Shown here: positions 1-64,000 of the stretch, piece by piece | Numbering within the stretch: position 1 is the first letter of the stretch | Layout of the letters: each line of letters starts with the position of its first letter | Assembly: GCA_963751455.1 (NCBI GenBank) | Contig: CAVVUN010000015.1 | Location: forward strand, 480,001 to 544,000 | Direction of reading: 5' to 3' | Origin: Nitrospirota bacterium | GTDB lineage: Bacteria > Nitrospirota > UBA9217 | Length of the DNA stretch: 64,000 bases | Program-made: the position numbers and the translations under genes | Notes under the pieces: generated by a model | What the model was told of the DNA's origin: nothing | What the model saw: only the letters and a program-made list of their open reading frames with translations | Databases searched by the model: none

Positions 1-2
1 AG

Positions 3-101
3 AACCACAAACTGAAGGAAAAATTCAAAGAAGCAGGATTCGGGAACTGGGATGCTCTTTTGAACGATCTGAGCACGGGGAAGAAAAACGAAAAGCGATG
101 A
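3..101 (+). CDS. 3' end of an upstream gene (partial; possibly the TPR protein that usually precedes lolB-ispE)
   Basis: Open frame NHKLKEKF...KNEKR* whose TGA overlaps the ATG at 98 (ATGA). Confidence 0.6.
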   Translation, partial: NHKLKEKFKEAGFGNWDALLNDLSTGKKNEKR

Positions 102-865
102 TAGCGAGGATCATCCCCTTTTTAATCATTCCGCTGCTGGCAGCATGCCTTCCGAAAAAACCGGAGATCAACCTGCCTGCTGTTCCGGCGCAGCCCCTTA
201 TGCAGGCGCTTGATCAGCGCCGGCAATCCCTTTCGGCATTCAAGGCGGTGGCGAGTGTGGAGCTGGTCAGGGCGGGCCGGAGGCGTGCCTTTGACAGCGT
301 CGGCATTCTGCTGGACGACCAGCGGCGGGCACGGATGGAGGTGTATGGCCCGCTCGGGCAGTCGCTGCTCACTCTTGTATGGAACGGACCGGACGTTGCC
401 GTTCGCCGTGCTGACGGCAGTGTGCTCCGGCCAGGCGTGGCCGGGATCGAGAAAATACTTGGCATGCCGTTGGATGCCCGGGAACTCTGCGCCGCGCTTT
501 CCGGCAATGTGCCGGCACACGAACCGGTCGAAACGAATGCTTTTCGGGAGCCCGATGGCGGCTCCGTCATTCAGGTCCTGACTTCGGATAGCGAGCGTCG
601 TTTTCACGTCCTCTACTCCGAGTCACCTTCCGTAAAAAACGTATGGATCACTGCGGCTGAATTGTACCGGTCGGGAAAACTGGTTTACCGCGTACGATAT
701 ACGCAGAAGGACGGTGTTTCAGAGTACCGGTTGCCTGAAACAGTACTCATTGAAAACCCCGAACGCAAATCGTCGCTAAAAATTGTATACGAAGATACCG
801 AGGTGAATATGCCGTTGAGCGAGGCGGCATTCGTGCTCTCCGGAGCCGAGGTCGGCGTTCCGTGA
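98..865 (+). CDS. LolB/DUF4292-like outer-membrane lipoprotein
   Basis: Lipobox LAAC, YGPLGQ motif, located directly upstream of ispE. Confidence 0.7.
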   Translation: MIARIIPFLIIPLLAACLPKKPEINLPAVPAQPLMQALDQRRQSLSAFKAVASVELVRAGRRRAFDSVGILLDDQRRARMEVYGPLGQSLLTLVWNGPDVAVRRADGSVLRPGVAGIEKILGMPLDARELCAALSGNVPAHEPVETNAFREPDGGSVIQVLTSDSERRFHVLYSESPSVKNVWITAAELYRSGKLVYRVRYTQKDGVSEYRLPETVLIENPERKSSLKIVYEDTEVNMPLSEAAFVLSGAEVGVP

Positions 866-1731
866 ACACGATTACGGTCTCGGCGCCGGCGAAAATAAAT
901 CTCTGCCTGTCCGTTCTCGGCCGCCGGCCGGACGGCTACCACAATGTTCATATGTTGATGCAGATGGTGGGCCTCTACGACGAGATCATTGTATCGCTCT
1001 GCGAGGCAGGTATCAGCGTTCGTTGCGACAGCCCCGCAGTCCCTTCGGGAGAAGGGAACATCGCTTGGAAAGCTGCGGCGGCAATTCTGAAACGGTCCGG
1101 AGGCAAAGCCGGTCTTACGGTCCATATCAAAAAATCAATTCCGGCTGCTGCGGGGCTTGGCGGCGGAAGCAGCAATGCCGCGGCAGTGCTCACGGCCGCT
1201 AATGTGCTGCTCCGGACAGGACTCGACCGTACCCAATTGGCCGAAATCGGCGCGGAGATCGGTATGGATGTGCCCTTTTTCTTTTACGGTCCGACTGCCG
1301 AGGCAAAAGGTCGCGGAGAGTTGCTGGCTGGAACCGGACCTTTACCTGCATTCTGGGTTCTGCTCGTAAACCCCGGCTTTGAAACCTCTACCGCGTGGGT
1401 ATACTCCCAGGTAAATTTGAGGTTGACAAAAAATGTTAACTGTAATAAAATCGCAAGGCTTACGGTCCGAAATATCGCAGAAAGCCTTCATAACGATCTC
1501 GAATCGGTTACGGCTGCGAGATACCCGGTTATCGGCAAGATTGAAGAAGCACTTAAGGTTCATGGAGCCCTTGGTGCACGTATGAGCGGGAGTGGTCCAA
1601 CGGTATTCGGAATTTATGAGACAGAAGTGATTTGCCGGGCGGCTGCAGCAAGCCTGGCAGGTAACGGTTGGAAGCTCTATCCCGTTGAGTCGTTGACGGC
1701 ATCACCTCTTGAGGTGTACCATACAATGTAG
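862..1731 (+). CDS. ispE: 4-diphosphocytidyl-2-C-methyl-D-erythritol kinase
   Basis: APAKINL, GYH, GLGGGSSNAA and MSGSGPTVF GHMP-kinase motifs. Confidence 0.97.
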   Translation: MNTITVSAPAKINLCLSVLGRRPDGYHNVHMLMQMVGLYDEIIVSLCEAGISVRCDSPAVPSGEGNIAWKAAAAILKRSGGKAGLTVHIKKSIPAAAGLGGGSSNAAAVLTAANVLLRTGLDRTQLAEIGAEIGMDVPFFFYGPTAEAKGRGELLAGTGPLPAFWVLLVNPGFETSTAWVYSQVNLRLTKNVNCNKIARLTVRNIAESLHNDLESVTAARYPVIGKIEEALKVHGALGARMSGSGPTVFGIYETEVICRAAAASLAGNGWKLYPVESLTASPLEVYHTM

Positions 1732-1803
1732 AATTTCGGGCAGCGAGACGATTTCAGCGCCGCCCCGAATCCGCGATGCAATACAACATGAGGGGGTACG
1801 AGT

Positions 1804-2106
1804 ATGGAAATCACAGAGGTTAGAGTATTTCCGGTCAGCAACGAAGAAAGGCTCAAGGCCTACGCCACGATAACGATCGACAACGTGTTCCTCATCCGGG
1901 ACCTCAGAGTTATCAACGGCAATGCCGGATTGTTCGTTGCCATGCCGAGCCGAAAAATGAAGGACGGGACCTTCAAAGATATCGCGCATCCGCTTAACAG
2001 CGAGACCCGGCAAATGATCGAAGCCAAAGTTCTTTCCGAGTACGAAAAAGAACTGGCTAATCCTACCAAGCGTGAACCGGCCCCGAAAGAGAAAGGTTCC
2101 GAATAG
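1804..2106 (+). CDS. spoVG: SpoVG family nucleic-acid-binding regulator
   Basis: MEITEVRV...LFVAMPSRK...FKDIAHP signature; GAGGGG RBS. Confidence 0.95.
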   Translation: MEITEVRVFPVSNEERLKAYATITIDNVFLIRDLRVINGNAGLFVAMPSRKMKDGTFKDIAHPLNSETRQMIEAKVLSEYEKELANPTKREPAPKEKGSE

Positions 2107-2146
2107 CGGCTCCGCCGCTTGATTGAAGTTCTGCCGCTTCCGGATC

Positions 2147-2175
2147 AGATTCGAGAGGATAGGCGCGAGCCTATC
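2147..2175 (+). terminator. Hairpin downstream of spoVG
   Basis: GAGAGGATAGG-CGCGAG-CCTATCCTCT stem with a weak U tail. Confidence 0.45.
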
Positions 2176-2506
2176 CTCTTCATGTTTACCCGTTAGAGAA
2201 AAAGTCCAAGGACCAGGGCGCAGGATGTGGGACGCAAAATCGTCCATTGTCCCGGTAAGCAGGTGTTCAGTGCTTACGAGCCTTGCACAAAGCGCGGCAA
2301 TCCCGCGACTTGGCATCCCCCGGCTCCGCCGGGGTGGAAAGCGCTTACTCGCACTTGCGAGTCGCGTAAGCGCGAGTGCGCAGTCCCGGGAGGTCGCGTT
2401 GTTCAAGGGAGCCTCCGGCTCCTGCCGGAGGGGGCTCCACTAAACGAGTTCAAGGTACGAAGCGAACGGTCGTCCATTGAGCAGTTCGCAATTATACTGT
2501 CGTCGA

Positions 2507-2580
2507 TCGGGGATCGTCTAATGGTAGGACAGAGGCCTTTGAAGCCTTTAATCGGGGTTCGACTCCCTGTCCCCGAACCA
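2507..2580 (+). tRNA. tRNA-Gln (TTG)
   Basis: Acceptor stem TCGGGGA/TCCCCGA, anticodon loop CTTTGAA, T-loop TTCGACT, encoded CCA; usual ispE-tRNA-Gln-prs context. Confidence 0.95.
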
Positions 2581-2606
2581 GTCTGCGAAGCGAGGAAGAG
2601 AACGCT

Positions 2607-3554
2607 ATGATTAACAAGCGGGAATTGAAGATTTTTTCGGGCAACGCGAACATCGCGCTGGCAAGAGAAATATGCCAGAAGATGGACATCCAGCTTGGCA
2701 ATGCTGTCGTGGGCAGGTTCAGCGACGGAGAGATCAACGTACAGATCATAGATAACGTGCGAGGGATGGACGTGTTTGTCGTGCAGCCTACCGCAAGTCC
2801 CGTAAACCGGCATCTCATGGAACTGCTTATCATGGTTGACGCCCTGAAGCGGGCATCCGCAGCGAGAATAACGGCCGTACTTCCGTATTACGGGTACAGC
2901 AGACAGGACCGAAAGGTGCAGCCCCGGGTGCCGATTACTTCGAAGCTGGTGGCCGATCTTATCACCGCAGCGGGAGTAAATCGGGTACTTACGGTCGACT
3001 TACATGCCGGACAGATTCAGGGTTTTTTCAACATCCCGGTCGACAATCTTTTTGCCGCCCCGGTGATACTCGATTACATCCGGGCGAAGAAGTTCGATAA
3101 CCTGACGGTAGTCTCGCCCGATGCCGGCGGCGTCGAGAGGGCGCGTGCTTTCGCAAAGAGGCTCGATGCAGCGCTTGCGATCATCGATAAGCGCCGCGAC
3201 AAGCCGAACGTAGCTCAGGTAATGCACATCATCGGCGACGTAAAGGGCCATGACTGCCTGCTCCTGGACGACATGGTAGACACTGCGGGTACGCTGACCG
3301 AAGGCGCCACCGCCCTGCGGGCCAACGGCGCGCGCAAGATATGCGCTGCGTGCACCCATGCGGTGCTCTCAGGCCCCGCGATTCAACGCATCAATGATTC
3401 AGCACTCGACGAACTGATCACGTCGAACACGATTGCGCTTGACAGTAAAAAACAGGAGTGCGGCAAATTGACGGTCTTGTCGGTCGCCCCGCTCATCTCG
3501 GAAGCGATCACCAGAATACACGAGGAGACCTCGCTTAGTTCGCTGTTTGTTTAA
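2607..3554 (+). CDS. prs: Ribose-phosphate pyrophosphokinase
   Basis: [31 protein letters not shown]. Confidence 0.98.
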
Positions 3555-3654
3555 CCAAAAATGCCGTACGTGGGAAGGGTAAGGCGGAAGGTGGAATCTG
3601 GATTTTTCCCTGCCGACTGCCGCCTGAAGATTTTATATTCGTAATGGAGGAGAA

Positions 3655-4407
3655 ATGGAAAAGATTTCGTTATCAGCACAAATCAGACAAAAAACGGGCA
3701 AGGGAGTTGCCCGGGGCCTGCGGCGGAACGATATGGTGCCTGCGGTCCTTTACGGTCGCGGTAAGTCAACCCCGATTGCCATGGGCCATAAGGACGTTAC
3801 AAAGGTGCTTAATACCGAAGGTGGTCAACATGCGCTCATTAATCTCAAGCTCGACGGCAGCGAGGGGGCGGACCGGATGGCCCTCATAAAAGACTACGAG
3901 ATCGATCCGATAACCGGAAAACTTATTCATGTGGATCTCATGGAAGTAGCCTTGAATGAGAAGGTAAAGATCCCTGTTGCGGTGCATATCACCGGGAGCT
4001 CGATCGGAGTGAAAGAAGGCGGTATCTTCCAGTACGGGATCCGTCAACTCGAGATCGAGTGCCTGCCGAACCAGATTCCCGACTCCATCGAGGTCAACAT
4101 TTCAGCGCTTAAGGTGAATGAGTCTCTCCATGTCCGCGACATCAAGATAGCGGAAGGCGTGAGGATTCTGACCGATCCGGACGCCACTGTTGCAACTATA
4201 CAACCCCCGATCTCCGACGCCAAGCTTGAGGCCATGCTGACAGCGACCCCGGCCGCGGTAACCGAGGGCGGTGAGCCGGAACTCGTCAAGAAGCCGAAGA
4301 AAGAGGGCGAAGCAGCAACAGCAGCTCCTGCTGCGGAAGCGAAGGGTAAGGAAGGAGCGCCGGCTAAAGAGGCTGCTCCCAAGAAGGAAGCCACAACGAA
4401 AAAATAG
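3655..4407 (+). CDS. rplY: 50S ribosomal protein L25/Ctc (long form)
   Basis: GKGVARGLRR..VPAVLYG, HVDL, GVKEGG; Ala/Lys/Glu-rich tail. Confidence 0.96.
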   Translation: MEKISLSAQIRQKTGKGVARGLRRNDMVPAVLYGRGKSTPIAMGHKDVTKVLNTEGGQHALINLKLDGSEGADRMALIKDYEIDPITGKLIHVDLMEVALNEKVKIPVAVHITGSSIGVKEGGIFQYGIRQLEIECLPNQIPDSIEVNISALKVNESLHVRDIKIAEGVRILTDPDATVATIQPPISDAKLEAMLTATPAAVTEGGEPELVKKPKKEGEAATAAPAAEAKGKEGAPAKEAAPKKEATTKK

Positions 4408-4412
4408 CGAGC

Positions 4413-4511
4413 GCAAAATGCAGAATCAAAAGTGTAAAGGCAAGGTGATCAAGTATATTCTGACGCAATTCCATCTTGCAATTTGAAATTTGCATTTGAT
4501 AATTTGCACTT
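4413..4511. repeat. Imperfect period-7 inverted tandem repeat (GCAAAAT/ATTTGCA type)
   Basis: gcaaaat-gcagaat-caaaagt ... gcaattt-gaaattt-gcatttg between rplY and pth. Confidence 0.7.
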
Positions 4512-4520
4512 TTCTTTTGT

Positions 4521-5084
4521 ATGAAAATCATCGTCGGGCTCGGCAACCCGGGCAGAAAGTACGAACGCACTCGTCATAACGCCGGGTTCATGGCCGTCGA
4601 AGAGCTTGCAAGGACTCTGCATCTTGAATTCATCCAGGAACGACGCCATGCGTTCGTTGTCAAGGGCTCACTCGATTCAACGGAAATAATGCTGGCCAAG
4701 CCTCAGACGTACATGAACGACAGCGGCAGGGCGGTGGCCGCTATACTACGCGATACCTATCAGGACGCTTCCGAACTGATCGTAATTCACGACGAACTGG
4801 ACCTTCCGCTCGGGGCGGTCCGGGTAAAGATGGGCGGCGGCCACGGCGGCCATAACGGTCTTCGGTCGATTATCGAACATATCGGGTCGTCCGAGTTCAT
4901 CCGGGTCCGTATCGGAATCGGAAGACCCATGCCGGGCATCGAACCGGCTGATTATGTTTTGAGCCCGTTCCTCCCGGCGGAACGGCAGATCGTGCCGGAA
5001 GCGATGACCCGGGCGGCGGAAGCGGTAACAGCAATAGTCAAGGATGGCCCGACAAGGGCGATGAATTCTTTCAACCAGAAGTAA
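4521..5084 (+). CDS. pth: Peptidyl-tRNA hydrolase
   Basis: IVGLGNPG..Y..TRHNAGF, KPQTYMN, HDELD, GGHNGLRS. Confidence 0.98.
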   Translation: MKIIVGLGNPGRKYERTRHNAGFMAVEELARTLHLEFIQERRHAFVVKGSLDSTEIMLAKPQTYMNDSGRAVAAILRDTYQDASELIVIHDELDLPLGAVRVKMGGGHGGHNGLRSIIEHIGSSEFIRVRIGIGRPMPGIEPADYVLSPFLPAERQIVPEAMTRAAEAVTAIVKDGPTRAMNSFNQK

Positions 5085-5187
5085 CGTATTTAAATAACCC
5101 CGGATCTGGAGGATTCTTATTCCAACGGCTCCGGGTTTTTTTGTTAAAAATGTTGACTATCTGCGGATACAAGAGAAAGGAACCTCA

Positions 5188-6284
5188 ATGGGTTTTAACT
5201 GCGGTATTGTGGGTCTGCCGAATGTCGGAAAGTCCACCATCTTCAACGCTCTCACCTCGGCCGGCGCACAGGCATCCAATTATCCCTTCACCACGATAGA
5301 TCCCAATGTCGGCGTGGTTGACATGCCGGACGAGCGTCTCGACAAACTGGCTGAAATCTACAAGCCGAAAAAAGTGACCCCGACTACCATGGAATTCGTG
5401 GACATTGCGGGTCTCGTGAAGGGAGCAGCGCAGGGAGAAGGGTCTGGGGAACAAATTCCTGGCGAACATAAGAGAAGTCGATGCGATTGCTCACGTCGTC
5501 CGCTGTTTTGAGGATCCCGAACGTGATTCATGTTGCAGGCAAGGTGGACCCGCAATCCGATATCGAAGTAATCGAAGCCGAGTTAATGCTGGCCGATCTT
5601 GATGCAATCGAAAAACGGCTCTTCAAGGCCGAGAAACTGGTTAAGACCGGAGACAAAAAAACAGCCGATGAAGTGCAGTTTATGAAGCGCCTCAAGGAGA
5701 TGCTGAGCAAAGGGGAGCCGATTCGCCGCGCAACGCATTCCGAAGAAGAAACAGGCTGGCTCAGGAGCTACAGTCTCCTTTCGGCCAAACCCGTGCTGTA
5801 TGTAGCGAACGTTGCGGAGGATATGGTGGATAAACCGAATTCGCACGTCGATGCGGTAAGAAAGATCGCTTCAGGGGAGGGCGCGAAAGTCGTGGTCATA
5901 TCCGGCCAGGTAGAGGGAGAGATCGCTCAGCTGCCCCAGGATGAGCGGAAAGAATATCTTGCCGGAATGGGTCTCAAGGAGTCGGGACTCGATCGCATGA
6001 TCCGGGCAGGCTATGAGCTGCTCGGCTTGATTACGTATCTAACAGCCGGAGAGAAGGAAGTGCGAGCGTGGACCATTACGAAAGGAACTAAGGCGCCTCA
6101 GGCAGCAGGAAAAATTCATACAGACTTCGAAAAGGGTTTCATCCGTGCGGAAGTGTTCCATTATAACGATCTCATGAGGCTGGGCACCGAGCAGGCAGTA
6201 AAGGCGGCCGGGCTTCTCCGATCCGAGGGCAAGGAGTACGTGGTTGCGGACGGAGACATCATGCTCTTCCGGTTTAATGTTTGA
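5188..6284 (+). CDS. ychF: Redox-regulated ATPase YchF, interrupted by two apparent +1 frameshifts (about 5441 and 5517)
   Basis: [16 protein letters not shown] and DIAGLV in one frame; [16 protein letters not shown] in a second; the TGS C-terminus [19 protein letters not shown] in a third. Confidence 0.9.
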
Positions 6285-6341
6285 ATTTTAATTCCGGAAC
6301 GTTAGGCAAGGATGGTCTCTTGTTTGCTGAGCAAATCCTTG

Positions 6342-6821
6342 TTACGCTTTGGGCGCGTAGACCACTTTGCGGAGAGCGTACTTATTGACGTAGCAGATAT
6401 TATCGCCGACTTTGACTATGAGGAAATGATAAGGCAGATTGAGGCAGTCCGACAGTCTTCCTTTTTCAGCAGGCACCTCGGCCATGAGCAAGCCGCTGAT
6501 AGAGCCGTCGTCAATGAAGATGGCCTTGATGCTTATGCTCTGCATGAGGCTGAGCGCTGCTGTTAGTTCCTCGTCCGCTCCGTAGTTTGCCTCAATCATC
6601 CGGATATTCCGTTTACGGATAAATTCAGTGCCCCCGCGCTCCTTCAAGGTGAGGGGGAAAAACATGGTTTCGTCTTCGAGAAACGATACTACCTTATGAT
6701 GAATGGTATGTGCGCCGGGGGCGGATTCGAGAAAAATGGAGCCCTCAACAGAGACTGCCGCTTCGAGGTAAACCGTTACATTTTGCTTGTCCTTGGGTAC
6801 GGCGAAACCCTCGTTGCTCAT
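6342..6821 (-). CDS. Hypothetical protein with an internal duplication, Hfq/Sm-like (DUF6812-like)
   Basis: Two similar halves (VTVYL...EGSI...FIRKRNI and IKAIF...SGLL...RLSDCLN...YVNKYAL); GGGGA RBS. Confidence 0.75.
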   Translation of the reverse strand: MSNEGFAVPKDKQNVTVYLEAAVSVEGSIFLESAPGAHTIHHKVVSFLEDETMFFPLTLKERGGTEFIRKRNIRMIEANYGADEELTAALSLMQSISIKAIFIDDGSISGLLMAEVPAEKGRLSDCLNLPYHFLIVKVGDNICYVNKYALRKVVYAPKA

Positions 6822-6947
6822 TATCCCATCCCCTTAAATCTGAAACATTCGGTAACGCAAAAAATTGATAAAAAAATCCCGAATCTGAGTCACATTTAAT
6901 TATTCTTACCTGCGCCAACCGCGTTCATCTGTGTCCACCCGCTTTTT

Positions 6948-8525
6948 TCATGCTTCCATCATGCCGCTCGTGAGGTTCAGGATTATGTTCTTGCTCTTGA
7001 GCAGGTTGATGAAGCCGGACTTATCGATGGCCTTTATATAGGCCTCTTCAGGCGCCACCACTTTATCCACAACCAGCTTGAACAAGGCATCGTTCAAAAG
7101 CATCATGCCCTGACCCTTGGCGGTTTGCATGATGGAAGGGATTTGGAATATTTTGCCTTCTCTGATGAGGTTTGAAACCGCGCTGTTCACGAACAGGATT
7201 TCCATCGCGGCCACCCTTCCTTTGCCGATCTTCTTGCAGAGGGACTGTGCAATCACGCCCTTGAGCGAACTCGCGACCATAGTCCTGATCTGGGCTTGCC
7301 GGTCAGCCGGAAACTGGTCGATAATGCGGTCAACAGTCGATGCCGCGGTGGAGGTATGAAGCGTTCCGAAAACGAGGTGGCCTGTCTCCGCTGTTTCGAT
7401 CGCTATGGAAATAGTTTCCAAGTCGCGCATTTCGCCGACCAGAACAATGTCCGGATCTTCGCGGAGCGCCGCCCTGAGGGCGTTGCTGAAGGACTTTGTA
7501 TGGACGTGGACCTCTCGCTGGTTGATGAGGCAGCTTTTTCTCGAATGTACGAACTCGATCGGGTCTTCAATGGTGATGATGTGGTCCTTGCGGTTGCGGT
7601 TGATGTAGTCAATGAGCGCGCAGAGAGTAGTCGACTTGCCCGATCCTGTCGGCCCGGTGACCAGGACGAGGCCTTTGCTCAGAAAACAAAGATCGAGCAC
7701 TTCTTTTGACAGTCCCAGTTTCTCCGCTGTCACGATCTCCATCGGGATCTGGCGGAAAACGCCGCCCATGCCGAACCGGTCCATGAATACATTCGCCCGG
7801 AATCGGGCAACGCCCACAATCTCGTGCGCGAAGTCCGTATCATGCAGTTCTTCGAATTGGGCTGCATTGTGCTCCGGGATAATGGCGCCAAGCAGCTTTC
7901 TCATTTTGTCAGGGTTGATTACCGCATGATCGGGTAGATCGATCATGTCGCCATGAAGCCTGATGAGAGGTTTATGATTCGACGTGAGGTGAAGGTCAGA
8001 TGCGCCCATGCTGAACATTTTTCGAAGGAGCGCATTGATCTCGGGTTCCTTGCCGCCTGCGGCTGCCGGCATCGCCTTCGGTGCAGCGGCGACAGGAACT
8101 GCCCGCTTCGGGGGCGGCGCGGCTTCTTCGACAGGGTCGGGTTCCAGGACCTCTACCTCTTCTTGCTCCGGTTCCTGAACCTGTTCCTCGACCGCTTCCT
8201 GGACCCGTTCCTGCTCCAATCCCTCTATTTTATCGGCCAAGGAGATAACAGTCCGTACCTGCTCGCCCTGTACCATAAAAGAGACGGTATAGCTTTTACC
8301 GTTGTAAGGGTATTCAAAGTTGGTGACGCGCCTGGCGGCGATACTTGCCTTGTCCGCTCCGGTTGCGATTTCATTCAGGAGTGAGATAATCTGCGGGGTC
8401 AGCAACTTCTGATTCACCATGATCCGCGCGCCCGAAGGCGTTCTCAACATCGGTTCTTTCCCGGTCTCGAGAAATATCTCCTGCTCAGGCTGCAATCGTT
8501 CAATCAACTTATCGAGCTGGCCCAT
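6948..8525 (-). CDS. pilT: Type IV pilus retraction ATPase PilT with an N-terminal extension
   Basis: ASDLHL, GPTGSGKST, TIEDPIE, LREDPDIVLVGEMRD, TGHLVFGTLH, NLIRE motif. Confidence 0.93.
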   Translation of the reverse strand: MGQLDKLIERLQPEQEIFLETGKEPMLRTPSGARIMVNQKLLTPQIISLLNEIATGADKASIAARRVTNFEYPYNGKSYTVSFMVQGEQVRTVISLADKIEGLEQERVQEAVEEQVQEPEQEEVEVLEPDPVEEAAPPPKRAVPVAAAPKAMPAAAGGKEPEINALLRKMFSMGASDLHLTSNHKPLIRLHGDMIDLPDHAVINPDKMRKLLGAIIPEHNAAQFEELHDTDFAHEIVGVARFRANVFMDRFGMGGVFRQIPMEIVTAEKLGLSKEVLDLCFLSKGLVLVTGPTGSGKSTTLCALIDYINRNRKDHIITIEDPIEFVHSRKSCLINQREVHVHTKSFSNALRAALREDPDIVLVGEMRDLETISIAIETAETGHLVFGTLHTSTAASTVDRIIDQFPADRQAQIRTMVASSLKGVIAQSLCKKIGKGRVAAMEILFVNSAVSNLIREGKIFQIPSIMQTAKGQGMMLLNDALFKLVVDKVVAPEEAYIKAIDKSGFINLLKSKNIILNLTSGMMEA

Positions 8526-8681
8526 TGAAACCCTTCCTTATTGACTTTAAATTGCGGATTGGAAAAAGGCTTAAGCACGGCAAGACAATGCGGCCTACCC
8601 GTGTTGATCTGAAGATGCGGCGTCTTACCATCGGGCGCCATAGCTCAGAAACAGAGGTTTGGAAGACGATATGCGGCGGTT

Positions 8682-9782
8682 TCAGCTGGCGCCGGTCAGT
8701 TCGTTCATGAGCGTCTTTACGGAGATGATTTTATCGATGCGGAACGCATTTGATCCGACCGTATAGAGCGGTTCTTCCTCGGTAGAATTGTACCCGCTTG
8801 AGCTCAGCAGCCCGTTGCAGATGCAGAAGTAATTCTGATTGTCTTCCTTTGCGGGACACACAGAGAATTTGCCTTCGGCATCCTTCATGAGAACATATCC
8901 CTTATCGCATTTCGGCTTCCTCATATGCTTGAGCGATGAAACATACATAGCGGACTGCTTGATCACCCGGAAGGGAAGGCCACACGGAGATCCGGGGCGG
9001 TGGGCTACGACAATATCCTCTTCTTTTGCCATGACCACCGCCTGTTTGTAGGCCTCGGTGGCGCTGCTTTCCTCGGTTGCAAGAAACCGGGTACCCATCT
9101 GAACCCCGTCTGCGCCCATCATCATGAATTTCGTGATGTCATCGTACGTGTAGATGCCGCCCGCTACGATTACCGGAAAATCACCGCACTTTACAGCCAT
9201 TTCCTTGACAGGCGGTAAAAGGTTTTCGAGCTTGTTCGTTGCAAGCTCTACCTGCTCAATCCGGAAACCGAGGTGGCCGCCTGCCAGAGGGCCTTCCAGC
9301 ACTACGGCGTCGGGCCGGTACCCCAATTTTTCCCATTTTTTACAGATAATCTCGAGAGCGCGGGCCGACGAGACTATAGGAATAAGCGCCGTATCCTTCG
9401 GCGGTTGTATTGCAGGAAGGTTCAACGGAAGCCCGGCGCCGGAGATAATTGCATCGGCCCCCGCATCAAGCGCTCCCTTGACCGAGTCGTTGAAATCCCG
9501 GACTAGTGCGGCCATGATGTTGATACCTGCGAACCCATTCTTGATCTTCGAGAGAGATATCTCTTCGTAGGCCGCATCATATGTATTTACTTTTTTCCCC
9601 CGCCTCTTCGAAACCAGGCGATCAATACAAGCGCTCGATACGATTCCGAGACCGCCTTCGCGCGCAACCGCGTTCGCGAGAGGGTGCAAGGACACTCCCA
9701 CACCCATCCCGCCCTGAATGATGGGAATCCTGATTTTTTTTCCTTTGATAACGAGCGGCTTTAATGCTGTCTGAGACTTCAA
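8682..9782 (-). CDS. Nitronate monooxygenase / FabK-FabX-like flavin oxidoreductase
   Basis: PIIQGGMGVGVS, EGPLAGGHLG, AGGI..GADGVQMGTRF, C-terminal Cys cluster. Confidence 0.9.
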   Translation of the reverse strand: MKSQTALKPLVIKGKKIRIPIIQGGMGVGVSLHPLANAVAREGGLGIVSSACIDRLVSKRRGKKVNTYDAAYEEISLSKIKNGFAGINIMAALVRDFNDSVKGALDAGADAIISGAGLPLNLPAIQPPKDTALIPIVSSARALEIICKKWEKLGYRPDAVVLEGPLAGGHLGFRIEQVELATNKLENLLPPVKEMAVKCGDFPVIVAGGIYTYDDITKFMMMGADGVQMGTRFLATEESSATEAYKQAVVMAKEEDIVVAHRPGSPCGLPFRVIKQSAMYVSSLKHMRKPKCDKGYVLMKDAEGKFSVCPAKEDNQNYFCICNGLLSSSGYNSTEEEPLYTVGSNAFRIDKIISVKTLMNELTGAS

Positions 9783-10113
9783 ATTGCCCCCTTAAAATAT
9801 TAAACGCAGACCGTATTTAAGAAAATGCACGCTGGGATCGCGGCCTGCGTAGAACGGTGCTAAAACACACAAATTATAACATAACCGCCGTTTTTATACA
9901 ACGAGGAATTTCAATTTTATTCTTATCCCCATAAAAGATTCGACGAAAAAAGTCCTCATTCTCCATTGGGAAATCAGTATTTTTTTGCGTTAGCAGAGAG
10001 CTTTTTTGTTCCTTTATAAGTCTATTTCTTTCGAACCAATGGCTACAGATAGACTAAAATATACTTGTTTTTCAAATACATACTCCGTCAGCTTCGATCT
10101 TTGTATTTTTGTA

Positions 10114-10142
10114 TTGACGCTGACTATACGAAGAGTTATTAT
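10114..10142 (+). promoter_or_regulatory. Sigma70-like promoter
   Basis: TTGACG-N17-TATTAT upstream of the 10181 ORF. Confidence 0.5.
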
Positions 10143-10180
10143 CGTACGTCTTTATCATCAAGAAAAGAGTTCAATTTATC

Positions 10181-10864
10181 ATGTTCTTTGTTTTCCTGGC
10201 AATCGGCCTTGTCCTTATTCCATCTGCCGCTTTAGCATGGGGCCCGCTTACTCACATTTTCCTCGGGAATGAACTTCTGGCGTGCGCCCCTTTGATCCCC
10301 GCCGGCATCCTTGCGCTTATCAAAAAACACAAGCAGGATTATCTTTACGGGAATCTAATGGCCGACATCATCATTGGGAAAAAATATCTTCCTGATGACA
10401 AAACCTCTCATTCATGGGATGTCGGGTTGAAACTTCTCGATCAGGCCAAGTCATGGCCTGAGCGCTCCTTTGCCTACGGTTATCTGTGCCATCTCGCCGC
10501 CGATACCGTCTGTCATGAGACGTTGACCGACGAAAAGGGAAATATGGGGCATACCTGGGTGGAAGTCAAAGCGGATAGTCTGATCGACAAGGCGTATTGG
10601 ATCCAGACTTTGAACATCAGCAAGGCCGTCCGAAAACGCAGCGACCTGCTACTCGAAAACTCGCTCGACCGTTTTCTGTTCTCCTTCAACACGAACAGGA
10701 TAATCTACAAAAGCATCGTATTTCTTTCGTTCCTGAATAAGAAACGCCGACGCGGCGTGGACCGGGAACTCATTCACGAACTCCACGAAGAATCGATCGC
10801 ACGGATGATTGATCTGCTCCAGAAAGGCACCGACTCCGCCGTGCTTGCCAAAAACCCTCTCTAA
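10181..10864 (+). CDS. Zinc-dependent phospholipase C family protein
   Basis: Signal peptide followed by WGPLTH; GYLCHLAADTVCH; H..VE..AD. Confidence 0.85.
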   Translation: MFFVFLAIGLVLIPSAALAWGPLTHIFLGNELLACAPLIPAGILALIKKHKQDYLYGNLMADIIIGKKYLPDDKTSHSWDVGLKLLDQAKSWPERSFAYGYLCHLAADTVCHETLTDEKGNMGHTWVEVKADSLIDKAYWIQTLNISKAVRKRSDLLLENSLDRFLFSFNTNRIIYKSIVFLSFLNKKRRRGVDRELIHELHEESIARMIDLLQKGTDSAVLAKNPL

Positions 10865-11039
10865 AACCGCTGGTTTATGTTGTTTTTTGCGTTATTCGGC
10901 AATTTAATGGAAATCCGCCTTTTTCCCGTGTTTCTCTAAAGTTTTCTATGATATTATTCTTCAGAGGCTGCCTGTTGCTTAGCGCTGCTTCTTTTTTGTG
11001 GTGCAGCACCGGCATTGGACATTGGTAAAGGAGGCGGGT

Positions 11040-11522
11040 ATGGAAGTTACAACGGTAAAAGTGGACGTACCGGAAGAGTGCAGCATGATTCTCGGACAGA
11101 CCCACTTTATTAAAACAGCGGAGGATCTCTACGAAATTATCGCAACAAGCGTGCCCCAGGCACGGTTCGGCATAGCCTTTACCGAGGCGTCAGGCCCATG
11201 TCTTATACGGACCGAAGGGAATGAGGCTGAACTTATATCCGCGTCCGTGAAGACGCTGGAAAAGATCGGCGCAGGCCATGTGTTCTGCATATTCCTTAAG
11301 AATGCCTTTCCCATCAATGTCCTGACGCAGATCAAAAACTGTCCGGAAGTGTGCGGCATCTTTTGCGCTACTGCGAACCCGGTTGAAGTGATAACAGCAT
11401 CCACGGCACAGGGTAAAGGAATACTCGGCGTCATAGACGGCTTCCTCCCGAAGGGCGTCGAAACCCCGGCAGATAAGGTTGCTCGAAAAGAATTCCTGAG
11501 GAAACTAGGGTACAAATTGTAG
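11040..11522 (+). CDS. Adenosine-specific kinase family protein (DUF355)
   Basis: GQTHFIKTAEDL, FGIAFTEASG, IFCATANP, GVIDG; GGAGG RBS. Confidence 0.9.
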   Translation: MEVTTVKVDVPEECSMILGQTHFIKTAEDLYEIIATSVPQARFGIAFTEASGPCLIRTEGNEAELISASVKTLEKIGAGHVFCIFLKNAFPINVLTQIKNCPEVCGIFCATANPVEVITASTAQGKGILGVIDGFLPKGVETPADKVARKEFLRKLGYKL

Positions 11523-11653
11523 CGACAACAGTACCGCAACACATAGCTTTTTTATGGTTCCGCTAAAGAAAAAGGTGCTTGCAAATTTACTTGAAAAGCA
11601 TTAAACTCCGAAAATTATAAAAGCTGCTTTAGTACATTTTTTGGAACAGGAGA

Positions 11654-12400
11654 GTGATCATGAAACGAATTATTACCTCAGTAACAAGTGCTTTACTCGT
11701 TATTTTGATTTATGGTAATGGCTACTCCGTTGAGACAAAACCGCCTGTAGCGCCGCCGCAACAGCGTGACGCGGACGAATTGTCGCTCTCGGGAAAAGTG
11801 ATTGAAACCATGAACGGCGGTTCATATACGTATGTGTGTCTTGAGAAAAAAGGCAAAAAGACCTGGGTTGCCGTTCCGATGATGGAGGTCAAGGTAGGAC
11901 AGAATATGGCGTTTGTGCCCGGCTCCGAAATGAGAAACTTCAGCAGTAAGACGCTTAACAGGACGTTCGAGAGCATCTATTTCTCCGGCGGACCCCTTGC
12001 AATATCGGCTACGAAGACGGCATCCGCACCACACGACGGCAGCAAATCTACGGCTGCTCCGGCAGCGGGCGGGAAGATCTCCGTTGAAAAAGCCGCCGGT
12101 CCCGACGCGTATACGATCGGCGAAATTTTCGCCAAAAAGAAATCTCTGGATAAGAAAACAGCTGTTGTCCGGGGCAAAGTTGTGAAGGTCTCTTCCGGAA
12201 TCATGGGGAAGAACTGGTTCCATATTCAGGATGGGACCGGTGATTCCGCCAAAAAGACCCACAACCTCGTGGTTACTTCCCAGGATTCGCCGGCAGTCGG
12301 AGATGTCGTAATCGTAAAAGGCACTCTCTACAAAGACAAGGATTTCGGCGCAGGCTATAAATACGATATTATCATGGAGCAGGCAAAAATCCAGCGCTAA
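11654..12400 (+). CDS. Exported OB-fold protein (NrfJ-like)
   Basis: Signal peptide; GKVIETMNGGSYTY, KTLNRTF, GIMGKNWFHIQDGTG, KDFGAGYKY. Confidence 0.75.
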   Translation: MIMKRIITSVTSALLVILIYGNGYSVETKPPVAPPQQRDADELSLSGKVIETMNGGSYTYVCLEKKGKKTWVAVPMMEVKVGQNMAFVPGSEMRNFSSKTLNRTFESIYFSGGPLAISATKTASAPHDGSKSTAAPAAGGKISVEKAAGPDAYTIGEIFAKKKSLDKKTAVVRGKVVKVSSGIMGKNWFHIQDGTGDSAKKTHNLVVTSQDSPAVGDVVIVKGTLYKDKDFGAGYKYDIIMEQAKIQR

Positions 12401-12417
12401 AACTGAGGAAGCGATAT

Positions 12418-12449
12418 GACAAGCCGGCGTGCAGTTGCGCCGGCTTGTC
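12418..12449 (+). terminator. Hairpin downstream of the NrfJ-like gene
   Basis: GACAAGCCGGCG...CGCCGGCTTGTC perfect stem. Confidence 0.6.
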
Positions 12450-12960
12450 TGCTACCCGGTGCTTTTAAGAGATGCGTAAAACAAAGCTTGACAAATTGCC
12501 GATTTTGATTGAAAATCATGTTGTCATCGCCGGTTCGTATTTCGCTGAACGGCGTATCGATGTTTGACAGCAAATAGCGGTAATCGGGCGTTTCTAAGTA
12601 GTTTTTTTTTTATCCCATCTGACCGTCACTCAAAGTCGTCCCTCGTCCATTCACGGGTCTTTATCGCAATCCGAAAACCATAACCGGATTCACCCTATTT
12701 ACCCTATTAAGGCGGCAAGTTTCCAGGTCGGCAGTCCCGACAAGGCGGTCCCGGCGGATAAAGCCCTTTTCGCAAATCCTCGATATGCCGCCCGCAGCAT
12801 AAAGCACAGAGGGCATGTATGGTGTCAGGCGGCAACATGGGATCATTGTTCGCATCACAAAAATTGTTCTCCAACAGGGTTTACTTTTTCCCGCCGATTG
12901 TGCATAATACTCTTCCATGCCAATCGCGATGCAGCGCGCTGCGAAACTAAGGAGATATAC

Positions 12961-14745
12961 ATGAACGGATCCAGTAACCAAAAATTAAACATGTGGGTAC
13001 GCGAGGCTGCGGATTTATGCAAGCCCGACGCGGTGCACTGGTGCGACGGGTCGAAGGCTGAGTACGACAAAATGATGCAGATCATGCGGGAACGCGGGAT
13101 GGCGATCCCGCTCGGCAAACGGCCCAACAGTTATCTTTTTCGTTCGGATCCGAGCGACGTGGCACGCGTGGAAGACCGGACCTTCATAAGCACTTCATCA
13201 AAAGAAGAGGCCGGGCCCACGAACAACTGGGTTCACCCGGATGAACTCAAGAAAACAATGCGGGGGCTGTACAAGGGCTGCATGAAGGGCCGTATAATGT
13301 ATGTAATTCCGTTCTCCATGGGCCCCATCGGCTCCCCGATATCCAAAATAGGCGTCGAGCTGACAGACAGCCCGTATGTTGTCTGCAATATGCACCTAAT
13401 GACCCGGGTCGGCGCCAGCGTACTTGAAGTGCTCGGAGCGGACGGGGAGTTTATTCCGTGCCTGCATTCGATCGGCGCGCCTCTTGCTCCGGGCAGGAAG
13501 GACACGGCATGGCCTTGTGCCCCGATTGAAAAGAAATACATAAGCCATTTCCCCGAGGAGAACCTGATCTGGTCGTACGGGTCCGGGTACGGAGGCAATG
13601 CGTTGCTCGGAAAGAAATGTCTTGCGCTCAGGATTGCCTCGACCATGGCCAGAAGGGAAGGTTGGATGGCGGAACATATGCTGATCCTCCGCTTGACAAG
13701 TCCCGAAGGGAAGCACTATCACATTGCCGCCGCATTTCCATCCGCCTGCGGCAAGACCAACCTGGCAATGATGCAGCCCGCGGTCCCGGGCTGGAAATGC
13801 GAATGCATCGGCGACGATATCGCCTGGATGAAGGTGAAGGATGACGGCCGTCTCTATGCAATCAATCCGGAAAGCGGTTTCTTCGGCGTGGCGCCCGGGA
13901 CATCGTACAGCACGAATCCCATGGCGATGGACACCCTGAAGGAGAATGTCATCTTCACGAACTGCGCTTTGACGGACGACGGCGATGTATGGTGGGAAGG
14001 CATGACCGACGAGTCGCCGTCACACGCCATAGATTGGAAAGGCCGGGACTGGACGCCTGCCAGCGCCGAGGACGCTGCGCATCCCAACGCGCGCTTTACC
14101 GCGCCTGCATCGCAATGTCCCGTCATCTGTAAGGACTGGGAAAACCCGCAGGGCGTACCGATCGACATCTTTATCTTCGGCGGACGCAGGACGAGCGTAG
14201 TGCCGCTCGTGACCGAGGCTTTTTCCTGGGACCACGGGGTGTTCCTCGGTGCGACAGCGGCTTCGGAGACCACATCCGCGAACATCGGAGCAGTCGGAAA
14301 CCTCCGGCGTGATCCCTTTGCCATGAAGCCGTTCCTCGCATACCACATGGGCGACTACTTTCAACACTGGCTCGCGATGGGCGACCGGCTTGGTCCGAAG
14401 GCGCCAAGGATCTTTTACGTGAACTGGTTCCGGAAGAGCGGCGAGGGCAAATTCCTCTGGCCGGGCTTCAGCGATAACAGCCGGGTGCTCAAGTGGATAT
14501 GTGAACGCGTGGACGGAAAAAGAGACGCGAAGAAGACGCCGATCGGGTTGATGCCGAAGGATGGAGACCTCGACCTGCGCGGACTTGATATTGCATCCGA
14601 CGACATGAAGGCGCTTATGGATGTGGATGTGAAGGCGTGGAAGGCGGAGATTCCGGACATCGAGAAGCACTTCGCGCTCTTCGGAAAACGCCTGCCGGAG
14701 CGGCTCAAAAAGCAGCTCGAGGAGCTCAGGAAACGGCTGGGATAA
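12961..14745 (+). CDS. pckG: Phosphoenolpyruvate carboxykinase (GTP)
   Basis: [43 protein letters not shown]; AAGGAG RBS before ATG 12961. Confidence 0.97.
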
Positions 14746-14950
14746 AAAGCCTCCACGGTGAGAAGACACAGGGGGCGGTCCTGAAGGTTACGAAACCCGT
14801 TTCGTCAAACGTCTAGATAACGGCAAAAGCAAAAAGGACGAACGACGTAACCGTCTAACGAAACGGGTATCGTCGCCGTTACTTGTTGATTCAGCTCGTC
14901 CAGGATCAGGATTTGGAAGCTGATACCTTGAGATTTCCCTTTTTATTAAC

Positions 14951-16720
14951 ATGGATCCTTCAACCATAAAAGATGCGTGGGGAACGCCGTCCTCTCGAAG
15001 ACGCACCGAAAAAAACCCTCCCCATAAAGCGCTCATAAACGTTCTGGGCGTTGTTTATCTCCACACCAAAACAGAGGACGGGGGAGACCTGTATCTAACT
15101 CCGTTTGCCGTGGCCCGCCACAAATTTCTCGAGATCAAAAACTGGTACGAGCATAAGTGGTTTACGAAGCACCGGGTACGTCTTCTAGGGACGAGCTCCG
15201 TGTACCGCGTCCCTACCAGGCGCGTAGACGGCGAGCGGCTCGACCTTGTCGTCAAAAACTGCCGCGTCGGCGAAGACGTTCCTCTCAATACGCACACGCT
15301 GCAGGAGTTCTGCAACGCGGAGTTCAACAGCCCCTGGGAGGAGTTTGCTCTCGTCATGGAAATGGCCGAGAAACAGCAGGGGCATCAGGACGGCAGGGTA
15401 AGGGCGCAGCTTCCGCTGGCGATATACATTCCTCCGCAGCGGATGCAGCTCTGGCAGAGCGGTCGATCCCGGTCTAAGATCAATCGGATCCGCGCGCGGC
15501 ATCCCGGCATCGACCTCGATATTCTCAAACAGTATAAGCTTATTTATGAATGGATCCGCGGCAAGAACCTGACTGAGATTTTCGAGCATATCAGGATGGA
15601 GCTTCCCGACGTCGTTTATCATCTCCAGGCGATGCAGAAGAAGGCCTTCGATGACCTGAGCGCAAAAGGTTATCTCATGGCAGATATAAAACCCGAGCAC
15701 GTAATTCTGGACGAGGAGGACTGCGCCCAAATCGAGAAACTCGGCAAGGGCCGGAATGGCGGCGCAGCCGCGAGACAGGTGGAGATGGTCTACGAGTTGC
15801 TGAATCAGGGGAAGTACTCGATGATCGATTACGAACTGCTGTTCAGGACTCCCGAGCATGAGGACCGGGTAAAATGCTCCCGGCGTCACTGCTACCTGGA
15901 TGATATGAGGGACCGGCTTGCACCGACGTCCCTGCCGTCCCACCTTACCCGCGTGGACATATACGGTGTGCCGTATATTTTCGGACGCGCTGAAAGCACG
16001 GGCGGCCGCATGTGGGTTGTCGGAAGAAATGCACGCCTGTTCGATTACTTTCTTCCCGAGCGCTGGCGCAAGACGCCCTCGCTCAGCCTGTCCAATACGA
16101 ACGAGGTTTTTTACACCGTGACCAAGGACAACATCCATCTGGTCTGGAAAACCTCGAGGGTGGGCGAGATCCCGGACAACAAATACAACGCTGAGGAAAT
16201 CGCGAAGGTCAAAGAATACGGGATTAACAGCCCGTTCGAAGAGTTCGCGATCTCTCAATCTCTCAACGAACAGGGGATCCATTCCGTATACGTACGCGCG
16301 GTATATATGACCGGCAGCGCCAAAGTGGAGCGGTCGATCGACCCCAGGAAGTTCGAGTCCCACAAGGCAATACTCGACAGCGACGGCAAACCTGTCCTCG
16401 ACGCAGGGCATAATTACATCACGATTCGCGGCTATTATAACGGACCGGACAAATGGGTGTCCGAACATCAGGACGCGTCGCTGCTCACCCCGCTTGATCT
16501 CGACAGGGCGGTACGGAAAAAGATCATCGATGAGTCTCAATGCAGAATTTACCTGGAGAAGGCGGTCGAGCGGCTGCGCGCAGCCGGCTATGACGGGTCG
16601 CTGCTCAAAGCGAACGACCTTCTCCTGGCTCTCGATGCCAAAGATGGGATAATGAAGGACGAAGCAGGCGAGCCGGACATCATCATATGCAATTTCGAAA
16701 TCCTCTGGAAGCTCAAATGA
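14951..16720 (+). CDS. Hypothetical protein with two tandem atypical kinase-like repeats
   Basis: LVVKNCRVGE...NSPWEEF...DIKPEH...IDYE is repeated as LVWKTSRVGE...NSPFEEF...LLKAND...CNFE. Confidence 0.8.
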   Translation: MDPSTIKDAWGTPSSRRRTEKNPPHKALINVLGVVYLHTKTEDGGDLYLTPFAVARHKFLEIKNWYEHKWFTKHRVRLLGTSSVYRVPTRRVDGERLDLVVKNCRVGEDVPLNTHTLQEFCNAEFNSPWEEFALVMEMAEKQQGHQDGRVRAQLPLAIYIPPQRMQLWQSGRSRSKINRIRARHPGIDLDILKQYKLIYEWIRGKNLTEIFEHIRMELPDVVYHLQAMQKKAFDDLSAKGYLMADIKPEHVILDEEDCAQIEKLGKGRNGGAAARQVEMVYELLNQGKYSMIDYELLFRTPEHEDRVKCSRRHCYLDDMRDRLAPTSLPSHLTRVDIYGVPYIFGRAESTGGRMWVVGRNARLFDYFLPERWRKTPSLSLSNTNEVFYTVTKDNIHLVWKTSRVGEIPDNKYNAEEIAKVKEYGINSPFEEFAISQSLNEQGIHSVYVRAVYMTGSAKVERSIDPRKFESHKAILDSDGKPVLDAGHNYITIRGYYNGPDKWVSEHQDASLLTPLDLDRAVRKKIIDESQCRIYLEKAVERLRAAGYDGSLLKANDLLLALDAKDGIMKDEAGEPDIIICNFEILWKLK

Positions 16721-16840
16721 GATCGACCACGAAGACACGAACAGAAAATTTTCGAATCCCTGTCAAACATCTCGATACCTTTCAATCTAAATTCCAAGTC
16801 TTTTGCCATATGCTTAATCGGTTCTAACGAGGCGACAGCG

Positions 16841-18292
16841 ATGACCGCAAACCAGACAGCTACCGCTTACGAGAAACGCTATCAGATACTGGCCGCAGTC
16901 ATGCTCGGCAGCGTTATGGGGCCCATCGACGCCAGCATCGTCAATGTCGTTCTTCCCACAATCGCCGAGTCCCTGGGCGCGGATGTTTCAAAGGCGCAAT
17001 GGGTGCCTATGGTGTACCTTCTCACGATCGGCAGTCTGCTCATGTTCTTCGGGCGTCTCGGGGACATCGTCGGCTACAAGAAGGTCTACTTATCAGGCCT
17101 TGCAGGCTTCGTGGTTACGTCGGGGTTATGCGGTCTTGCCCCGACGATAAAGCGGCTGATTGTATTCAGGGCTTTGCAGGGACTTTCCTCGGCCATGCTC
17201 ATGTCCATGCCTTTCGCGGTGATAACCGCTGCCTTCCCGCCCCAGCAGAGGGGTAAAGCGCTGGGCATCAACGCTATCGGCATCTCAGCCGGTCTTGCGA
17301 TAGGCCCCTCTCTGGGGGGTCTTCTTGCTTCCTCCTTCGGATGGCCCTCCGTGTTTTTGATCAATATTCCGATCGGAATCGCGGGTTTGCTCTGGGGAAG
17401 CCGCATTATTCCGGATGTCAAGGGAAGGCCCGCGAGAATAGATATACCAGGCGTCGTGCTCGGTTCTCTTTCCCTGGTGTTTCTGATTCTCCTCGTTAAT
17501 CACTTTCGAAATCCGGGGTTAACTTTCACGACCGGCGCAATGCTGCTTGCTGCGCTTGTGTGCGTAGTAGCTTTCCTTAAGGTAGAAAATAAAGTTCCCG
17601 AGCCTATGCTCCATCTCGGCCTTTTTAAAAGCGCTACCTTTTCTTTTGCCAATATCAGCGCTCTCCTCAATTTCATGTCGCAGTATATCATGGTCTTTCT
17701 CACTCCGTTCTTCCTCCAACGGGTTCTCCAACTCGGCCCAAACCGGGTCGGCCTTGTCATGACCTCATTCCCGCTTGCTGTCATGGCGGTCGCGCCGTTC
17801 AGCGGAGCATTGTCGGACCGGATCGGCACACGCAAGCTTGCCTTTACGGGAGCCGGACTGTGCGCCGTATCGCTCTTCCTCATGAGCCGCCTGCCGTCGT
17901 TCGCCGGCCCCGCCGATGTGGTCTGGAGAGTGGCGATATTCGGCCTGGGTACCGGCATCTTTCAATCTCCGAATAACAGCGCTGCAATGAGCAGCGTGCC
18001 GAAGCAGCACCTGGGAATCGCTTCCGGTATCCTGGCCACGGTGCGGACAACGGGCATGGTGCTGGGCATTGCGACGGCAGGGACAGTGCTGGCTGCTTTC
18101 GCCGAACCTTCGATACTGCAAAAAATATCCCTGGCCGGTTCCGACTCCGACAGCTTTATGACCGGGCTGCGCTATGCCTACCAGGCCGGAGGCATACTGA
18201 CAGCCCTGGCTGCCCTCACTTCCCTGCTCAAAAGCAGAGAAGAAAAAGACCTAAAACCGGCAAATAATTCTTTCCAGCCGCCGACTCCATGA
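16841..18292 (+). CDS. MFS transporter, DHA2 (14-TM) family
   Basis: DASIVNV, GRLGDIVG, RALQG, GPSLGG, SPNN motifs; many TM segments. Confidence 0.92.
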   Translation: MTANQTATAYEKRYQILAAVMLGSVMGPIDASIVNVVLPTIAESLGADVSKAQWVPMVYLLTIGSLLMFFGRLGDIVGYKKVYLSGLAGFVVTSGLCGLAPTIKRLIVFRALQGLSSAMLMSMPFAVITAAFPPQQRGKALGINAIGISAGLAIGPSLGGLLASSFGWPSVFLINIPIGIAGLLWGSRIIPDVKGRPARIDIPGVVLGSLSLVFLILLVNHFRNPGLTFTTGAMLLAALVCVVAFLKVENKVPEPMLHLGLFKSATFSFANISALLNFMSQYIMVFLTPFFLQRVLQLGPNRVGLVMTSFPLAVMAVAPFSGALSDRIGTRKLAFTGAGLCAVSLFLMSRLPSFAGPADVVWRVAIFGLGTGIFQSPNNSAAMSSVPKQHLGIASGILATVRTTGMVLGIATAGTVLAAFAEPSILQKISLAGSDSDSFMTGLRYAYQAGGILTALAALTSLLKSREEKDLKPANNSFQPPTP

Positions 18293-18363
18293 TCTCGGAA
18301 GTATCGTGTCAGCTTGACGCTGCGAGTTCATCACATGATCATGCATCTGCAAGGGTTTAAGAT

Positions 18364-20403
18364 ATGAAAAAACCAGAAGGCCATTTCATAACGAAAAATA
18401 TGCCGGCGATAGTAATGCTGGCAGCGGGGTTACTATTTTCTATTTTTACGTTCGTCCTTATGCAAAGAATGGAGTTTAAAAGTCTTCGGCAGGAATTTAT
18501 TATTAATACTGAAAATTACGCCGTGGCTTTAAAGAAAAGCATCGATGGAAATATTAATGCGCTTCACGCGATCGAAGGTCTTTATGCCTCCTCTCGCACA
18601 GTGTCAAGAGCCGAGTTCCGGAGCTTTGTCGGCAGCATACTGTCTCACAGCGACGGCATACACTCGCTCCGATGGGTACCGCGCGTTGCAGCCTGGGAAA
18701 GATCCAAATATGAAACTGCCGCAGTCAGGGACGGCCTCGCTGATTATCACTTTGCCGAGTTGAATTCACAAAAAAAGATGACGCCTGCCGCGAAGCGAAA
18801 TGAATACTTTCCCATCTATTTTGCAGAGCCATTCAGCGTGAGCGAGTTGGTGCTGGGCCTGGACTTGTCCGCAAGTCCCAAACGCAGATCTTCTCTGGAA
18901 AAGGCACGAGATACAGGCGCAGCAATAGCAACATCCAGGATCACCTTGCTTCAGGAGAGCGGCCAACAATTCTCCTTCGTGGTCTTGCACCCGATATATC
19001 GCTACGGTTTCCAGCATAATATGGTCCAAGAACGCAGAAAACATCTGCTTGGGTATGCCGTGGGTGTTTTCCGCTTCGGCGATATGGTAGATGCTGCCCT
19101 TCGCGGGATAAAGCTGAGGGGCGTTGAAATATCTCTGAGCGATGATTCCGCACCGCCGGAAAAAAGGCAGCTCTACTCAAACGTACAACAGAATAATCTC
19201 GAGAGCGACGTTCTTAATTTCACAAAAACACTGAACGTTGCTGACCGTAAATGGACGGTAAAGTTCCACTCGACGCCGGAATACCTCTCAACGCATAAGA
19301 CGCCTTATGCATGGGTGATTCTTGCAGCGGGACTTATATTGAGCTTTCTGCTGTCCTTGTACGTGTTTAAAATGAAACGCCACACGCTTGAAACGGAGCG
19401 ATCAAAGGATACGATAGCCACGGTGCTGAACAGTATCGACGCCGCCATTGCGATCATAGACTCAAAGGACATGCGCATTTTGGCGGTGAATAATGCTTTT
19501 ATTCGAAAATCCGAGGTCCGTGAACGGCAAATCACCGGCAAACGCTGTGATGAGATCATCTCTCCCGGGCATCTTCCGTGCGACCGGTTTTGCGAAGAAT
19601 GTCCCGTGACGGTAACGATCAGAACCGGGCAGCATTGCGCGCGCGAGATTATCCATGGCGCCGACGGCAGCAAGAGACACATTGAAGTGAATGCATACCC
19701 GGTAAGGGATGAAACAGGGAGCGCTGTACAGGTAGTCCACGTTGCGCAGGATGTTACCGAGCGAAAGCTGGCCGAGAACGTCCGGCTCGAGGAGCAGCAG
19801 GTGCGGCGAATGTCTGCAGAGCGGCAAGCGGTCCAAACTCAGCTGCGGATGCTCCAGGCCCAGATAGAGCCGCATTTCTTGTTTAATACGCTCGCCAATA
19901 TCATAAGTCTTATCGACAAGGAGCCGAAATCCGCGAAGGAAATGCTGCAGCTTATTACAAAGTCGCTCCGCCTTTCACTCCAGCGTTCAAGGGAGGACGT
20001 CTCTACGATCGGCCAGGAGGCTGAAATGCTCAGAGACTACCTCAGCATCTTCAAAATGCGGCTGGGACCGAGATTGGAGTTTATCATAGAGATCCCGAAT
20101 GAACTGCTCGAACTTCCGTTTCCGCCGATGCTCTTGCAGCCGCTTGTGGAAAACGCAATCAAGCACGGCATTGAGCCCAAGGTCGAGGGCGGCCGCATAA
20201 CAATCAGGGCGGGAAAGTCCGAGGGACTGCTGCGGCTATCGGTTTCCGATACAGGCCTCGGTTTTTCGGAAGTGACGGCTAACGGACTTGGACTCGAAAA
20301 TGTGAAAGCCCGTCTTCAGGCGCTTTATAAGAATGGCGCCGGTTTGATACTCGAGGAAAACATCCCGTGCGGCGCTACCGCGACTATTGAGGTCCCTTTA
20401 TGA
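18364..20403 (+). CDS. CHASE-PAS sensor histidine kinase, LytS/AlgZ family
   Basis: Periplasmic CHASE (YFPIYFAEP..LGLDL), PAS, LQAQIEPHFLFNTL, QPLVENAIKHG, GLGLENV. Confidence 0.93.
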   Translation: MKKPEGHFITKNMPAIVMLAAGLLFSIFTFVLMQRMEFKSLRQEFIINTENYAVALKKSIDGNINALHAIEGLYASSRTVSRAEFRSFVGSILSHSDGIHSLRWVPRVAAWERSKYETAAVRDGLADYHFAELNSQKKMTPAAKRNEYFPIYFAEPFSVSELVLGLDLSASPKRRSSLEKARDTGAAIATSRITLLQESGQQFSFVVLHPIYRYGFQHNMVQERRKHLLGYAVGVFRFGDMVDAALRGIKLRGVEISLSDDSAPPEKRQLYSNVQQNNLESDVLNFTKTLNVADRKWTVKFHSTPEYLSTHKTPYAWVILAAGLILSFLLSLYVFKMKRHTLETERSKDTIATVLNSIDAAIAIIDSKDMRILAVNNAFIRKSEVRERQITGKRCDEIISPGHLPCDRFCEECPVTVTIRTGQHCAREIIHGADGSKRHIEVNAYPVRDETGSAVQVVHVAQDVTERKLAENVRLEEQQVRRMSAERQAVQTQLRMLQAQIEPHFLFNTLANIISLIDKEPKSAKEMLQLITKSLRLSLQRSREDVSTIGQEAEMLRDYLSIFKMRLGPRLEFIIEIPNELLELPFPPMLLQPLVENAIKHGIEPKVEGGRITIRAGKSEGLLRLSVSDTGLGFSEVTANGLGLENVKARLQALYKNGAGLILEENIPCGATATIEVPL

Positions 20404-21155
20404 GCATTCGTGCGCTTATTGCGGATGATGAACCGCATCTTACGGAGTATCTTGCCGGACGACTCGCAGAATTGTGGCCCGAGCTGGAGATTTGCGGGAT
20501 TGCCGCGAACGGCAATGATGCTCTCGCGATGATTAATACTGAGAAGCCTGATCTGGTGTTTCTCGACATCAAGATGCCCGGCATGTCGGGACTGGAAGTG
20601 GCCAGAAAAATGACTCATCCGAGCATGCTGGTCTTTGTAACCGCGTACCACAAATATGCCGTGAACGCGTTTGAAGAAGAGGCCGTGGATTACCTGCTCA
20701 AACCAGTGAGCGACCAGCGCCTCATCAGGTCGATAGCCCGGATAAAGGAGCGTTGTCTCCATACCGGAGGAGTCCGGGACCTGAGGCCGCTTTTGTCGAA
20801 ACTTACGCAGGCGCTGGAGAAAAAGGATGCTCGCGTGCGGTACCTGCGGGCGTCATCCGGCAAGGCCATACGGCTTGTTGCAGTTGAAGACGTCCTCTTC
20901 ATACGGGCCCGGTCCAAATACACCTCTGTGATAACCAGGGACGGCGAGTTTCTTATGCGCACGCCGCTCAGTGAACTGATCAAGCAACTGGATCCTGAAC
21001 GGTTCTGGCAGATTCACCGTTCTACGATTGTGAACGTTTCGAAGGTCGTCTCAGTAAGCCAGGCCGGACGAGAAACGTATTTACTCAGCCTGAGAGATTC
21101 CCAAGAGCTTCTACCCGTAAGTCGTTCTTTTATTCATCAGTTCAAGCAGATGTGA
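20400..21155 (+). CDS. LytTR family response regulator
   Basis: IADDE, FLDIKMPG, VTAY, DYLLKP, FWQIHRSTIVN, LPVSRS. Confidence 0.95.
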   Translation: MSIRALIADDEPHLTEYLAGRLAELWPELEICGIAANGNDALAMINTEKPDLVFLDIKMPGMSGLEVARKMTHPSMLVFVTAYHKYAVNAFEEEAVDYLLKPVSDQRLIRSIARIKERCLHTGGVRDLRPLLSKLTQALEKKDARVRYLRASSGKAIRLVAVEDVLFIRARSKYTSVITRDGEFLMRTPLSELIKQLDPERFWQIHRSTIVNVSKVVSVSQAGRETYLLSLRDSQELLPVSRSFIHQFKQM

Positions 21156-21350
21156 AATTATAACGTGAAGAACAGTTAGTGTCAGCTTTTTCCGTTCAAG
21201 TCCCTGCACTGCTTTTCCGCTCCCGCGTTTTGTTTGTCCCTCTATTTTGTCCCTCTATATGGACCGATCTTTTTTAGCTTTCACGGAAGCATAGTTCGTC
21301 GGGTCCTGTCGTATTTGGCTGCTTAATATCCGCGCTTCGTCTCAAAGAAG

Positions 21351-21923
21351 TTGCCTAAAACATTTACAATGCCTTACAATTACTCCGCAGGAAAGAAAGT
21401 GCAGGTACTTTCCCGGCATGACATGTCACCCGATGAACATTCTTTATCACCCGAAATGGCGAGAAAGTTTAACAGGCACGGAGCGCTTATGGAAGGTCTG
21501 AACAAGCTTCCCGCGTCATTGCTGTGCGGGATCGGCGTTGTCCTTGTCTTAATCGTGGGTATTATTGACATTCTGACCGGTTATGGCTTTATTATAGGGC
21601 TTCTTTATTTTATTCCTATCATTTTATCCGGCTGGCATCTGGGCACAACTTCAGTTGTCCTTATGTCGCTGGTTTGCGCTTTAACCTGGTCTGCCGTCGA
21701 TATTACATCCGCAAATATATATTCTCAGAACGTTGTTCGGTTCTGGAATTTTTTAGCGGTTCTCGGCATGTTTCTTATCTCAGGCTGCTCCGTTTCCTAC
21801 ATGAAAAGCCTTATCGTGAGGCAGCGTAAACGTAGGCAATTGCCTGTAGATGAACAATCGGGTCGAGACCGCCCTGTGTCTGAAAAAGAAAAGTCAGTAA
21901 CGAACTGGCCGGACGGGCGGTGA
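21351..21923 (+). CDS. Membrane protein, stand-alone DUF4118-like sensor domain (true start probably near 21455-21489)
   Basis: About 4 TM segments, IDILTG...LYFIPI..GW pattern. Confidence 0.55.
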   Translation: MPKTFTMPYNYSAGKKVQVLSRHDMSPDEHSLSPEMARKFNRHGALMEGLNKLPASLLCGIGVVLVLIVGIIDILTGYGFIIGLLYFIPIILSGWHLGTTSVVLMSLVCALTWSAVDITSANIYSQNVVRFWNFLAVLGMFLISGCSVSYMKSLIVRQRKRRQLPVDEQSGRDRPVSEKEKSVTNWPDGR

Positions 21924-22285
21924 AAAAAGTGGTCGAAACTCGGAGTCAAGACGGTGAAGGGCGCGCTCGCCTTACCGCGCTGTTTTTAGGCGTGGTGCTG
22001 ACAACCACAGCGCAGCCCATCGGGGGGGGCGACATCGTCTTCAGGCCGAAAGATCCGCGGATCAAACCGGTGCTGTTCAGTCATGAAAAGCACGTAGTCG
22101 GGAAAGGTATGAAGTGCTGGAATTGCCATTACCATATATTCCAGATGGTCAAGGGCTCGTATAAAATGAAAATGAGCAAGATGACGAAGGGCGCTTTCTG
22201 CGGCAAATGTCATAACGGACAAAAGGCATTCGATGTAAAACAAACAAGAAATTGCGCCAGATGTCACAATGGTAACGGAAAATAA
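21920..22285 (+). CDS. Triheme c7-type cytochrome
   Basis: Three CxxCH motifs (CWNCH, CGKCH, CARCH), VLFSHEKH, hydrophobic leader. Confidence 0.88.
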   Translation: MKKVVETRSQDGEGRARLTALFLGVVLTTTAQPIGGGDIVFRPKDPRIKPVLFSHEKHVVGKGMKCWNCHYHIFQMVKGSYKMKMSKMTKGAFCGKCHNGQKAFDVKQTRNCARCHNGNGK

Positions 22286-22307
22286 GCACGTTTCGAGCAA
22301 GCCCCAA

Positions 22308-22502
22308 CTAGTGTAGAGTCTCTTAAATAGATGGTGTTATAAGATGGAGCGACAAATCGTCCTTATCTCGTCATTCCGGCTTGTCCGGAATCTTTCCACC
22401 CATTCAGAAGGATTCCCGACGCGCTTCGCTTGCGGGAATGACCGTCTTGGGAAAGTGACTATGGCCGCAATAACACCATTCGTTTGTGAGACACTACACT
22501 AG
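22308..22502. mobile_element. MITE with about 33-bp imperfect terminal inverted repeats (CTAG|TGT...ACA|CTAG) carrying a GTCATTCC...GGAATGAC palindrome
   Basis: ctagtgtagagtctcttaaatagatggtgttat versus reverse complement of the right end, ctagtgtagtgtctcacaaacgaatggtgttat. Confidence 0.8.
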
Positions 22503-22786
22503 CCTTTACGGAAACGAGAGCGCTGATCTCGTTTATCCTCCCAGAATACCAACTATCCACTAATCACATCCTCGTCGCCTCGGTTCCCTTCGCACTCAGT
22601 ACTTAGTATTCAATACGTGAACTTACACACCCACAATACGCCGCGACTACTCAACTGCAGACGCTGATTGTTGTAGGCATAACGGTAAATATCAAGGTGA
22701 TACAATTAAGTTAGAATGGTTGCTTGTGGTTTAGTGTCAGTATTGCCAGCCAATGTTCGGATTTTTGGAAAAGGGCAATTCATTAA

Positions 22787-24589
22787 TTGAAAAACCAGCA
22801 GATCGCAAAAATATTCAACGAAATGGCCCAACTCCTTGAACTGAAGGGCGAGAGCATCTTCCGGATACGGGCATACCGGAGGGCGGCGCAGAACATCGAC
22901 GGCCATTCAAGGGACATGGCAGCTCTTTCGGAAAAAGAGCTTATGCTGATACCGGGCATCGGCAAGGATCTCGCGCTGAAGATCAGGGAGTACTGTGCAA
23001 CCGGCAGGATCGCCAAGCACGAGGAAATGATGAAAGAGATGCCAGCGGGCGTCCTGGATATGTCACGCATCCCGGGTGTCGGGCCGAAGACAGCGATGAT
23101 GCTGTACGAACAGGCAAAGGTCAGGAGCATTGATGAGCTCGAGAGTCTCGCACGGGCCGGCAAACTCGCCGGACTGCGGGGAATCCAGAAGAAAACGGAA
23201 GAAAACATTATTAAGGGGATCGAGCAGATCGCGGGCAGCACCGGAACAGGCAGGCATCTCATTAGCCGGGTCTTGCCGCTCGCGGACGACATTGTCGCCC
23301 GGCTGAAGGCAGAGGCGCCCATAGACCGGATCGAGGTGGCCGGGAGCCTGAGGAGATGGAAGGAGACCGTGAGGGATGTGGATATCCTCACCACGTCGAA
23401 GGACCCCGAAAAAGTAATGGACGTCTTTGTCAATCTCCCGCATGTCATCAGGGTTCTCGCAAGAGGAACCACAAAATCCTCGGTGATCACGGACAACGGA
23501 ATCCATGCAGACCTTCGTGTAGTTGAAGAAGATTCGTTCGGGGCGGCGCTCCAGTATTTTACCGGGAGCAAGCAGCACAATATCAGGCTGCGCGAAATGG
23601 GTGTGCGGGCCGGGCTCAAAATCAACGAATACGGCGTATTCGAAGAGCCGGGAGACAAGAAGATCGGCGGGCAAAAAGAGGAAGATGTATACAAAGCATT
23701 GAAGCTTCCTTATATCCCGCCGGAGCTGCGGGAAGACAGCGGAGAGATCGATGCCGCGGTTGCGGGAACGCTCCCTGATCTTATTACCCTGGAGGACATC
23801 AAAGGTGACCTGCACGTTCATACAAAATGGTCGGACGTCCGGTATGATCTAGATACCATCGCAGAAGGCGGCAGGAAAAAAGCGTACCAGTATATAGCGA
23901 TCACCGACCATTCCAAAGGTCTCGGCGTTGCGCATGGGCTGGATGAAGCGAGATTTGCGGAGCAGGGCAAGCTGATCGATGATGCGAACAGGAACACCTC
24001 TGGGTTCAAAATCCTGAAAGGCGCGGAGGTTGATATCCGGGCCGATGGCAGACTGGACCTTGACGATGCTTGTCTTGCGGGACTTGATATTGTCGTTGCT
24101 TCTATCCATTCCGGATTCAAGCAATCCGAGGAGCAGATAACGAAACGTATGCTCTCTGCTATCAGAAATCCTTACGTCAGCGTTATTGCCCATCCGACAG
24201 GAAGGCTTATCGGCGAACGAGATGCATATCCCGTGGACATGGATAAAATTCTGCGAGAGGCCGCCGCGTATGGCGTTGCCATGGAGGTGAATGCATATCC
24301 GCTTCGGCTGGATCTGAGCGAGGGTTATCTGCGAATGGCGAAAGAATACGGCGTTCAGATCATGATCAACACTGACACGCATATAACCCGTCACTACGAC
24401 TACATGACGTATGGAGTGTCCATTGCGCGCCGCGGCTGGGTCGAGAAGAAGGACGTGCTGAACGTATTGCCGTATGAAGCGCTGATGGAGCGGCTGAAGG
24501 CTATCAGGGAAAATAAGCTGAAAAAGCAGGTTAAGACCATTGATGTGCAGCAGAGGATTCAGAGAACACAGAGAAGAAGAAAATTATGA
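22787..24589 (+). CDS. polX: DNA polymerase/3'-5' exonuclease PolX with PHP domain
   Basis: FRIRAYRRAA, HhH GIGK/GVGPK, GSLRR..RDVDIL, FTGSKQHN, DLHVHT, AITDH, AHPTGR. Confidence 0.95.
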   Translation: MKNQQIAKIFNEMAQLLELKGESIFRIRAYRRAAQNIDGHSRDMAALSEKELMLIPGIGKDLALKIREYCATGRIAKHEEMMKEMPAGVLDMSRIPGVGPKTAMMLYEQAKVRSIDELESLARAGKLAGLRGIQKKTEENIIKGIEQIAGSTGTGRHLISRVLPLADDIVARLKAEAPIDRIEVAGSLRRWKETVRDVDILTTSKDPEKVMDVFVNLPHVIRVLARGTTKSSVITDNGIHADLRVVEEDSFGAALQYFTGSKQHNIRLREMGVRAGLKINEYGVFEEPGDKKIGGQKEEDVYKALKLPYIPPELREDSGEIDAAVAGTLPDLITLEDIKGDLHVHTKWSDVRYDLDTIAEGGRKKAYQYIAITDHSKGLGVAHGLDEARFAEQGKLIDDANRNTSGFKILKGAEVDIRADGRLDLDDACLAGLDIVVASIHSGFKQSEEQITKRMLSAIRNPYVSVIAHPTGRLIGERDAYPVDMDKILREAAAYGVAMEVNAYPLRLDLSEGYLRMAKEYGVQIMINTDTHITRHYDYMTYGVSIARRGWVEKKDVLNVLPYEALMERLKAIRENKLKKQVKTIDVQQRIQRTQRRRKL

Positions 24590-24689
24590 TCCAAAGCTTT
24601 CAGCGGTCTGCAATCAGCAGCGAAAGCCTATAGCTGAAAGCTTACGGCTGAGGTCGCATTCATGAAATAAAAAACCCTTGGGTAGCCAA

Positions 24690-24718
24690 AAAGGCCGGGA
24701 TTTCATGTCCCGGCCTTT
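24690..24718 (+). terminator. Probably bidirectional intrinsic terminator after polX
   Basis: AAAGGCCGGGA-TTTCATG-TCCCGGCCTTT. Confidence 0.7.
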
Positions 24719-24794
24719 GTTTGCTTTATCAGAAAAGTATGGGAGCATCAGCATATCGGGGATGAAATAGGTACCCGCACTATGCGTTTTTTAC

Positions 24795-24823
24795 TTGCAT
24801 ATAGTGCTACTATATGCTAAAGT
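24795..24823 (+). promoter_or_regulatory. Sigma70-like promoter with an operator palindrome in its spacer
   Basis: TTGCAT-N17-TAAAGT; GCATATAG-N5-CTATATGC at 24797-24817. Confidence 0.6.
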
Positions 24824-24831
24824 GCTGGCGT

Positions 24832-25968
24832 ATGGTTAAACGACAATTCTGGTTAAAAAAAATCGAACAGGCATGGAAAGAGCGTCCTGTTGTCTGGCTG
24901 TCCGGCGTGCGGCGAGCGGGTAAAACCGTGCTGTGCCAAAGCATCGCGGGCGTTGAGTATTTCGACTGTGAGATGCCGAGGGTCCGGCGGATGATGGAAG
25001 ATCCTGAGTCGTTTCTGGATGACCTGAAAGGCAAAACGATCGTGCTGGACGAAATTCATCGCCTGGGAAATCCTTCAGAACTTCTCAAAATTGCGGCCGA
25101 CCACTATCCGGACATCAAGGTCCTCGCCACTGGTTCCTCCACTCTTGGCGCGTCATCTAAATTCCGGGACACGCTCGCCGGCCGCAAGACGGAGCTTTGG
25201 CTCACCCCCATGTGTCTTGTCGACCTGGAAGATTTCAAGCGGACAGACATGCGTCATCGTTTGCTGCGAGGCGGTCTGCCGCCGTTTTTTTTGGACGGAG
25301 CTCTGCCGGAGAAAGAGTTCCAGGAATGGATGGACGCCTACTGGGCCAAAGACATCCAGGAGCTTTTCAGGCTGGAACGGCGCCATTCATTCCTCAAATT
25401 CACCGAGCTTTTAATGGCGCAAAGCGGCGGGATTTTCGAAGCGAACAAATTTGCCCGGCCGTGCGAGGTGAGCCGGAGTACGATTTCGAATTATCTGTCG
25501 GTCCTGGAGACGACGTATGTTGCTCACGTTATCCGGCCGTTCAGTACGCACCGTCCCACGGAGATAGTGTCGGCCCCGAAGGTATATGCGTTTGACACAG
25601 GCTTCTATTGCTATTATCGAGGCTGGCATGAGCTGCGACAGGATGACTATGGACCTCTGTGGGAGCAGGTCGTGCTGAATGAGCTGCACGCGCACCTGCA
25701 GTCGCGCAGGATTTCCTATTGGCGCGACAAGCGGGGACATGAAGTTGATTTCGTGCTTGCCGAGAGGCGGCGGGAGCCGGTGGCAATCGAATGCAAATGG
25801 ACGGCCTCGGAATTTGACAGTACCGGCCTGGCCGCGTTCAGGCGGCAATATCCGAAAGGCGAAAATTTCATCGTTGCCCGCGATGTTTCAAAACCCTATG
25901 CGCGCGCATATGGTGAATTGAAAATCCGATTCGTCAACGCAAGGGATTTAATAAAGGAAATTTTGTAA
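24832..25968 (+). CDS. AAA_14 ATPase with DUF4143 (PD-(D/E)xK-like C-terminus)
   Basis: GVRRAGKT, LDEIH, ATGSS, LAGR, PKVYAFDTG, HEVDFV..IECK. Confidence 0.92.
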   Translation: MVKRQFWLKKIEQAWKERPVVWLSGVRRAGKTVLCQSIAGVEYFDCEMPRVRRMMEDPESFLDDLKGKTIVLDEIHRLGNPSELLKIAADHYPDIKVLATGSSTLGASSKFRDTLAGRKTELWLTPMCLVDLEDFKRTDMRHRLLRGGLPPFFLDGALPEKEFQEWMDAYWAKDIQELFRLERRHSFLKFTELLMAQSGGIFEANKFARPCEVSRSTISNYLSVLETTYVAHVIRPFSTHRPTEIVSAPKVYAFDTGFYCYYRGWHELRQDDYGPLWEQVVLNELHAHLQSRRISYWRDKRGHEVDFVLAERRREPVAIECKWTASEFDSTGLAAFRRQYPKGENFIVARDVSKPYARAYGELKIRFVNARDLIKEIL

Positions 25969-26111
25969 GTACCAGATACCCTTCGCACGCCGCTCATAAT
26001 GGTGAGCGAAGTCGAACCATCCGAATCCGCAATAGGATACCGTCCTCTGGACAGACGCGCATACCAACACCATATGAGCAGCAGCTTGACTTCCTTGTAC
26101 CGTTACTCTGT

Positions 26112-26598
26112 GTGCCGGAGAACGGCATGCTGTTCGAGTTTGAAAGCACATTCTTGCTAGAGCAACCTTGGCAACTTAGCGCGAAGGATGCCAGCCTATC
26201 AGAAAACTACAACCCCTCGGTTCGGCCTGCGGGAATGTCCGGCGTCGTGGATATCGGATCAAAAGGCGAGGTGCAGACCGAGGTTCTCCGGGAAACGCCC
26301 GATAACGACTTCGTCTTTACCTTACATCAGCAAATATTGGATTCGCAATCTTGTGCGAAAATCAACATCATTCCGGCTGCAGACCTCGAAGGACTGGTTC
26401 TATCCAGACTTCCTCTGCCATCTTGAAGATGGGCGTGTGTTTGCGGTTGAATATAAGGGTGAACACCTTTGGACGGACGCCGAAGAGAAACGCGCAATCG
26501 GCGCGGTGTGGGCGTCGCGCAGCAAAGGTCGCTGCTTATTCGAAATGCCGACTGCGGGTGATTTCACAGCCATAAAGCAGGCCGTGAAAGCTCAGTAA
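26112..26598 (+). pseudogene. Remnant of a type III restriction Res-like subunit (two fused fragments)
   Basis: C-terminal nuclease motif KYWIRNL...FYPDF...VEYKG; upstream piece in a different frame; no helicase motifs. Confidence 0.7.
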
Positions 26599-26758
26599 AA
26601 TTGAAACGCGCTAGATCAGTTTATTTATGTAGTCGCTGATTAACAGATGTTTTTGGTTGCGGCTATTGCCAGTGACGCTTAATGACTGTGAAATGGAAAG
26701 GGCCACATAAAAGTGGCCGTTTGTTGTTTTATACATGGTCTGCTGTTTGACGAGAAGA

Positions 26759-26905
26759 TTAATTAAATTTGATTTTCAGTGGACGGTTCTTTAGTAAGTT
26801 CGGCATATTTGATTCAATAAATCTTCCAGTAGAAGCATTTTTCCCCACTGGTTGAGACGTCGTCTTTTTTGATCCTTTTGCCTTTTGTACCGCCGTCTTT
26901 TTCAT
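26759..26905 (-). CDS. Putative 48-aa basic small protein
   Basis: AAGGGGG RBS; MKKTAVQKAKGSKKTTSQPVGKNASTGRFIESNMPNLLKNRPLKIKFN*; followed by a hairpin near 26700. Confidence 0.45.
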   Translation of the reverse strand: MKKTAVQKAKGSKKTTSQPVGKNASTGRFIESNMPNLLKNRPLKIKFN

Positions 26906-27001
26906 CGCAGCCCCCTTAAAATTATTGATTATATAATCTGAAATAAGCCGAGCTTTTTATTCCTTTAGCAGATATAAGATCACAATTTTTCTTGACCAAT
27001 A

Positions 27002-27646
27002 CTATCCTTTCCTGACCTCACAGCGCCTGAAATTCTTTTCAATCTCCTGCTTCAGGCCGTTGAAATCTCCCTTTCCTTTTGTCCTGATCACAACTCTGCG
27101 GTAGCCTTCCTTCATTTCTTCATAGGATGTAAGAATGCCCTGAAGACGGAAGTTATGATTGCGCACGATATCTGCCACTTCGCGGATTGATCCGGGGCGG
27201 TCTTCGATTGTTACGCATATTCTGTTGCCGCCGTGCCGCACGCCTGTAATATCGACGAGTGCCCGAAAAATGTCCCTTTCTGAGATGATTCCCAGGAGGC
27301 GCCCCTGGTCTATTACAGGCAAGCAGCCGATCTCCTGGTCGAGCATGATCATTGCGGCTTCTTCAACAGGCGTGTCCGGGCTTGTCGTCACGACCTTCGT
27401 CTTCATGACGTCCTGTACTCTTGTTTTTGCCAGAAGGTAGTGAAGCTCGTAGATGTCAAGTGTGGTTGCCTTTGAGGGACTGTACTCCTTGATGTCCCTG
27501 TCCGACAGGATGCCTTTCAGTTTACCGTTTTTGAGGATCGGCAGATGCCTGACGCGGCGTTCCTTCATGATCGAGATGGCGTCGGAGAGATATTCGTCGG
27601 TCGTGATCGTATAGACCTTTTTGGTCATCCAGTTGGAGACAAACAT
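27002..27646 (-). CDS. acuB: CBS-pair plus ACT domain protein (AcuB-like)
   Basis: MFVSNWM, RHLPI..GILSDRD, PSKATTL, IGCLPV, ACT EDRPG. Confidence 0.85.
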   Translation of the reverse strand: MFVSNWMTKKVYTITTDEYLSDAISIMKERRVRHLPILKNGKLKGILSDRDIKEYSPSKATTLDIYELHYLLAKTRVQDVMKTKVVTTSPDTPVEEAAMIMLDQEIGCLPVIDQGRLLGIISERDIFRALVDITGVRHGGNRICVTIEDRPGSIREVADIVRNHNFRLQGILTSYEEMKEGYRRVVIRTKGKGDFNGLKQEIEKNFRRCEVRKG

Positions 27647-27670
27647 GGGCCACCCCCGTTTTGTTGAAAA

Positions 27671-27792
27671 GATACAGGATGCAAGATGCTGGAAAGGAGA
27701 TGATGCAGGATCCATGATACATGATAAAATCGTTAACTCAGGAACCGATGGCTCTCATTCTGCATCCTGTCCATGCATCGTGCATCGTGATT
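27671..27792. repeat. Imperfect period-7 inverted tandem repeat (GATGCAG/CTGCATC type)
   Basis: gatacag-gatgcaa-gatgctg; gatgcag-gatccat-gatacat; atgcatc-gtgcatc. Confidence 0.7.
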
Positions 27793-28497
27793 CTACAGCC
27801 CAAGATACGCTGTTTTTACATGTTCGTTCGCCTGCAAATCTTTGCCGGTGCCCTGCAAAACAATTTTTCCGTTTTCCATCACATATGCCCGCTCGGCAAT
27901 GTCGAGCGTCTGCTTGACATTCTGCTCGACGATGAGCACGGTTGCGCCTTCACTCCGGATCTTCCTGATTACTGAAAATATCTCCCGGACGAGGATCGGG
28001 GCCAGGCCGAGAGACGGTTCGTCGAACATGAGCAGTTTCGGAAGGGCCATGAGTCCCCTGCCGATCGCCACCATCTGCTGTTCGCCGCCGGAAAGCGTGC
28101 CTGCGGGCTGGCGTCTGCGTTCCTTGAGTCTCGGGAAAAGCTCATAAACCATTTCCCGGGTCCGCTCGCGTTGTTTTCTCGCTTCGCCTTTGAGCGACCC
28201 CATGTCCAGGTTTTCCTCGACCGTCATTTCGACAAAAAGTCTGCGAGCCTCAGGACAATGGACAAGCCCCCGTTCGACCAGGGTAAACGGTTCCACAGTA
28301 TGAATCGGCTCGCCGATAAAAGTGATTGATCCCGCGCGCGCGCGCAGAAGGCGTGATATGGTCTTGAGCGTGGTTGATTTGCCTGCGCCGTTTGCGCCGA
28401 TGAGGGCCACGACCTCACCCTGCTTGACCTCAAAGGAGACGTCCCAGAGCACTTGAACGTCGCCGTAAAATACATCTATGTTCCTGGCTTCAAGCAC
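27793..28497 (-). CDS. livF: Branched-chain amino acid ABC transporter ATP-binding protein
   Basis: GANGAGKST, LSGGEQQM, DEPSLGLAP, AYLG. Confidence 0.93.
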   Translation of the reverse strand: MLEARNIDVFYGDVQVLWDVSFEVKQGEVVALIGANGAGKSTTLKTISRLLRARAGSITFIGEPIHTVEPFTLVERGLVHCPEARRLFVEMTVEENLDMGSLKGEARKQRERTREMVYELFPRLKERRRQPAGTLSGGEQQMVAIGRGLMALPKLLMFDEPSLGLAPILVREIFSVIRKIRSEGATVLIVEQNVKQTLDIAERAYVMENGKIVLQGTGKDLQANEHVKTAYLGL

Positions 28498-29212
28498 TCT
28501 GTGCCTCTCCCAGATATGCTTCGATTACGACCGGACTGTTCCTGATATCGAGGGGCGTCCCCTCCGCAATCTTCTCGCCGTAATTCAGAACAACGATCCG
28601 GTCTGACAGCGCCATAATCACCTTCATATGATGCTCGATGATCATGATGGTAATGCCCTTTTCCCTGATTTTTCGTACGATATCCATCAGCAGGTCCAGC
28701 TCCGAGGGATTCAGACCGGCAAAAGATTCGTCCAGAAGCACAAGTTCGGGCTGTGTGGCGAGCGCGCGTGCGATCTCCAGCCGTTTTCTTTTCCCGAGAG
28801 GAAGCCCCTTCGATATCGTGTCCCGGTCGTCATACAGGCCGGCGAAGGAAAGTATTTCTCCCGCCATCTCCTCGGCCTGTTTTTTGTGCCGTATGTGCAG
28901 AAAAGCCGATGCAACGACATTGTCCAATACGCTCATGCGCTGGAGCGGTTTCACGACCTGGAACGTGCGGGCTATCCCTGCCCGGCAGATCTTATGGGGT
29001 TTGAGACCGGAAATACGTTTCTCATGAAAAAAGACATCGCCCCGCGAAGGATTGTAGAAGCCGTTTATCACATTGAACATTGTAGTCTTACCGGCGCCGT
29101 TCGGGCCGATAAGCCCGAGAATCTCGCCCTTGGACATGCTGAACGAGACGTCCTTCACAGCGGCGATCCCCCCGAAAAACATAGATATCTTTTTGACCTC
29201 GAGAAAACTCAT
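28490..29212 (-). CDS. livG: Branched-chain amino acid ABC transporter ATP-binding protein
   Basis: [32 protein letters not shown]. Confidence 0.93.
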
Positions 29213-30150
29213 GAGGCCGACCTCCGCCAGGCGAAAATTTTTTTCAGCTTCTGAAAGTCACCGACAATGCCGTTCGGGAGGAAAATGATGATTACGATGA
29301 GCAGAACGCCGAACAGGGTCTGGTGCGCAGTGCCCAGCTTGGGGATCGACCGTATCAATTCGGCGAGAAACACCATGATGACCGCACCGACGACAGGTCC
29401 CCAGTATGTTGCCACTCCGCCTACCATGACGACCATGATGGCGACGATCGATATGTCATGGAGGGCAAAAACAACCTTCGGATCAATGTACCCCATGTAA
29501 TTGGTGTAAAAAACGCCGGCGAACCCTGTCAGCACGCCGCTCACCACGAGCGCGATGGTTTTATAAAAGGTGGTGTTGATCCCGAGCGACTCAGCTGCGT
29601 CCTGGTCCTCGCGTATGGCGACGAAATAATATCCGAGTTTCGATTCAATCACTGTCTTGACCGTCAGAAAAGAGCCGGCAGCAAGGGCGAGGATAATGTA
29701 ATAGAACCAGGTTTTTTCAACCCAGCTCCGTTCCCTGATCATGATCCCCAGGTCTCCGCCGGTGATTTTTGTCAGGTTTTCAGTTACAATTCTCATGATC
29801 ACACCGATCGCCAGCGTAGCAAGGGCGAAAAAAGGCCCCCGAAGCCTGAGGCATATGTACCCGAGAGCCAGGGCAAAGACGCCAACCACGAGTACGCTCA
29901 GCGGCATGCCCCACCATGCCGATACTCCGGTTTTGCTGTAGAGCATTCCGGCAGTATAGGCGCCCACGCCGAAAAACGCCGCGTGGCCGAAGGAGACTTG
30001 GCCGCAATAGCCGCTTAAAAGGTTCCATGCCATCCCGATCACGGACCACATGATCACGAGAATCAGGATATGCATGGCGTAGGAGCTCAGACCGACGAGC
30101 GGCAATATCGCGAGTACAGCAAGAGCTATGAGCGGAAGAAATTTATTCAT
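29209..30150 (-). CDS. livM: Branched-chain amino acid ABC transporter permease
   Basis: [37 protein letters not shown]. Confidence 0.92.
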
Positions 30151-30234
30151 AGTGCCGAAAAATTCATTATTTCCAGGAACGCTGGAATAAAGTTGTTTTT
30201 ATCCGTGTTCATCCGTGGTTAATAAATTTATGTT

Positions 30235-31164
30235 TCATTTTCCGAATTTTCTGGTTTTCAACAGCGACGCGACCCCGCCCGGCAAGAAGACGAGCGCCGC
30301 GACGAAGATTACGAATCTCCCCACAGGCGCCCAGCCCATGCCGATGTAAGTTGCGGTAAGGGATTCGAACAGCCCGAGAATAACGCCCCCGATAATGGCG
30401 CCTACCGTGGAGCCGAGGCCTCCGAGAATTGTTATCACAAAAGCGATCAGCGTGAATTGTCCGCCTATGTCCGGATAAATATAATAAATCGGAATAAAGA
30501 GACAGCCAGCGGCGCCGACCAGGGACGACCCGAGCCCGAACGTGATGACCCTCATTCTTCCGACATTTACGCCCATGAGAAGGGCGGCGTCCTGGTCCTG
30601 GGCCGTCGCGCGGATGGATTTACCCATATCCGTTTTTGTCAGAAAAAACCAGAGAGCAATCGTGATGGAAACGGCGAACGTGAACGATACGGACCAGGGC
30701 AGGGACAGCGAGAGCTCAATCGGCGAACCTTTCCAGATGTCCCCCAGATACCAGGCCTTTGTCGAATAGTCCACTGGGGTTTGCCGGTAATCGGATGTGA
30801 AGATGATGGTTGCGATGTTCGCCAGGACCATGCCGATGCCCACGGTCAGAATCACCTGGTTTTCGGGAAGGATGGAATCAACCTTGAGCACGGGATTGAT
30901 CAGATATTTTTGAATCGCGATGCCCAGGACGAATAATGCCGGCATGGCGATAAAGACCGAAAGGTAGGGATCGATGTGGAACTGCGCAAAAAGAACATAG
31001 GCAATGTACATGGCGACCATCATGAGCTCGCCATGAGCGAGATTGATGATCTTCATCACTCCCATGATGATCGTCATGCCGATGCCTATCAGGGCATAAA
31101 GCCCTCCCAGCATGATTCCGGATATCAGTGTCTGCAGAAGGACTTCAAGCTGCACAGAAGTCAT
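30235..31164 (-). CDS. livH: Branched-chain amino acid ABC transporter permease
   Basis: YALIGIG, INLAHG, GKSIRATAQD..A.LMG, ILGGLGS. Confidence 0.92.
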   Translation of the reverse strand: MTSVQLEVLLQTLISGIMLGGLYALIGIGMTIIMGVMKIINLAHGELMMVAMYIAYVLFAQFHIDPYLSVFIAMPALFVLGIAIQKYLINPVLKVDSILPENQVILTVGIGMVLANIATIIFTSDYRQTPVDYSTKAWYLGDIWKGSPIELSLSLPWSVSFTFAVSITIALWFFLTKTDMGKSIRATAQDQDAALLMGVNVGRMRVITFGLGSSLVGAAGCLFIPIYYIYPDIGGQFTLIAFVITILGGLGSTVGAIIGGVILGLFESLTATYIGMGWAPVGRFVIFVAALVFLPGGVASLLKTRKFGK

Positions 31165-31218
31165 AAAAAACCTTTAGTTCGAAATGCGGATTGCGGATGT
31201 AGGATTAGAAAAAATTTC

Positions 31219-31386
31219 GTAACTATTCAGCTTCTTTTCAGAACAGCATTAAGACAAATCAAGGAAAAAGCCCTTCTATCCGCAGATTTCGCAGATTGAC
31301 GCAGATTCTAAAACCAAAATTCTGGTTTTGTTTTTATCTGCGAAATCTGCGTAATCTGCGGATAAAAAAATGACCTGAGTAGTTAC
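31219..31386. mobile_element. IS66-like MITE (168 bp) with an 8-bp target site duplication
   Basis: TIRs GTAACTATTCAG / CTGAGTAGTTAC; direct repeats AAAATTTC at 31211-31218 and 31387-31394. Confidence 0.85.
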
Positions 31387-31429
31387 AAAATTTCAATCTG
31401 CATTCCGAAACCCGCAATCAGAAATTAAA

Positions 31430-32623
31430 TTACTTCCTGTCTCTCCATGAGGGTACCGGATAGACGTAATTTGCGCTGGCATGCTGTTTCGGCCAGATCG
31501 TCTCAAATTTGCCCTTGATCACCTGAATGGCCAGAGTGTCGACGAAGTTCTGGTTCTGATAATTTTCCTTATCCTCGAACTTGACAGGCCCGAAAGCCGT
31601 CTTCAAGTTCGTCGCCTTCAACGCGTCGCGAATCCCGTCCTGGTTCCAGGTCTTGGCTCTTTCGAGCGAGTCCTTCAGCGTAAACATGGCTGAATACGCA
31701 GATGCGCCGTGATAGGAAGGATAATCGCCGTGTTTTGATTTATATTTTTCCGCAAACTCCTTTGCCCCGGGATATTTGACCTGCGGCGTCCAGAGGGTCG
31801 CGCTGATCACATATTCTGCTGCATCCTTGGCGCCGTCGATGAATTCCGGTATGGCAAACCCGGCAGCGCCTCCGGCAAAGAGCTTCGCGTCAATGCGCAG
31901 TTCCTTGAGCTGCTTCATCAGGAGCTGCGCCTCATTCGCATAGGATACGGTGTAGACAACATCAGGCTGCGCTGACCTGACATTCCCGAGGATCGGTCTA
32001 AAATCAATGGCCCCGGTCTCGAATTTTTCCTTTAGAACAATCTTAATGCCCAGTTTCTGGGCATCTTTTTCCATGGCCTCAGCTCCGGAAGTGCCGAAGG
32101 CCGAACTCTCATACAGAAGCGCCATGGTCTTCGGCTTCACAACCTCTCCAAGGAAGGAAACCAGAGCATCTGCATAATGCGCATTGACCTGATTCTGCCG
32201 GAAGACGTATTTATAGTTTTGCCGGGTGATATCGTCGTCGGCACTTGCCACGACAAGGTATGGCGTTCTACGCTCCTCGGCAACGGCTGCCACTGCTTTT
32301 GCACAGGCCGAAGTATATTCGCCGACGATAATCGGCTGTTTTTTAACATCAATCAGTTTCTCGACGATTGACCGGGCCACTTCCGGCTTGCCGCTGGAGT
32401 CCTCAAATGAAAGGACAAGCTTTTTGCCTTTAATGCCGCCCTTGGCATTGATCTCCTCGGCTGCCATTTCATAAGACCGCTTCATGATTTCCCCGAACTT
32501 CGCCTGCTTGCCTGTCAGGGGAAGCGGAATTGTCAAATCAAAAGCGCTGTCCGCTGCATATACCGCTACGGCCAACAGACTGAAAACCAGTGAAAAAACA
32601 AATAGAACCGCCACACGTTTCAT
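31430..32623 (-). CDS. livK: Branched-chain amino acid ABC transporter substrate-binding protein
   Basis: Signal peptide, PLTG, EINAKGGIKG, ED, VGEYTS; AAGGAGG RBS. Confidence 0.9.
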   Translation of the reverse strand: MKRVAVLFVFSLVFSLLAVAVYAADSAFDLTIPLPLTGKQAKFGEIMKRSYEMAAEEINAKGGIKGKKLVLSFEDSSGKPEVARSIVEKLIDVKKQPIIVGEYTSACAKAVAAVAEERRTPYLVVASADDDITRQNYKYVFRQNQVNAHYADALVSFLGEVVKPKTMALLYESSAFGTSGAEAMEKDAQKLGIKIVLKEKFETGAIDFRPILGNVRSAQPDVVYTVSYANEAQLLMKQLKELRIDAKLFAGGAAGFAIPEFIDGAKDAAEYVISATLWTPQVKYPGAKEFAEKYKSKHGDYPSYHGASAYSAMFTLKDSLERAKTWNQDGIRDALKATNLKTAFGPVKFEDKENYQNQNFVDTLAIQVIKGKFETIWPKQHASANYVYPVPSWRDRK

Positions 32624-32860
32624 AATTTCCTCCTTGTACCGAGATTTAATGGACTGTCTGCCCGGCTCGGGAGCCGGACCTTTGAAAGCGGCACCATACA
32701 GCATGCAAAGTCAATAGTACCATATTTCGGAACAGTTTGTAGCACCTTCGAGCTTGTACTTAGAATTTTTAGAGTGCTTATATTAGTTGATAAACGTGAC
32801 ACTAGTCCAGTTTGGCTTTATATACTCCTTTCGCAATTGAGATTCTAAACAAAGAAACTC

Positions 32861-33622
32861 TTAAACGGAATTGCCGGTTTTCCATACTGTTCTCGCCTTC
32901 ATATATTCACGGTTCAGTTTCGCTATGAACTTGACGCTGATGCCCTTCGGACATACCGCCTCGCATTCATAGTGGTTGCTGCAGTTGCCGAATCCCTGCT
33001 GCAGCATCTCTTCCGTCATGACGCATACCCGCCGGCTGGCTTCGATGCGGCCCTGCGGCAGCATGGCGAGGTGCGATACTTTCGCAGCCGTGTAGAGCAT
33101 GGCCGAGCCGTTCGGGCAGGCCGCAACACAGGCGCCGCATGCGATGCATTCAGCGGCATCCATTGCTGTTTCTGCATCCTGCTTCGGAATCAGCACCGCA
33201 TTGCCGTCCGGCACTCCGCCGGCATGGACGGAGACGTATCCACCCGATTGAATGATGGTATCAAACGCGCTCCTGTCCACGATCAGGTCCTTTATTACCG
33301 GGAAGGCCTTTGCGCGGAATGGCTCGATATAGATCGTATCCCCGTCCTTGAAGTTGCGCATATGGAGCTGGCAAACCGTAGTTTTTTTGCGGGGCCCATG
33401 CGGCACTCCGTTTACAGCCTGGCCGCAGGTGCCGCAGATGCCTTCCCGGCAGTCGCTGTCGAACGAGATCGGATCCTCACCCTTCTTTACCAGGCCCTCG
33501 TTCACCGCGTCCAGCATTTCAAGGAAGGACATGTCCCGTGTAATATCGTTCGCTTCGTACCGGACGAGGCGGCCCTTGTCCTGTTGATTTTTTTGACGCC
33601 AAACGTATAACGTCAGATTCAT
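32861..33622 (-). CDS. sdhB: Succinate dehydrogenase/fumarate reductase iron-sulfur subunit
   Basis: [33 protein letters not shown]. Confidence 0.95.
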
Positions 33623-33643
33623 AAACAACCTCTTCAAATCTCC

Positions 33644-33715
33644 TGGACGCAGATTTTCGCAGATGCGCGCAGATTTTTATATTTAATCCGATTTTTCCGC
33701 GTTTATCCGCGTCCA
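33644..33715. repeat. Period-9 inverted tandem repeat (ACGCAGATT/ATCCGCGT type)
   Basis: tggacgcagattttcgcagatgcgcgcagatt ... ttccgcgtttatccgcgtcca. Confidence 0.7.
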
Positions 33716-33726
33716 AACAAATCTTT

Positions 33727-35640
33727 CTATTTATAGCTTCTGACCGCCGGATGCGCATGCTCGAACTTCAGCGGCTCCTTGTGCAGTTCCGGCTCCTTGC
33801 CGTCGCCCTTGTATTCCCAGGCCGATACATACATGAAATTCTCGTCGTCCCGAACTGCTTCGCCGTCCGGACTCTGATGTTCGACCCGGAAATGACCTCC
33901 GCAAGATTCGTCCCTCTGCAGGGCGTCTTTGGCGAGCAATTCTGAAAATTCGAGAAAATCCGCTACCCGGCCCGCCTTTTCCAGTTCCTGGTTCAGCTCA
34001 GAGCCGCTCCCGGAAACGATAACGTTTTCCCAGAATTCTGCCCGTAGTTCCGGGATCAGCTGCAAGGCCTTCCTCAGGCTTTCCGCGCTCCTGTCCATGC
34101 CGACGTTGTTCCACATTATTTTACCAAGCTCGCGGTGAAACTCGGCGGATGTTTTTCCTCCCTTTATTGAAAGGAGCTTCGCGGCGAAAGCCTTGACTCC
34201 CTCCTGGGACTTTTTGAATTCAGGATGATCGATGGTCACCCCGTTCGGGGCCACCCGGGCAAGGTAATCGGCAATCGTATACGGAATGATGAAGTACCCG
34301 TCGGCAAGTCCCTGCATAAGGGCGCTCGCCCCCAGCCGGTTGGCGCCGTGGTCCGAGAAATTAGCCTCTCCCAGCACAAAGAGCCCCGGAATAGTGCTCT
34401 GGAGATTATAGTCCACCCAGAGCCCTCCCATAGTGTAATGCGGCGCAGGGTAAATGCGCATTGGCTTGACATACGCATTCTCAGCAGTAATGCGTTCGTA
34501 CATTTCAAAAAGGTTTCCGTAGCGCTCGCGGATGGCCTGTTCGCCCGCGAGCGCTATCGCGTCCCGGAAATCAAGATATACTCCGCGGCCGCCGGGACCT
34601 ACCCCCCGCCCGTCATCACATACTTCCTTTGCGGCCCGCGAAGACACGTCGCGCGCTGCGAGGTTGCCGTAAGAGGGATATTTCCGCTCGAGAAAATAGT
34701 CGCGTTCGGCGTCCGGTATGCTGCTCGGTTCCCGCTTGTCGCCCTTGAGCGCGGGCACCCAGACACGGCCGTCATTCCTGAGAGATTCTGACATGAGCGT
34801 CAGTTTTGCCTGGTGTTCGCCGGTCATCGGTATGCAGGTAGGGTGGATTTGCGTAAAGCATGGGTTTGCGAAGGATGCGCCTTTTTTGTAAGCACGGTAT
34901 GTTGCTGTGACGCTTGATCCGATTGAGTTCGTGGTGAGAAAAAAGACGTTCGCGTATCCGCCCGAGCAGAGGCAAATGGCGTCCGCCGCATGGGACCGAA
35001 CAACCCCGGTCACGAGCTCGCGGACCGTGATGCCTTTGGCCTCGCCGTTCACGACCACCAGATCGAGCATTTCTGTCCTGGGGTAAAGCCGTACTCCGCC
35101 CAGTTTCACCTGGCGGAGGAGCGCGCCGTAGGCGCCGAGCAGGAGCTGCTGCCCTGTCTGGCCGCGGGCATAAAACGTGCGCGACACTTGCGCCCCGCCA
35201 AAGGATCGTGTGCCGAGATACCCTGCATAATCGCGCGCGAACGGAACACCCTGGGCCACACACTGGTCGATGATGTTGCTGCTCAGCTGCGCCAGCCGGT
35301 ACACGTTCGCCTCGCGGGAACGGAAGTCCCCGCCTTTTATGGTGTCATGAAAAAGCCGTTCGACGCTGTCGCCGTCGTTCGCGTAGTTCTTTGCTGCGTT
35401 GATCCCGCCTTGTGCCGCGATGCTGTGCGCCCGCCGCGGCGAGTCCTGAAAACAGAAGACGTCGACGTTGTAGCCAAGTTCGGCAAGCGACGCGGCAGCG
35501 GAAGAGCCGGCAAGGCCTGTTCCCACGACGATGATCCTGTACTTCCGTTTGTTCCCGGGAGCGACCAGCTTCATCTCCGCGCGCCGAAGGTCCCATTTCT
35601 CAGCGAGAGGACCTGTTGGTATTTTACCGTCGAGGATCAT
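33727..35640 (-). CDS. sdhA: Succinate dehydrogenase/fumarate reductase flavoprotein subunit
   Basis: [42 protein letters not shown]. Confidence 0.96.
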
Positions 35641-35660
35641 AATTAAAACCTCAAATCGTC

Positions 35661-35750
35661 TCGCACAAAGCCGCAAAGTCGCCATGGGAAGGCTGCAGGT
35701 TCAAAGTCTTTTAAAGAAATTTCCCGGCTTTTCTTTGCGTCTTTGCGCGA
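35661..35750. repeat. Period-8 inverted tandem repeat (CGCAAAG/CTTTGCG type)
   Basis: tcgcacaaagccgcaaagtcgc ... ctttgcgtctttgcgcga. Confidence 0.75.
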
Positions 35751-35764
35751 AAATAAGATCTTCA

Positions 35765-36436
35765 TTATTTAAATATTCCAGCGAATATCGTCACCGGTAT
35801 CGCCGCGTACCCGAGAAACAGGATGACCGATGCAGCCATCCCAATCTTGACCACAACCGGGAGCGTTCGGTCGTTGTTCAATCCCAGTGTCTGCACCGAA
35901 CTCTCTATTCCGTGGAACAAATGCATTCCAAGAGAAAGAACTCCAATCACGTACAGTGCTGCGGTTCCGGCATGCTCGAAACTTTCCACAACCATCGTGA
36001 AAACATCCGGGCGGCCGAGCAGGTCAGGATGCCGGATGGCCGAAAGATCAGGATTAATGACCTGGAACGTGAAGTGCAGGAGATGATAAATGATGAAAGC
36101 CTCGATTATAAATCCGGTCCAGATCATGGTCCGGCCCGCAAACGATGCGGTCCGGTAACGGGTCATTGCATAGTCGTCCGGCTTCGCTTTTCGGTTTTCG
36201 AGTTTGAGGAGGATACCGTACCAGGTATGCAGGATCACGGAAAGAAACAGGATAGTCCGCGATGACCAGAGCACGACGGTGTACGGCCAGTGCCGGAGCC
36301 CTTCAGCATAGGCATTGATTGCGCCGGCAAAAATGGTATAGTTGCCGATAACATGAGCGATAACGTAAACGATCATGAACAGGCCGGTTACGGCCATCAC
36401 GATTTTTCGTCCGACTGTGGAAGTGGGGAAAAGCAT
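35765..36436 (-). CDS. sdhC: Succinate dehydrogenase cytochrome b558 subunit
   Basis: GRKIVMAVTG, H..GN, HLLHF, HLFHG..S..QTLG. Confidence 0.93.
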   Translation of the reverse strand: MLFPTSTVGRKIVMAVTGLFMIVYVIAHVIGNYTIFAGAINAYAEGLRHWPYTVVLWSSRTILFLSVILHTWYGILLKLENRKAKPDDYAMTRYRTASFAGRTMIWTGFIIEAFIIYHLLHFTFQVINPDLSAIRHPDLLGRPDVFTMVVESFEHAGTAALYVIGVLSLGMHLFHGIESSVQTLGLNNDRTLPVVVKIGMAASVILFLGYAAIPVTIFAGIFK

Positions 36437-36454
36437 ATTGTGTTTCCTTAATTC

Positions 36455-36530
36455 GGCATAGCGCATAGAGCATGGCGCATGGTAAAAGAAGCTCTTAGCT
36501 TTCTGCCCTTTGCGCTCTGCCCTATGCGCC
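36455..36530. repeat. Period-7 inverted tandem repeat (GCATAGC/CTATGCG type)
   Basis: gcatagc-gcataga-gcatggc-gcatggt ... tctgccc-tttgcgc-tctgccc-tatgcgc. Confidence 0.8.
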
Positions 36531-36531
36531 T

Positions 36532-37914
36532 TTATTCTCCCCGCGTCAGCTTCGCCGGGTCGAGCAGCCTGTCCAGTTCCGCCTTTGACAGGTCCGTCAT
36601 CTCCGCAGCTACATCTTTCAGAGACCTGCCCTCTGCATAAGCTTTTTTTGCAACCGCTGCCGCCTTATCATAGCCGATGACCGGATTCAACGCAGTGACG
36701 AGTATGGGGTTTTTATTAAGAAGTTCTCCGATCCGTTCCTGGTTCACGGTAAAACCGGCGATCGCTTTATCAGCGAGCAAGCGGGATGCATTTGAGAGAA
36801 TCGAAACGGATTGAAGCAGGTTATGGGCGATGACGGGCAGCATCACGTTCAGCTGGAAATTTCCCTGCTGGTTCCCGATCGTGATCGCAGCGTCGTTGCC
36901 CGTTACCTGGGCGCAGACCATCATCATGACCTCGCACATTACCGGGTTTACCTTGCCGGGCATGATGCTGGAGCCCGGTTGGAGCGTGGGCAGGGATATC
37001 TCGCCGAGGCCGGCAATGGGTCCGCTGTTCATCCACCTGAGGTCGTTCGCGATCTTCATAAACGTCGATGCCGCTGTTTTCAGCTGGCCGGAGAGCTCGA
37101 CTGCCGTGTCCATGCAGGCCTGTGCCGCGAAATGATTGTCTGTTTCGCTGAAAGGGAGACTTGTGCGGCCCGCGAGTCTCATCGCCACGAGCTTGCCGAA
37201 ATCCCGCGGGGCGTTGACGCCGGTGCCGACGGCTGTGCCGCCGATTGCCAGTTTTGCGAGACGGGGCAACGTTGATTCAATACGCTCGATGCTCTGCGCA
37301 ACATGGAATGCCCACGCGCCTATCTCCTGCCCGAGAGTGACCGGCATGGCGTCCATGAGATGCGTCCTTCCGGTCTTGACGATATCACGGCAATCCGTTT
37401 CGCGCCTCTTCAGGGTGTCATGAAGGCGCTTGAAGGCGGGAAGAAGAGTTAGATGTACCTCGCTATATGCGCTCACGTGGATGGCAGCCGGGATCACGTC
37501 ATTCGAAGACTGGCCCATGTTTACGTGATCATTGGGGTGGACCGGATTGTTCGGATTATCGAGGATTTGCACGGCCCGGTGCGCTATCACTTCATTCGCA
37601 TTCATGTTAGTTGAAGTTCCGGATCCGGTCTGGAAGATATCGAGAGAAAACTCCGCATCCCATTTGCCATCCGCGACTTCGAGCGCGGCCTGGTGCACCG
37701 CGTTCGCAATGACGGCATCAAGCAGCCCGAGCCCCGCGTTTACTTCGGCGGCAACGGCCTTGATAAGCCCGAGCGAGCGGATAAAGGGACGCGGAAAACG
37801 AAGGCCGCTGACCGGAAAGTTATCAATTGCCCGCTGGGTCTGCGCGCCGTACAGCGCTCCTGCGGGGACCTTGATTTCACCGAGCGAGTCTTTTTCAATG
37901 CGATAATCAGACAT
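36532..37914 (-). CDS. fumC: Class II fumarate hydratase
   Basis: YGAQTQR, QTGSGTSTNMNANEV, HPNDHVN, GRTHLMDA, GSSIMPGKVNP. Confidence 0.96.
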   Translation of the reverse strand: MSDYRIEKDSLGEIKVPAGALYGAQTQRAIDNFPVSGLRFPRPFIRSLGLIKAVAAEVNAGLGLLDAVIANAVHQAALEVADGKWDAEFSLDIFQTGSGTSTNMNANEVIAHRAVQILDNPNNPVHPNDHVNMGQSSNDVIPAAIHVSAYSEVHLTLLPAFKRLHDTLKRRETDCRDIVKTGRTHLMDAMPVTLGQEIGAWAFHVAQSIERIESTLPRLAKLAIGGTAVGTGVNAPRDFGKLVAMRLAGRTSLPFSETDNHFAAQACMDTAVELSGQLKTAASTFMKIANDLRWMNSGPIAGLGEISLPTLQPGSSIMPGKVNPVMCEVMMMVCAQVTGNDAAITIGNQQGNFQLNVMLPVIAHNLLQSVSILSNASRLLADKAIAGFTVNQERIGELLNKNPILVTALNPVIGYDKAAAVAKKAYAEGRSLKDVAAEMTDLSKAELDRLLDPAKLTRGE

Positions 37915-38108
37915 ATTGTGCGAATAGAAACGGAAGAGCGGAGCCGGCCGAAAAGTTTGAGTTCATTGCCTGGCGGGATCGAAGAATTCCCCGCTTGCTG
38001 CAGTGAATCTTCAGTATGGCTAAATTATACCCGCTCTTTTTGTATTTTGCATTCTTTTTTTTCAGGCGGATGGGGCCCTTATCGGGACCTTTTTTCAGTC
38101 AACTTCCA

Positions 38109-38137
38109 TTGACCGTAGCCGGAATTGACTCTATAAT
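38109..38137 (+). promoter_or_regulatory. Sigma70-like promoter for the malic enzyme gene
   Basis: TTGACC-N17-TATAAT. Confidence 0.6.
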
Positions 38138-38230
38138 AAAGTAGGATATTCTGGAAGTGTCAGCTGCGACCGCGTCACTTCGGCCGCAAACGGCATCGGC
38201 GGCAAACCTGCAAACCGTTACGGAGATTTT

Positions 38231-39652
38231 ATGGAAACGAGCCCAAGAAAAAACGTGTGTAATCCCAGCCCGAGCTACAGCATTACGATCCGGATCCAAA
38301 TCGAGAACAGGATAGGCATGTTCGCAAAGATCGCGACGGCCATAGGCAGCGCCGGGGGGGATATGGGCGCAGTTGACATTGTTCGCGTGGAGAAGGGCAA
38401 GATCGTCAGGGACATTACGGCAAATGCCCGCGACGAAGAGCATGAGAAGCATATTGTGCGGGCAATCAAAACGATAGCAGGCATCAAAGTGCTTCGCGTC
38501 GCCGACCGCACCTTTACCGCACACGAGGGCGGAAAAATAGAGATGAGGAGCAAACTTCCGGTGAAGGACAGCACAGACCTCTCGAAGGTATATACGCCGG
38601 GCGTCGCACGGGTCTGCATGGACATTCACGAAAACAAGCAGCATGCTTACCGTTATACGATAAAGGGAAATACGATCGCGGTTGTGTCCGACGGCACCGC
38701 CGTTCTCGGCTTGGGCGACATCGGCCCCGAGGCCGCGCTTCCCGTTATGGAGGGCAAGGCGATGATCTTCAAGGAGTTTGCCGGGATCGACGCCTTTCCT
38801 CTTGTTCTTTCAACGAAGGACCCGGAAGAAATCGTCGCCGCGGTCAAGGCGATAGCGACGGGATTCGGCGGGATCAATCTTGAAGACATCTCTGCGCCGC
38901 GCTGCTTTGAAGTGGAGAAGCGCCTCAGGAAAATCCTCGATATACCCGTGTTCCATGACGATCAGCACGGGACGGCGGTCGTGGTCCTCGCCGCGCTCAC
39001 GAATGTCTCACGGCTCCTTAAACGCGATCTAAAAAAGTTCAAGGTCGCGGTTATCGGGGCGGGCGCGGCCGGCTCCGCAATATCCCGGATCCTGCTGTCA
39101 GCAGGAGTACGAGACCTTATTGTGTGCGATCGATCCGGCACTCTCTGCGCCGGGACAAGGCAGAAAGACCCGTACAAGCGTGAACTCGCGAAGCTGACCA
39201 ATCCGCGCAAAGTGCGGGGAACGATCGCGGACGCGATGAAGGGGGCTGATGTTGTCATCGGGGTATCGGGGCCCAATGTCATCACCGGTGATGACATCCG
39301 GAGGATGGCCAAGGACCCAGTAGTCTTCGCCCTCGCCAATCCAAATGCCGAAATCGCTCCCGAGGAAGCTCTCCCGCTGGTCCGCATCATGGCAACGGGC
39401 AGATCGGATTATCCGAACCAGATCAATAATATGCTCTGTTTTCCCGGCCTGTTCCGGGGCCTCCTCGATGTGAGGGCCAGGGGAGTGAATGAAGCGGTGA
39501 AATTGGCGGCTGCCTACGCGATTGCGTACGGCGTTGAAGACGATGAACTCCACGAAGACTATATTATACCGAGCATCTTTGACCGGAACGTGGTTGCATC
39601 CGTCTCGGCTGCGGTTTCGGAAGCCGCAAGAAAGACCGGACTGGCGAGATGA
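38231..39652 (+). CDS. NAD(P)-dependent malic enzyme with N-terminal ACT domain
   Basis: YTPGVA, DGTAVLGLG, MEGK, NLEDI, HDDQHGT, GAGAAG, ANP, GRSD.PNQINN. Confidence 0.94.
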   Translation: METSPRKNVCNPSPSYSITIRIQIENRIGMFAKIATAIGSAGGDMGAVDIVRVEKGKIVRDITANARDEEHEKHIVRAIKTIAGIKVLRVADRTFTAHEGGKIEMRSKLPVKDSTDLSKVYTPGVARVCMDIHENKQHAYRYTIKGNTIAVVSDGTAVLGLGDIGPEAALPVMEGKAMIFKEFAGIDAFPLVLSTKDPEEIVAAVKAIATGFGGINLEDISAPRCFEVEKRLRKILDIPVFHDDQHGTAVVVLAALTNVSRLLKRDLKKFKVAVIGAGAAGSAISRILLSAGVRDLIVCDRSGTLCAGTRQKDPYKRELAKLTNPRKVRGTIADAMKGADVVIGVSGPNVITGDDIRRMAKDPVVFALANPNAEIAPEEALPLVRIMATGRSDYPNQINNMLCFPGLFRGLLDVRARGVNEAVKLAAAYAIAYGVEDDELHEDYIIPSIFDRNVVASVSAAVSEAARKTGLAR

Positions 39653-39666
39653 AAAAACAATGCCCC

Positions 39667-39822
39667 AGTGACACAGGGTCAAAGTGCCGAAGGGGCAAAG
39701 ATCAGTTTCAGAGGGTCACAGGAAATAGCTGCTATGCTATGAATAGAGCCCTTACTCTGACACTATGACACTTTGATACTTATTCGTCTCTACTCTGCAA
39801 CTCTGATATTTATATTCTGACT
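39667..39822. repeat. Period-8 inverted tandem repeat
   Basis: gtgacaca-gggtcaaa-gtgccgaa-ggggcaaa ... ctctgaca-ctatgaca-ctttgata. Confidence 0.65.
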
Positions 39823-39837
39823 CCCCATGAGGTTCCC

Positions 39838-41106
39838 ATGACCCGCATCCACGAGCGGCTCCACAGGGATGAAAAAGACCTTCGCGGCATAGCGATGAGC
39901 GAGCTGCAGGTGGTCTATGCGGACCTCGGACTATCCAAAGAAGAGCTGGAAATCCTCTCCGTTCCCCGCAGGTCCTTTACTGTCAGCTTCCCTGTCAAGA
40001 TGAGGGACAAAACACGGATGTTCACGGGCTACCGCGTTCAGTACAATGATGCGAGGGGCCCGGCCAAGGGCGGAATCCGGTTCCATCCGGAAATCGACGA
40101 GGAACATGCCGGCCAACTGGCCCTGCTCATGGCGCTCAAATGCGCGGTCGCAAACATACCATTCGGCGGCGCTAAAGGGGGGGTTGCCGTTGACCCGGCG
40201 ACGCTCAGCCGCGAGGAACTCGAGCTTGTAACCCGGGGTTATATCCGCGCTATAGCCGACTTCATCGGGCCGTTCAAAGACATCCCGGCCCCGGACGTGT
40301 ATACCGACGAGCAGATCATGGCGTGGATACTTGATGAATATGAACGCATAAAGCGGGAGCATGTGCCAGCAATCGTAACGGGCAAGCCGCCGGAGCTCGG
40401 CGGTATTGCGGCGCGACGATATTCGACCGCGCTTGGCGGAGCGCATGTTCTTGAACAAGCCATGAAAGAACACGGAATGGCCGCGGAAGGAGTGCGCATT
40501 GCCGTGCAGGGCTTCGGCAACGTCGGGGAGAACGTGGCCAGGATTCTCCATGATCTCGGCTACCGGATTGTGGCAGTAAGCGATGTGAACGCCGGTCTTT
40601 ATAATCCAAAAGGCATCGACATCCCTGCTCTCCGGCGGCACAGGCAAGAAGCAGGCAGGCTTGACGGTTTCCCGGGTGCAGACCGGATCTCGAACCAGGA
40701 ACTTTTGACCTGCGATTGTGACATCCTTGTCCCTGCCGCCCTGTCGAACCAGGTGAACGAACGCAACGCGGCCGATGTAAAAGCGAAAATAATCCTCGAA
40801 CTTGCCAATGCACCGACCGCTCCCGCTGCCGATGAAATTTTGTTCGACAGGAACGTAATGGTCGTGCCTGATATTCTTGCTAATGCAGGCGGTGTCGTAG
40901 TGAGCTATTTCGAATGGAGTCAGAATCTCAGCAACGACTACTGGCCGGAAGTGAAGGTGCTCGACAAGTTGAGAGAAACGATGATAACCGCCTTCAACGA
41001 TGTCCATGCGTACTGCAAAGAGACCAAATGTCGTCTGAGAAAGGCTTCCTACCAGCTCGCGATAAAAAGAATATTACATGCCGAACGTCTCCGTGGAAAT
41101 CTCTGA
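39838..41106 (+). CDS. gdhA: Glutamate dehydrogenase (Glu/Leu/Phe/Val family)
   Basis: GPAKGGIRFHP, FGGAKGG, DIPAPD, TGKP, QGFGNVG, ANAGGVVVSYFEW. Confidence 0.92.
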   Translation: MTRIHERLHRDEKDLRGIAMSELQVVYADLGLSKEELEILSVPRRSFTVSFPVKMRDKTRMFTGYRVQYNDARGPAKGGIRFHPEIDEEHAGQLALLMALKCAVANIPFGGAKGGVAVDPATLSREELELVTRGYIRAIADFIGPFKDIPAPDVYTDEQIMAWILDEYERIKREHVPAIVTGKPPELGGIAARRYSTALGGAHVLEQAMKEHGMAAEGVRIAVQGFGNVGENVARILHDLGYRIVAVSDVNAGLYNPKGIDIPALRRHRQEAGRLDGFPGADRISNQELLTCDCDILVPAALSNQVNERNAADVKAKIILELANAPTAPAADEILFDRNVMVVPDILANAGGVVVSYFEWSQNLSNDYWPEVKVLDKLRETMITAFNDVHAYCKETKCRLRKASYQLAIKRILHAERLRGNL

Positions 41107-41459
41107 CGGGTCTTTCGTCTGAAAAACAGCCTTCCTGAAAACATCCTAACCCCTCGTACTTGAGTACTCCGGTTGCTTGCCCGAACCTCGTCGCCGGTCA
41201 CAGCAAAGTGCTTTCGCGTGAGTCCACGTTGTCCGATCACTTTTATCGTATTACTAATTCCGCTGCAGAAATATGGATGCCCAAGTCTGCCGAGCTTCTT
41301 TTGAAGATGTATGAACGCCAAAGTCTCAAAATTTGTGCGTTTCCGCCTCATTACGGGACAGATGCTATAATTTATAATAAAATAAAAAAATTAATTGAAG
41401 AGCCTCTCAGCTATCCAAATCAGGCCGCCAACGCCGAGGGCGTCCGGGCAGGAGGTGCC

Positions 41460-41807
41460 ATGGAAGATCATCTGAACAGCAAAGGTATCTGCAGCGTCTG
41501 CAAAGAGGGATTGACGACGATCCATGCGGAAGTGGCGCCGGGCAGTTTTGTCTTTGTATGCGAGAAGTGTCTTGAGACGGCCAAGCAGAACTTCATATGG
41601 ATCTGCATTCACTGCGGGAAAGTATACATCAGGCCTAAAGCGACGGTGCTTAGGAGGCTGAACGACCCCGGCTTAAAAAAGGCTTACTATCTGTGTGAAG
41701 ACCTGCAGATCATTCAGGGAATCGATTACTGCGTGGAATGTGCACCCGAAGAAATCATGGCTATCATGGCAACTGCAAAGAGTCAAAAGAATGGGGGTCA
41801 TTGCTGA
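41460..41807 (+). CDS. Cys-rich hypothetical protein (four CxxC pairs)
   Basis: AGGAGG RBS; CSVC, CEKC, CIHC, CVEC. Confidence 0.75.
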   Translation: MEDHLNSKGICSVCKEGLTTIHAEVAPGSFVFVCEKCLETAKQNFIWICIHCGKVYIRPKATVLRRLNDPGLKKAYYLCEDLQIIQGIDYCVECAPEEIMAIMATAKSQKNGGHC

Positions 41808-41843
41808 TGTTTCGGGCGTCATCTCAACAAGAAAGCGCAGGTA

Positions 41844-42290
41844 ATGGCTATGACAAAGGAATTGCACGAAGAGTTTAACAGGAAAGTCGAGGGCTATCGC
41901 AGGGACCTTCTCACCTTTGCCAAAAAAAGCGAATGGGATTCCTTCAAGGCCAAGGCGGGAAGGTTGTTCGATTACGTCGAGAGCATCGAGTTTTCCGAGC
42001 TGGAGAAAAGATTTTTTAAGGTTTTTTACAGCATTCTCGCAGTGCTGGGACTGGCGTGCATCATGCTTTTCGGTTTTGACTTCGGCCTGAAACCGGAATT
42101 TGCCAGGCTAAAGATTGCCTTTGTTTTTTCCGCACTTGCGGGCAGCACCTTTGAACTATATTTCTTTCTTAATTTCAGGGCTTATATGGACATCAAGATG
42201 TCTTATTATAAACAGCGGAGAGAGAACTTTATCAGAGACATCCAGCGTGACTTTACCGAATATACCCGTACGCCGGACGTGCCTGAATAA
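41844..42290 (+). CDS. Hypothetical two-TM membrane protein
   Basis: Charged helical termini with two hydrophobic segments. Confidence 0.75.
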   Translation: MAMTKELHEEFNRKVEGYRRDLLTFAKKSEWDSFKAKAGRLFDYVESIEFSELEKRFFKVFYSILAVLGLACIMLFGFDFGLKPEFARLKIAFVFSALAGSTFELYFFLNFRAYMDIKMSYYKQRRENFIRDIQRDFTEYTRTPDVPE

Positions 42291-42328
42291 GGCCGGAAAG
42301 TTTTTTTGCCCCACTTATAGTACCTTAA

Positions 42329-43138
42329 TTACGTTTTGTAGTATTCCATCGCCTCGGGTATCAATTTGCGAATGTTTTCTATCCGCTTGTCGTCAGCGGG
42401 GTGGGTGCTCAAAAGCTGGGGGGGAGAAGGACCCTTCTTCATCCCGGCCATCCGTTCCCAGAACGCTTCGGCCGTACGAGGATCGTAACCGGCCATTGCC
42501 ATGAAAATTAAACCAAGGCGATCGGCTTCTGATTCCTGCAGCCTGCTGAACGGCAATTGGACGCCGATTTGAGCGCCTAATCCGTAAGCTGCCAGAAAGA
42601 GGTCGCTGGTTTCCTTCGGTTTTTCCGCCAGCGCAGCGGCCAGCGCCATGCCGCCCATTTGCGCTACCAGCGCCTGGCTCATCCGCTCATCGCCGTGGTT
42701 TGCGATCGCATGCGCGATTTCGTGCCCCATCACAACTGCAAGTCCGTTTTCGTCGGCTGCAACGGGAATTATTCCGGTGTATACGACAACTTTTCCTCCG
42801 GGCATGCACCATGCATTGATATCCTTATCCTCAACCAGATTGAATTCCCATGCATACCCCTCCAGGCGTGAAGCCATTCCCTGCTGGTTCAAATACTGTT
42901 CCACGGCATGCTGTATTCGCACGCCCGCGCGCTTCACCATATCAGCCTCGGGAGTGTTCTCAACTACTTTGTGTTTGGAGAGAAAATCGCGGTATTCGTT
43001 GAAGCTCATGGGAAGGAGAGACCCGGAAGGGATGAAAGCGAGTTGATGCCTGCCGGTCACTGGCACAGTTTTACAGGAGAGCAGCAGAGTCATTGCCATT
43101 ACAAACCATACCACTGCATGTTTATTCATTTGGCTCAC
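42329..43138 (-). CDS. M48 family metallopeptidase lipoprotein
   Basis: Lipobox LLSC, NAWCMPGG, HEIAH, ESEAD, STHP. Confidence 0.94.
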   Translation of the reverse strand: MSQMNKHAVVWFVMAMTLLLSCKTVPVTGRHQLAFIPSGSLLPMSFNEYRDFLSKHKVVENTPEADMVKRAGVRIQHAVEQYLNQQGMASRLEGYAWEFNLVEDKDINAWCMPGGKVVVYTGIIPVAADENGLAVVMGHEIAHAIANHGDERMSQALVAQMGGMALAAALAEKPKETSDLFLAAYGLGAQIGVQLPFSRLQESEADRLGLIFMAMAGYDPRTAEAFWERMAGMKKGPSPPQLLSTHPADDKRIENIRKLIPEAMEYYKT

Positions 43139-43147
43139 CCGGTAACT

Positions 43148-43357
43148 TCAAACACTACTGCCTGCCGCCGTGTTATTCGTTTCCCCCGATCCGATAAGAG
43201 ATTTCTGCTGCAGAACGAAGGATTGGCAGCTCCTGCAGAGATACGTCTTGGTCATAACCTCTCTGCTGCCGGCCCTGCCCGACCCGATACGGACCTTTGA
43301 TGTTGCAAGATTCATGAAACGGTCGCTTTTACATTGAGGGCAATACACAACAGGCAT
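43148..43357 (-). CDS. Small zinc-ribbon-like protein
   Basis: GGAGG RBS; CPQC...CRSC. Confidence 0.65.
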   Translation of the reverse strand: MPVVYCPQCKSDRFMNLATSKVRIGSGRAGSREVMTKTYLCRSCQSFVLQQKSLIGSGETNNTAAGSSV

Positions 43358-43722
43358 ACACGACCTCCGTTGAAGCGGCTGCTTTTATAATGATAATGCG
43401 GAAGTTGAGCAGTTCTTTTTAAGTATCGTCGAGGCATTATTATCTGTCAATAAAACAAAAGTCGTAAAAAGTCTTATTTGATAAATCATACTTAAGCCGC
43501 CTTGACATAGAGTATGATCCGATGCACATTAATACCATCAGTTTTTCCATTCACGGTCCCAATACTTTCCGAAGCTAACAATCGCTGTACAGTAAGCCGC
43601 ATTAGAAAGCACGTTTTTCTAATTTTTTGCCAGATTCTGCGTCTGCCGCACGTTCTTTGTGTCCGATATTTAACCGCGGATCAAGATCCGGTTTCTTTTC
43701 TAACGGGGTAAAAAGGAACATC

Positions 43723-44847
43723 ATGAATTTCTTGAGCGCTCTTTTTATAAGTATGGCCATTCTAACAGCTCCCCTGCTTGCCTCGGCGGGCGTTCCCATG
43801 GTCATACCACCCACGCCGCTTATCCATACTCAGGACCCGGCAGCGACGGATGAATCCGAAGCCCTCGCCGGAGCCGAACGGGAAGACGATCAGGACAGGG
43901 AAAGGGCCTATCATATCCCGCTCATCCTGAACGAGAGCGTCGAAGATCAGATTGCATTTTTTACTACTCGCGGCCGGAGCGCGTTTCAGTACTGGCTTCG
44001 TCAATCAGCCCGCTATCTTTCGATGATGAAAGGAATATTCAAAGAGTACAATCTGCCCGAGGATCTCGTGTATGTTGCGATGATTGAGAGCGGGTTCAAT
44101 ATGCGAGCAGTCTCCCCGAAAAAAGCCGTAGGGCCATGGCAGTTTATGAGCCCGACCGGAAGAGATTACGGCTTGAATATCGACCAATGGGTCGATGAGC
44201 GAAGGGACCCGATAAAATCTACGCATGCGGCTGCCGCCTATCTCAAAGATCTCTATAATATGTTCGGTTCCTGGCCCCTTGCCCTTGCCTCATATAATGC
44301 GGGGCAGGCAACCGTGAAGGGCGCAATTCACCGGGCTCAATCCTTCGACTTCTGGGACCTGACCGCTTCCCGGCACATTACGAGTGAGACCTGCACCTAT
44401 GTGCCGCGATATATGGCTGCTCTGGTCATAGCAAAGGACCCTGTGACGTACGGTTTCATGGCTCCCGCGAACGAGGCGTTCGAGTACGATGAGGTCAGTG
44501 TCAGCAAAAGCACGCATATACGAGAGATTGCAAACTTCGCCGGCTGCACCCAGCAGGAAATCAGAGAATTGAATCCGGAACTCGTTCGACAGTCCACGCC
44601 GCCGACCAATTATATAGTCCGTATTCCTCCGGGCACGAAGGAAATCTACGAAAGCCGATTTGCGACCTCCGCTCAGAAACAAAGAATCCGGCAGGCGAAG
44701 ATTAAGGCGGTCAGAAACGCTCTTCTTCTTTCGAGGCTTGCACCCGATCCTGTAGAAAATAAATTGAGCGCGAAGCCGCAGGTACATATCGTGCCGCGGT
44801 TCGCGGCGCAGTTAAGCCCCATCCGCAACGGCTCCTATTACGAGTAA
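43723..44847 (+). CDS. Lytic transglycosylase (MltD-like SLT domain)
   Basis: AMIES, AVGPWQFM, DERRDP, LASYNAG, ELNP. Confidence 0.92.
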   Translation: MNFLSALFISMAILTAPLLASAGVPMVIPPTPLIHTQDPAATDESEALAGAEREDDQDRERAYHIPLILNESVEDQIAFFTTRGRSAFQYWLRQSARYLSMMKGIFKEYNLPEDLVYVAMIESGFNMRAVSPKKAVGPWQFMSPTGRDYGLNIDQWVDERRDPIKSTHAAAAYLKDLYNMFGSWPLALASYNAGQATVKGAIHRAQSFDFWDLTASRHITSETCTYVPRYMAALVIAKDPVTYGFMAPANEAFEYDEVSVSKSTHIREIANFAGCTQQEIRELNPELVRQSTPPTNYIVRIPPGTKEIYESRFATSAQKQRIRQAKIKAVRNALLLSRLAPDPVENKLSAKPQVHIVPRFAAQLSPIRNGSYYE

Positions 44848-44949
44848 AAGCCGGCCTCCCGATTCTTTCCGCGGTCATCTCCGATACCAGCAAAGTAATT
44901 TTTCCGTTATGGACGGCTCCGAATCTTCGCAGAAGCGCGGCGATCAAAA

Positions 44950-45501
44950 TCACCGCCGGAGCAGGCGCTTCAAGGTCGAAAAGTCTTCAATAAATTTCTT
45001 CCGGCCATCCGGGAAACGCATTGCATATGCCGGATGACAGGTTACCAGGTAAGTCCTGTCCGCTTCGTGAATTACTTTCCCGTGATCCCTCGCAATGAGC
45101 AGCTTTTTTCTAAGAAGGGCACGGCAAGCCGTATTTCCCAGCAGGACGATTATACGTGGATTGATTACGGAAAGCTGTTCTACGAGGTGTCCGGCGCCGT
45201 GACTCACCATCTCGGGTGAGGGAGTTCCCCGGTCCGGACGGTAGTGGACAGGGCTCGCGATAAATATTTCTGCGTCATCCAGTCCGGTTTCCTTTATCAT
45301 AGCCCTGAGGAATTTTCCGGCCCTTCCGACAAACGGCCGGCCTGTTTTCGCTTCCTCCCTGCCCGGGGCCTCGCCGATAAAAGCTACGGTCGCAAAGGCG
45401 CTTCCTTCGCCGGGCACGACTTCGCCGCTCCCTCCTTTTTTGCATTCACTGCATTGTGCTATTTCTTGCGCGATCTTTTGGAGCTTTTCTGCTTTATTCA
45501 T
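44950..45501 (-). CDS. Uracil-DNA glycosylase family 4 (start uncertain, 45501-45534)
   Basis: CSEC, IGEAPG, GRPFVGRAG, HPA motif. Confidence 0.9.
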   Translation of the reverse strand: MNKAEKLQKIAQEIAQCSECKKGGSGEVVPGEGSAFATVAFIGEAPGREEAKTGRPFVGRAGKFLRAMIKETGLDDAEIFIASPVHYRPDRGTPSPEMVSHGAGHLVEQLSVINPRIIVLLGNTACRALLRKKLLIARDHGKVIHEADRTYLVTCHPAYAMRFPDGRKKFIEDFSTLKRLLRR

Positions 45502-45700
45502 TGGCAGCTTCACCATGGTAAAAAATTCTAGCATAAAATAAAGGCTGTGTCCGGTTTAACGCTTGCAAAACCAGACGACAGTGCCTTTGGTTGGTGTTGC
45601 TGATTCGTTTTTTATCGGCGATATGGTATAATTGCCGCCGGTTGATATTAAATGAGGAGCGTCCGTAAGAAACCGCCTTCGTACTGGAAAGGACAAGTTA

Positions 45701-46606
45701 ATGCTGTTTGAGAAAGGCACATTGCAGCAGAGGGTCATAGCGACAACCGAGAACGCCCTCAAAAAGGGCAGCCTTTTGCCGGTTCCGACAAATGCAGCTT
45801 TTATTGAAGATAACGGCATTCGGTTTTTCGTCCGTGTTCTTTCCGGCTTAAGGCGCAAGGACGAGGCCCGTAAAAGTCAGAATGAAAAATCGCGAACAGG
45901 AACGAATGCAAACCCCTTTCTACCGCCCGAGAAAGAGCTTGTCGTTGCAGATATTACAGAGACGCACATCGCTATCCTTAATAAGTTCAATGTCGTGGAG
46001 AATCATCTTCTCATTGTAACCCGGCATTTCGAAGACCAGGACACCCTTCTTACTCTCGCTGATTTCGAAGCGCTTTGGACCTGCATGGCTGAATATGAGA
46101 GCCTGGGTTTCTACAACGGCGGGCGAGAAGCAGGCGCCAGCCAGCAGCATAAGCATCTCCAGCTCGTCCCGCTTCCCCTGTCGCCCGAAGGCCCGGCCAT
46201 CCCAATTGCGCCTCTTCTGACCAACGTCGAAATGCACTCGAAGCCGTTCCGGCTGGCCGGCTTTCCCTTTGTCCACGGATTTGTTCGTTTAGAATCGGCC
46301 AAAATGACGTCAACGGCTGCGGCAGCTTCCGAATGTTTCAGACATTATTCTACCCTTCTTAAATACGTCGGGTTGAAGCCTCCGAAGAACGACCTTACGC
46401 GCCAGTCCTCACCGTACTGCCTTCTGCTCACCCGCGACTGGATGCTCGTTGTGCCGAGGTCGCGAGAGCACTTTGAGGAAATCTCATTGAACTCGCTGGC
46501 CTTTGCCGGTTCTTTTTTTGTCCGAAATGAGAAACAGCTGGAACGGTTAAAGGCGCACGGTCCTCTTCGGGCGCTTACCAGTGTTTCGGTGTCCCCGCCC
46601 GGTTAG
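45701..46606 (+). CDS. ATP adenylyltransferase / Ap4A phosphorylase II (DUF4922-like)
   Basis: NPFLP, LNKF, FYNGG..AGASQQHKHLQ, VPRS, NSLAFAG. Confidence 0.9.
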   Translation: MLFEKGTLQQRVIATTENALKKGSLLPVPTNAAFIEDNGIRFFVRVLSGLRRKDEARKSQNEKSRTGTNANPFLPPEKELVVADITETHIAILNKFNVVENHLLIVTRHFEDQDTLLTLADFEALWTCMAEYESLGFYNGGREAGASQQHKHLQLVPLPLSPEGPAIPIAPLLTNVEMHSKPFRLAGFPFVHGFVRLESAKMTSTAAAASECFRHYSTLLKYVGLKPPKNDLTRQSSPYCLLLTRDWMLVVPRSREHFEEISLNSLAFAGSFFVRNEKQLERLKAHGPLRALTSVSVSPPG

Positions 46607-46748
46607 AGAAGGGCGTGACACGTCCTGCTTGTTTGAATGTCCGGACCTTCAGACCGCATTAAAAACGGACCATTCTCTTCCGAATTTGTTCTCAAACAAG
46701 TTTACTTCTCTCTTTACGTCTACGGTTCCGGTGTGATAATATGGCTTT

Positions 46749-48203
46749 GTGGATCATATTCAACCCGAGATCATTCCCCGTTCAAAACATGCGATTTCCC
46801 GCAAATGGATAAGCCCCAATGCAGTCCGGGTGCTGTATCGGCTCAAGGAACAGGGCTATTACGCCTACCTGGTCGGCGGCGGAGTACGGGACCTTCTGCT
46901 CGGCCGTGAGCCAAAGGATTTTGATGTTGCGACGGACGCCACACCGGGCGAAATCAAGAAGATATTTCGTAATTGCCGGCTGATCGGCCGCAGGTTTCGC
47001 CTGGCCCATATTCATTTCCATACTGAAGTCGTCGAGGTTGCGACCTTCCGCTCGTCAACTGTTCCCGAACCCGAAGAGGCGCTTCCGCTGGAGCAGGAGC
47101 CGGCCATTGCGGCGGTGCCGGCCGCGGAACATCCGGAGGCGTCCTTGCCTGACCGTCCGGCTGCCGAAACAACACCTCCCGGGAAAATGCCGCCGAGGCC
47201 GCGACCACCGCGGCTGCTCAAGACCGAAGACGGCATGATCCTGAGGGACAACGTGTTCGGCACTCCGGAAGAAGACGCACTGCGCCGTGATTTTACCGTC
47301 AACGCTCTCTTTTATAACATTGCCGATTTTTCAGTGGTTGATTACGTCGGCGGCATGGACGACCTGCGGCGCGGACTTATCCGCACCATCGGCGACCCGT
47401 TGGTCCGTTTCACCGAAGACCCTGTGCGGATGGTGCGGGCGGTTCGTTTTGCGGCGATACTCGGCTTTGAGATCGAAGAAAAAACCCGGGCGGCGCTTCT
47501 CGAGCTGAAAGACCGGGTCGCGCTCGCCTCGCCCTCACGGATGTATGAAGAAGTGCAGAAACTGCTTCTGCTCGGGGAAGCTGAAAAGACCTATCAGCTG
47601 CTTCGTACGACCGGTTTGTTCGGCGTCATCTTTCCCCGTCTCAATGAATGGGTCGATACCGAGCATGACGGTTTCCCGCACATCTGGATCGGAAAGGCAT
47701 TCGAGTGTGTGGACACGTCCATTCACGCCGGAAGGCAGGTGCAGCCGCATATCCTGTTCGCGCTGATGTTCGGTCAGTACCTGGAGGAGAGGGCGGCCCG
47801 GATAAGAGCATCGGGCGCGCCGCCCCTGGACGCGATTACGAGGGCGGTGGCTGAGACAATGACCGAGCAGGCACAGCGCGTGCAAATACCCAGGAAGATT
47901 GCTCTTACCATGCGGGATATCTATTGGAACCAGCAGCGTTTTCAGAGACGAGACGGGAAATATCCCCGCTACTTTCTGAGGAGGCCGGGTTTCGCGGAAG
48001 CGTTCGAATACCTGTCGTTTATGAGCGAGGTGACAGGCGAAAAAAAAGAGGTAGTGGGGTGGTGGAAGGAGTTTATCAAGACCCATCCACTCGCACCGCA
48101 TGAAACCGAAGCAATACGAAAAAACAAGGAAAAACGGCCAGCCCGCAGAAGGAGAAGAAGAGGCGGGAAACCCAAATCCGGAGCGCCCAACCCGAAGCTG
48201 TAG
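46749..48203 (+). CDS. pcnB: Poly(A) polymerase I
   Basis: VGGGVRDLLLG..PKDFD, LIGRRFRLAH signature, RRDFT, EDPVR, Arg-rich tail. Confidence 0.93.
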   Translation: MDHIQPEIIPRSKHAISRKWISPNAVRVLYRLKEQGYYAYLVGGGVRDLLLGREPKDFDVATDATPGEIKKIFRNCRLIGRRFRLAHIHFHTEVVEVATFRSSTVPEPEEALPLEQEPAIAAVPAAEHPEASLPDRPAAETTPPGKMPPRPRPPRLLKTEDGMILRDNVFGTPEEDALRRDFTVNALFYNIADFSVVDYVGGMDDLRRGLIRTIGDPLVRFTEDPVRMVRAVRFAAILGFEIEEKTRAALLELKDRVALASPSRMYEEVQKLLLLGEAEKTYQLLRTTGLFGVIFPRLNEWVDTEHDGFPHIWIGKAFECVDTSIHAGRQVQPHILFALMFGQYLEERAARIRASGAPPLDAITRAVAETMTEQAQRVQIPRKIALTMRDIYWNQQRFQRRDGKYPRYFLRRPGFAEAFEYLSFMSEVTGEKKEVVGWWKEFIKTHPLAPHETEAIRKNKEKRPARRRRRRGGKPKSGAPNPKL

Positions 48204-48247
48204 TAAAATAACATCTGGATAAATACCCGCCGGCATTCAGGAGCATA

Positions 48248-49084
48248 ATGCGCAGACCCCCTCGGTTTTTTGTATCTCCCGACCAGATTGCAGGATCGCA
48301 GATAACCGTTTCCGGCGAAGACCGGCGCCACATCGCGACAGTGCTCAGGATGAAGGCAGGCGACCGTCTTCTTCTTTCAGACGGGCAAGGAACCGAATAT
48401 TCGGTCAAGATCATCGGTCTTGACCGGGAGGGGGTCAAAACGGAGATCCTCGACCGCCAGAAGCGGGCAATGGCATTTCCGCGGGTGACTCTCGGTCAGG
48501 GACTGCCCAAGTTCGATAAGATGGACTTCATTGTTCAGAAGGCCACGGAACTGGGGGTGGCCGCAATCGTTCCTCTTGTCACCGAACGCGCCATAGTCAA
48601 AGTCAGAGACGAGGAGAAACGCATATCGCGCTGGCAGAAGATCTGCCGCGAGGCGGCCATGCAGAGCGGCAGAGCAGATATACCGAAGGTGCAGCAGTTT
48701 CGAACTTTTCCCGATTTTCTTCAGGATCTGTCAAATCCCCCCGAGCCCCCCTTTGATAAAGGGGGGACTATGATGATTCCCCCTTTGGAAAGGGGGGGAA
48801 AAGGGGGATTTTCATCATCAGAGACCCTTTTGATTCTTCCCTGGGAAGAGGGAACAGTGCCGATCAGGAGCATCCTCGAACAGAATACAGGTGCCGATCA
48901 TATTACCGTGCTGATCGGGCCCGAGGGAGGGTTTTCGTCAGAGGAAGCAGGTCAGGCAAAAGAAAAAGGGTTCCACCTGGTAAGTCTCGGCCGGAACATC
49001 CTGCGGACCGAGACGGCTGCTGTTGCCGTTCTGAGCATGATCCTGTATGCATACCCCGAAACCGATGTACCAATAATCCAGTAG
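48248..49084 (+). CDS. rsmE: 16S rRNA m3U1498 methyltransferase carrying an in-frame palindromic insert
   Basis: H..VLR, QKATELG, EAAMQS, IGPEGG, LGRNILRTETA. Confidence 0.95.
   Translation: MRRPPRFFVSPDQIAGSQITVSGEDRRHIATVLRMKAGDRLLLSDGQGTEYSVKIIGLDREGVKTEILDRQKRAMAFPRVTLGQGLPKFDKMDFIVQKATELGVAAIVPLVTERAIVKVRDEEKRISRWQKICREAAMQSGRADIPKVQQFRTFPDFLQDLSNPPEPPFDKGGTMMIPPLERGGKGGFSSSETLLILPWEEGTVPIRSILEQNTGADHITVLIGPEGGFSSEEAGQAKEKGFHLVSLGRNILRTETAAVAVLSMILYAYPETDVPIIQ
48733..48811. repeat. Palindromic CCCCCTTT/AAAGGGGG element inside rsmE
   Basis: AAATCCCCC...CCCCCCTTTGATAAAGGGGGG...CCCCCTTTGGAAAGGGGG...GGGGGATTT. Confidence 0.85.
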
Positions 49085-49244
49085 CAAATTTCAAATACCA
49101 GTCGAAATACGAACTCGCTATTTTGATCTTTGCGGCTGGAATCGATTTTTATTCGAATTTGCTATTTAGAGGTTCACTTGCCCGGTATTTTTCTTGACAC
49201 AAAAACGGCGGAGATGCTAATATCAGCCTTTGACGGGAGGCGGT

Positions 49245-49694
49245 ATGAAATTGGCGCTCGGCTGCGACCACGGCGGTTTTGAACTGAAGGAAGAAATCCT
49301 CAATTTCATCAAGACGCTCCCCGCTATTCAGGTTTTCGATCTTGGCCCGGCAGCCAAGCAATCTGTAGATTATCCCGATTTCGGAAAGAAAGTTTCCGAA
49401 GCCGTATCGAATGGGTCCGTGGACCGGGGCATCCTCATATGCGGCACCGGCATCGGCATGTCTATCGTTGCCAACCGGTATCCCCGCGTACGCGCCGCCC
49501 TTTGCCACGATCATTTTACGGCGCAGATGAGCCGCGAGCACAATGACGCGAATATTCTCGTCATGGGCGAGCGGGTAACGGGAAAAGGCGTCGCGCTGGA
49601 GATCGTCCAGACCTGGCTCAACACCGACTTTGCCGGCGGCCGTCACCGGCTGCGTCTCGATAAAATCACGGAAATCGAAAAAGCGATCAAGTAA
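49245..49694 (+). CDS. rpiB: Ribose-5-phosphate isomerase B
   Basis: GCDHGG, DYPD, CGTGIG, REHNDAN, FAGGRH. Confidence 0.96.
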   Translation: MKLALGCDHGGFELKEEILNFIKTLPAIQVFDLGPAAKQSVDYPDFGKKVSEAVSNGSVDRGILICGTGIGMSIVANRYPRVRAALCHDHFTAQMSREHNDANILVMGERVTGKGVALEIVQTWLNTDFAGGRHRLRLDKITEIEKAIK

Positions 49695-49789
49695 AAGATG
49701 AATTTTTTTGCCTCTTTCGTATTTAAGTTGAAATGACTCTATTGCCATGCATTGACAAAGAGGAGCGATTCCTCAATGAAAATTCATTT

Positions 49790-49940
49790 TCGCGCAAAGA
49801 CGCAAAGTCGCAAAGTAAGCGAAGCTTCACAAGAACGGGCAAGCCGTGAGCTTGGTGCTATGACTTCGCATCAAGATACTGCGACTTTTCTAAAGACGCC
49901 GCTGTTGGACTTTCTTTGCGTACTTGGCGGCTTTGCGCGA
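49790..49940. repeat. Period-8 inverted tandem repeat (CGCAAAG/CTTTGCG type)
   Basis: tcgcgcaaagacgcaaagtcgcaaag ... ctttgcgtacttggcggctttgcgcga. Confidence 0.8.
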
Positions 49941-50046
49941 GACCGCGGTTCGCAGTAGTTTTTCAACTTTTTTACGAATGACCCATTTTTTGCCACAGGA
50001 TCAACTGCTCTGCGGGCGTAATGACTCTTATTAAGAAGGAAACACC

Positions 50047-51300
50047 ATGTCGGAACTGAAAGAGGCGGACAGCGAAGTGTATAATGCGATCAAGGGCGAG
50101 GAAGAGCGTGAACGGAGCAAGATCGTGCTTATTGCATCGGAGAACTATGTCAGCCAGGCCGTGCTCGAAGCCCAGGGTTCCGTCTTTACGAACAAGTACG
50201 CCGAGGGCTACCCGAACCGGCGTTATTACGGCGGGTGCGAGTTCGCCGATGTGGTCGAGTCCCTTGCGATTGAGCGGGCCAAGAAGCTCTTTGGCGCCGA
50301 GCATGTGAACGTACAGCCCCACTCCGGGTCTTCCGCAAATATGGCCGTTTACTTCAGCGTGCTCCAGCCCGGCCAGACAATACTCGGAATGAGCCTTCCG
50401 CACGGCGGGCACCTGACTCACGGAGCCACCGTCAGTTTCTCCGGCACGCTGTACAAATCTTTTTCGTATGGTGTGGACAAGAAGACGGAACTGCTTGATT
50501 ATGATGAGGTGGAGCGGCTGGCCGTCCAGCATAAGCCGAAGATGATCGTCTGCGGCTACAGCGCGTACTCGCGGGTTCTCGATTTCCCGCGGTTCCGGAA
50601 GATAGCGGACAGGGTCAAAGCCTATCTCATGGCGGACATCGCGCACATTGCCGGCCTCGTCGCCGCTGATGAGCATCCGAGCCCGGTACCCTATGCGGAT
50701 TTTGTCACAACAACCACGCATAAGACCCTTCGCGGTCCGCGCGGCGGCATGATCCTGTGCAAAGAGAAGTTCGGAAAAGCCGTGGACAAGGTCATTTTCC
50801 CCGGGATACAGGGCGGCCCGCTGGTGCATGTCATCGCCGCGAAGGCCGTGTCGTTCAAGGAAGCGCTCTCTCCCGAGTTCAAGGATTATCAGCGCCAGGT
50901 AAAGAAGAACGCCAGGGCGCTTGCACAGCGGCTCACAGAGGACGGGTTCCGGATTGTGTCCGGCGACACAGACAATCACCTGATGCTCGTGGACCTGACG
51001 CCGAAAAACATTACCGGCAAAGACGCAGAAACGGCGTTGGACGCGGCGGGCATCACCTGCAACAAGAACAGCATCCCCTACGATCAGAAGCCGCCGGTGA
51101 CCACGAGCGGCATACGGCTCGGCACCCCGATTGTGACTACGCGCGGTATGCGCGAACCCGAGATGAAGGTGATCGGAGACCTCATCTGCGAAGCGCTGGC
51201 GAATATCGGCTCACCCGACAAGCTTGCGGCCATCAGGGAGCGGACCAAGGCATTCTGCAGCAAGTTCCCCATGTTCGCGATGGAAAAAGCGGAAGTGTAA
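50047..51300 (+). CDS. glyA: Serine hydroxymethyltransferase
   Basis: [41 protein letters not shown]. Confidence 0.98.
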
Positions 51301-51396
51301 ACCGGAAAACATTGTCAATTGTAGATATCAAATTTTGAAATTGTGGAATTTTTCGAATTTTACAAGTTGCAATTTGAAATTTGAATGAAAGGTGTT

Positions 51397-51846
51397 ATGC
51401 CCCGCCCTTCCTGGGATGAATATTTTATGGAGATAGCGCACCTCGTAAAGAGGCGCGCCACCTGCCTGCGCCGCCAGATCGGCGCCGTTATCATAAAAGA
51501 CAAAAATATCCTTGCGACGGGCTACAACGGCACGCCGTCCGGCATAGAACACTGTCTCGACCGGGGCTGCCTGCGCGAGCAGCTCGGCATCCCGTCCGGG
51601 GAGCGGCATGAGATCTGCCGGGGACTGCATGCCGAGCAGAATGCGATCATCCAGGCGGCAAAGCACGGCACGAGCATCGAAGGCGGCACCCTGTACTGCA
51701 CCAACCAGCCCTGCGGGATCTGCGCGAAAATGATCATCAACGCCGGCATAAAGCATATTGTTTACGAGGACGGCTATCCGGACAAGCTCGCGGAGGACAT
51801 GATGAACGAGTCAGGGATCAAGATTACACGGTACGTAAAGAAATAA
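51397..51846 (+). CDS. dCMP deaminase (ComEB family)
   Basis: [24 protein letters not shown]. Confidence 0.93.
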
Positions 51847-51850
51847 CTTA

Positions 51851-51950
51851 TTGTAAAATGCAAATTGTAAAGTGCAAATTGCAAAGTGCAAATTGCAAAG
51901 TAAACGCAGACACTTTTGAAATTTCCAATTTGATATTTGCAATTTGAAAT
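51851..51950. repeat. Period-7 inverted tandem repeat (TGCAAAT/ATTTGCA type); a related copy lies at about 51329-51385
   Basis: tgcaaat-tgtaaag-tgcaaat-tgcaaag-tgcaaat-tgcaaag ... tttgaaa-tttccaa-tttgata-tttgcaa-tttgaaa. Confidence 0.85.
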
Positions 51951-51961
51951 AGTTTTTAATT

Positions 51962-52441
51962 ATGCGCTGCCCCTACTGTTCCAGTCTTGATAACAAAGTG
52001 GTTGACTCCCGGATCGGGAAGGAAGGGGATTCGATCCGCCGCAGGCGTGAATGCCTCAAGTGCGAGGGCCGGTTCACGACGTACGAGCGTGTCGAGGAAG
52101 TGCTTCCGTCGGTCATCAAGAAGGACGGCCGGCGCGAGCCGTACGACAGGATGAAAATCCTCGGCGGACTGAAGAAGGCATGCGAGAAGCGTCCGGTCAG
52201 CGTGGAGTCTCTGGAAAAGACGGTCGCGGATATCGAGAAGTCCCTTCAGGACAGGGGGTTCAAAGAGATCCCGAGCACCATTATCGGCGAAGAAGTGATG
52301 GGCCAGCTCCACGGCCTCGACGAAGTGGCCTACGTCCGCTTCGCTTCGGTATACCGTTCATTCAAGGACATCAATGAGTTCATGAAAGAGCTCAAGGACA
52401 TCCTGAGCAGCAAGGAAATGAACAAGCTGAACGACGCTTGA
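51962..52441 (+). CDS. nrdR: Transcriptional repressor NrdR
   Basis: MRCPYC..VVDSR..RRRREC..RFTTYE, ATP cone, AYVRFASVY. Confidence 0.97.
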
Positions 52442-52561
52442 AATCGGAGTATGAAACAAAGAAAAATTTGCAGTCGTGTCCATTTCTTAACCAATTCTGA
52501 GAAATAATGTCCCCAGTAATTCTTTCAATCCCAAATCTACAATCCGCAATCCGAAATCCGA

Positions 52562-54739
52562 ATGTCTGACCTGCTTGTCGAAATAGCCGTCAATATCTCC
52601 GTTAACAAGACTTTTTATTACCGCGCTCCGGAACAGATGAAAGGCGTTCTTGTGCCCGGGGCCCGCGTACTTGTGCCCTTCGGCGCGAGGCGCATTGCCG
52701 GGACAGTGCTCGGCTTTCCGGACAAAACTGCTCAGATCGCTCTGAAGTCGGTGATCGAAATACTGGACGATCCTCTGCCTCCGGACCTCCTCCAACTTGC
52801 CCGATGGATGGCCGAATACTACCTGTACCCGCTCGGCCAGACCATCGAAGCCGTTGTGCCCAAAGCTCTTTCCCGCGCAAAACCCAAAAAGAAAAAGTAC
52901 CTGGAGCTTCTCTCCGGAGATCATGATCTCGAAGCCCTTCGGGGGCCGAAGCAGAGAGAGCTTCTCCTGCTCCTGTGCGATCGTCAGGTCATGAGCATGG
53001 AAGACCTGAAGGAGTTTTCTTCTGTCACGATCAAAAGCCTGTGCGCATTCAATATGGCCGCGGTCGTCGAGCGTGAAGTAGAAGAGCAACCGGAAACGGT
53101 TCCATTCACGCCGAGCCGGCCGCCCGAACTGATGCCTGCTCAGTCTGAAGCTGTGCGCCGGATCGACGAAGCTGTCCTCCGCGCAAAGTTCGGCGCTTTT
53201 TTGCTCCACGGCGTGACGGGCAGCGGCAAGACTGAAGTCTATCTTCATGCCATCAAACAGGCTTCCAACTCGGGCAAAGGCGCGATCGTGCTCGTCCCGG
53301 AGATCGCGCTGACGCCGCAGCTCCTGTCGCGCTTCAGGCAGCGCTTCGGCAGCCGGGTCGCCGTGCTGCACAGCGGCCTTTCGGACCGTGAGCGGGCGGG
53401 TGAATATCGCCGTATTCAGAGCGGCCAGGTAGACGTGGCCGTCGGCGCCCGCTCGGCCGTGTTTGCTCCCTTTAAAAATACGGGACTCATCATTGTCGAC
53501 GAGGAGCACGAAAATTCATATAAGCAGGATGAGGGTCTGCGCTATCACGCACGCGACGTCGCGGTCGTTCGGGCGAAGTTCAGCAGCGCCGTTGCCGTGC
53601 TCGGCTCCGCGACCCCGTCTCTCGAAAGCTGCTACAATGCCAGGAACGGCAAATACGAGTATCTCCGGCTTGCGGACCGCGTAGACCACCGGCCGATGCC
53701 AAGCGTGGGCATCGTGGATGTAAAACAGACCCACAAAGAATCCCTCTATACCCCGGCGCTGATTTCTGCCGTCGGACAGCGGCTCGAAAGAAACGAACAG
53801 GTCCTTCTTCTCCTGAATCGCCGCGGGTTCTCGTCGGTCCTCATCTGCCGGGAATGCGGCGCCGCCATAAAATGCCCGAGCTGCAGCGTCTCACTCACTT
53901 TTCATAAATCAGAACAAAAGCTGAAATGCCACTACTGCGGGTATCTGACCCGGCTTCCGGATAAATGCCCGGCCTGCCAGGGCATCGATCTGAAGCTTCT
54001 CGGATCCGGAACGCAGAAGATCGAGGAAGAGGTGCAGAAACTTTTTCCTGCAGCGCGCATGAAAAGAATGGACAGCGACTCGGTCAAGGGAAGGGATGCC
54101 TACGAACGCCTCCTTCAACAAGTAGACCGGCGGGAAGTCGACATTCTGCTGGGTACACAGATGGTCGCAAAGGGACATGATTTTCCGGCGGTGACTCTCG
54201 TCGGTGTGGTTGATGCGGACGTCGGACTGAATCTGCCCGACTTCCGGTCAGCGGAAAAAACGTTTCAGTTGATTACCCAGGCAGCTGGAAGGGCGGGAAG
54301 GGGAGAGCTCGCCGGCGAGGTGATCATCCAGACAATGAACCCGAATCATTATTCCATTCGGCACAGCAGGACGCACGATTATGACAGCTTCTACAACGAG
54401 GAGATCGTGTACCGGACCGAACTCGGATATCCCCCGATAGGAAGGATGATCAAACTTGAAATTAAAGGTCCGGACGAGGCGCAGGCAGCGGAAGCCGCGA
54501 AAACCGCGCAGAACCGGATCAGGACCCTTATGCGGGCAAACAAGGATACTGTTCTTCTCGGTCCTGCTCCCGCCCCAATTGCGCGCGTGCGGGGGCAATA
54601 CCGGTTCCAGCTGATTTTGATTTCCCGAAAGAGGGACATGATCAGGTTTCTCGCAATAGAGGGAAGGAACGCGGTCGAGGAGAAGTTCGGCAGGAAGTGT
54701 AAAGTTATCGTGGACGTGGATCCGGTGAACCTGATGTAA
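52562..54739 (+). CDS. priA: Primosomal protein N'
   Basis: GVTGSGKTEVY, VPEIALTPQ, DEEH, Cys-rich region, QAAGRAGR, DVDP. Confidence 0.97.
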   Translation: MSDLLVEIAVNISVNKTFYYRAPEQMKGVLVPGARVLVPFGARRIAGTVLGFPDKTAQIALKSVIEILDDPLPPDLLQLARWMAEYYLYPLGQTIEAVVPKALSRAKPKKKKYLELLSGDHDLEALRGPKQRELLLLLCDRQVMSMEDLKEFSSVTIKSLCAFNMAAVVEREVEEQPETVPFTPSRPPELMPAQSEAVRRIDEAVLRAKFGAFLLHGVTGSGKTEVYLHAIKQASNSGKGAIVLVPEIALTPQLLSRFRQRFGSRVAVLHSGLSDRERAGEYRRIQSGQVDVAVGARSAVFAPFKNTGLIIVDEEHENSYKQDEGLRYHARDVAVVRAKFSSAVAVLGSATPSLESCYNARNGKYEYLRLADRVDHRPMPSVGIVDVKQTHKESLYTPALISAVGQRLERNEQVLLLLNRRGFSSVLICRECGAAIKCPSCSVSLTFHKSEQKLKCHYCGYLTRLPDKCPACQGIDLKLLGSGTQKIEEEVQKLFPAARMKRMDSDSVKGRDAYERLLQQVDRREVDILLGTQMVAKGHDFPAVTLVGVVDADVGLNLPDFRSAEKTFQLITQAAGRAGRGELAGEVIIQTMNPNHYSIRHSRTHDYDSFYNEEIVYRTELGYPPIGRMIKLEIKGPDEAQAAEAAKTAQNRIRTLMRANKDTVLLGPAPAPIARVRGQYRFQLILISRKRDMIRFLAIEGRNAVEEKFGRKCKVIVDVDPVNLM

Positions 54740-54773
54740 GCCTTTTTTAAACTACTCAAGCAAAAAAGACATC

Positions 54774-55020
54774 TCGCGCAAAGCCGCGCCCTGCATTCGC
54801 GCGTTCGCAATTCTTAGACTCATTGTTGTACCATCTCGCTTAAAAACGCGAGACGGGAATCAAGGGTAAAGCATAGACCCATTATTGTACCATCTGCCTG
54901 AGAAACGACAGACGGGAATCAAGGGTCTCATAAACGCTGGGTGCAGGCAAAGTCGCAAAGAACTGCAAAACTGAGTTTCTAAATCTTAAACTATTTTTTG
55001 CCGTCTCTGCCTTTGCGCGA
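54774..55020. repeat. CGCAAAG/CTTTGCG repeat interrupted by a structured insert
   Basis: tcgcgcaaagccgc[insert]aaagtcgcaaag ... ctttgcgcga. Confidence 0.75.
54788..54948 (-). other. Structured repeat element / candidate ncRNA with two tandem 52-nt hairpin units
   Basis: Units at 54816-54867 and 54875-54926; ends GCCCTGCA/TGCAGGC; homologous segment at 60806. Confidence 0.6.
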
Positions 55021-55110
55021 AAACCGTTTTAATATCTTTTTGTGTCTGTTCAGGCATTATGTGTTTCTATGGGTGGGGTGCTGTGCGGTTCTACGATGCG
55101 GGATTAAAGC

Positions 55111-55134
55111 GGGCACCGGTTCGTCCGGTGCCCC
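55111..55134 (-). terminator. Hairpin after the small exported protein
   Basis: GGGCACCGG-TTCGT-CCGGTGCCC followed by GCTTT on the minus strand. Confidence 0.6.
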
Positions 55135-55141
55135 AGGATGA

Positions 55142-55402
55142 TTACTTGTAACCGCCGGCAGCGGGAGCAGCAGCGGGTGCCGCAGCAGGTGCAGCAGCAG
55201 GTGCAGCAGCTTTCTGCTCTTCCTTCTTAGCCTCTTCTTTCTTGGCCTGTTTCTTCTTGGAAGCTTTCTTCTTCTTTTTTACAGGGGCTTTCTCTTCCTT
55301 CTTCGCCTCATCAGACGCGGGTTTAGCAGCTTCTTGTGCAAACGCGAAACCCATGGTCATGGTGAAAATCAGCGAAATAGCCAACGCGAGAATCTTCTTC
55401 AT
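55142..55402 (-). CDS. Small exported Lys/Ala-rich low-complexity protein
   Basis: Signal peptide ending AFA, poly-Lys tract, AAPA repeats; GGAGG RBS upstream (start 55402 or 55411). Confidence 0.75.
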   Translation of the reverse strand: MKKILALAISLIFTMTMGFAFAQEAAKPASDEAKKEEKAPVKKKKKASKKKQAKKEEAKKEEQKAAAPAAAPAAAPAAAPAAGGYK

Positions 55403-55513
55403 CCTTTTCACCTCCTTTCAAGCAAAAATGATAATAATAAATGTTTATACTCTATCAAAGGCATAACCGCACGTCAAGCTCCGTCTAATCAATTTTTCCT
55501 GTAAAAACCGTCT

Positions 55514-57058
55514 TCAATGCCCGGCAGGCGGACCGCTCGCACCCGTCTCGGCCCGCTGCATAATAAACACGAGCGGGAGCATGCAGAGGATCATCAGGCA
55601 GATGATAAGGAATGCATCGGAGAAGGCGAGCGTAGTGGATTGCCGAACGAGTTCCCGGTACATTAGTCCGTCCGCGGCATTCGTGGGCAAGCCCTTTGCC
55701 GCAAGGGCTGATGCCAGATTGTCCCGGTAAAGCGAATAGCCCGGGTCGAACGGAGACAGGTGCTCGACGAGGCGCGTCTGATGGAACTGCGCCCGGCGCG
55801 CGAGCACCGTCGTTGTGAAGGCTATGCCTACGCTCCCTCCAAGGTTTCGAAGCAGGTTGTACAAGGAGGTCGCCTCTGTCATCTGCTCCCTCGGAATGTG
55901 CGACAGCGTGAGGGTCGTGAGGGGGATGAATGTCATTCCCATGCCGAACCCGAGGAATACCCGCGGCCATACGAACGTCCAGAAATCGGTGGTCAGGTTG
56001 AACCTGGACATGAGATATGTGCTGAGCGCGCAGAGACTGATGCCGAAGACCAGGAAGCGCTTCGGGTTCACTTTCCCCACGAATTTGCCGACGATGGGCA
56101 TCGCGAATATTGTGGCGATACCGCCCGGGCCGAGCACCAGCCCCGCATAATATGACGTATAACCCATCAGGTTCTGAAGGAATATAGGCAGGAGCACAAT
56201 GCTGCCGAAGAGGTTCAGGAAAACGAAGAACATGACCGTTGCGCCGCTTGTGAATGTCCGGTCCTTGAACAGCCTCAGGTTTACAATCGGGTGCTCCGAA
56301 TACATCTCGTTGATCACCAGAAGAACCAGTGCAACGACCGCGATCACCGAGAAGATTACAATCAGATCCGATTCGAACCAGGCCTCGCTCTCGCCTTTGT
56401 CGAGAAGAAACTGAAGCGAGCCGAGCCCGACGGCAAGGAGCAGCAGACCGGAATAGTCTATTTTCATTTTCTGCCGTTTCATGTAAGGGGGGTCCTGGAT
56501 GACGATGATGTTCATGATGATCGAGAGTATACCGATAGGGATATTGATATAGAAGATCCAGCGCCAGGACCAGTTGTCCGTTATCCATCCGCCGAGCAGC
56601 GGTCCCACGATCGGGCCGAGCATGGCCCCCAGGCCGAAGATTGCCATGGCTTGGCCGTGCTTCTCCCTCGGAAATGACTCGAGCAGGATGGACTGGCTTA
56701 TCGGAACGAGGCCGCCTCCTCCCAGGCCCTGCACTACCCTGAAAAAGACCAGGCTGCTCAGGTTCCAGGCCGAGCCGCACATGAACGAACTGATGGTAAA
56801 CAAGGCGATCGAGGCGATCTGGTAGTTTTTCCTTCCCATAAGACGGGCAAGCCAGCCTGCCATTGGAATGACGACCGCGTTCGATACCAGATACGCCGTG
56901 ATGGTCCAGGTGGCCTCATCCATCCCGGCAGACAACGAGCCCCTGATGTGGTTCAGCGAGACATTAACGATCGAGGTATCGATGATCTCGATCAGAGTAG
57001 GGAGCATGACGGTAAAGGCGATAAGGCCGCGGCTGGTAGTCTTGTGCTGCAGGGTCAT
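55514..57058 (-). CDS. emrB: DHA2 multidrug efflux MFS permease (EmrB-like)
   Basis: DTSIVNV, WTITAYL, FRVVQG, WRWIFYINIP, RNLGGS. Confidence 0.92.
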   Translation of the reverse strand: MTLQHKTTSRGLIAFTVMLPTLIEIIDTSIVNVSLNHIRGSLSAGMDEATWTITAYLVSNAVVIPMAGWLARLMGRKNYQIASIALFTISSFMCGSAWNLSSLVFFRVVQGLGGGGLVPISQSILLESFPREKHGQAMAIFGLGAMLGPIVGPLLGGWITDNWSWRWIFYINIPIGILSIIMNIIVIQDPPYMKRQKMKIDYSGLLLLAVGLGSLQFLLDKGESEAWFESDLIVIFSVIAVVALVLLVINEMYSEHPIVNLRLFKDRTFTSGATVMFFVFLNLFGSIVLLPIFLQNLMGYTSYYAGLVLGPGGIATIFAMPIVGKFVGKVNPKRFLVFGISLCALSTYLMSRFNLTTDFWTFVWPRVFLGFGMGMTFIPLTTLTLSHIPREQMTEATSLYNLLRNLGGSVGIAFTTTVLARRAQFHQTRLVEHLSPFDPGYSLYRDNLASALAAKGLPTNAADGLMYRELVRQSTTLAFSDAFLIICLMILCMLPLVFIMQRAETGASGPPAGH

Positions 57059-57945
57059 CGGGCAAGCACCGTCGGTTCCACCGACATGCCGACCTTCAGA
57101 ACGTGGTCCTTGTCCGCTCCCGCTTCCAGCACAATTTTGACCGGGACCCGCTGTACTACCTTCACGTAATTGCCGGTCGCATTTTCGGGCGGAAAAAGCG
57201 AGAAGGACGCTCCTGTACCGGCCATGATACTGTCCACTTTTCCTGTGAAGACTTTGCCGGGATATGCGTCCACCCTGATCTTTACTTGCTGCCCCGGCCG
57301 GATGCGTGCGAGCTCGGTTTCCTTGTAATTTGCAACGACGTAAATGTTTTCAAGCTCCACCACAGCCATAAGAGGCTGCCCTGTCTGCACCTGGTTGCCG
57401 GTCTGAACGGATTTGCGCGTGACATAGCCGTTGGAAGGAGCCGGAACAATAGTATAGCCAAGGTTGAGATTGGCCTGCCGGAGCTGCTCCTCGGCCAGCT
57501 TCACCTGGGCGGCGGCGACATCCCGGGAAGAGACAGCCTTGTCATACCGGTCTGCAGAGTTCGCGTCCTGCTCGAACAGCGCCTTCGCCCGCTTCAGGTC
57601 CTTTTCGGCCTGACGGAGGTTCGCACGCTGGAGTTCAAAGTTCGCACGGGCGGCTTCGGCGCGCGACCGGTAATCCACTTGATCGAGTTCGACCAGTATA
57701 TCTCCCTTCTTGACCGGCTGGTTGTCCTCCGCGCGAACGGTCTTGACATTGCCGCTGACCCTTGCAGAGATCGTATGAATGTTGCCCTCGATGAAGGCAT
57801 CGTCCGTGGACACGTGCGTCCTCCGGTATTGTGAATAAAAAAAGGCGGTGATCAGGCCCATGAGAACAACGATTCCGACGATTAAAAAGGCTTTTTTCTT
57901 TTTCTTTCCGTTGCTGCCGTCAGTTGCTTGCTGCTGTTCCGCCAT
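57055..57945 (-). CDS. emrA: HlyD/EmrA family membrane fusion protein
   Basis: STDDA, ANYKET, FSLFPPENATGNYVKVVQRVPV. Confidence 0.93.
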   Translation of the reverse strand: MAEQQQATDGSNGKKKKKAFLIVGIVVLMGLITAFFYSQYRRTHVSTDDAFIEGNIHTISARVSGNVKTVRAEDNQPVKKGDILVELDQVDYRSRAEAARANFELQRANLRQAEKDLKRAKALFEQDANSADRYDKAVSSRDVAAAQVKLAEEQLRQANLNLGYTIVPAPSNGYVTRKSVQTGNQVQTGQPLMAVVELENIYVVANYKETELARIRPGQQVKIRVDAYPGKVFTGKVDSIMAGTGASFSLFPPENATGNYVKVVQRVPVKIVLEAGADKDHVLKVGMSVEPTVLAR

Positions 57946-57987
57946 TCCATTCTCCTATCAGCTATAGCTGTCATCTGACAACCTGGA

Positions 57988-59274
57988 TCATTTGGCATAC
58001 GTGCGCGTCAGGTCCTTGCCGGCCGCGTTTAAAAATGAAGCTTCAGCCCGTTCAAATCCATAGAGTGCTTTCCACGAATTCGTCTCCGCCGTACTAAGGA
58101 GGGTTACCGCATCCAGTACTTCTGTCGCGGTGCCGACGCCCTCCTGGAACCGCAGCCGCTGCAGACGGAGATTTTCCTCCGCCTGCGCCATCGCCGTCCT
58201 GGCAACCTCAATTTTCCGGCCGGAGCTCTGCAGTTCCAGATACGCGCCCTTGACCTCAAGCCGAATGGCGTCAAGCATCTTTTCACGGGACAGCTTGAGC
58301 GACCGGAGCTCGCTTCTCGCAATGCCGACCCTGGAACTGCTCGCTCCGCCGGACAGCAGGTTCAGATTTATTCCTGCTATGACCGACCAGTTGTCCTGAT
58401 GGACCAGGTATCTGTTTTCGAGATTTTCGTAGCCCCCGGAAACGTAAAAGGTGGGCATGTATTCGGCCTGCGCCGCTTTCACGTTTTCTTCTTTCGCGGC
58501 GATCACTGCATCCAGTTGCTGAAGCACCGGGCGCGCAGCCTCAGCGCTTGCCCATGCTTCTTCGAGTGTAAGCCCTGCTGAGGGTCTTATGCCGATTTCT
58601 TCCGCCTGTACTTGTTCATTGAGGGGCCTGAGCAGGAGACTGTTTATCTGCGACGCCCTGAGAGACACCATGTTCTCCGCGGTCAAAAAGCGCTGGCGGG
58701 AATCGGCCAGCGTAACATCCGCCTGCAACACCTCGCTTTTTGTGATTATTCCGGCATGATACCGCGCTTCAGCGTCTTTTTTGTGCGCCTCGTAGCGCTG
58801 CACTTCCTTGCCTCCGACCTGCAGCAGTTTATCGGATTCGAGGAGCGCCAGATATGCCGTCACAAATTCGAGTGCGGCCCTGCTTCTCGTACCCCGGGTT
58901 TCAAACTCGCGGGCTCTCACTCCGTGTTCTGCGGCGCTGACCGATGCCGAGGTCCTCCCGAAATCATAGAGAACCTGATTGGCGCGCACCCCGTAGGTCA
59001 GGAACCGGTCCTGGGAAGTGGAAAACGAGCCGAAGGGCGCCTTCGCGGCAGGCTGGTATCTCAGCCATGTTTCGCGCCCGTACAAATCAACCGACGGCAG
59101 CCGGGGTGAGCGCGCCAACGAAACAGCGCTTCGCGCTGCCTCCTCGTCAGACTCTGCAATTTTGATATCCCGCCCGCTCTCGGTGACGATTTTGAGCCCC
59201 TCCTGGAGGGTCAGTGCCGGGCTTTGAGAGGGAAGGAGCAATAGAAAGAGAAAAAGCAATTCGGATCGTTTCAT
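57988..59274 (-). CDS. TolC family outer membrane efflux protein
   Basis: Signal peptide, LYDFG, AEYMP, duplicated RY.AG/RF.EG repeats; GAGG RBS. Confidence 0.9.
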   Translation of the reverse strand: MKRSELLFLFLLLLPSQSPALTLQEGLKIVTESGRDIKIAESDEEAARSAVSLARSPRLPSVDLYGRETWLRYQPAAKAPFGSFSTSQDRFLTYGVRANQVLYDFGRTSASVSAAEHGVRAREFETRGTRSRAALEFVTAYLALLESDKLLQVGGKEVQRYEAHKKDAEARYHAGIITKSEVLQADVTLADSRQRFLTAENMVSLRASQINSLLLRPLNEQVQAEEIGIRPSAGLTLEEAWASAEAARPVLQQLDAVIAAKEENVKAAQAEYMPTFYVSGGYENLENRYLVHQDNWSVIAGINLNLLSGGASSSRVGIARSELRSLKLSREKMLDAIRLEVKGAYLELQSSGRKIEVARTAMAQAEENLRLQRLRFQEGVGTATEVLDAVTLLSTAETNSWKALYGFERAEASFLNAAGKDLTRTYAK

Positions 59275-59439
59275 CGCACACCTCGAGGGCTTCGCAAAAT
59301 GTAAGTAGGCGCTATAATACATGAAAAATAGAGAAAAGGAAAGGTTCGCCGGCCATGTTATGCAGGCAGTTTCGGTACTTTTTTTCTTCGCCCGACTTGC
59401 TGCAGGGTTTATAATAGTTGAAGAGAGGAAGTTAACAAA

Positions 59440-60363
59440 ATGCCGCACGTTATTTCCGCAAGCAGAAGGACCGATATCCCGGCTTTTTATTCTGAGTGGT
59501 TTCTGAACCGGCTGAAGGCCGGGTTTGTCTATGTACAGCAGCCCTATAACGGAAAGATGCGGCGTGTATCATTGGATCCTGATGATGTAAGCGCCATATT
59601 TTTCTGCTCAAAAAATTACCGGCCGCTTTTGGGTAAACTTGAAGAGATCGAGCGAACCACACCGAACCTTTTCTTTCACTATACGATAACAGCGAACAGG
59701 GAACTTGAGTTCAATACGCCCGACTACCGGGAGGCAATTCGGGATTATATCTACATTGCGGAACGCTACTCGCAGGACCACATCATCTGGCGGTATGACC
59801 CCATCTGCATAACCGACAAGCTTTCCCTGGAAGTGCATGAGGAGCGTTTTGTGCGCTGCGCCGAGCTTCTCAAAGGACATGTTAAACGCTGCATTATCAG
59901 TTTTGTTTACCCGTATAAAAAAGTGATTTCGAATATGAAGAAGTATACCGACCATGCAATACTTGATCTATCCACGGAAGTAAAAAGAGCATATGCAGAC
60001 CGTCTCGCAATGAAAGCACGCTCCTTCGGTGTTCAGCTTTATGCCTGCTGTAATGATTATCTGCTTTCGGACAATGTGTTTAAGGGAAGCTGCATAGACG
60101 GACAGTACCTGACAAGGCTGTTCAAGGCGCCGATCGATACCAGGACGGCAGCCTCACGGAAAGAGTGTGGTTGTACAAAAAGCGTGGATATCGGGGCATA
60201 CGACACCTGCGCCCATGAATGCATTTATTGCTACGCAACGATGGACAAAAATAAATCGAGGTCCGTTCAGCAGATGCATCACCCGAAATGGAATTCGCTC
60301 AGGAGCAACGTCCCTGAAAGCGTGGCGGAACAGGCCGGTGAAGCGCAGATGCAGCTCTTGTAA
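59440..60363 (+). CDS. DUF1848 family protein
   Basis: ISASRRTDIPAFY, WRYDPI, CGC...DIG.YDTC.H.C.YCYA. Confidence 0.92.
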   Translation: MPHVISASRRTDIPAFYSEWFLNRLKAGFVYVQQPYNGKMRRVSLDPDDVSAIFFCSKNYRPLLGKLEEIERTTPNLFFHYTITANRELEFNTPDYREAIRDYIYIAERYSQDHIIWRYDPICITDKLSLEVHEERFVRCAELLKGHVKRCIISFVYPYKKVISNMKKYTDHAILDLSTEVKRAYADRLAMKARSFGVQLYACCNDYLLSDNVFKGSCIDGQYLTRLFKAPIDTRTAASRKECGCTKSVDIGAYDTCAHECIYCYATMDKNKSRSVQQMHHPKWNSLRSNVPESVAEQAGEAQMQLL

Positions 60364-60677
60364 TTTGCACCGGAAAAGAATTAATTGATATCAGCCACGG
60401 ATACACACGGATGAACACGGATAAAAGGAAAGGGCGGCCGGTCTGGTGAGTATTTAGCCCCGAAAAGAGATCTTTTCCTCCGCGCCCTCGCCGACCGCGC
60501 TTTTTGAAAAGCCTTAAACCAAAGGACCTGCCCCGCGAGCACAGCCTGCATTCGTACTTCGTCATGATCCTTTTCTTTTTCTGCACCGCCGTTCTCATCG
60601 CCGCGCAGACATGCCAGAATGTCTTCTGTTTAACTTAGCATGCAGTATAGCCGCCCATTGCGCTGAGCTTCGCACGC

Positions 60678-60870
60678 GCCTGCATGAGTTGTGGTTTACC
60701 GCCTCGATTCCCGGTCATGTAAAGCGCGGACGCTGCTCACGGGATGCAGGGCCTATTTGGACAAGCGGGTCAAAAGCAATACAATAAGTTCTAAATCCGC
60801 ATTTCGCCTGCGCCCAGCGTTTATGAGGCCCTTAATTCCCGTCACGAGTCGAACTTCTTGGCATGACGTT
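60678..60870 (+). other. Two further members of the GCCTGC...GATTCCCG structured repeat family
   Basis: 60678-60752 GCCTGCA...TGCAGGGC; 60806-60843 is 35/38 identical to the reverse complement of 54911-54948. Confidence 0.6.
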
Positions 60871-60898
60871 CAAGATCTTGTTTTTGCAGAAAGGGAAC

Positions 60899-60923
60899 AA
60901 AAAAGGCCCGGCATGCCGGGCCT
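60899..60923 (-). terminator. Intrinsic terminator of csp
   Basis: AGGCCCGGC-AT-GCCGGGCC followed by a T run on the minus strand. Confidence 0.7.
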
Positions 60924-60941
60924 CGATAGTGAAGGGTGAGA

Positions 60942-61145
60942 TTACATCTTTGTTACATGAGCGGCTTTGGGACCTTTCGGGCTGTCAACTACTTCAAACG
61001 TAACTTCTTCGCCTTCAGAGAGCGTTTTGTAGCCTTCGCCCTCGATTTCGCTGAAGTGCACGAAGACGTCTCCCCCGTCTTCTTTGGCAATGAAGCCAAA
61101 ACCTTTAGCCTCATTAAACCATTTTACTTTTCCTCGTGTTGCCAT
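60942..61145 (-). CDS. csp: Cold-shock protein
   Basis: GKVKWFN..KGFGFI, DVFVHFS; AAGGAGG RBS. Confidence 0.97.
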
Positions 61146-61169
61146 GGGTTACCTCCTTCCGCTAAATAA

Positions 61170-61227
61170 AGCCCCCTCTCCCTTTTTCCCTCTCCCTCCA
61201 GGGGAGAGGGGCAGGGGTGAGGGAGCT
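61170..61227. repeat. CCCTCTCCC/GGGAGAGGG palindromic element in the csp 5' leader
   Basis: ccctctccctccaggggagaggggcaggggtgaggg. Confidence 0.7.
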
Positions 61228-61480
61228 CATATATCGAAGAATAGGAAGACGTCGCAAAAAAAGCCTCGAAGCTTAAGTCTCCGGGGCTTTATACGGCAAA
61301 AACTGACTTCCAACTTCTATAAAATAATCCCACATCGGCGTCACAAAATCAAGAAGATTTATAGGGCATTCGCAGGCTTCCGGTTGATATTGACAAGTTA
61401 ATAATAAAGTCTTAAATTAAGATTTCAAGCTTGAGTGATGAGTCATCGCAAGAATCGACAAACTATCGAGGCTGAGTAAA

Positions 61481-62683
61481 TTGAAGCTGTGTTTCCCAAA
61501 AAAAGCCATCCTGCTCGGACTTATCCTCCTGGCGACCGGAGCCTGCGCCCTTCCGCCGGTGACAAAATCGGAAGATGCGCTCAAGAAGCCGACATGGTGG
61601 AGTCCGGTTAAGCCCAATGACGATGAAGGTTTCAGGGACATTGCTGACGCGGTCCGTCAGAGCCAGGAATATTACAAAAAACTGCCTCCCGATATGCTTC
61701 TGTATTTCGGCCCCGAACGGGTGACCCCTTTCGACATGATCGTAACCCTCCAGAATTTTCTCTTAATAATCGAGAACGGTTCGCTCGCCTACGATCAGAA
61801 GATAAAACAGATAGAAAACGACTTCGAATTTTACCGCTCCGTCGGCTCTAACGGCAGCGGCCGCGTGCTGTTCACCGGGTATTATGAACCGAAGCTTAAC
61901 TGCAGACCGGCGCGGGATGAAGCGCATAAATATCCTCTCTATAAACGGCCGGACGATATCATTGAAGTGGACCTTTCCCAATTCGGAGACGGGCTTCCTA
62001 AAAACAAGCTTCTGGGAAGGCTCGAAGGCAAGAGAGTGATACCCTATTTTTCCCGTGAGGAGATCGACGAGAAGAACGCTTTGGCGAACAGGAAGCTGGA
62101 GATGCTGTGGTGTTCGGACCTGGTCGATATTTTTTTTCTGCAGGTCCAAGGTTCGGGTAAAGTTGATCTTGGGGACGGAAATCTCTTAAGCGTGCTCTAT
62201 GACGGGCAGAACGGCAGGTCCTATCGCAGCATCGGGAAGTATCTGATCGATGCGGGAATCATTCCCAGGGAAGAAATGACAATGCAGATAACGCGTCAAT
62301 ATCTGCGTGACAATCCGGAGCAGCTGCCGATGATTCTGAACCAGAACCCCAGCTACGTCTTCTTCCGGCTGGGCAGCGGCCCGTCAGTCGGAAACATCGG
62401 CGTACCGCTTACGCCCGGACGTTCGATAGCCACGGACAGCAGGCTTTTCCCGAAGGGAGCTCTTGCGTTCATCTCCACGACAAAGCCAAAGATCGAGAAC
62501 GGAATAATAACGGAATGGGTCCCTTTTACAAGGTTCGTCATGAACCAGGACACCGGTGGCGCCATCAGGGGGCCGGGCAGGGTGGACCTTTTCTGGGGCC
62601 AGGGTCAGGAGGCGGAGATCGCCGCTGGCCATATGCAACAGGAAGGGGAGCTGTATTTCCTGATCAGGAAGAAGCTGCAATAG
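61481..62683 (+). CDS. mltA: Membrane-bound lytic murein transglycosylase A
   Basis: Lipobox GAC, FTGYYEP, QVQGSG, NPSYVFF, SIATD, QDTGGAI.G..RVDLFWG. Confidence 0.94.
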   Translation: MKLCFPKKAILLGLILLATGACALPPVTKSEDALKKPTWWSPVKPNDDEGFRDIADAVRQSQEYYKKLPPDMLLYFGPERVTPFDMIVTLQNFLLIIENGSLAYDQKIKQIENDFEFYRSVGSNGSGRVLFTGYYEPKLNCRPARDEAHKYPLYKRPDDIIEVDLSQFGDGLPKNKLLGRLEGKRVIPYFSREEIDEKNALANRKLEMLWCSDLVDIFFLQVQGSGKVDLGDGNLLSVLYDGQNGRSYRSIGKYLIDAGIIPREEMTMQITRQYLRDNPEQLPMILNQNPSYVFFRLGSGPSVGNIGVPLTPGRSIATDSRLFPKGALAFISTTKPKIENGIITEWVPFTRFVMNQDTGGAIRGPGRVDLFWGQGQEAEIAAGHMQQEGELYFLIRKKLQ

Positions 62684-63075
62684 AATAGCGGTTTAAAGAA
62701 CGCCATCCGATTCCTACATTCTGTCTCATCCCTCAATTCGAAATCCGTTCACCCCGTTAGAGCTTTTCATCTCTAACGGGAGAGGTCGTACCTCCCCGAT
62801 CTTTTTTTACCCCGTAGCAACTCGTGCGGATACAATACTCGAAGCGATAAATTATCAAGCCGGGTGATTCCGATAATACTTGCTGTGGCGACGCTGATTC
62901 GGGGCTCATCAACTTCTTGATTTTTATCTATTTCTGTACTATTGTAGATTCCATCAGTTTCCCCCTCATGCCCGCTTAGTTGCTTCCTTCCTTGACTTCT
63001 GCGGCAGAGAATCTTTAATAAGGGTCGATTATGCACGAAGGAAGATCCTAAGAGGTTCCCCTTATTGGAGAATGC

Positions 63076-63419
63076 ATGAAACAGCTAGTACCCACTGAAG
63101 TTGTGGGAAAAAAATTTTGTTAATTCGAGGGCAAAAGGTAGTCCTCGATGTCAAACTCGCAGAATTGTACAGCGTGACCACCAAAGCGTTTAATCAGGCC
63201 GTGAAACGTAACATCGATCGTTTTCCCAAAGATTTCATGTTTCAGCTCACACCCGACGAGGCCCTCACCATCCGGTCACAATTTGTGACCGCATCGGGGG
63301 CAAACAGAGGAAAGCACGCTGAGAACCACCGTCCCGAAAGAATCAAGATCGAGATAAACGAAGCGAAGTATCCGGTGGAGAAGGCGAAAGGTTCTGGCAG
63401 GAAGTATAATAACCTATAA
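63076..63419 (+). pseudogene. Frameshifted ORF6N-domain N-terminus fused to a MazG-like C-terminal fragment
   Basis: MKQLVPTEVV then a shift in an A7 run into LIRGQKV.LD..LAELY..NQAVKRN..RFP.DFMFQL..RSQFVT; tail NEAKYPVEKAKGS.RKY. Confidence 0.7.
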
Positions 63420-63477
63420 CATTTGAACAGTAAGACATCATCAGTCGATTTTTTATACCCTGCTCACGAATGCGTTT

Positions 63478-64000
63478 ATGGTAGACAATAAACTTATAGA
63501 GACTATCCTGGCAATACCCTCGGAATCGCGCACGCTGGAATTCAAGCGCTTGGGATCGAGAAATGAAGGTCTCGATAAAACGCTGCAATCCATCGTCGCC
63601 ATGTCCAACACTGATGGTGGACTGTTGATATTGGGTATTGATGATCCGCAAAAAACGACTCGCAAAGGACATGATAGAATTTACGGGATTGAAGAAAATA
63701 TTCACCTATACGACGAGATTGGTCACGCGGTAAAGAAAATTTCGCCGCCCATAGCGGGAATCTGGCCGCCTGATCTGATCGAAATCCAGGGCAAAAATAT
63801 TCGAATCGGATTGCTTGCAATTCCCAAGATGGGGGACGGTTTCCGATCGATAGAAAACCATGTCTATATCCGTCAGGAGCGTGGAAATAAACGCTTGTCT
63901 CCGCAGGAGATCATTCATTATGCCTATGTGAAAGGGTTTGAACGGTCTGACAAGGAACCGGTTAAGGTAGATTTCAGTCTTCTTAAAACGCACTATTACG
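63478..64000 (+). CDS. AlbA_2 (Schlafen-like) domain protein, partial, runs off the window
   Basis: ESRTLEFK...IVAMSNTDGGLLILGIDD; frame stays open to the window end. Confidence 0.85.
   Translation, partial: MVDNKLIETILAIPSESRTLEFKRLGSRNEGLDKTLQSIVAMSNTDGGLLILGIDDPQKTTRKGHDRIYGIEENIHLYDEIGHAVKKISPPIAGIWPPDLIEIQGKNIRIGLLAIPKMGDGFRSIENHVYIRQERGNKRLSPQEIIHYAYVKGFERSDKEPVKVDFSLLKTHYY

Follow-up and report, generated by a model that had tools for sequence, protein, structure and literature searches.

We report a gene pair that is real and apparently undescribed: in the window (the whole stretch of 64,000 nucleotides that was analysed), a small gene encoding a two-repeat protein lies directly behind pilT, and its tandem relatives travel with one clade of secondary PilT proteins. 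The protein, predicted to fold into two barrels, probably serves PilT as an accessory subunit, docking on its core to adjust retraction. One secondary PilT clade thereby gains a conserved partner gene, and tandem DUF6812 proteins gain a first functional lead. In the literature searched, which lay outside subscription journals, we found no account of a tandem DUF6812/PilT pair and no use of the term DUF6812.

The gene pair and the DUF6812-type family

The tandem gene occupies positions 6342..6821 on the reverse strand. It is an open reading frame of 159 codons with an ATG start, and it is a real gene; a Shine-Dalgarno-like AAGGGG, recognised by eye in the sequence, lies 8 nt 5' of the ATG (6830..6835, reverse strand). 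The original prediction had described a protein of two similar halves with pilT 126 bp upstream on the same strand, and the ORF coordinates agree with this arrangement. Within the protein (P0001), HHalign and the structural model place repeat 1 at residues 11-79 (6585..6791) and repeat 2 at residues 94-155 (6357..6542). Its motifs are VTVYLEAAVSVEGSI at residues 15-29, FIRKRNIRMI at 67-76 and YVNKYALRKV at 144-153. HHalign aligned the two halves with a probability of 83% (E 8.8e-6, 59 columns). HMM comparisons across halves had a median score of 5.7 bits, whereas shuffled or reversed halves gave -0.6 to -1.4; scores above 10 bits were reached by 10 and 13 of 121 real halves and by 0/121 in each control. 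Judged from their sequences, the halves are homologous and alike beyond chance, and the claim of an internal repeat stands.

A word-indexed search with the single protein returned 31 close relatives (identity 44-93%), and the same kind of search with profile A1 returned 177. A full profile scan reached 1,028 clusters at E <=1e-10 and 1,736 at 1e-3; the best 150 clusters listed are mostly 150-170 aa long. Matches to the Pfam family DUF6812 (PF20660) were found in 119 of 138 diverse members at E <=0.01 (best 3.6e-13) and in 99 of 121 close members. P0001 alone scores 12.3 bits, below the cut-off of 27.1; one tandem relative scores above it (34.4 bits), and the nearest atlas cluster carries DUF6812. 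By these profile matches P0001 is a tandem DUF6812-type protein, in a family of more than 1,000 clusters, and it differs from the Pfam entry, a family label with no function attached, in being a two-repeat form. Most frequent among the phyla of atlas look-alikes, which serve as leads only, are Myxococcota, Acidobacteriota and Gemmatimonadota. R122 and D125 are the only residues without variation in the 138 diverse members, and N128 is kept in 99%; these residues form R122-x-x-D125-x-x-N128 (6438..6458, reverse strand) on the helix inserted in repeat 2. The residues conserved at >=90% are N128, F133, F54, G110, P56 and F30.

Other resources returned little. NCBIfam had no match for P0001, and cluster look-ups gave only "hypothetical protein" names, with a taxon attached to 2 of the 20 clusters. 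A sequence search of solved structures gave no rows with P0001 or A2 and a best E of 0.5 with A4, hence no credible relative. Three queries had no match among plasmids, and viral contigs had none either. Within the wider family, one protein (P0226, 507 aa), read by eye, carries in a single chain five whole DUF6812-type repeats and a sixth of which just the tail is present, a number compatible with six-membered rings in that family. In two genomes, at loci that have no pilT nearby, a pair of single-domain DUF6812-type genes lie close to each other (L166:5550-6433, L168:5407-5960), possibly an unfused form of the tandem.

The linked pilT (6948..8525, reverse strand) encodes a protein of 525 aa (P0002) that scores 440 bits against TIGR01420 (cut-off 319), and its closest solved relative is 3jvu (E 4e-105). 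In the alignment, the core (residues 161-525; 6948..8045) has intact Walker A, Asp box, Walker B and His box. The PilT motif AIRNLIRE reads AVSNLIRE in P0002. The genome has another PilT, 48% identical to P0002, in a pilB-pilT-pilC cluster whose neighbours were recognised by eye; P0002, outside that cluster, is therefore a secondary paralogue. Residues 1-98 (8232..8525, reverse strand) form an extra N-domain without a Pfam match, which HHalign aligns with PilT's own N-domain (97.4%, E 1.3e-11) as a degenerate duplicate lacking the RFR arginines. The duplicate is joined to the rest of the protein via a long acidic, Pro/Ala-rich linker, and is kept across the window's family (f1) and in genome G668 of the second phylum surveyed. 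The PilT of G759 has a similar N-terminal extension (L153, with L147, is among the loci with the N-domain subclade).

A promoter and terminator scan placed no terminator-like site in the interval that separates the two genes of the pair. Its counts (promoter-like sites 4 against 1.8 +/- 1.5 in shuffles; terminator-like sites 1 against 3.6 +/- 1.7) say little, and no RNA holder was listed. Beyond the tandem gene, a frameshift divides ychF (5188-6284, forward strand) into two ORFs, 5188-5511 and 5481-6284; in a relative (L060) it is a single frame of 364 aa, and the split in the window is possibly an assembly error.

Linkage to pilT in two phyla

All 35 matches to the tandem gene in the window's phylum, found in 34 of 301 genomes, abut pilT. 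A deeper profile added no further genome among the 301. A separate set of 26 loci, all abutting pilT, overlaps the 34 genomes and was not counted again. In two genomes of other families the gene is tied to a PilT without the extra domain, in one case with the gene upstream. Among the 63 genomes of f1, 31 have the gene together with the N-extended PilT, 27 have neither and none has the gene alone. The remaining five retain only the N-domain of PilT: two are relics without the ATPase core (G087 and G158), in one (G236) pilT is broken and truncated, with ychF directly after it, and two are contig ends. Gene and PilT are thus present and lost jointly in f1. These are natural deletions of the module: in G087 and G158 just a relic of the first 46-69 pilT codons is left behind the NMO gene (L059:4464-4601, L060:3096-3296), and the broken pilT of G236 is at L061:500-1578. 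NMO and ychF were considered as members of the module and rejected, as these neighbours vary among loci. In a further genome (G227, L064:1116-2659) pilT is frameshifted in several places and the tandem gene downstream is intact; this assembly may be error-prone.

The second phylum (that of G303), which we infer to be Desulfobacterota in the broad sense, was surveyed in 401 genomes and gave 58 places: 35 tandem copies and 23 single-domain or partial matches. Nineteen of the 35 tandem copies abut pilT (one convergent, one upstream), and another ten lie in a pilT cluster with genes between, namely an MshEN/receiver/DUF4388 region in eight and PilU-like plus zinc-ribbon genes in two. The other six have no pilT in the fetched flanks. 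The single-domain or partial matches had pilT in 0/23 cases, with flanks of ~5 kb or to the contig end, so that the link is confined to the two-repeat form (29/35 against 0/23). In a replicate set restricted to deeper-profile finds, 12 of 13 tandem copies were linked. A survey of gene neighbourhoods, proposed together with the original prediction, thus yielded a conserved pilT link in both phyla (35/35 and 29/35). The link holds with the tandem gene downstream, upstream (G287, G759) or convergent (G465), behind the MshEN/receiver/DUF4388 region, and behind the PilU-like and zinc-ribbon genes. Adjacent pairs are tightly spaced, with a median gap of 12 bp; 40 of 42 gaps are <=30 bp and 11 of 42 pairs overlap. 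The 126 bp of the window is unusually long for the family.

The loci are kin, and these counts therefore overstate independence; in addition, adjacent genes can go in one deletion without sharing a function. The survey covers two phyla, and most of the family (the look-alikes of Myxococcota, Acidobacteriota and Gemmatimonadota) lies outside them.

In trees of 41 and 52 rows, which include a subset of the f1 rows and were midpoint-rooted for drawing, all linked PilTs form one clade apart from the PilT of the pilB-pilT-pilC cluster (values 100/99 and 99). Pairwise identities of PilT and of the tandem protein correlate over 53 rows (Spearman 0.70; 0.31 outside f1), a correlation that shared ancestry alone could explain. 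G668 carries both genes, and in the trees both group inside the window's kin, which suggests, from sequence, a joint transfer. Mutual information between the two proteins over the 53 paired rows did not rise above the control (top z 8.8, against 7.5-9.3 with kin swapped).

The partnership has exceptions on both sides. Four orphan genomes (G495, G402, G367 and G326) have no clade PilT genome-wide, their best matches being 46-47% identical and in the canonical clade; these genomes may be incomplete. A fifth (G448) has its clade PilT on another contig, and G672 is the sixth. Conversely, a clade PilT occurs in five genomes of G403's order where the surrounding 1.5 kb contain no tandem gene; four of these PilTs were checked and lie downstream of an MshEN gene. 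Profile A3 matched 0/151 genomes of that order. Because tandem copies occur as orphans and clade PilTs occur without the gene, the partnership is strong but not obligate in either direction.

The original prediction had hinted at the extra N-domain of PilT as the docking site. This is unsupported, because most linked PilTs outside f1 do not have the domain and because the domain merely duplicates, in degenerate form, the regular N-domain of PilT; for the same absence it was rejected as a required partner.

The protein whose gene separates the pair in one lineage has 670-690 aa and combines MshEN, receiver and DUF4388 domains, as checked with Pfam in four loci (among the copies are L098:7276-9303, L101:4548-6605 and L156:3505-5580). 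MshEN domains bind c-di-GMP. The recurrence of MshEN and receiver neighbours suggests that the pair could belong to a signal-controlled retraction module. It also bears on an alternative in which the tandem protein acts in the same pathway as PilT and binds another factor (the MshEN/receiver/DUF4388 protein, the platform protein or a further factor of the pilus base), the operon only co-ordinating expression. The eight tandem loci with that region between the two genes would fit such a role, as would the four orphan copies without a detected clade PilT and the clade PilTs that lack a tandem gene. However, pilT is the only constant neighbour in most loci, and the window locus has no adjoining MshEN gene. 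We consider this alternative unlikely and favour binding to PilT itself.

Predicted fold and comparison with Hfq

AlphaFold2, run on the deep alignment, gave a confident model (pLDDT 92.4, pTM 0.86). Each half is predicted to consist of b1, b2, a helix, b3, b4 and b5, with a coil at residues 1-10, a linker helix at 84-91, and the helices between b2 and b3 at 40-49 in repeat 1 and 123-127 in repeat 2. Both predicted halves thus have the bent, antiparallel five-stranded small barrel of Sm/LSm proteins. Repeat 2, the half that superposes best on Hfq, fits the Hfq cores 6gwk, 2qtx and 1kq1 with an rmsd of 1.6-1.9 Å over 48-51 residues, though with Z of only 3.7-3.9. A wide structural search returned mostly Hfq, Sm and LSm in its top 50 rows, all with Z <5; the top row was YaeO/Rof (Z 4.6), and the C-terminal barrel of BirA (Z 3.8) ties with Hfq. 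Foldseek gave no match at E <=0.001, and its Hfq rows (probability 0.97-1.0, E 0.03-0.1) stood among Tudor and other folds. Given these weak Z and Foldseek values and the tie with BirA, the fold of P0001 is by prediction a small barrel of the Sm type, and descent from Hfq is plausible. The check by AlphaFold and Foldseek that had been suggested at the outset therefore succeeded in its first part, with Sm-type barrels in the model, and not in its second.

Covariation in the alignment (366 sequences, effective 260) showed a weak b5-b4' register (78-142, z 3.1; 77-143, z 2.6), and pairing between the repeats through these strands is weakly favoured. For ring closure there was no clear ladder (z <=2.6).

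In canonical Hfq a helix precedes b1 at the N-terminus, and the barrel itself contains none. The model of P0001, by contrast, has no helix before repeat 1 and has one inserted between b2 and b3; its linker helix (84-91) stands ahead of repeat 2 and is not part of the best superpositions on Hfq. The likeness to Hfq, Sm and LSm proteins is in the predicted five-stranded barrel, whereas P0001 has two barrels per chain and ~10% identity. The Hfq family PF17209 has no match in P0001. YKH is the RNA-binding pore motif of Hfq, according to the available text of PMC3439903. [YF]KH occurs in neither repeat in any of the 138 diverse members, where the consensus is N-K/R-x, and the family is acidic (median pI 5.4; below 6 in 108 of 138 members). 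The genome's canonical Hfq is a separate gene elsewhere (G000:C6:18408-18593, E 2e-31), for which reason P0001 was rejected as the genome's own Hfq. P0001 is not an Hfq, because it lacks YKH, belongs to an acidic family, has an inserted helix and coexists with a canonical Hfq. The initial reading as a tandem Hfq/Sm-like protein survives as regards the predicted Sm-like fold of both halves, backed by AlphaFold2 and the structural search, and fails as regards Hfq.

The same observations bear on a second alternative, that of an Hfq-like nucleic-acid chaperone ring linking retraction to RNA regulation or DNA uptake. Consistent with it are the Sm-like predicted fold, weak Pfam Hfq matches in 7 of 121 close and 2 of 138 diverse members (best E 0.0026), a brief Sm1-like stretch that aligns with the genome's Hfq (HHalign 55%, 21 columns), and a K or R after the Asn in b4 in about 76-81% of members. 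Yet the missing [YF]KH, the acidic pI, the inserted helix and the canonical Hfq already in the genome all argue against it, and none of the constant neighbours stood out as a competence gene in a survey not aimed at such genes. The nucleic-acid-binding role first proposed is unsupported, because YKH is absent in 138/138 members of an acidic family, and we regard a chaperone ring as improbable. In addition to its canonical Hfq, the genome carries a pair of further Hfq-family genes next to each other (G000:C1, about 435400-436300). The first (L182:1198-1680, 160 aa) matches Hfq strongly in its C-terminal part and weakly in its N-terminal part and is a true tandem Hfq, and the second (L182:1689-2093, 134 aa) has one Hfq domain and a long tail.

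A possible role at the retraction motor

The accessory subunit that we favour would work as follows. The gene and pilT would be co-translated, as the tight spacing of adjacent pairs suggests. The two-repeat protein, with its two predicted Hfq/Sm-like barrels, would bind protein rather than act as an RNA chaperone, and would dock on the ATPase core of PilT, not on the extra N-domain, with the invariant R-x-x-D-x-x-N helix as the likely contact surface. Once bound, it would tune when or how the motor retracts pili, in a role that is regulatory rather than essential. That the linkage is instead an accident, an unrelated small gene hitch-hiking with pilT in an inherited or transferred block, is very improbable: the loci are kin, single deletions remove both genes (G087, G158 and G236) and orphans exist, but the link still holds at about 20% identity between partners and under five gene arrangements in two phyla while the other neighbours all change, and single-domain matches are unlinked.

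A bolder version of the accessory subunit is conceivable, though we hold it doubtful: three two-barrel copies might form a pseudo-hexameric Sm ring that caps a PilT3-type hexamer, selects among its states and relays MshEN/receiver signals. PilT hexamers adopt states described as C2, C3 and C6 in the available text of PMC6858323, and a trimeric pseudo-hexamer would match the C3 state. If true, a family of more than 1,000 clusters would supply a retraction ATPase with a dedicated regulator encoded in its own operon, and the Sm fold would have been recruited to pilus motors a second time, independently.

The nearest precedent is cyanobacterial, and it had been correctly cited when the protein was first noticed: Hfq binds the pilus motor PilB and is unlikely to bind RNA there, according to the available text of PMC12288463. 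Both systems tie an Sm-fold protein (predicted, in our case) to a type IV pilus motor ATPase, the cyanobacterial one being Hfq-PilB(-EbsA). The two also differ: in cyanobacteria a true Hfq sits on a C-terminal extension of the extension motor PilB (PMC12288463, available text), whereas the protein described here belongs to a separate tandem family encoded beside a retraction-type PilT, which it would bind. With PilT as the linked ATPase and a small protein that is not Hfq, our pair falls outside the Hfq-PilB system. The comparison suggests that Sm barrels may more widely serve pilus motors as protein adaptors, the Hfq-PilB oddity being one case.

Geobacter sulfurreducens offers a likeness on the side of the ATPase. 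In the available text of PMC5065972, its PilT3 (GSU0436) powered retraction in P. aeruginosa, and in Geobacter itself only the loss of PilT4 gave a non-retraction phenotype. Like PilT3, the five clade PilTs of G403's order are secondary and downstream of an mshE-like gene, and they nest in the linked clade; the putative assignment to the PilT3 type is by gene arrangement, and four of the upstream genes carry MshEN. Unlike the linked loci, these Geobacter-like genomes keep the PilT without a detectable tandem gene. The hypothetical gene beside Geobacter pilT2 (GSU0231) had a single metagenome match, which was unrelated. In Myxococcus, the paralogues MXAN_0415 and MXAN_6706 give partial motility defects on a basis described as unknown in the available text of PMC13584747. 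Among the control genomes, PF20660 scored above its cut-off in Thermus thermophilus, a tractable organism.

Follow-up and report, generated by a model that had tools for sequence, protein, structure and literature searches.

A tandem kinase-pseudokinase encoded beside GTP-dependent PEP carboxykinase in Nitrospirota and proposed as its regulatory kinase

What does the gene directly behind pckG encode in this Nitrospirota bacterium, and does its product act on the enzyme encoded next door? In the window, by which we mean the whole stretch of 64,000 nucleotides that was analysed, an open reading frame of 589 codons (protein P0001) begins 205 nt 3' of the gene for GTP-dependent PEP carboxykinase (GTP-PEPCK; Table 1), whose true start is probably the shorter one, at ATG 12964. 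An earlier note, made from the DNA sequence alone, had read the frame as an internally duplicated protein without a transmembrane segment in which an active kinase is joined to a regulatory pseudokinase that may control PEPCK. The nine motifs it quoted were all found in the translation (LLGTSSVY at residue 78, LVVK at 99, SPWEEF at 127, DIKPEH at 245, DYE at 293, LVWK at 397, SPFEEF at 427, LLKAND at 551, and NFE at 581), and the maximal hydropathy over 19 residues was 0.61, in agreement with a protein that is, as judged from its sequence, soluble. A promoter and terminator scan near the gene returned sites at about chance level, with no plus-strand terminator-like site between pckG and the kinase gene. 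On the other side of pckG the window holds a predicted exported protein of 248 residues (11654-12400; cluster C3) with weak OB-fold matches and no family over the cut-off, which lies 5' of pckG in 13 of 41 loci (40 relatives plus the window).

Table 1. Positions in the window of the tandem kinase-pseudokinase, its parts, and the candidate sites in its predicted partner.
Feature	Position	Strand	Basis
Tandem kinase-pseudokinase gene, 589 aa (P0001)	14951..16720	+	ATG 14951, stop 16720
pckG, GTP-dependent PEP carboxykinase, predicted partner and substrate	12898..14745	+	NF003253 equivalog, E 2e-293
Half 1 (~residues 26-300), intact minimal protein-kinase-like domain	15026..15850	+	Conservation and structure matches
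Linker helix (residues 301-322) with conserved R312, Y315 and R322, replacing the activation segment	15851..15916	+	AlphaFold2 model, half-half profile
Half 2 (~residues 333-588), pseudokinase copy	15947..16714	+	Conservation; fold range 303-565 of the model
PEPCK P-loop Ser282 (numbered from 12898), candidate phospho-acceptor	13741..13743	+	Predicted interface; Ser in 85/85 PEPCKs aligned
PEPCK omega-lid region S456-N468, candidate phospho-acceptors	14263..14301	+	Predicted interface; loop identity by motif and offset from PMC12529880 (available text)

The earlier note did not recognise a characterised family here, and we likewise obtained no true sequence relative from Pfam, NCBIfam or the PDB. 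The Pfam search gave nothing over the cut-off and a single sub-threshold match of 19 residues, the NCBIfam search gave no match, and the PDB sequence search gave only weak 70-residue matches to RSK and PAK (E 0.003-0.08). At least 2145 of 7997 scored candidates are nonetheless homologues of P0001, the named ones being labelled 'hypothetical protein', and GTDB genomes contain 533 stretches that match the tandem kinase, which forms 653 clusters at 50% identity. Close relatives with names come from Nitrospirota, to which the atlas clusters add Verrucomicrobiota. The tandem kinase thus forms a real and widespread family, and one that is undescribed in so far as a full-text literature search, with subscription journals and supplements outside its coverage, returned no description of these proteins. 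Its architecture varies in places: a longer subfamily of ~650-680 residues repeats part of the half-2 C-lobe once more (L256 from G537, P0133, P0135, P0138, P0142, and P0147), while other members carry an N-terminal GNAT (P0125), a methyltransferase fragment (P0150), a helix-hairpin-helix insert within half 1 (P0170), or an unannotated helical C-terminal extension (P0132).

Alignment of one half against the other with HHalign bore out the proposed duplication (probability 99.65, E 4e-25, 235 columns), with a profile-profile score so far past chance that the duplication can be taken as real. The AlphaFold2 model used (pLDDT 88.8, pTM 0.74) was generated from an alignment of 106 sequences, a model of pLDDT 60 from a shallow alignment having been discarded, and in it an identical order of secondary-structure elements occurs twice. 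Searching this model with Foldseek and VIA-align placed a kinase-like fold in both halves, as every match listed by either method is a protein-kinase-like (PKL) chain. The VIA matches mostly cover half 2, and structural support for half 1 comes from DAPK2 (Z 7.3) together with its homology to half 2. The top match was ULK4 (Z 8.7, rmsd 3.7, 142 residues aligned), followed by Rio1 (1zp9; Z 8.6, rmsd 4.5, 156 aligned), WaaP (6dfl; Z 8.5, rmsd 4.7, 162 aligned), and APH (4pdy; Z 8.3, rmsd 3.3, 133 aligned); with Rio2 included, these span Z scores of 8.1-8.7, a tie in which none stands out as nearest, and sequence identity to the five top structural matches is 8-15%. The fold had been described earlier as that of RIO, Kdo or APH kinases. 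Its kinase-like nature holds, but the narrower assignment is not supported, because Hanks-type kinases match equally well within that range of Z scores and the DxKPxH catalytic loop is Hanks-like. Atlas neighbours of P0001 are Kdo/WaaP/WaaY proteins (feature score 0.93); the Pfam families PF01163, PF06293 and PF01636 gave no match, and neither did the Hanks-type family PF00069 at E values up to 1. Each half stops right after its equivalent of the DFG motif (DYE or NFE), and the structural alignments end near the DFG of their targets, so that both halves lack the activation segment (through to APE) and helices F-I of Hanks-type kinases; in place of the GxGxxG loop there is one conserved Gly only. 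The protein belongs to the PKL superfamily, whereas the comparisons made here did not assign it to the Hanks-type, RIO, Kdo/WaaP, APH, AceK or DUF299 families.

Several known kinases share part of this design. RIO1/RIO2, WaaP/Kdo, Bud32 and APH resemble it in their truncated C-lobe and supply top structural matches, but the tandem protein has no Pfam match to them and differs in its DxKPxH loop, its tandem duplication, and a family-specific N-terminal beta-hairpin module. JAK and TYK2 also combine a kinase with an inactive regulatory copy in a single polypeptide, and the structures 7t6f and 4oli align across both halves of the model (Z 7.5 and 7.2), though at an rmsd of 17-20; the order of their domains is reversed, they differ from the tandem protein in that the latter has no activation segment, and their origin is unrelated. 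Among bacterial pseudokinases, the DYD family consists of membrane-bound proteins without a beta3 Lys according to the available text of the review PMC12599244, in which the words 'tandem', 'carboxykinase' and 'Nitrospir' have 0 occurrences.

The two halves differ sharply in what they retain. Half 1 has a Gly loop (G80-S83), K102, E131, the catalytic loop D245-x-K247-P-x-H250, and D293-Y-E295, of which K102, E131, D245, K247, D293 and E295 are each invariant in 106/106 homologues; its DxKP corresponds to the catalytic loop of Ser/Thr protein kinases. The catalytic-loop Asn, the second metal ligand, is replaced by His250 in 105 of the 106 and present in one. Divergent kinase folds such as SelO and SidJ carry out non-phosphoryl transfers (AMPylation or similar), and the non-canonical His250, the short Gly loop, and the presence of SelO among the structural matches (Z 7.3) would suit a comparable modification of PEPCK. 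We consider this highly improbable, however, as half 1 has a canonical Lys/Glu/Asp/Lys/Asp set and SelO does not rank above other PKL matches. In half 2, by comparison, the catalytic Asp is found in 0/106 homologues (position 551) and the metal-binding Asp in 1/106 (position 581), which upholds the proposed division into kinase and pseudokinase: half 2 combines a PKL fold with the loss of catalytic residues. The LVWK and SPFEEF motifs said to be kept in this half are present, but the beta3 Lys is not kept across the family (K400 is Lys in 46/106 and Glu in 36), and half 2 has therefore degenerated further than the earlier note had it. Its mean conservation is nonetheless 0.64 vs 0.55 for half 1, with conserved ESTGG, LFDYFLPERW and GxNSPFEE stretches, which argues for a maintained pseudokinase rather than a decaying copy.

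A sister family of single-domain proteins (~290-320 residues) has all of the half-1 catalytic residues and a WQLGR motif, and its members stop 8-43 residues after DFEL (P0201, P0212, P0214, P0215, P0219, and others). The set comprises 33 of the best 150 representatives that passed a filter, some of which could be truncated by contig ends, and the D, K and H of the catalytic loop are kept in all 33 aligned. Where the phylum is known the members are mostly Verrucomicrobiota, with one Planctomycetota record. The sister family corresponds to no Pfam family: 0/33 matched the RIO, Kdo-WaaP or APH families, and there was one weak ABC1 match (E 0.005); no member was found in the viral contigs or plasmids searched, and genome G000 has no paralogue. 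The existence of this family suggests that the tandem protein likely arose by duplication.

If the protein controls PEPCK, its gene should accompany pckG in other genomes, and the survey of neighbourhoods that the earlier note had proposed revealed that it does. The tandem kinase gene is present in 48 of 301 Nitrospirota genomes. Flanks of 7 kb were compared for 40 of the 47 relatives, and pckG was within ~6 kb in 40/40, mostly directly upstream, with other neighbours varying from locus to locus; of the remaining seven relatives, five are adjacent to pckG, one (G161) has pckG on another contig, and one (G139) is cut by a contig end. Among the best 80 GTDB loci, which overlap the 40-locus set, pckG was near in 76, including 51/51 with both flanks of at least 2.5 kb. 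At many loci the genes for pyruvate carboxylase and FBPase are part of the cluster, the latter occurring in 13/40 Nitrospirota loci. Genome content followed the same pattern, PF17297 being found in 46/48 carriers vs 9/253 non-carriers; of the two carriers without it, one has a contig-cut pckG beside the gene and the other a contig break inside the gene. One genome, G005, has a decayed tandem-kinase pseudogene 3' of an intact pckG (G005:C9:21228-21679; L258). PEPCK persists there and where the kinase gene is missing (G103 and G211), which makes the kinase an accessory protein.

The association extends to a second phylum, that of G301 (301 genomes), in which 11 strong carriers were identified and GTP-PEPCK was found in 11/11, against a background of 111/301; two weak matches, G394 and G498 (E ~3e-4, 75-120 residues), were excluded from the carriers, and neither is in the PEPCK list. 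The converse does not hold, as 100 of the 111 GTP-PEPCK genomes are without the kinase gene. Fisher tests of co-occurrence in the two phyla gave p values of 1e-42 and 1e-5, which overstate the association since related genomes are not independent samples. An rpoB tree scatters the second-phylum carriers over six positions; two of them, G336 and G429, lie far apart on it, yet their PEPCKs group in one rare clade and their kinases likewise in one clade, as judged from fast trees with local supports. Four loci of this phylum (L267, L268, L270, and L271) have a deeply divergent GTP-PEPCK, ~30% identical to the window enzyme, with no GxFLWPG and an altered R-loop. In G301 itself, a genome labelled Syntrophales, contig C80 carries a Nitrospirota-like pckG-kinase locus (L095/L240/L257) that nests among Nitrospirota and may have been transferred or mis-binned.

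At least five separate clades of the kinase include members adjacent to pckG or fused with PEPCK, and both gene orders are represented. The natural fusion, P0121, comprises 1157 residues in which the tandem domain is followed by an Ala/Pro linker and PEPCK; it is one sequence on one 8.3-kb contig, read at the protein level. Apparent further fusions in L190, L192 and L234 proved to be off-frame read-through of an abutting pckG. The link is looser elsewhere: in distant clades pckG is adjacent in 10/80 metagenome loci (3/15 with both flanks of at least 2.5 kb), and in the second phylum in 2/11 carrier loci. Some distant loci lie beside pyruvate carboxylase, malate dehydrogenase, malic enzyme or PFOR and many beside unrelated genes. 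Linkage to malic enzyme was rejected as a general feature, occurring in only 2/40, 2/80, 1/80 and 0/11 loci and thus minor in these samples. One clade (L179, L185, L213-L215, and L252) has a conserved block of LUD/CCG lactate-utilisation genes, a UbiE methyltransferase, a small unknown membrane protein and FmdE, with no pckG. That most distant loci are away from pckG, and that a single-domain sister family exists, would fit a general cytoplasmic kinase acting on another target or on several node enzymes, with the pckG link reflecting co-regulation and co-transfer only. We think this improbable, given that all 11 second-phylum carriers have GTP-PEPCK though it is adjacent in only two, that a natural fusion exists, and that a model of the complex sets active site against active site.

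That model was generated from PEPCK residues 23-615 and kinase residues 27-375 with ATP and Mg, so that most of half 2 lies outside it. The complex reached an ipSAE of 0.77, against 0.00 for the best of three controls, and passed a mark reached by 116/157 solved complexes and 2/215 mismatched pairs, counts that apply roughly to the alignments and ligands used here; the runs agreed on 89% or more of the contacts, with a partner pLDDT no lower than 78. As sequence searches gave no solved relative of the kinase family, the model is unlikely to reflect memory of a like complex. On the kinase side the ~120 contacts involve the Gly loop (79-83), the catalytic loop (245-248) and an insert (165-182), and on the PEPCK side residues 88-92, 282-283, 367-373, 430/432, 456-464 and 513-523, which include the R-loop, P-loop and omega lid as located by motif and offset from the available text of PMC12529880. 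The prediction thus places half 1 over the active site of PEPCK. Conservation of the interface is not raised family-wide (0.51 vs 0.55 for the rest of half 1) and is slightly raised in 14 Nitrospirota sequences (0.85 vs 0.78); the GxFLWPG stretch, which makes the tightest modelled contacts, is absent from the divergent PEPCKs of four carriers.

Three hydroxyl residues of PEPCK in this interface are candidate acceptors. Like S282 (Table 1), both S456 and T459 are Ser or Thr in all 85 PEPCKs aligned, an alignment from which 15 loci were left out as short, split or interrupted by stops. No Ser/Thr specific to carriers was found among these 85 sequences, and a T/S at 432 or 433 is enriched (34/35, 4/5 and 8/9 vs 14/29) but is not invariant and follows phylogeny. 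The lack of a carrier-specific site, the large modelled interface covering all three active-site loops, and a fusion that implies stoichiometric partnership would all suit a non-covalent, nucleotide-gated regulator that inhibits PEPCK by capping its active site or activates it by freeing that site, the switch being the binding or hydrolysis of ATP in half 1. We hold this to be unlikely, as D245, the catalytic base, and K247 are invariant, a pattern that one would look for in an enzyme that phosphorylates a hydroxyl and not in a protein that only binds.

A second alternative places a small molecule in the role of substrate. With its DYE/DFE motif, its lack of an activation segment and its numerous invariant Arg residues, the protein would also fit a kinase of small molecules or nucleotides that is channelled to PEPCK, one that makes GTP from GDP and ATP at the nucleotide site, for example, or phosphorylates a node metabolite; the truncated C-lobe recalls APH and WaaP, the atlas neighbours point the same way, the model sits over the nucleotide-site motifs of PEPCK, and genome G000, which is 100% complete, has no match to the nucleoside diphosphate kinase family PF00334. 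Of the 46 same-family genomes that were searched, only 16 had a match to PF00334. Replacement of nucleoside diphosphate kinase as a general role was not borne out, however, as the enzyme is present in 30/55 carriers vs 11/25 non-carriers (p 0.47; 80 of 85 intended genomes searched), and replacement of pyruvate kinase or PPDK was rejected because genes for pyruvate kinase and for the PPDK/PEP-synthase family are present in 5/5 carrier genomes tested. With these results a channelled small-molecule kinase appears rather unlikely.

We therefore favour, as a moderately probable reading, a dedicated AceK-like regulatory kinase of GTP-PEPCK with a pseudokinase partner half, on the strength of the modelled and structure-searched fold, the residue pattern, the linkage and co-occurrence, one fusion, and a predicted docking. 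By analogy with AceK and with PDRP/PSRP (DUF299), we infer that half 1, once docked, would transfer phosphate to a Ser/Thr that is invariant in the PEPCK active site, either T459 or S456 in the omega lid or S282 in the P-loop, that this would switch PEPCK off, and that half 2 may serve as a scaffold or effector sensor. A covalent switch of this kind would limit futile cycling at the PEP-pyruvate-oxaloacetate node, given the pyruvate kinase and PPDK-family genes in 5/5 carriers and the FBPase in 13/40 loci. The available text of PMC8100219 describes GTP-PEPCK as an enzyme that works near equilibrium and is not under allosteric control. A conserved phosphatase neighbour was not found in the loci compared. 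Phosphorylation of T459 could instead block lid closure so that enol-pyruvate leaks and PEPCK becomes an oxaloacetate decarboxylase under the control of a metabolite-sensing pseudokinase half; this possibility, which we give a low probability, is suggested by the position of the lid in the predicted interface and by the formation of pyruvate on premature omega-lid opening reported in the available text of PMC12529880.

AceK has a kinase-like fold and targets an active-site Ser of isocitrate dehydrogenase. It is soluble, of similar size (578 residues) to the tandem protein, and switches one central metabolic enzyme by phosphorylation, according to the available text of PMC9138534; docking on the active site of a single metabolic enzyme is, for the tandem protein, a prediction from the ipSAE of 0.77 and the genomic linkage. 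Unlike AceK, the tandem protein has a duplicated kinase fold as its partner domain and PEPCK as its proposed target; P0001 has no AceK family match in Pfam or NCBIfam at E values up to 1. Among the structural matches listed AceK is absent, which decides nothing either way. Plant PEPC kinase and PDRP/PSRP, the latter acting on PPDK and PEP synthase, are likewise dedicated kinases of enzymes at the PEP-pyruvate-oxaloacetate node (available text of PMC8100219 and PMC9138534). Neither targets PEPCK, however, and PDRP/PSRP differ in having a P-loop fold and using ADP and Pi, in contrast to the PKL fold of the tandem protein, which has no Pfam match.

A literature search, with subscription papers and supplements outside its coverage, found no dedicated bacterial regulator of GTP-PEPCK, and the tandem protein, if our reading is correct, would be the first dedicated kinase for this enzyme. 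As the candidate sites are invariant in the 85 aligned PEPCKs, the kinase could serve as a tool for switching PEPCK. The minimal kinase-pseudokinase tandem and its single-domain sister family provide a clean model for the origin of a pseudokinase by duplication. If the proposed activity is confirmed, a family thousands strong would join AceK, PDRP/PSRP and HPrK as dedicated metabolic kinases. It would then account for how flux through the PEP-pyruvate-oxaloacetate node is controlled in bacteria of sediments and groundwater, Nitrospirota among them.

What the first reader, a model, noticed from the sequence alone, without database searches (positions are those of the whole stretch)
54788..54948. 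Structured element with tandem covarying hairpins inserted into another repeat
Seen: a 161-bp insert splits the consensus CGCGCAAAGCCGC|AAAGTCGCAAAG (uninterrupted at 35661 and 49790). On the minus strand it reads GCCUGCA..GCGUU-[unit]-[unit]-AACGC..UGCAGGGC. Each unit is ACCC-UUG-AUUC-stem-UA-CAA-(U/C)AAU-G(G/A)GU with 9-bp stems CCGUCUGUC/GGCAGAUGG and CCGUCUCGC/GCGAGAUGG. The compensatory changes and G-U pairs work only on the minus strand, while the internal-loop sequence is conserved. Inference: selection acts on a single-stranded fold, pointing to a small non-autonomous mobile RNA/ssDNA element or a protein-binding ncRNA. I do not recognise it as a known family.
Basis: partly seen in the sequence, partly recalled or inferred. 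Interest (0 to 1): 0.7.

Follow-up and report, generated by a model that had tools for sequence, protein, structure and literature searches.

The report
Tiny mobile hairpins nested three deep
The 161-base insert is a 44-base hairpin repeat carrying two copies of a second, 59-base hairpin repeat, all sitting inside a third repeat; both hairpins are likely tiny selfish elements that move as folded single strands with the help of an enzyme not yet identified.

Summary
The insert is real but composite. Element A (44 nt; 204 profile hits in this genome; found in 38 of 60 other genomes of the family) is split by two head-to-tail copies of element B (58-59 nt; 117 hits at 75 loci; found in 2 of 64 family genomes and 60 metagenome loci). 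The whole sits in the arm of a gene-less GxxExxY-type inverted repeat. Both A and B have covarying stems whose G-T/G-U wobbles favour the minus strand.

A lands after a G in 88 of 94 copies, without a target duplication, in many repeats, a group II intron, an IS200/IS605-like miniature, B and itself. It also exists as a 31-nt form, carries B as cargo (38 junctions), and forms exact head-to-tail dimers in two genomes. B lies behind priA in only 1 of 30 orthologous loci and Rfam has no match, so a locus-specific ncRNA is unlikely.

It behaves like the Nostoc SDR elements (recalled) but is not shown to be one. No enzyme gene adjoins it. Integron integrase tracks A best across genomes (p=0.0008, largely from one genus), yet attC and attG sequence rules fail. 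Most likely: single-stranded DNA circles joined by an enzyme acting in trans.

The parts
54927..54947 (-). Element A, 5' arm: 4-nt leader, 5' strand of the terminal stem P1, P2 and the left YGAR motif, ending at the G after which B sits
   Evidence: the start is fixed by exact A-A dimers in G184 and G177
54868..54926 (-). Element B, copy 1 (59 nt); its stem variant occurs once in the genome
   Evidence: (69.5 bits with model R1, which was built from an alignment that includes this copy)
54810..54867 (-). Element B, copy 2 (58 nt in this register); commonest stem type (21 matches in the genome)
   Evidence: (79.4 bits, same caveat)
54787..54809 (-). Element A, 3' arm: tip hairpin, right YGAR motif, P2 and P1 3' strand ending in the terminal G. 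Carries the compensatory T-A variant of the Y-R pair
54948..54961 (-). Host repeat arm, part 5' of the insertion on the minus strand; ends in the target G
54771..54786 (-). Host repeat arm, part 3' of the insertion on the minus strand
54996..55023 (+). Partner inverted arm of the host repeat. With the split arm and an AT-rich spacer it forms the gene-less version of the arms that flank a GxxExxY gene at G000:C2:422946
52562..54739 (+). Context only: priA, primosomal protein N' (725 aa)
   Evidence: TIGR00595, 648 bits, cut-off 230
55142..55411 (-). Context only: small Ala/Lys-rich ORF with a signal-peptide-like start, convergent with priA
60807..60843 (+). Second, truncated A+B copy in the window (A 5' arm plus the start of B)

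Best explanation
The insert is a 44-nt hairpin element (A) that sits after a G in the arm of a gene-less GxxExxY-type repeat and carries two head-to-tail copies of a 59-nt hairpin element (B); both likely move as folded single-stranded DNA circles joined to targets by an enzyme encoded elsewhere. Shown: the nesting, the folds and their strand, the junction rule (after G, usually before Y-R, no target duplication), cargo carrying, a 31-nt minimal form, exact dimers, and lineage-restricted bursts. Inferred: the enzyme reads the terminal stem P1 with its 4-5-nt leader and the bulged P2 region; it would cut after the terminal purine and at the left G, close a circle whose junction reads end-to-start as in the dimers, and insert by a single strand exchange after a target G. 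B would have entered A once or a few times, the A+B composite then spread as a unit, and the second B here would come from tandem amplification. The enzyme is not identified. The integron integrase is my weak first candidate (about 0.2 overall); an HUH/Y1-type protein (about 0.15) or the GxxExxY/four-helix-bundle machinery or an unknown protein (about 0.15) are close behind.
For: Structure: six of the seven highest APC-corrected column pairs in 89 A copies are Watson-Crick compensatory (the other marks the 5-nt-leader subfamily), and they occur in many haplotype combinations. B inner helix, 0 of 500 shuffles. The covarying folds are more stable on the minus-type strand under both RNA and DNA parameters. 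Junctions: G precedes the element in 88 of 94 copies, and flank and element end share 0-2 bases in 92 of 94. Reconstructed empty sites match at least 3 other intergenic places in 79 of 111, against 31 of 111 controls. A restores an intact-looking group II intron segment when removed at G000:C2:443099. Dimers with end-to-start junctions: G184:C183 and two identical copies in G177 (L221). Mobility: A counts range 0-143 within the family and are at chance level outside it. Orthologous loci of relatives carry A+B where G000 has none. The host repeat is abundant in genomes with 0-1 A (G005, G126, G048). DNA rather than RNA: the fold strand is antisense 76:40 where genes lie on the leading strand, and has the lagging-strand sequence 118:75 overall, p=0.002. 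[quoted passage not shown] IntI is present in 22 of 31 genomes with 5 or more A, against 8 of 30 with fewer (p=0.0008; within-genus permutation p=0.0014).
Against: No circle or excised form was observed, and no enzyme gene is flanked by A or B. The IntI signal falls to p=0.085 without genus g19, where GxxExxY tracks A perfectly too; seven genomes of genera g10, g6 and g5 have IntI but 0-1 A. A and B lack the AAC/GTT triplets, and only 6 of 116 A targets read GWT. Y1_Tnp does not track A (24 of 31 against 27 of 30). Exact A dimers were found in only 2 genomes, both fragmented assemblies; 4 of the 5 A-rich genomes searched for the junction showed none. The strand bias is modest, absent between convergent or divergent genes (22:21), and could reflect selection. 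G-U/G-T wobbles and tandem G-A pairs fit RNA as well as DNA. B's junctions are less clean than A's.
Confidence: 0.47

Rival explanations
1. The elements move through an RNA intermediate: the folded RNA is cut out or ligated, copied by a group II intron-type reverse transcriptase, and inserted at a nick after G. This is the route I recall being proposed for the Nostoc SDR elements.
For: Near-invariant G-U wobbles and a tandem G-A motif. Folds are more stable as RNA (true of most hairpins). The genome has 6 RT hits with group II intron-like flanks, and one A sits inside an intron. Head-to-tail multimers could come from rolling reverse transcription of a circle.
Against: RT hits do not track A (14 of 31 against 20 of 30; G018 with 106 A, G187 with 75 and G174 with 35 have none). 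The fold strand is more often antisense to flanking genes. A also inserts into the opposite strand of A.
Confidence: 0.25
2. No dedicated enzyme: the hairpins are captured at breaks made in the host repeats (for example by the GxxExxY, DUF559 or GIY-YIG nucleases) and spread by repair, gene conversion and slippage, and are then carried along by the host repeats.
For: Targets are strongly enriched for other repeats. Host-plus-insert composites recur almost unchanged (about 10 copies of the 31-nt form in one host context; 12 copies of A in one miniature in G009). GxxExxY is present in 29 of 31 A-rich genomes. Some B arrays have identical units.
Against: A's ends are precise to the base across dozens of unrelated hosts, and compensatory changes are kept in stems that a passive passenger would not need. 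The GxxExxY signal vanishes without genus g19 (p=0.61). Host repeats abound in A-free genomes.
Confidence: 0.15
3. The two-unit array is a functional non-coding RNA or regulatory hairpin (protein-binding RNA, terminator, or RNase III site between the convergent priA and small-protein genes).
For: Stable fold. Conserved internal-loop sequence. A few B sites are shared with relatives, some directly after stop codons.
Against: B occurs behind priA in 1 of 30 loci, and A in 2 of 30 in different hosts and orientations. Unit number varies from 1 to 6 and units are broken by further insertions. No Rfam match. B was found in 2 of 64 family genomes.
Confidence: 0.07

Closest known systems
Small dispersed repeats (SDR1-8) of Nostoc punctiforme, Elhai et al. 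2008 Genome Res 18:1484 (PMC2527708). Not held by the library; content recalled. Its existence and the SDR5/HIP1 point were seen as passages in PMC3116915 and PMC5861425.
   Same: As recalled: very small, structured with compensatory changes, embedded in heptamer repeats and miniature transposons, nested in themselves, confined to one lineage, no known enzyme.
   Different: Here 31, 44 and 59 nt rather than 21-27 nt (recalled). The host is a Nitrospirota family (by record titles of loci with the same composite). One element carries another as cargo. Exact dimers and a fixed G| junction are shown. Orientation leans against an RNA route. No sequence comparison was possible.
REP / REPIN with RAYT (TnpA-REP); PMC3116915 and PMC8266576, passages
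   Same: Dispersed 20-60-nt intergenic hairpins with irregular stems, recognised on one strand; the enzyme cleaves ssDNA at a minimal motif.
   Different: No GTAG at the foot, junctions are not at CT, no RAYT gene is flanked by A or B, copies do not come as inverted doublets, and Y1_Tnp does not track A.
Integron attC sites, cassettes at attG sites and SALINs; bioRxiv 10.1101/2022.09.11.507474 and PMC11023631, passages
   Same: Folded single-strand substrate, no target duplication, minimal G-anchored target, head-to-tail units, B is about attC size, fold strand on the leading-strand template, IntI present in the genome and co-occurring.
   Different: No conserved AAC/GTT triplets, target G|YR rather than GWT, no ORF, and unlike the true 56-66-nt attC sites beside this genome's intI genes.
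Non-autonomous IS200/IS605 derivatives moved by Y1 TnpA (established knowledge; guide rule as summarised in PMC8266576)
   Same: No target duplication, insertion 3' of a fixed motif, hairpin ends, circular ssDNA intermediate inferred.
   Different: One hairpin rather than two ends, a one-base target instead of a tetranucleotide, target not changed by the internal base that pairs with the end (8 of 11 A-ending copies still follow G), opposite replication-strand bias.
Streptococcal BOX elements (recalled, not checked)
   Same: Modular look: two outer arms forming a stem around a variable number of tandem inner units.
   Different: Here the inner unit is an independent element found alone, inside itself and in other hosts, and the outer element mostly occurs without it.

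Membership tests
SDR (Nostoc) | 21-27 nt length (recalled) | tested here: not met
   31, about 44 and 58-59 nt
SDR (Nostoc) | Conserved secondary structure with compensatory changes (recalled) | tested here: met
SDR (Nostoc) | Embedded in heptamer repeats and miniature transposons, and nested in itself (recalled) | tested here: met
SDR (Nostoc) | Sequence or shared fold homology to SDR1-8 | not testable with these tools
   paper not held; no SDR sequences were available
REP/REPIN-RAYT | Conserved GTAG tetranucleotide at the hairpin foot; cleavage at CT | tested here: not met
   A starts with a YYTG leader and joins at G|YR; rule from PMC8266576
REP/REPIN-RAYT | Cognate RAYT gene flanked by the repeats | tested here: not met
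   Of 33 Y1_Tnp hits, 26 were screened with short motifs over about 3.4 kb each and none was flanked by the elements (isolated single-motif hits near 6); a 27th lies about 0.9 kb from a B fragment
attC / integron cassette | Conserved AAC and GTT triplets in the R box | tested here: not met
   Not conserved in A or B alignments; a few B variants end in GTTAA
attC / integron cassette | Insertion at GWT (attG) sites | tested here: not met
   6 of 116 A targets; B junctions are mixed, with some at AA|C
attC / integron cassette | Integron integrase available in the genome | tested here: met
   TIGR02249 over its cut-off at two G000 loci; co-occurrence
attC / integron cassette | Recombination by IntI | not testable with these tools
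   needs an assay
IS200/IS605 miniature element | No target-site duplication | tested here: met
IS200/IS605 miniature element | Tetra- or pentanucleotide target set by a guide; ends shared with an autonomous IS | tested here: not met
   one-base target; no ORF-bearing A up to 6 kb and no multi-copy IS with such ends
Classical MITE | Terminal inverted repeats of 15-30 bp (PMC3733652) with a target duplication | tested here: not met
   5-bp terminal stem offset by a 4-nt leader; no duplication
Rfam RNA family | Match at a family's gathering score | tested here: not met
   no match over the element; across 10 loci one hit at 21 bits against a cut-off of 235
Kink-turn RNA | 3-nt bulge directly followed by tandem G-A pairs | tested here: not met
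   a covarying Y-R pair lies between the bulge and the tandem G-A; motif definition recalled

The most novel reading that the evidence does not exclude
A and B are ORF-less single-stranded DNA minicircles of 31-59 nt, among the smallest cargo-carrying mobile elements, that borrow the integron integrase (or a related single-strand recombinase) through shape alone, without attC sequence rules, and insert after almost any G in hairpin-rich DNA. This would supply the missing enzyme for SDR-type elements.
Probability: 0.17. Interest if true: 0.82.

Novelty: new variant of a known kind. Interest (0 to 1): 0.52.

Why it matters
How sub-60-nt repeats such as the SDR elements move is, as far as my searches reach, still unexplained (searches found no paper that names a mechanism; most subscription journals are not searched). 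This family makes the question testable. It has exact ends, a one-base target rule, a 31-nt minimal form that shows which parts matter, natural dimers that predict the circle junction, natural cargo up to about 340 nt in total length, and a short list of candidate enzymes. A 31-nt tag that can carry cargo would also be a very compact integration signal. If it is only passively spread repeat DNA, it is still a clean record of stepwise nesting that explains much of the intergenic DNA of these genomes.

Tried and rejected
Sequencing runs: none was listed for window 53800-55800, so excision, circles and expression were not tested; this is no evidence either way.

Plasmid and phage collections: no match. 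Viral contigs: the A pattern gave two loci on one contig; the B pattern gave none.

Autonomous partner: no ORF-bearing A-ended element up to 6 kb; long pairs were chance or two separate copies. No paralogous gene family is enriched beside A or B. Multi-copy IS ends do not resemble A or B. No Y2_Tnp hit, but that search's control rang nowhere, so absence is not shown. Y1_Tnp and RT do not track A. IS110 (PF02371) does not overall (20 of 31 against 16 of 30), though it gives p=0.015 within genera without g19, one of ten such tests.

Target read by the internal base that pairs with the element's end: rejected. K-turn: rejected. One search used a structure string one column off and is void; it was repeated.

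The four non-Nitrospirota hits are not B: no profile match; one is a DUF559-type hairpin.

Literature searches that found no description of these elements or of a GxxExxY/DUF559 repeat link. Elhai 2008 could not be read. No supplements of any paper were seen.

Full report
WHAT IS THERE. The stretch lies between the end of priA (52562-54739, +) and a small convergent ORF. Removing 161 nt restores an arm whose exact 23-nt form occurs 6 times elsewhere in the genome. The minus strand folds better than the plus strand (z -5.2 against -3.2). A blastn of the insert against the 5.72-Mb genome gave 244 output lines, shown in part, which fell into two families.

THREE LAYERS. The host is an inverted pair of arms around an AT-rich spacer. 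The same arms flank a GxxExxY (PF13366) gene at G000:C2:422946, and other GxxExxY genes have their own arm types. The host is therefore the gene-less form of that cassette. Inside one arm sits element A (minus strand, 54947-54927 and 54809-54787). Inside A sit two B units (54926-54868 and 54867-54810). A gives 204 profile hits in the genome; 127 of 192 left/right motif pairs are 52 nt or shorter. A 31-nt form with the same ends matches 28 times. B gives 117 hits at 75 loci, in arrays of 1-6 units, alone, inside A, inside B and inside other repeats. There are 38 A-B junctions. Nesting runs in all directions: A in A (either strand), A in B, B in B, a DUF559-type hairpin in B, A in a group II intron, and A in an IS200/IS605-like miniature that was then copied 12 times in G009. 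I call that host IS200/IS605-like from a recalled end motif; it was not tested.

FOLDS. For A, 94 of the 192 pairs fitted a fixed register, and the 89 with the commonest spacer were used for covariation. The top structural pairs are all Watson-Crick swaps: C-G 76/G-C 12, C-G 63/T-A 18, C-G 61/G-C 6, C-G 74/T-A 10, C-G 76/T-A 8 and C-G 85/A-T 3. They occur in many combinations. The fold is a 4-nt leader, a 5-bp terminal stem ending at the last base, an A-A mismatch, a short stem, a bulge, a Y-R pair, invariant tandem G-A and a tip hairpin. The 31-nt form keeps only the leader, the terminal stem and two G-C pairs. For B, I aligned 45 chosen units from G000, G011 and metagenomes (later counted 152 distinct units). 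The 9-bp inner helix covaries (5 of 9 pairs; 0 of 500 shuffles for the whole structure; slid controls collapse). The tool warns that relatedness inflates such scores. Both may be used. Wobbles favour one strand (G-T 55 against C-A 2 at one B pair), which shows single-strand selection but does not separate RNA from DNA.

JUNCTIONS. A G precedes A in 88 of 94 copies: 70 before a 4-nt leader and 18 before a 5-nt leader. The bases after the site are mostly Y then R. There is no target duplication beyond 0-2 shared bases. When A ends in A rather than G (11 copies), the internal partner is T in 10 and the target is still G in 8, so the end base is set by the stem and not by the target. Rebuilt empty sites are repeats far more often than control G|Y sites (79 against 31 of 111). 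Two genomes hold exact end-to-start dimers: G184:C183 and G177, where both copies are identical. These fix the unit and predict a circle junction, but both assemblies are fragmented, and 4 of the 5 genomes searched for the junction showed none. B's ends are more varied. It follows a G in A and in several other hosts, and sits at A|C sites elsewhere, several of them just after stop codons.

DISTRIBUTION AND MOBILITY. The A pattern was found in 38 of 60 other genomes of the family, with 0-143 copies including G000; the 190 genomes of other families in the phylum gave 10 single hits, near the reversed control. The B pattern was found in 2 of 64 family genomes, 9 loci of one Nitrospirota-titled genome among 13 GTDB hits and 60 metagenome loci. 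Of 11 orthologous intervals I aligned (70-80% identical flanks), 9 lack the A/B insert in G000 and 2 share a B site; the flanks are too diverged to show precise empty alleles. Behind priA, B is present in 1 of 30 genomes and A in 2.

ORIENTATION. With my own gene calls (4980 genes) and strand inferred from GC skew, A lies antisense 70:43 between co-directional genes and B 28:25. Pooled, the fold strand has the lagging-strand sequence 118:75 (p=0.002). The bias is 76:40 where genes are on the leading strand, 20:14 where they are on the lagging strand, and 22:21 elsewhere. This is opposite to what an RNA target, or TnpA acting on the lagging-strand template, would give. It matches the resting orientation of attC bottom strands (PMC11023631, passages). 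Selection alone could also produce it.

WHICH ENZYME. The genome has 33 Y1_Tnp, 6 RT, 4 IS110, 1 DUF559, 10 GxxExxY, 9 four-helix-bundle and 6 GIY-YIG hits, and IntI at three loci. None of those I inspected is bracketed by A or B. Across the 61 genomes with both kinds of data (G252, G253 and G017 lack an A count), presence in A-rich (5 or more copies) against A-poor genomes was: IntI 22/31 vs 8/30 (p=0.0008), GxxExxY 29/31 vs 19/30 (p=0.005), IS110 20/31 vs 16/30, Y1 24/31 vs 27/30, RT 14/31 vs 20/30. The IntI threshold (E<1e-60) was chosen after seeing the table, and fragments in G009 and G171 were counted as absent. Within genera, IntI gives p=0.0014, but 0.085 without g19; GxxExxY gives 0.0044 and 0.61; IS110 gives 0.14 and 0.015. 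Draft genomes lose mobile genes and kin are not independent, so this is a lead only. Against IntI, the AAC/GTT triplets are missing, only 6 of 116 targets fit the GWT rule (bioRxiv 10.1101/2022.09.11.507474, passages), and the genome's true attC sites look different.

MECHANISM. Shown: structure, strand, nesting, junction rule, cargo, dimers, patchy spread. Inferred: excision of the folded strand as a circle and insertion by one strand exchange after a G, by an enzyme in trans that reads the terminal stem. I put ssDNA circles at about 0.47, an RNA intermediate at 0.25, passive capture and conversion at 0.15, and a functional ncRNA at 0.07.

COMPARISON. It works like the Nostoc SDR elements as I recall them. 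That paper was not held; I saw only citing passages in PMC3116915 and PMC5861425. It fails their recalled size range, and homology could not be tested. It fails defining tests for REP/RAYT (PMC8266576, passages), attC, IS200/IS605 miniatures and classical MITEs (PMC3733652, passages), and has no Rfam match. Earlier notes of this scan describe similar nested hairpins and GxxExxY arms in other genomes. These are unchecked leads, not support, but they suggest the phenomenon is widespread.

VERDICT. Real, selfish and nested; a new variant of a known but unexplained kind. Interest 0.52, because exact ends, a minimal form and dimers make the mechanism of very small mobile repeats directly testable.

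Noticed in passing
window 60565-60755 (+); about 20 copies in G000: A further repeat of about 200 nt, often beside another repeat, itself hit by A and B insertions. Its family and any autonomous partner are unknown.
   Followed up: partly
window 61168-61229: Two-sided DUF559-type hairpin upstream of cspA. A minority of stand-alone B copies share its inner stem, so B may descend from such hairpins.
   Followed up: partly
window 60899-61276 (-): Cold-shock gene region with a sub-threshold Rfam cspA match (42 bits, cut-off 78).
   Followed up: no
G000:C2:422946, C15:1252989, C12:21593, C2:654134, C15:1718983: GxxExxY genes, each bracketed by its own type of inverted arms made of short tandem units; the gene-less forms are the main hosts of A.
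   Followed up: partly
G000:C6:154803: The single DUF559 gene appears frameshifted near its start and is flanked by inverted hairpin repeats.
   Followed up: no
G000:C1:545579-546525 and relatives: Y1_Tnp proteins of about 290-330 aa in multi-copy elements with terminal inverted repeats, unlike IS200.
   Followed up: no
G000:C10:5037 and C15:1572029: The same gene pair occurs twice in the assembly with different B arrays (2 hits against 6), probably a strain variant; useful for studying array growth.
   Followed up: no
L061-L072 (G009): Twelve copies of an IS200/IS605-like miniature, all carrying the same A variant with a compensatory change in the terminal stem.
   Followed up: partly
L177-L205: The interval behind priA is a hot spot: heptamer arrays, toxin-antitoxin-like small genes (judged by eye), a GxxExxY-like gene (L193) and an integrase fragment (L187) in different genomes.
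   Followed up: no
window 55514-59448 (-): EmrB/EmrA/TolC-type efflux operon; unrelated to the element.
   Followed up: no
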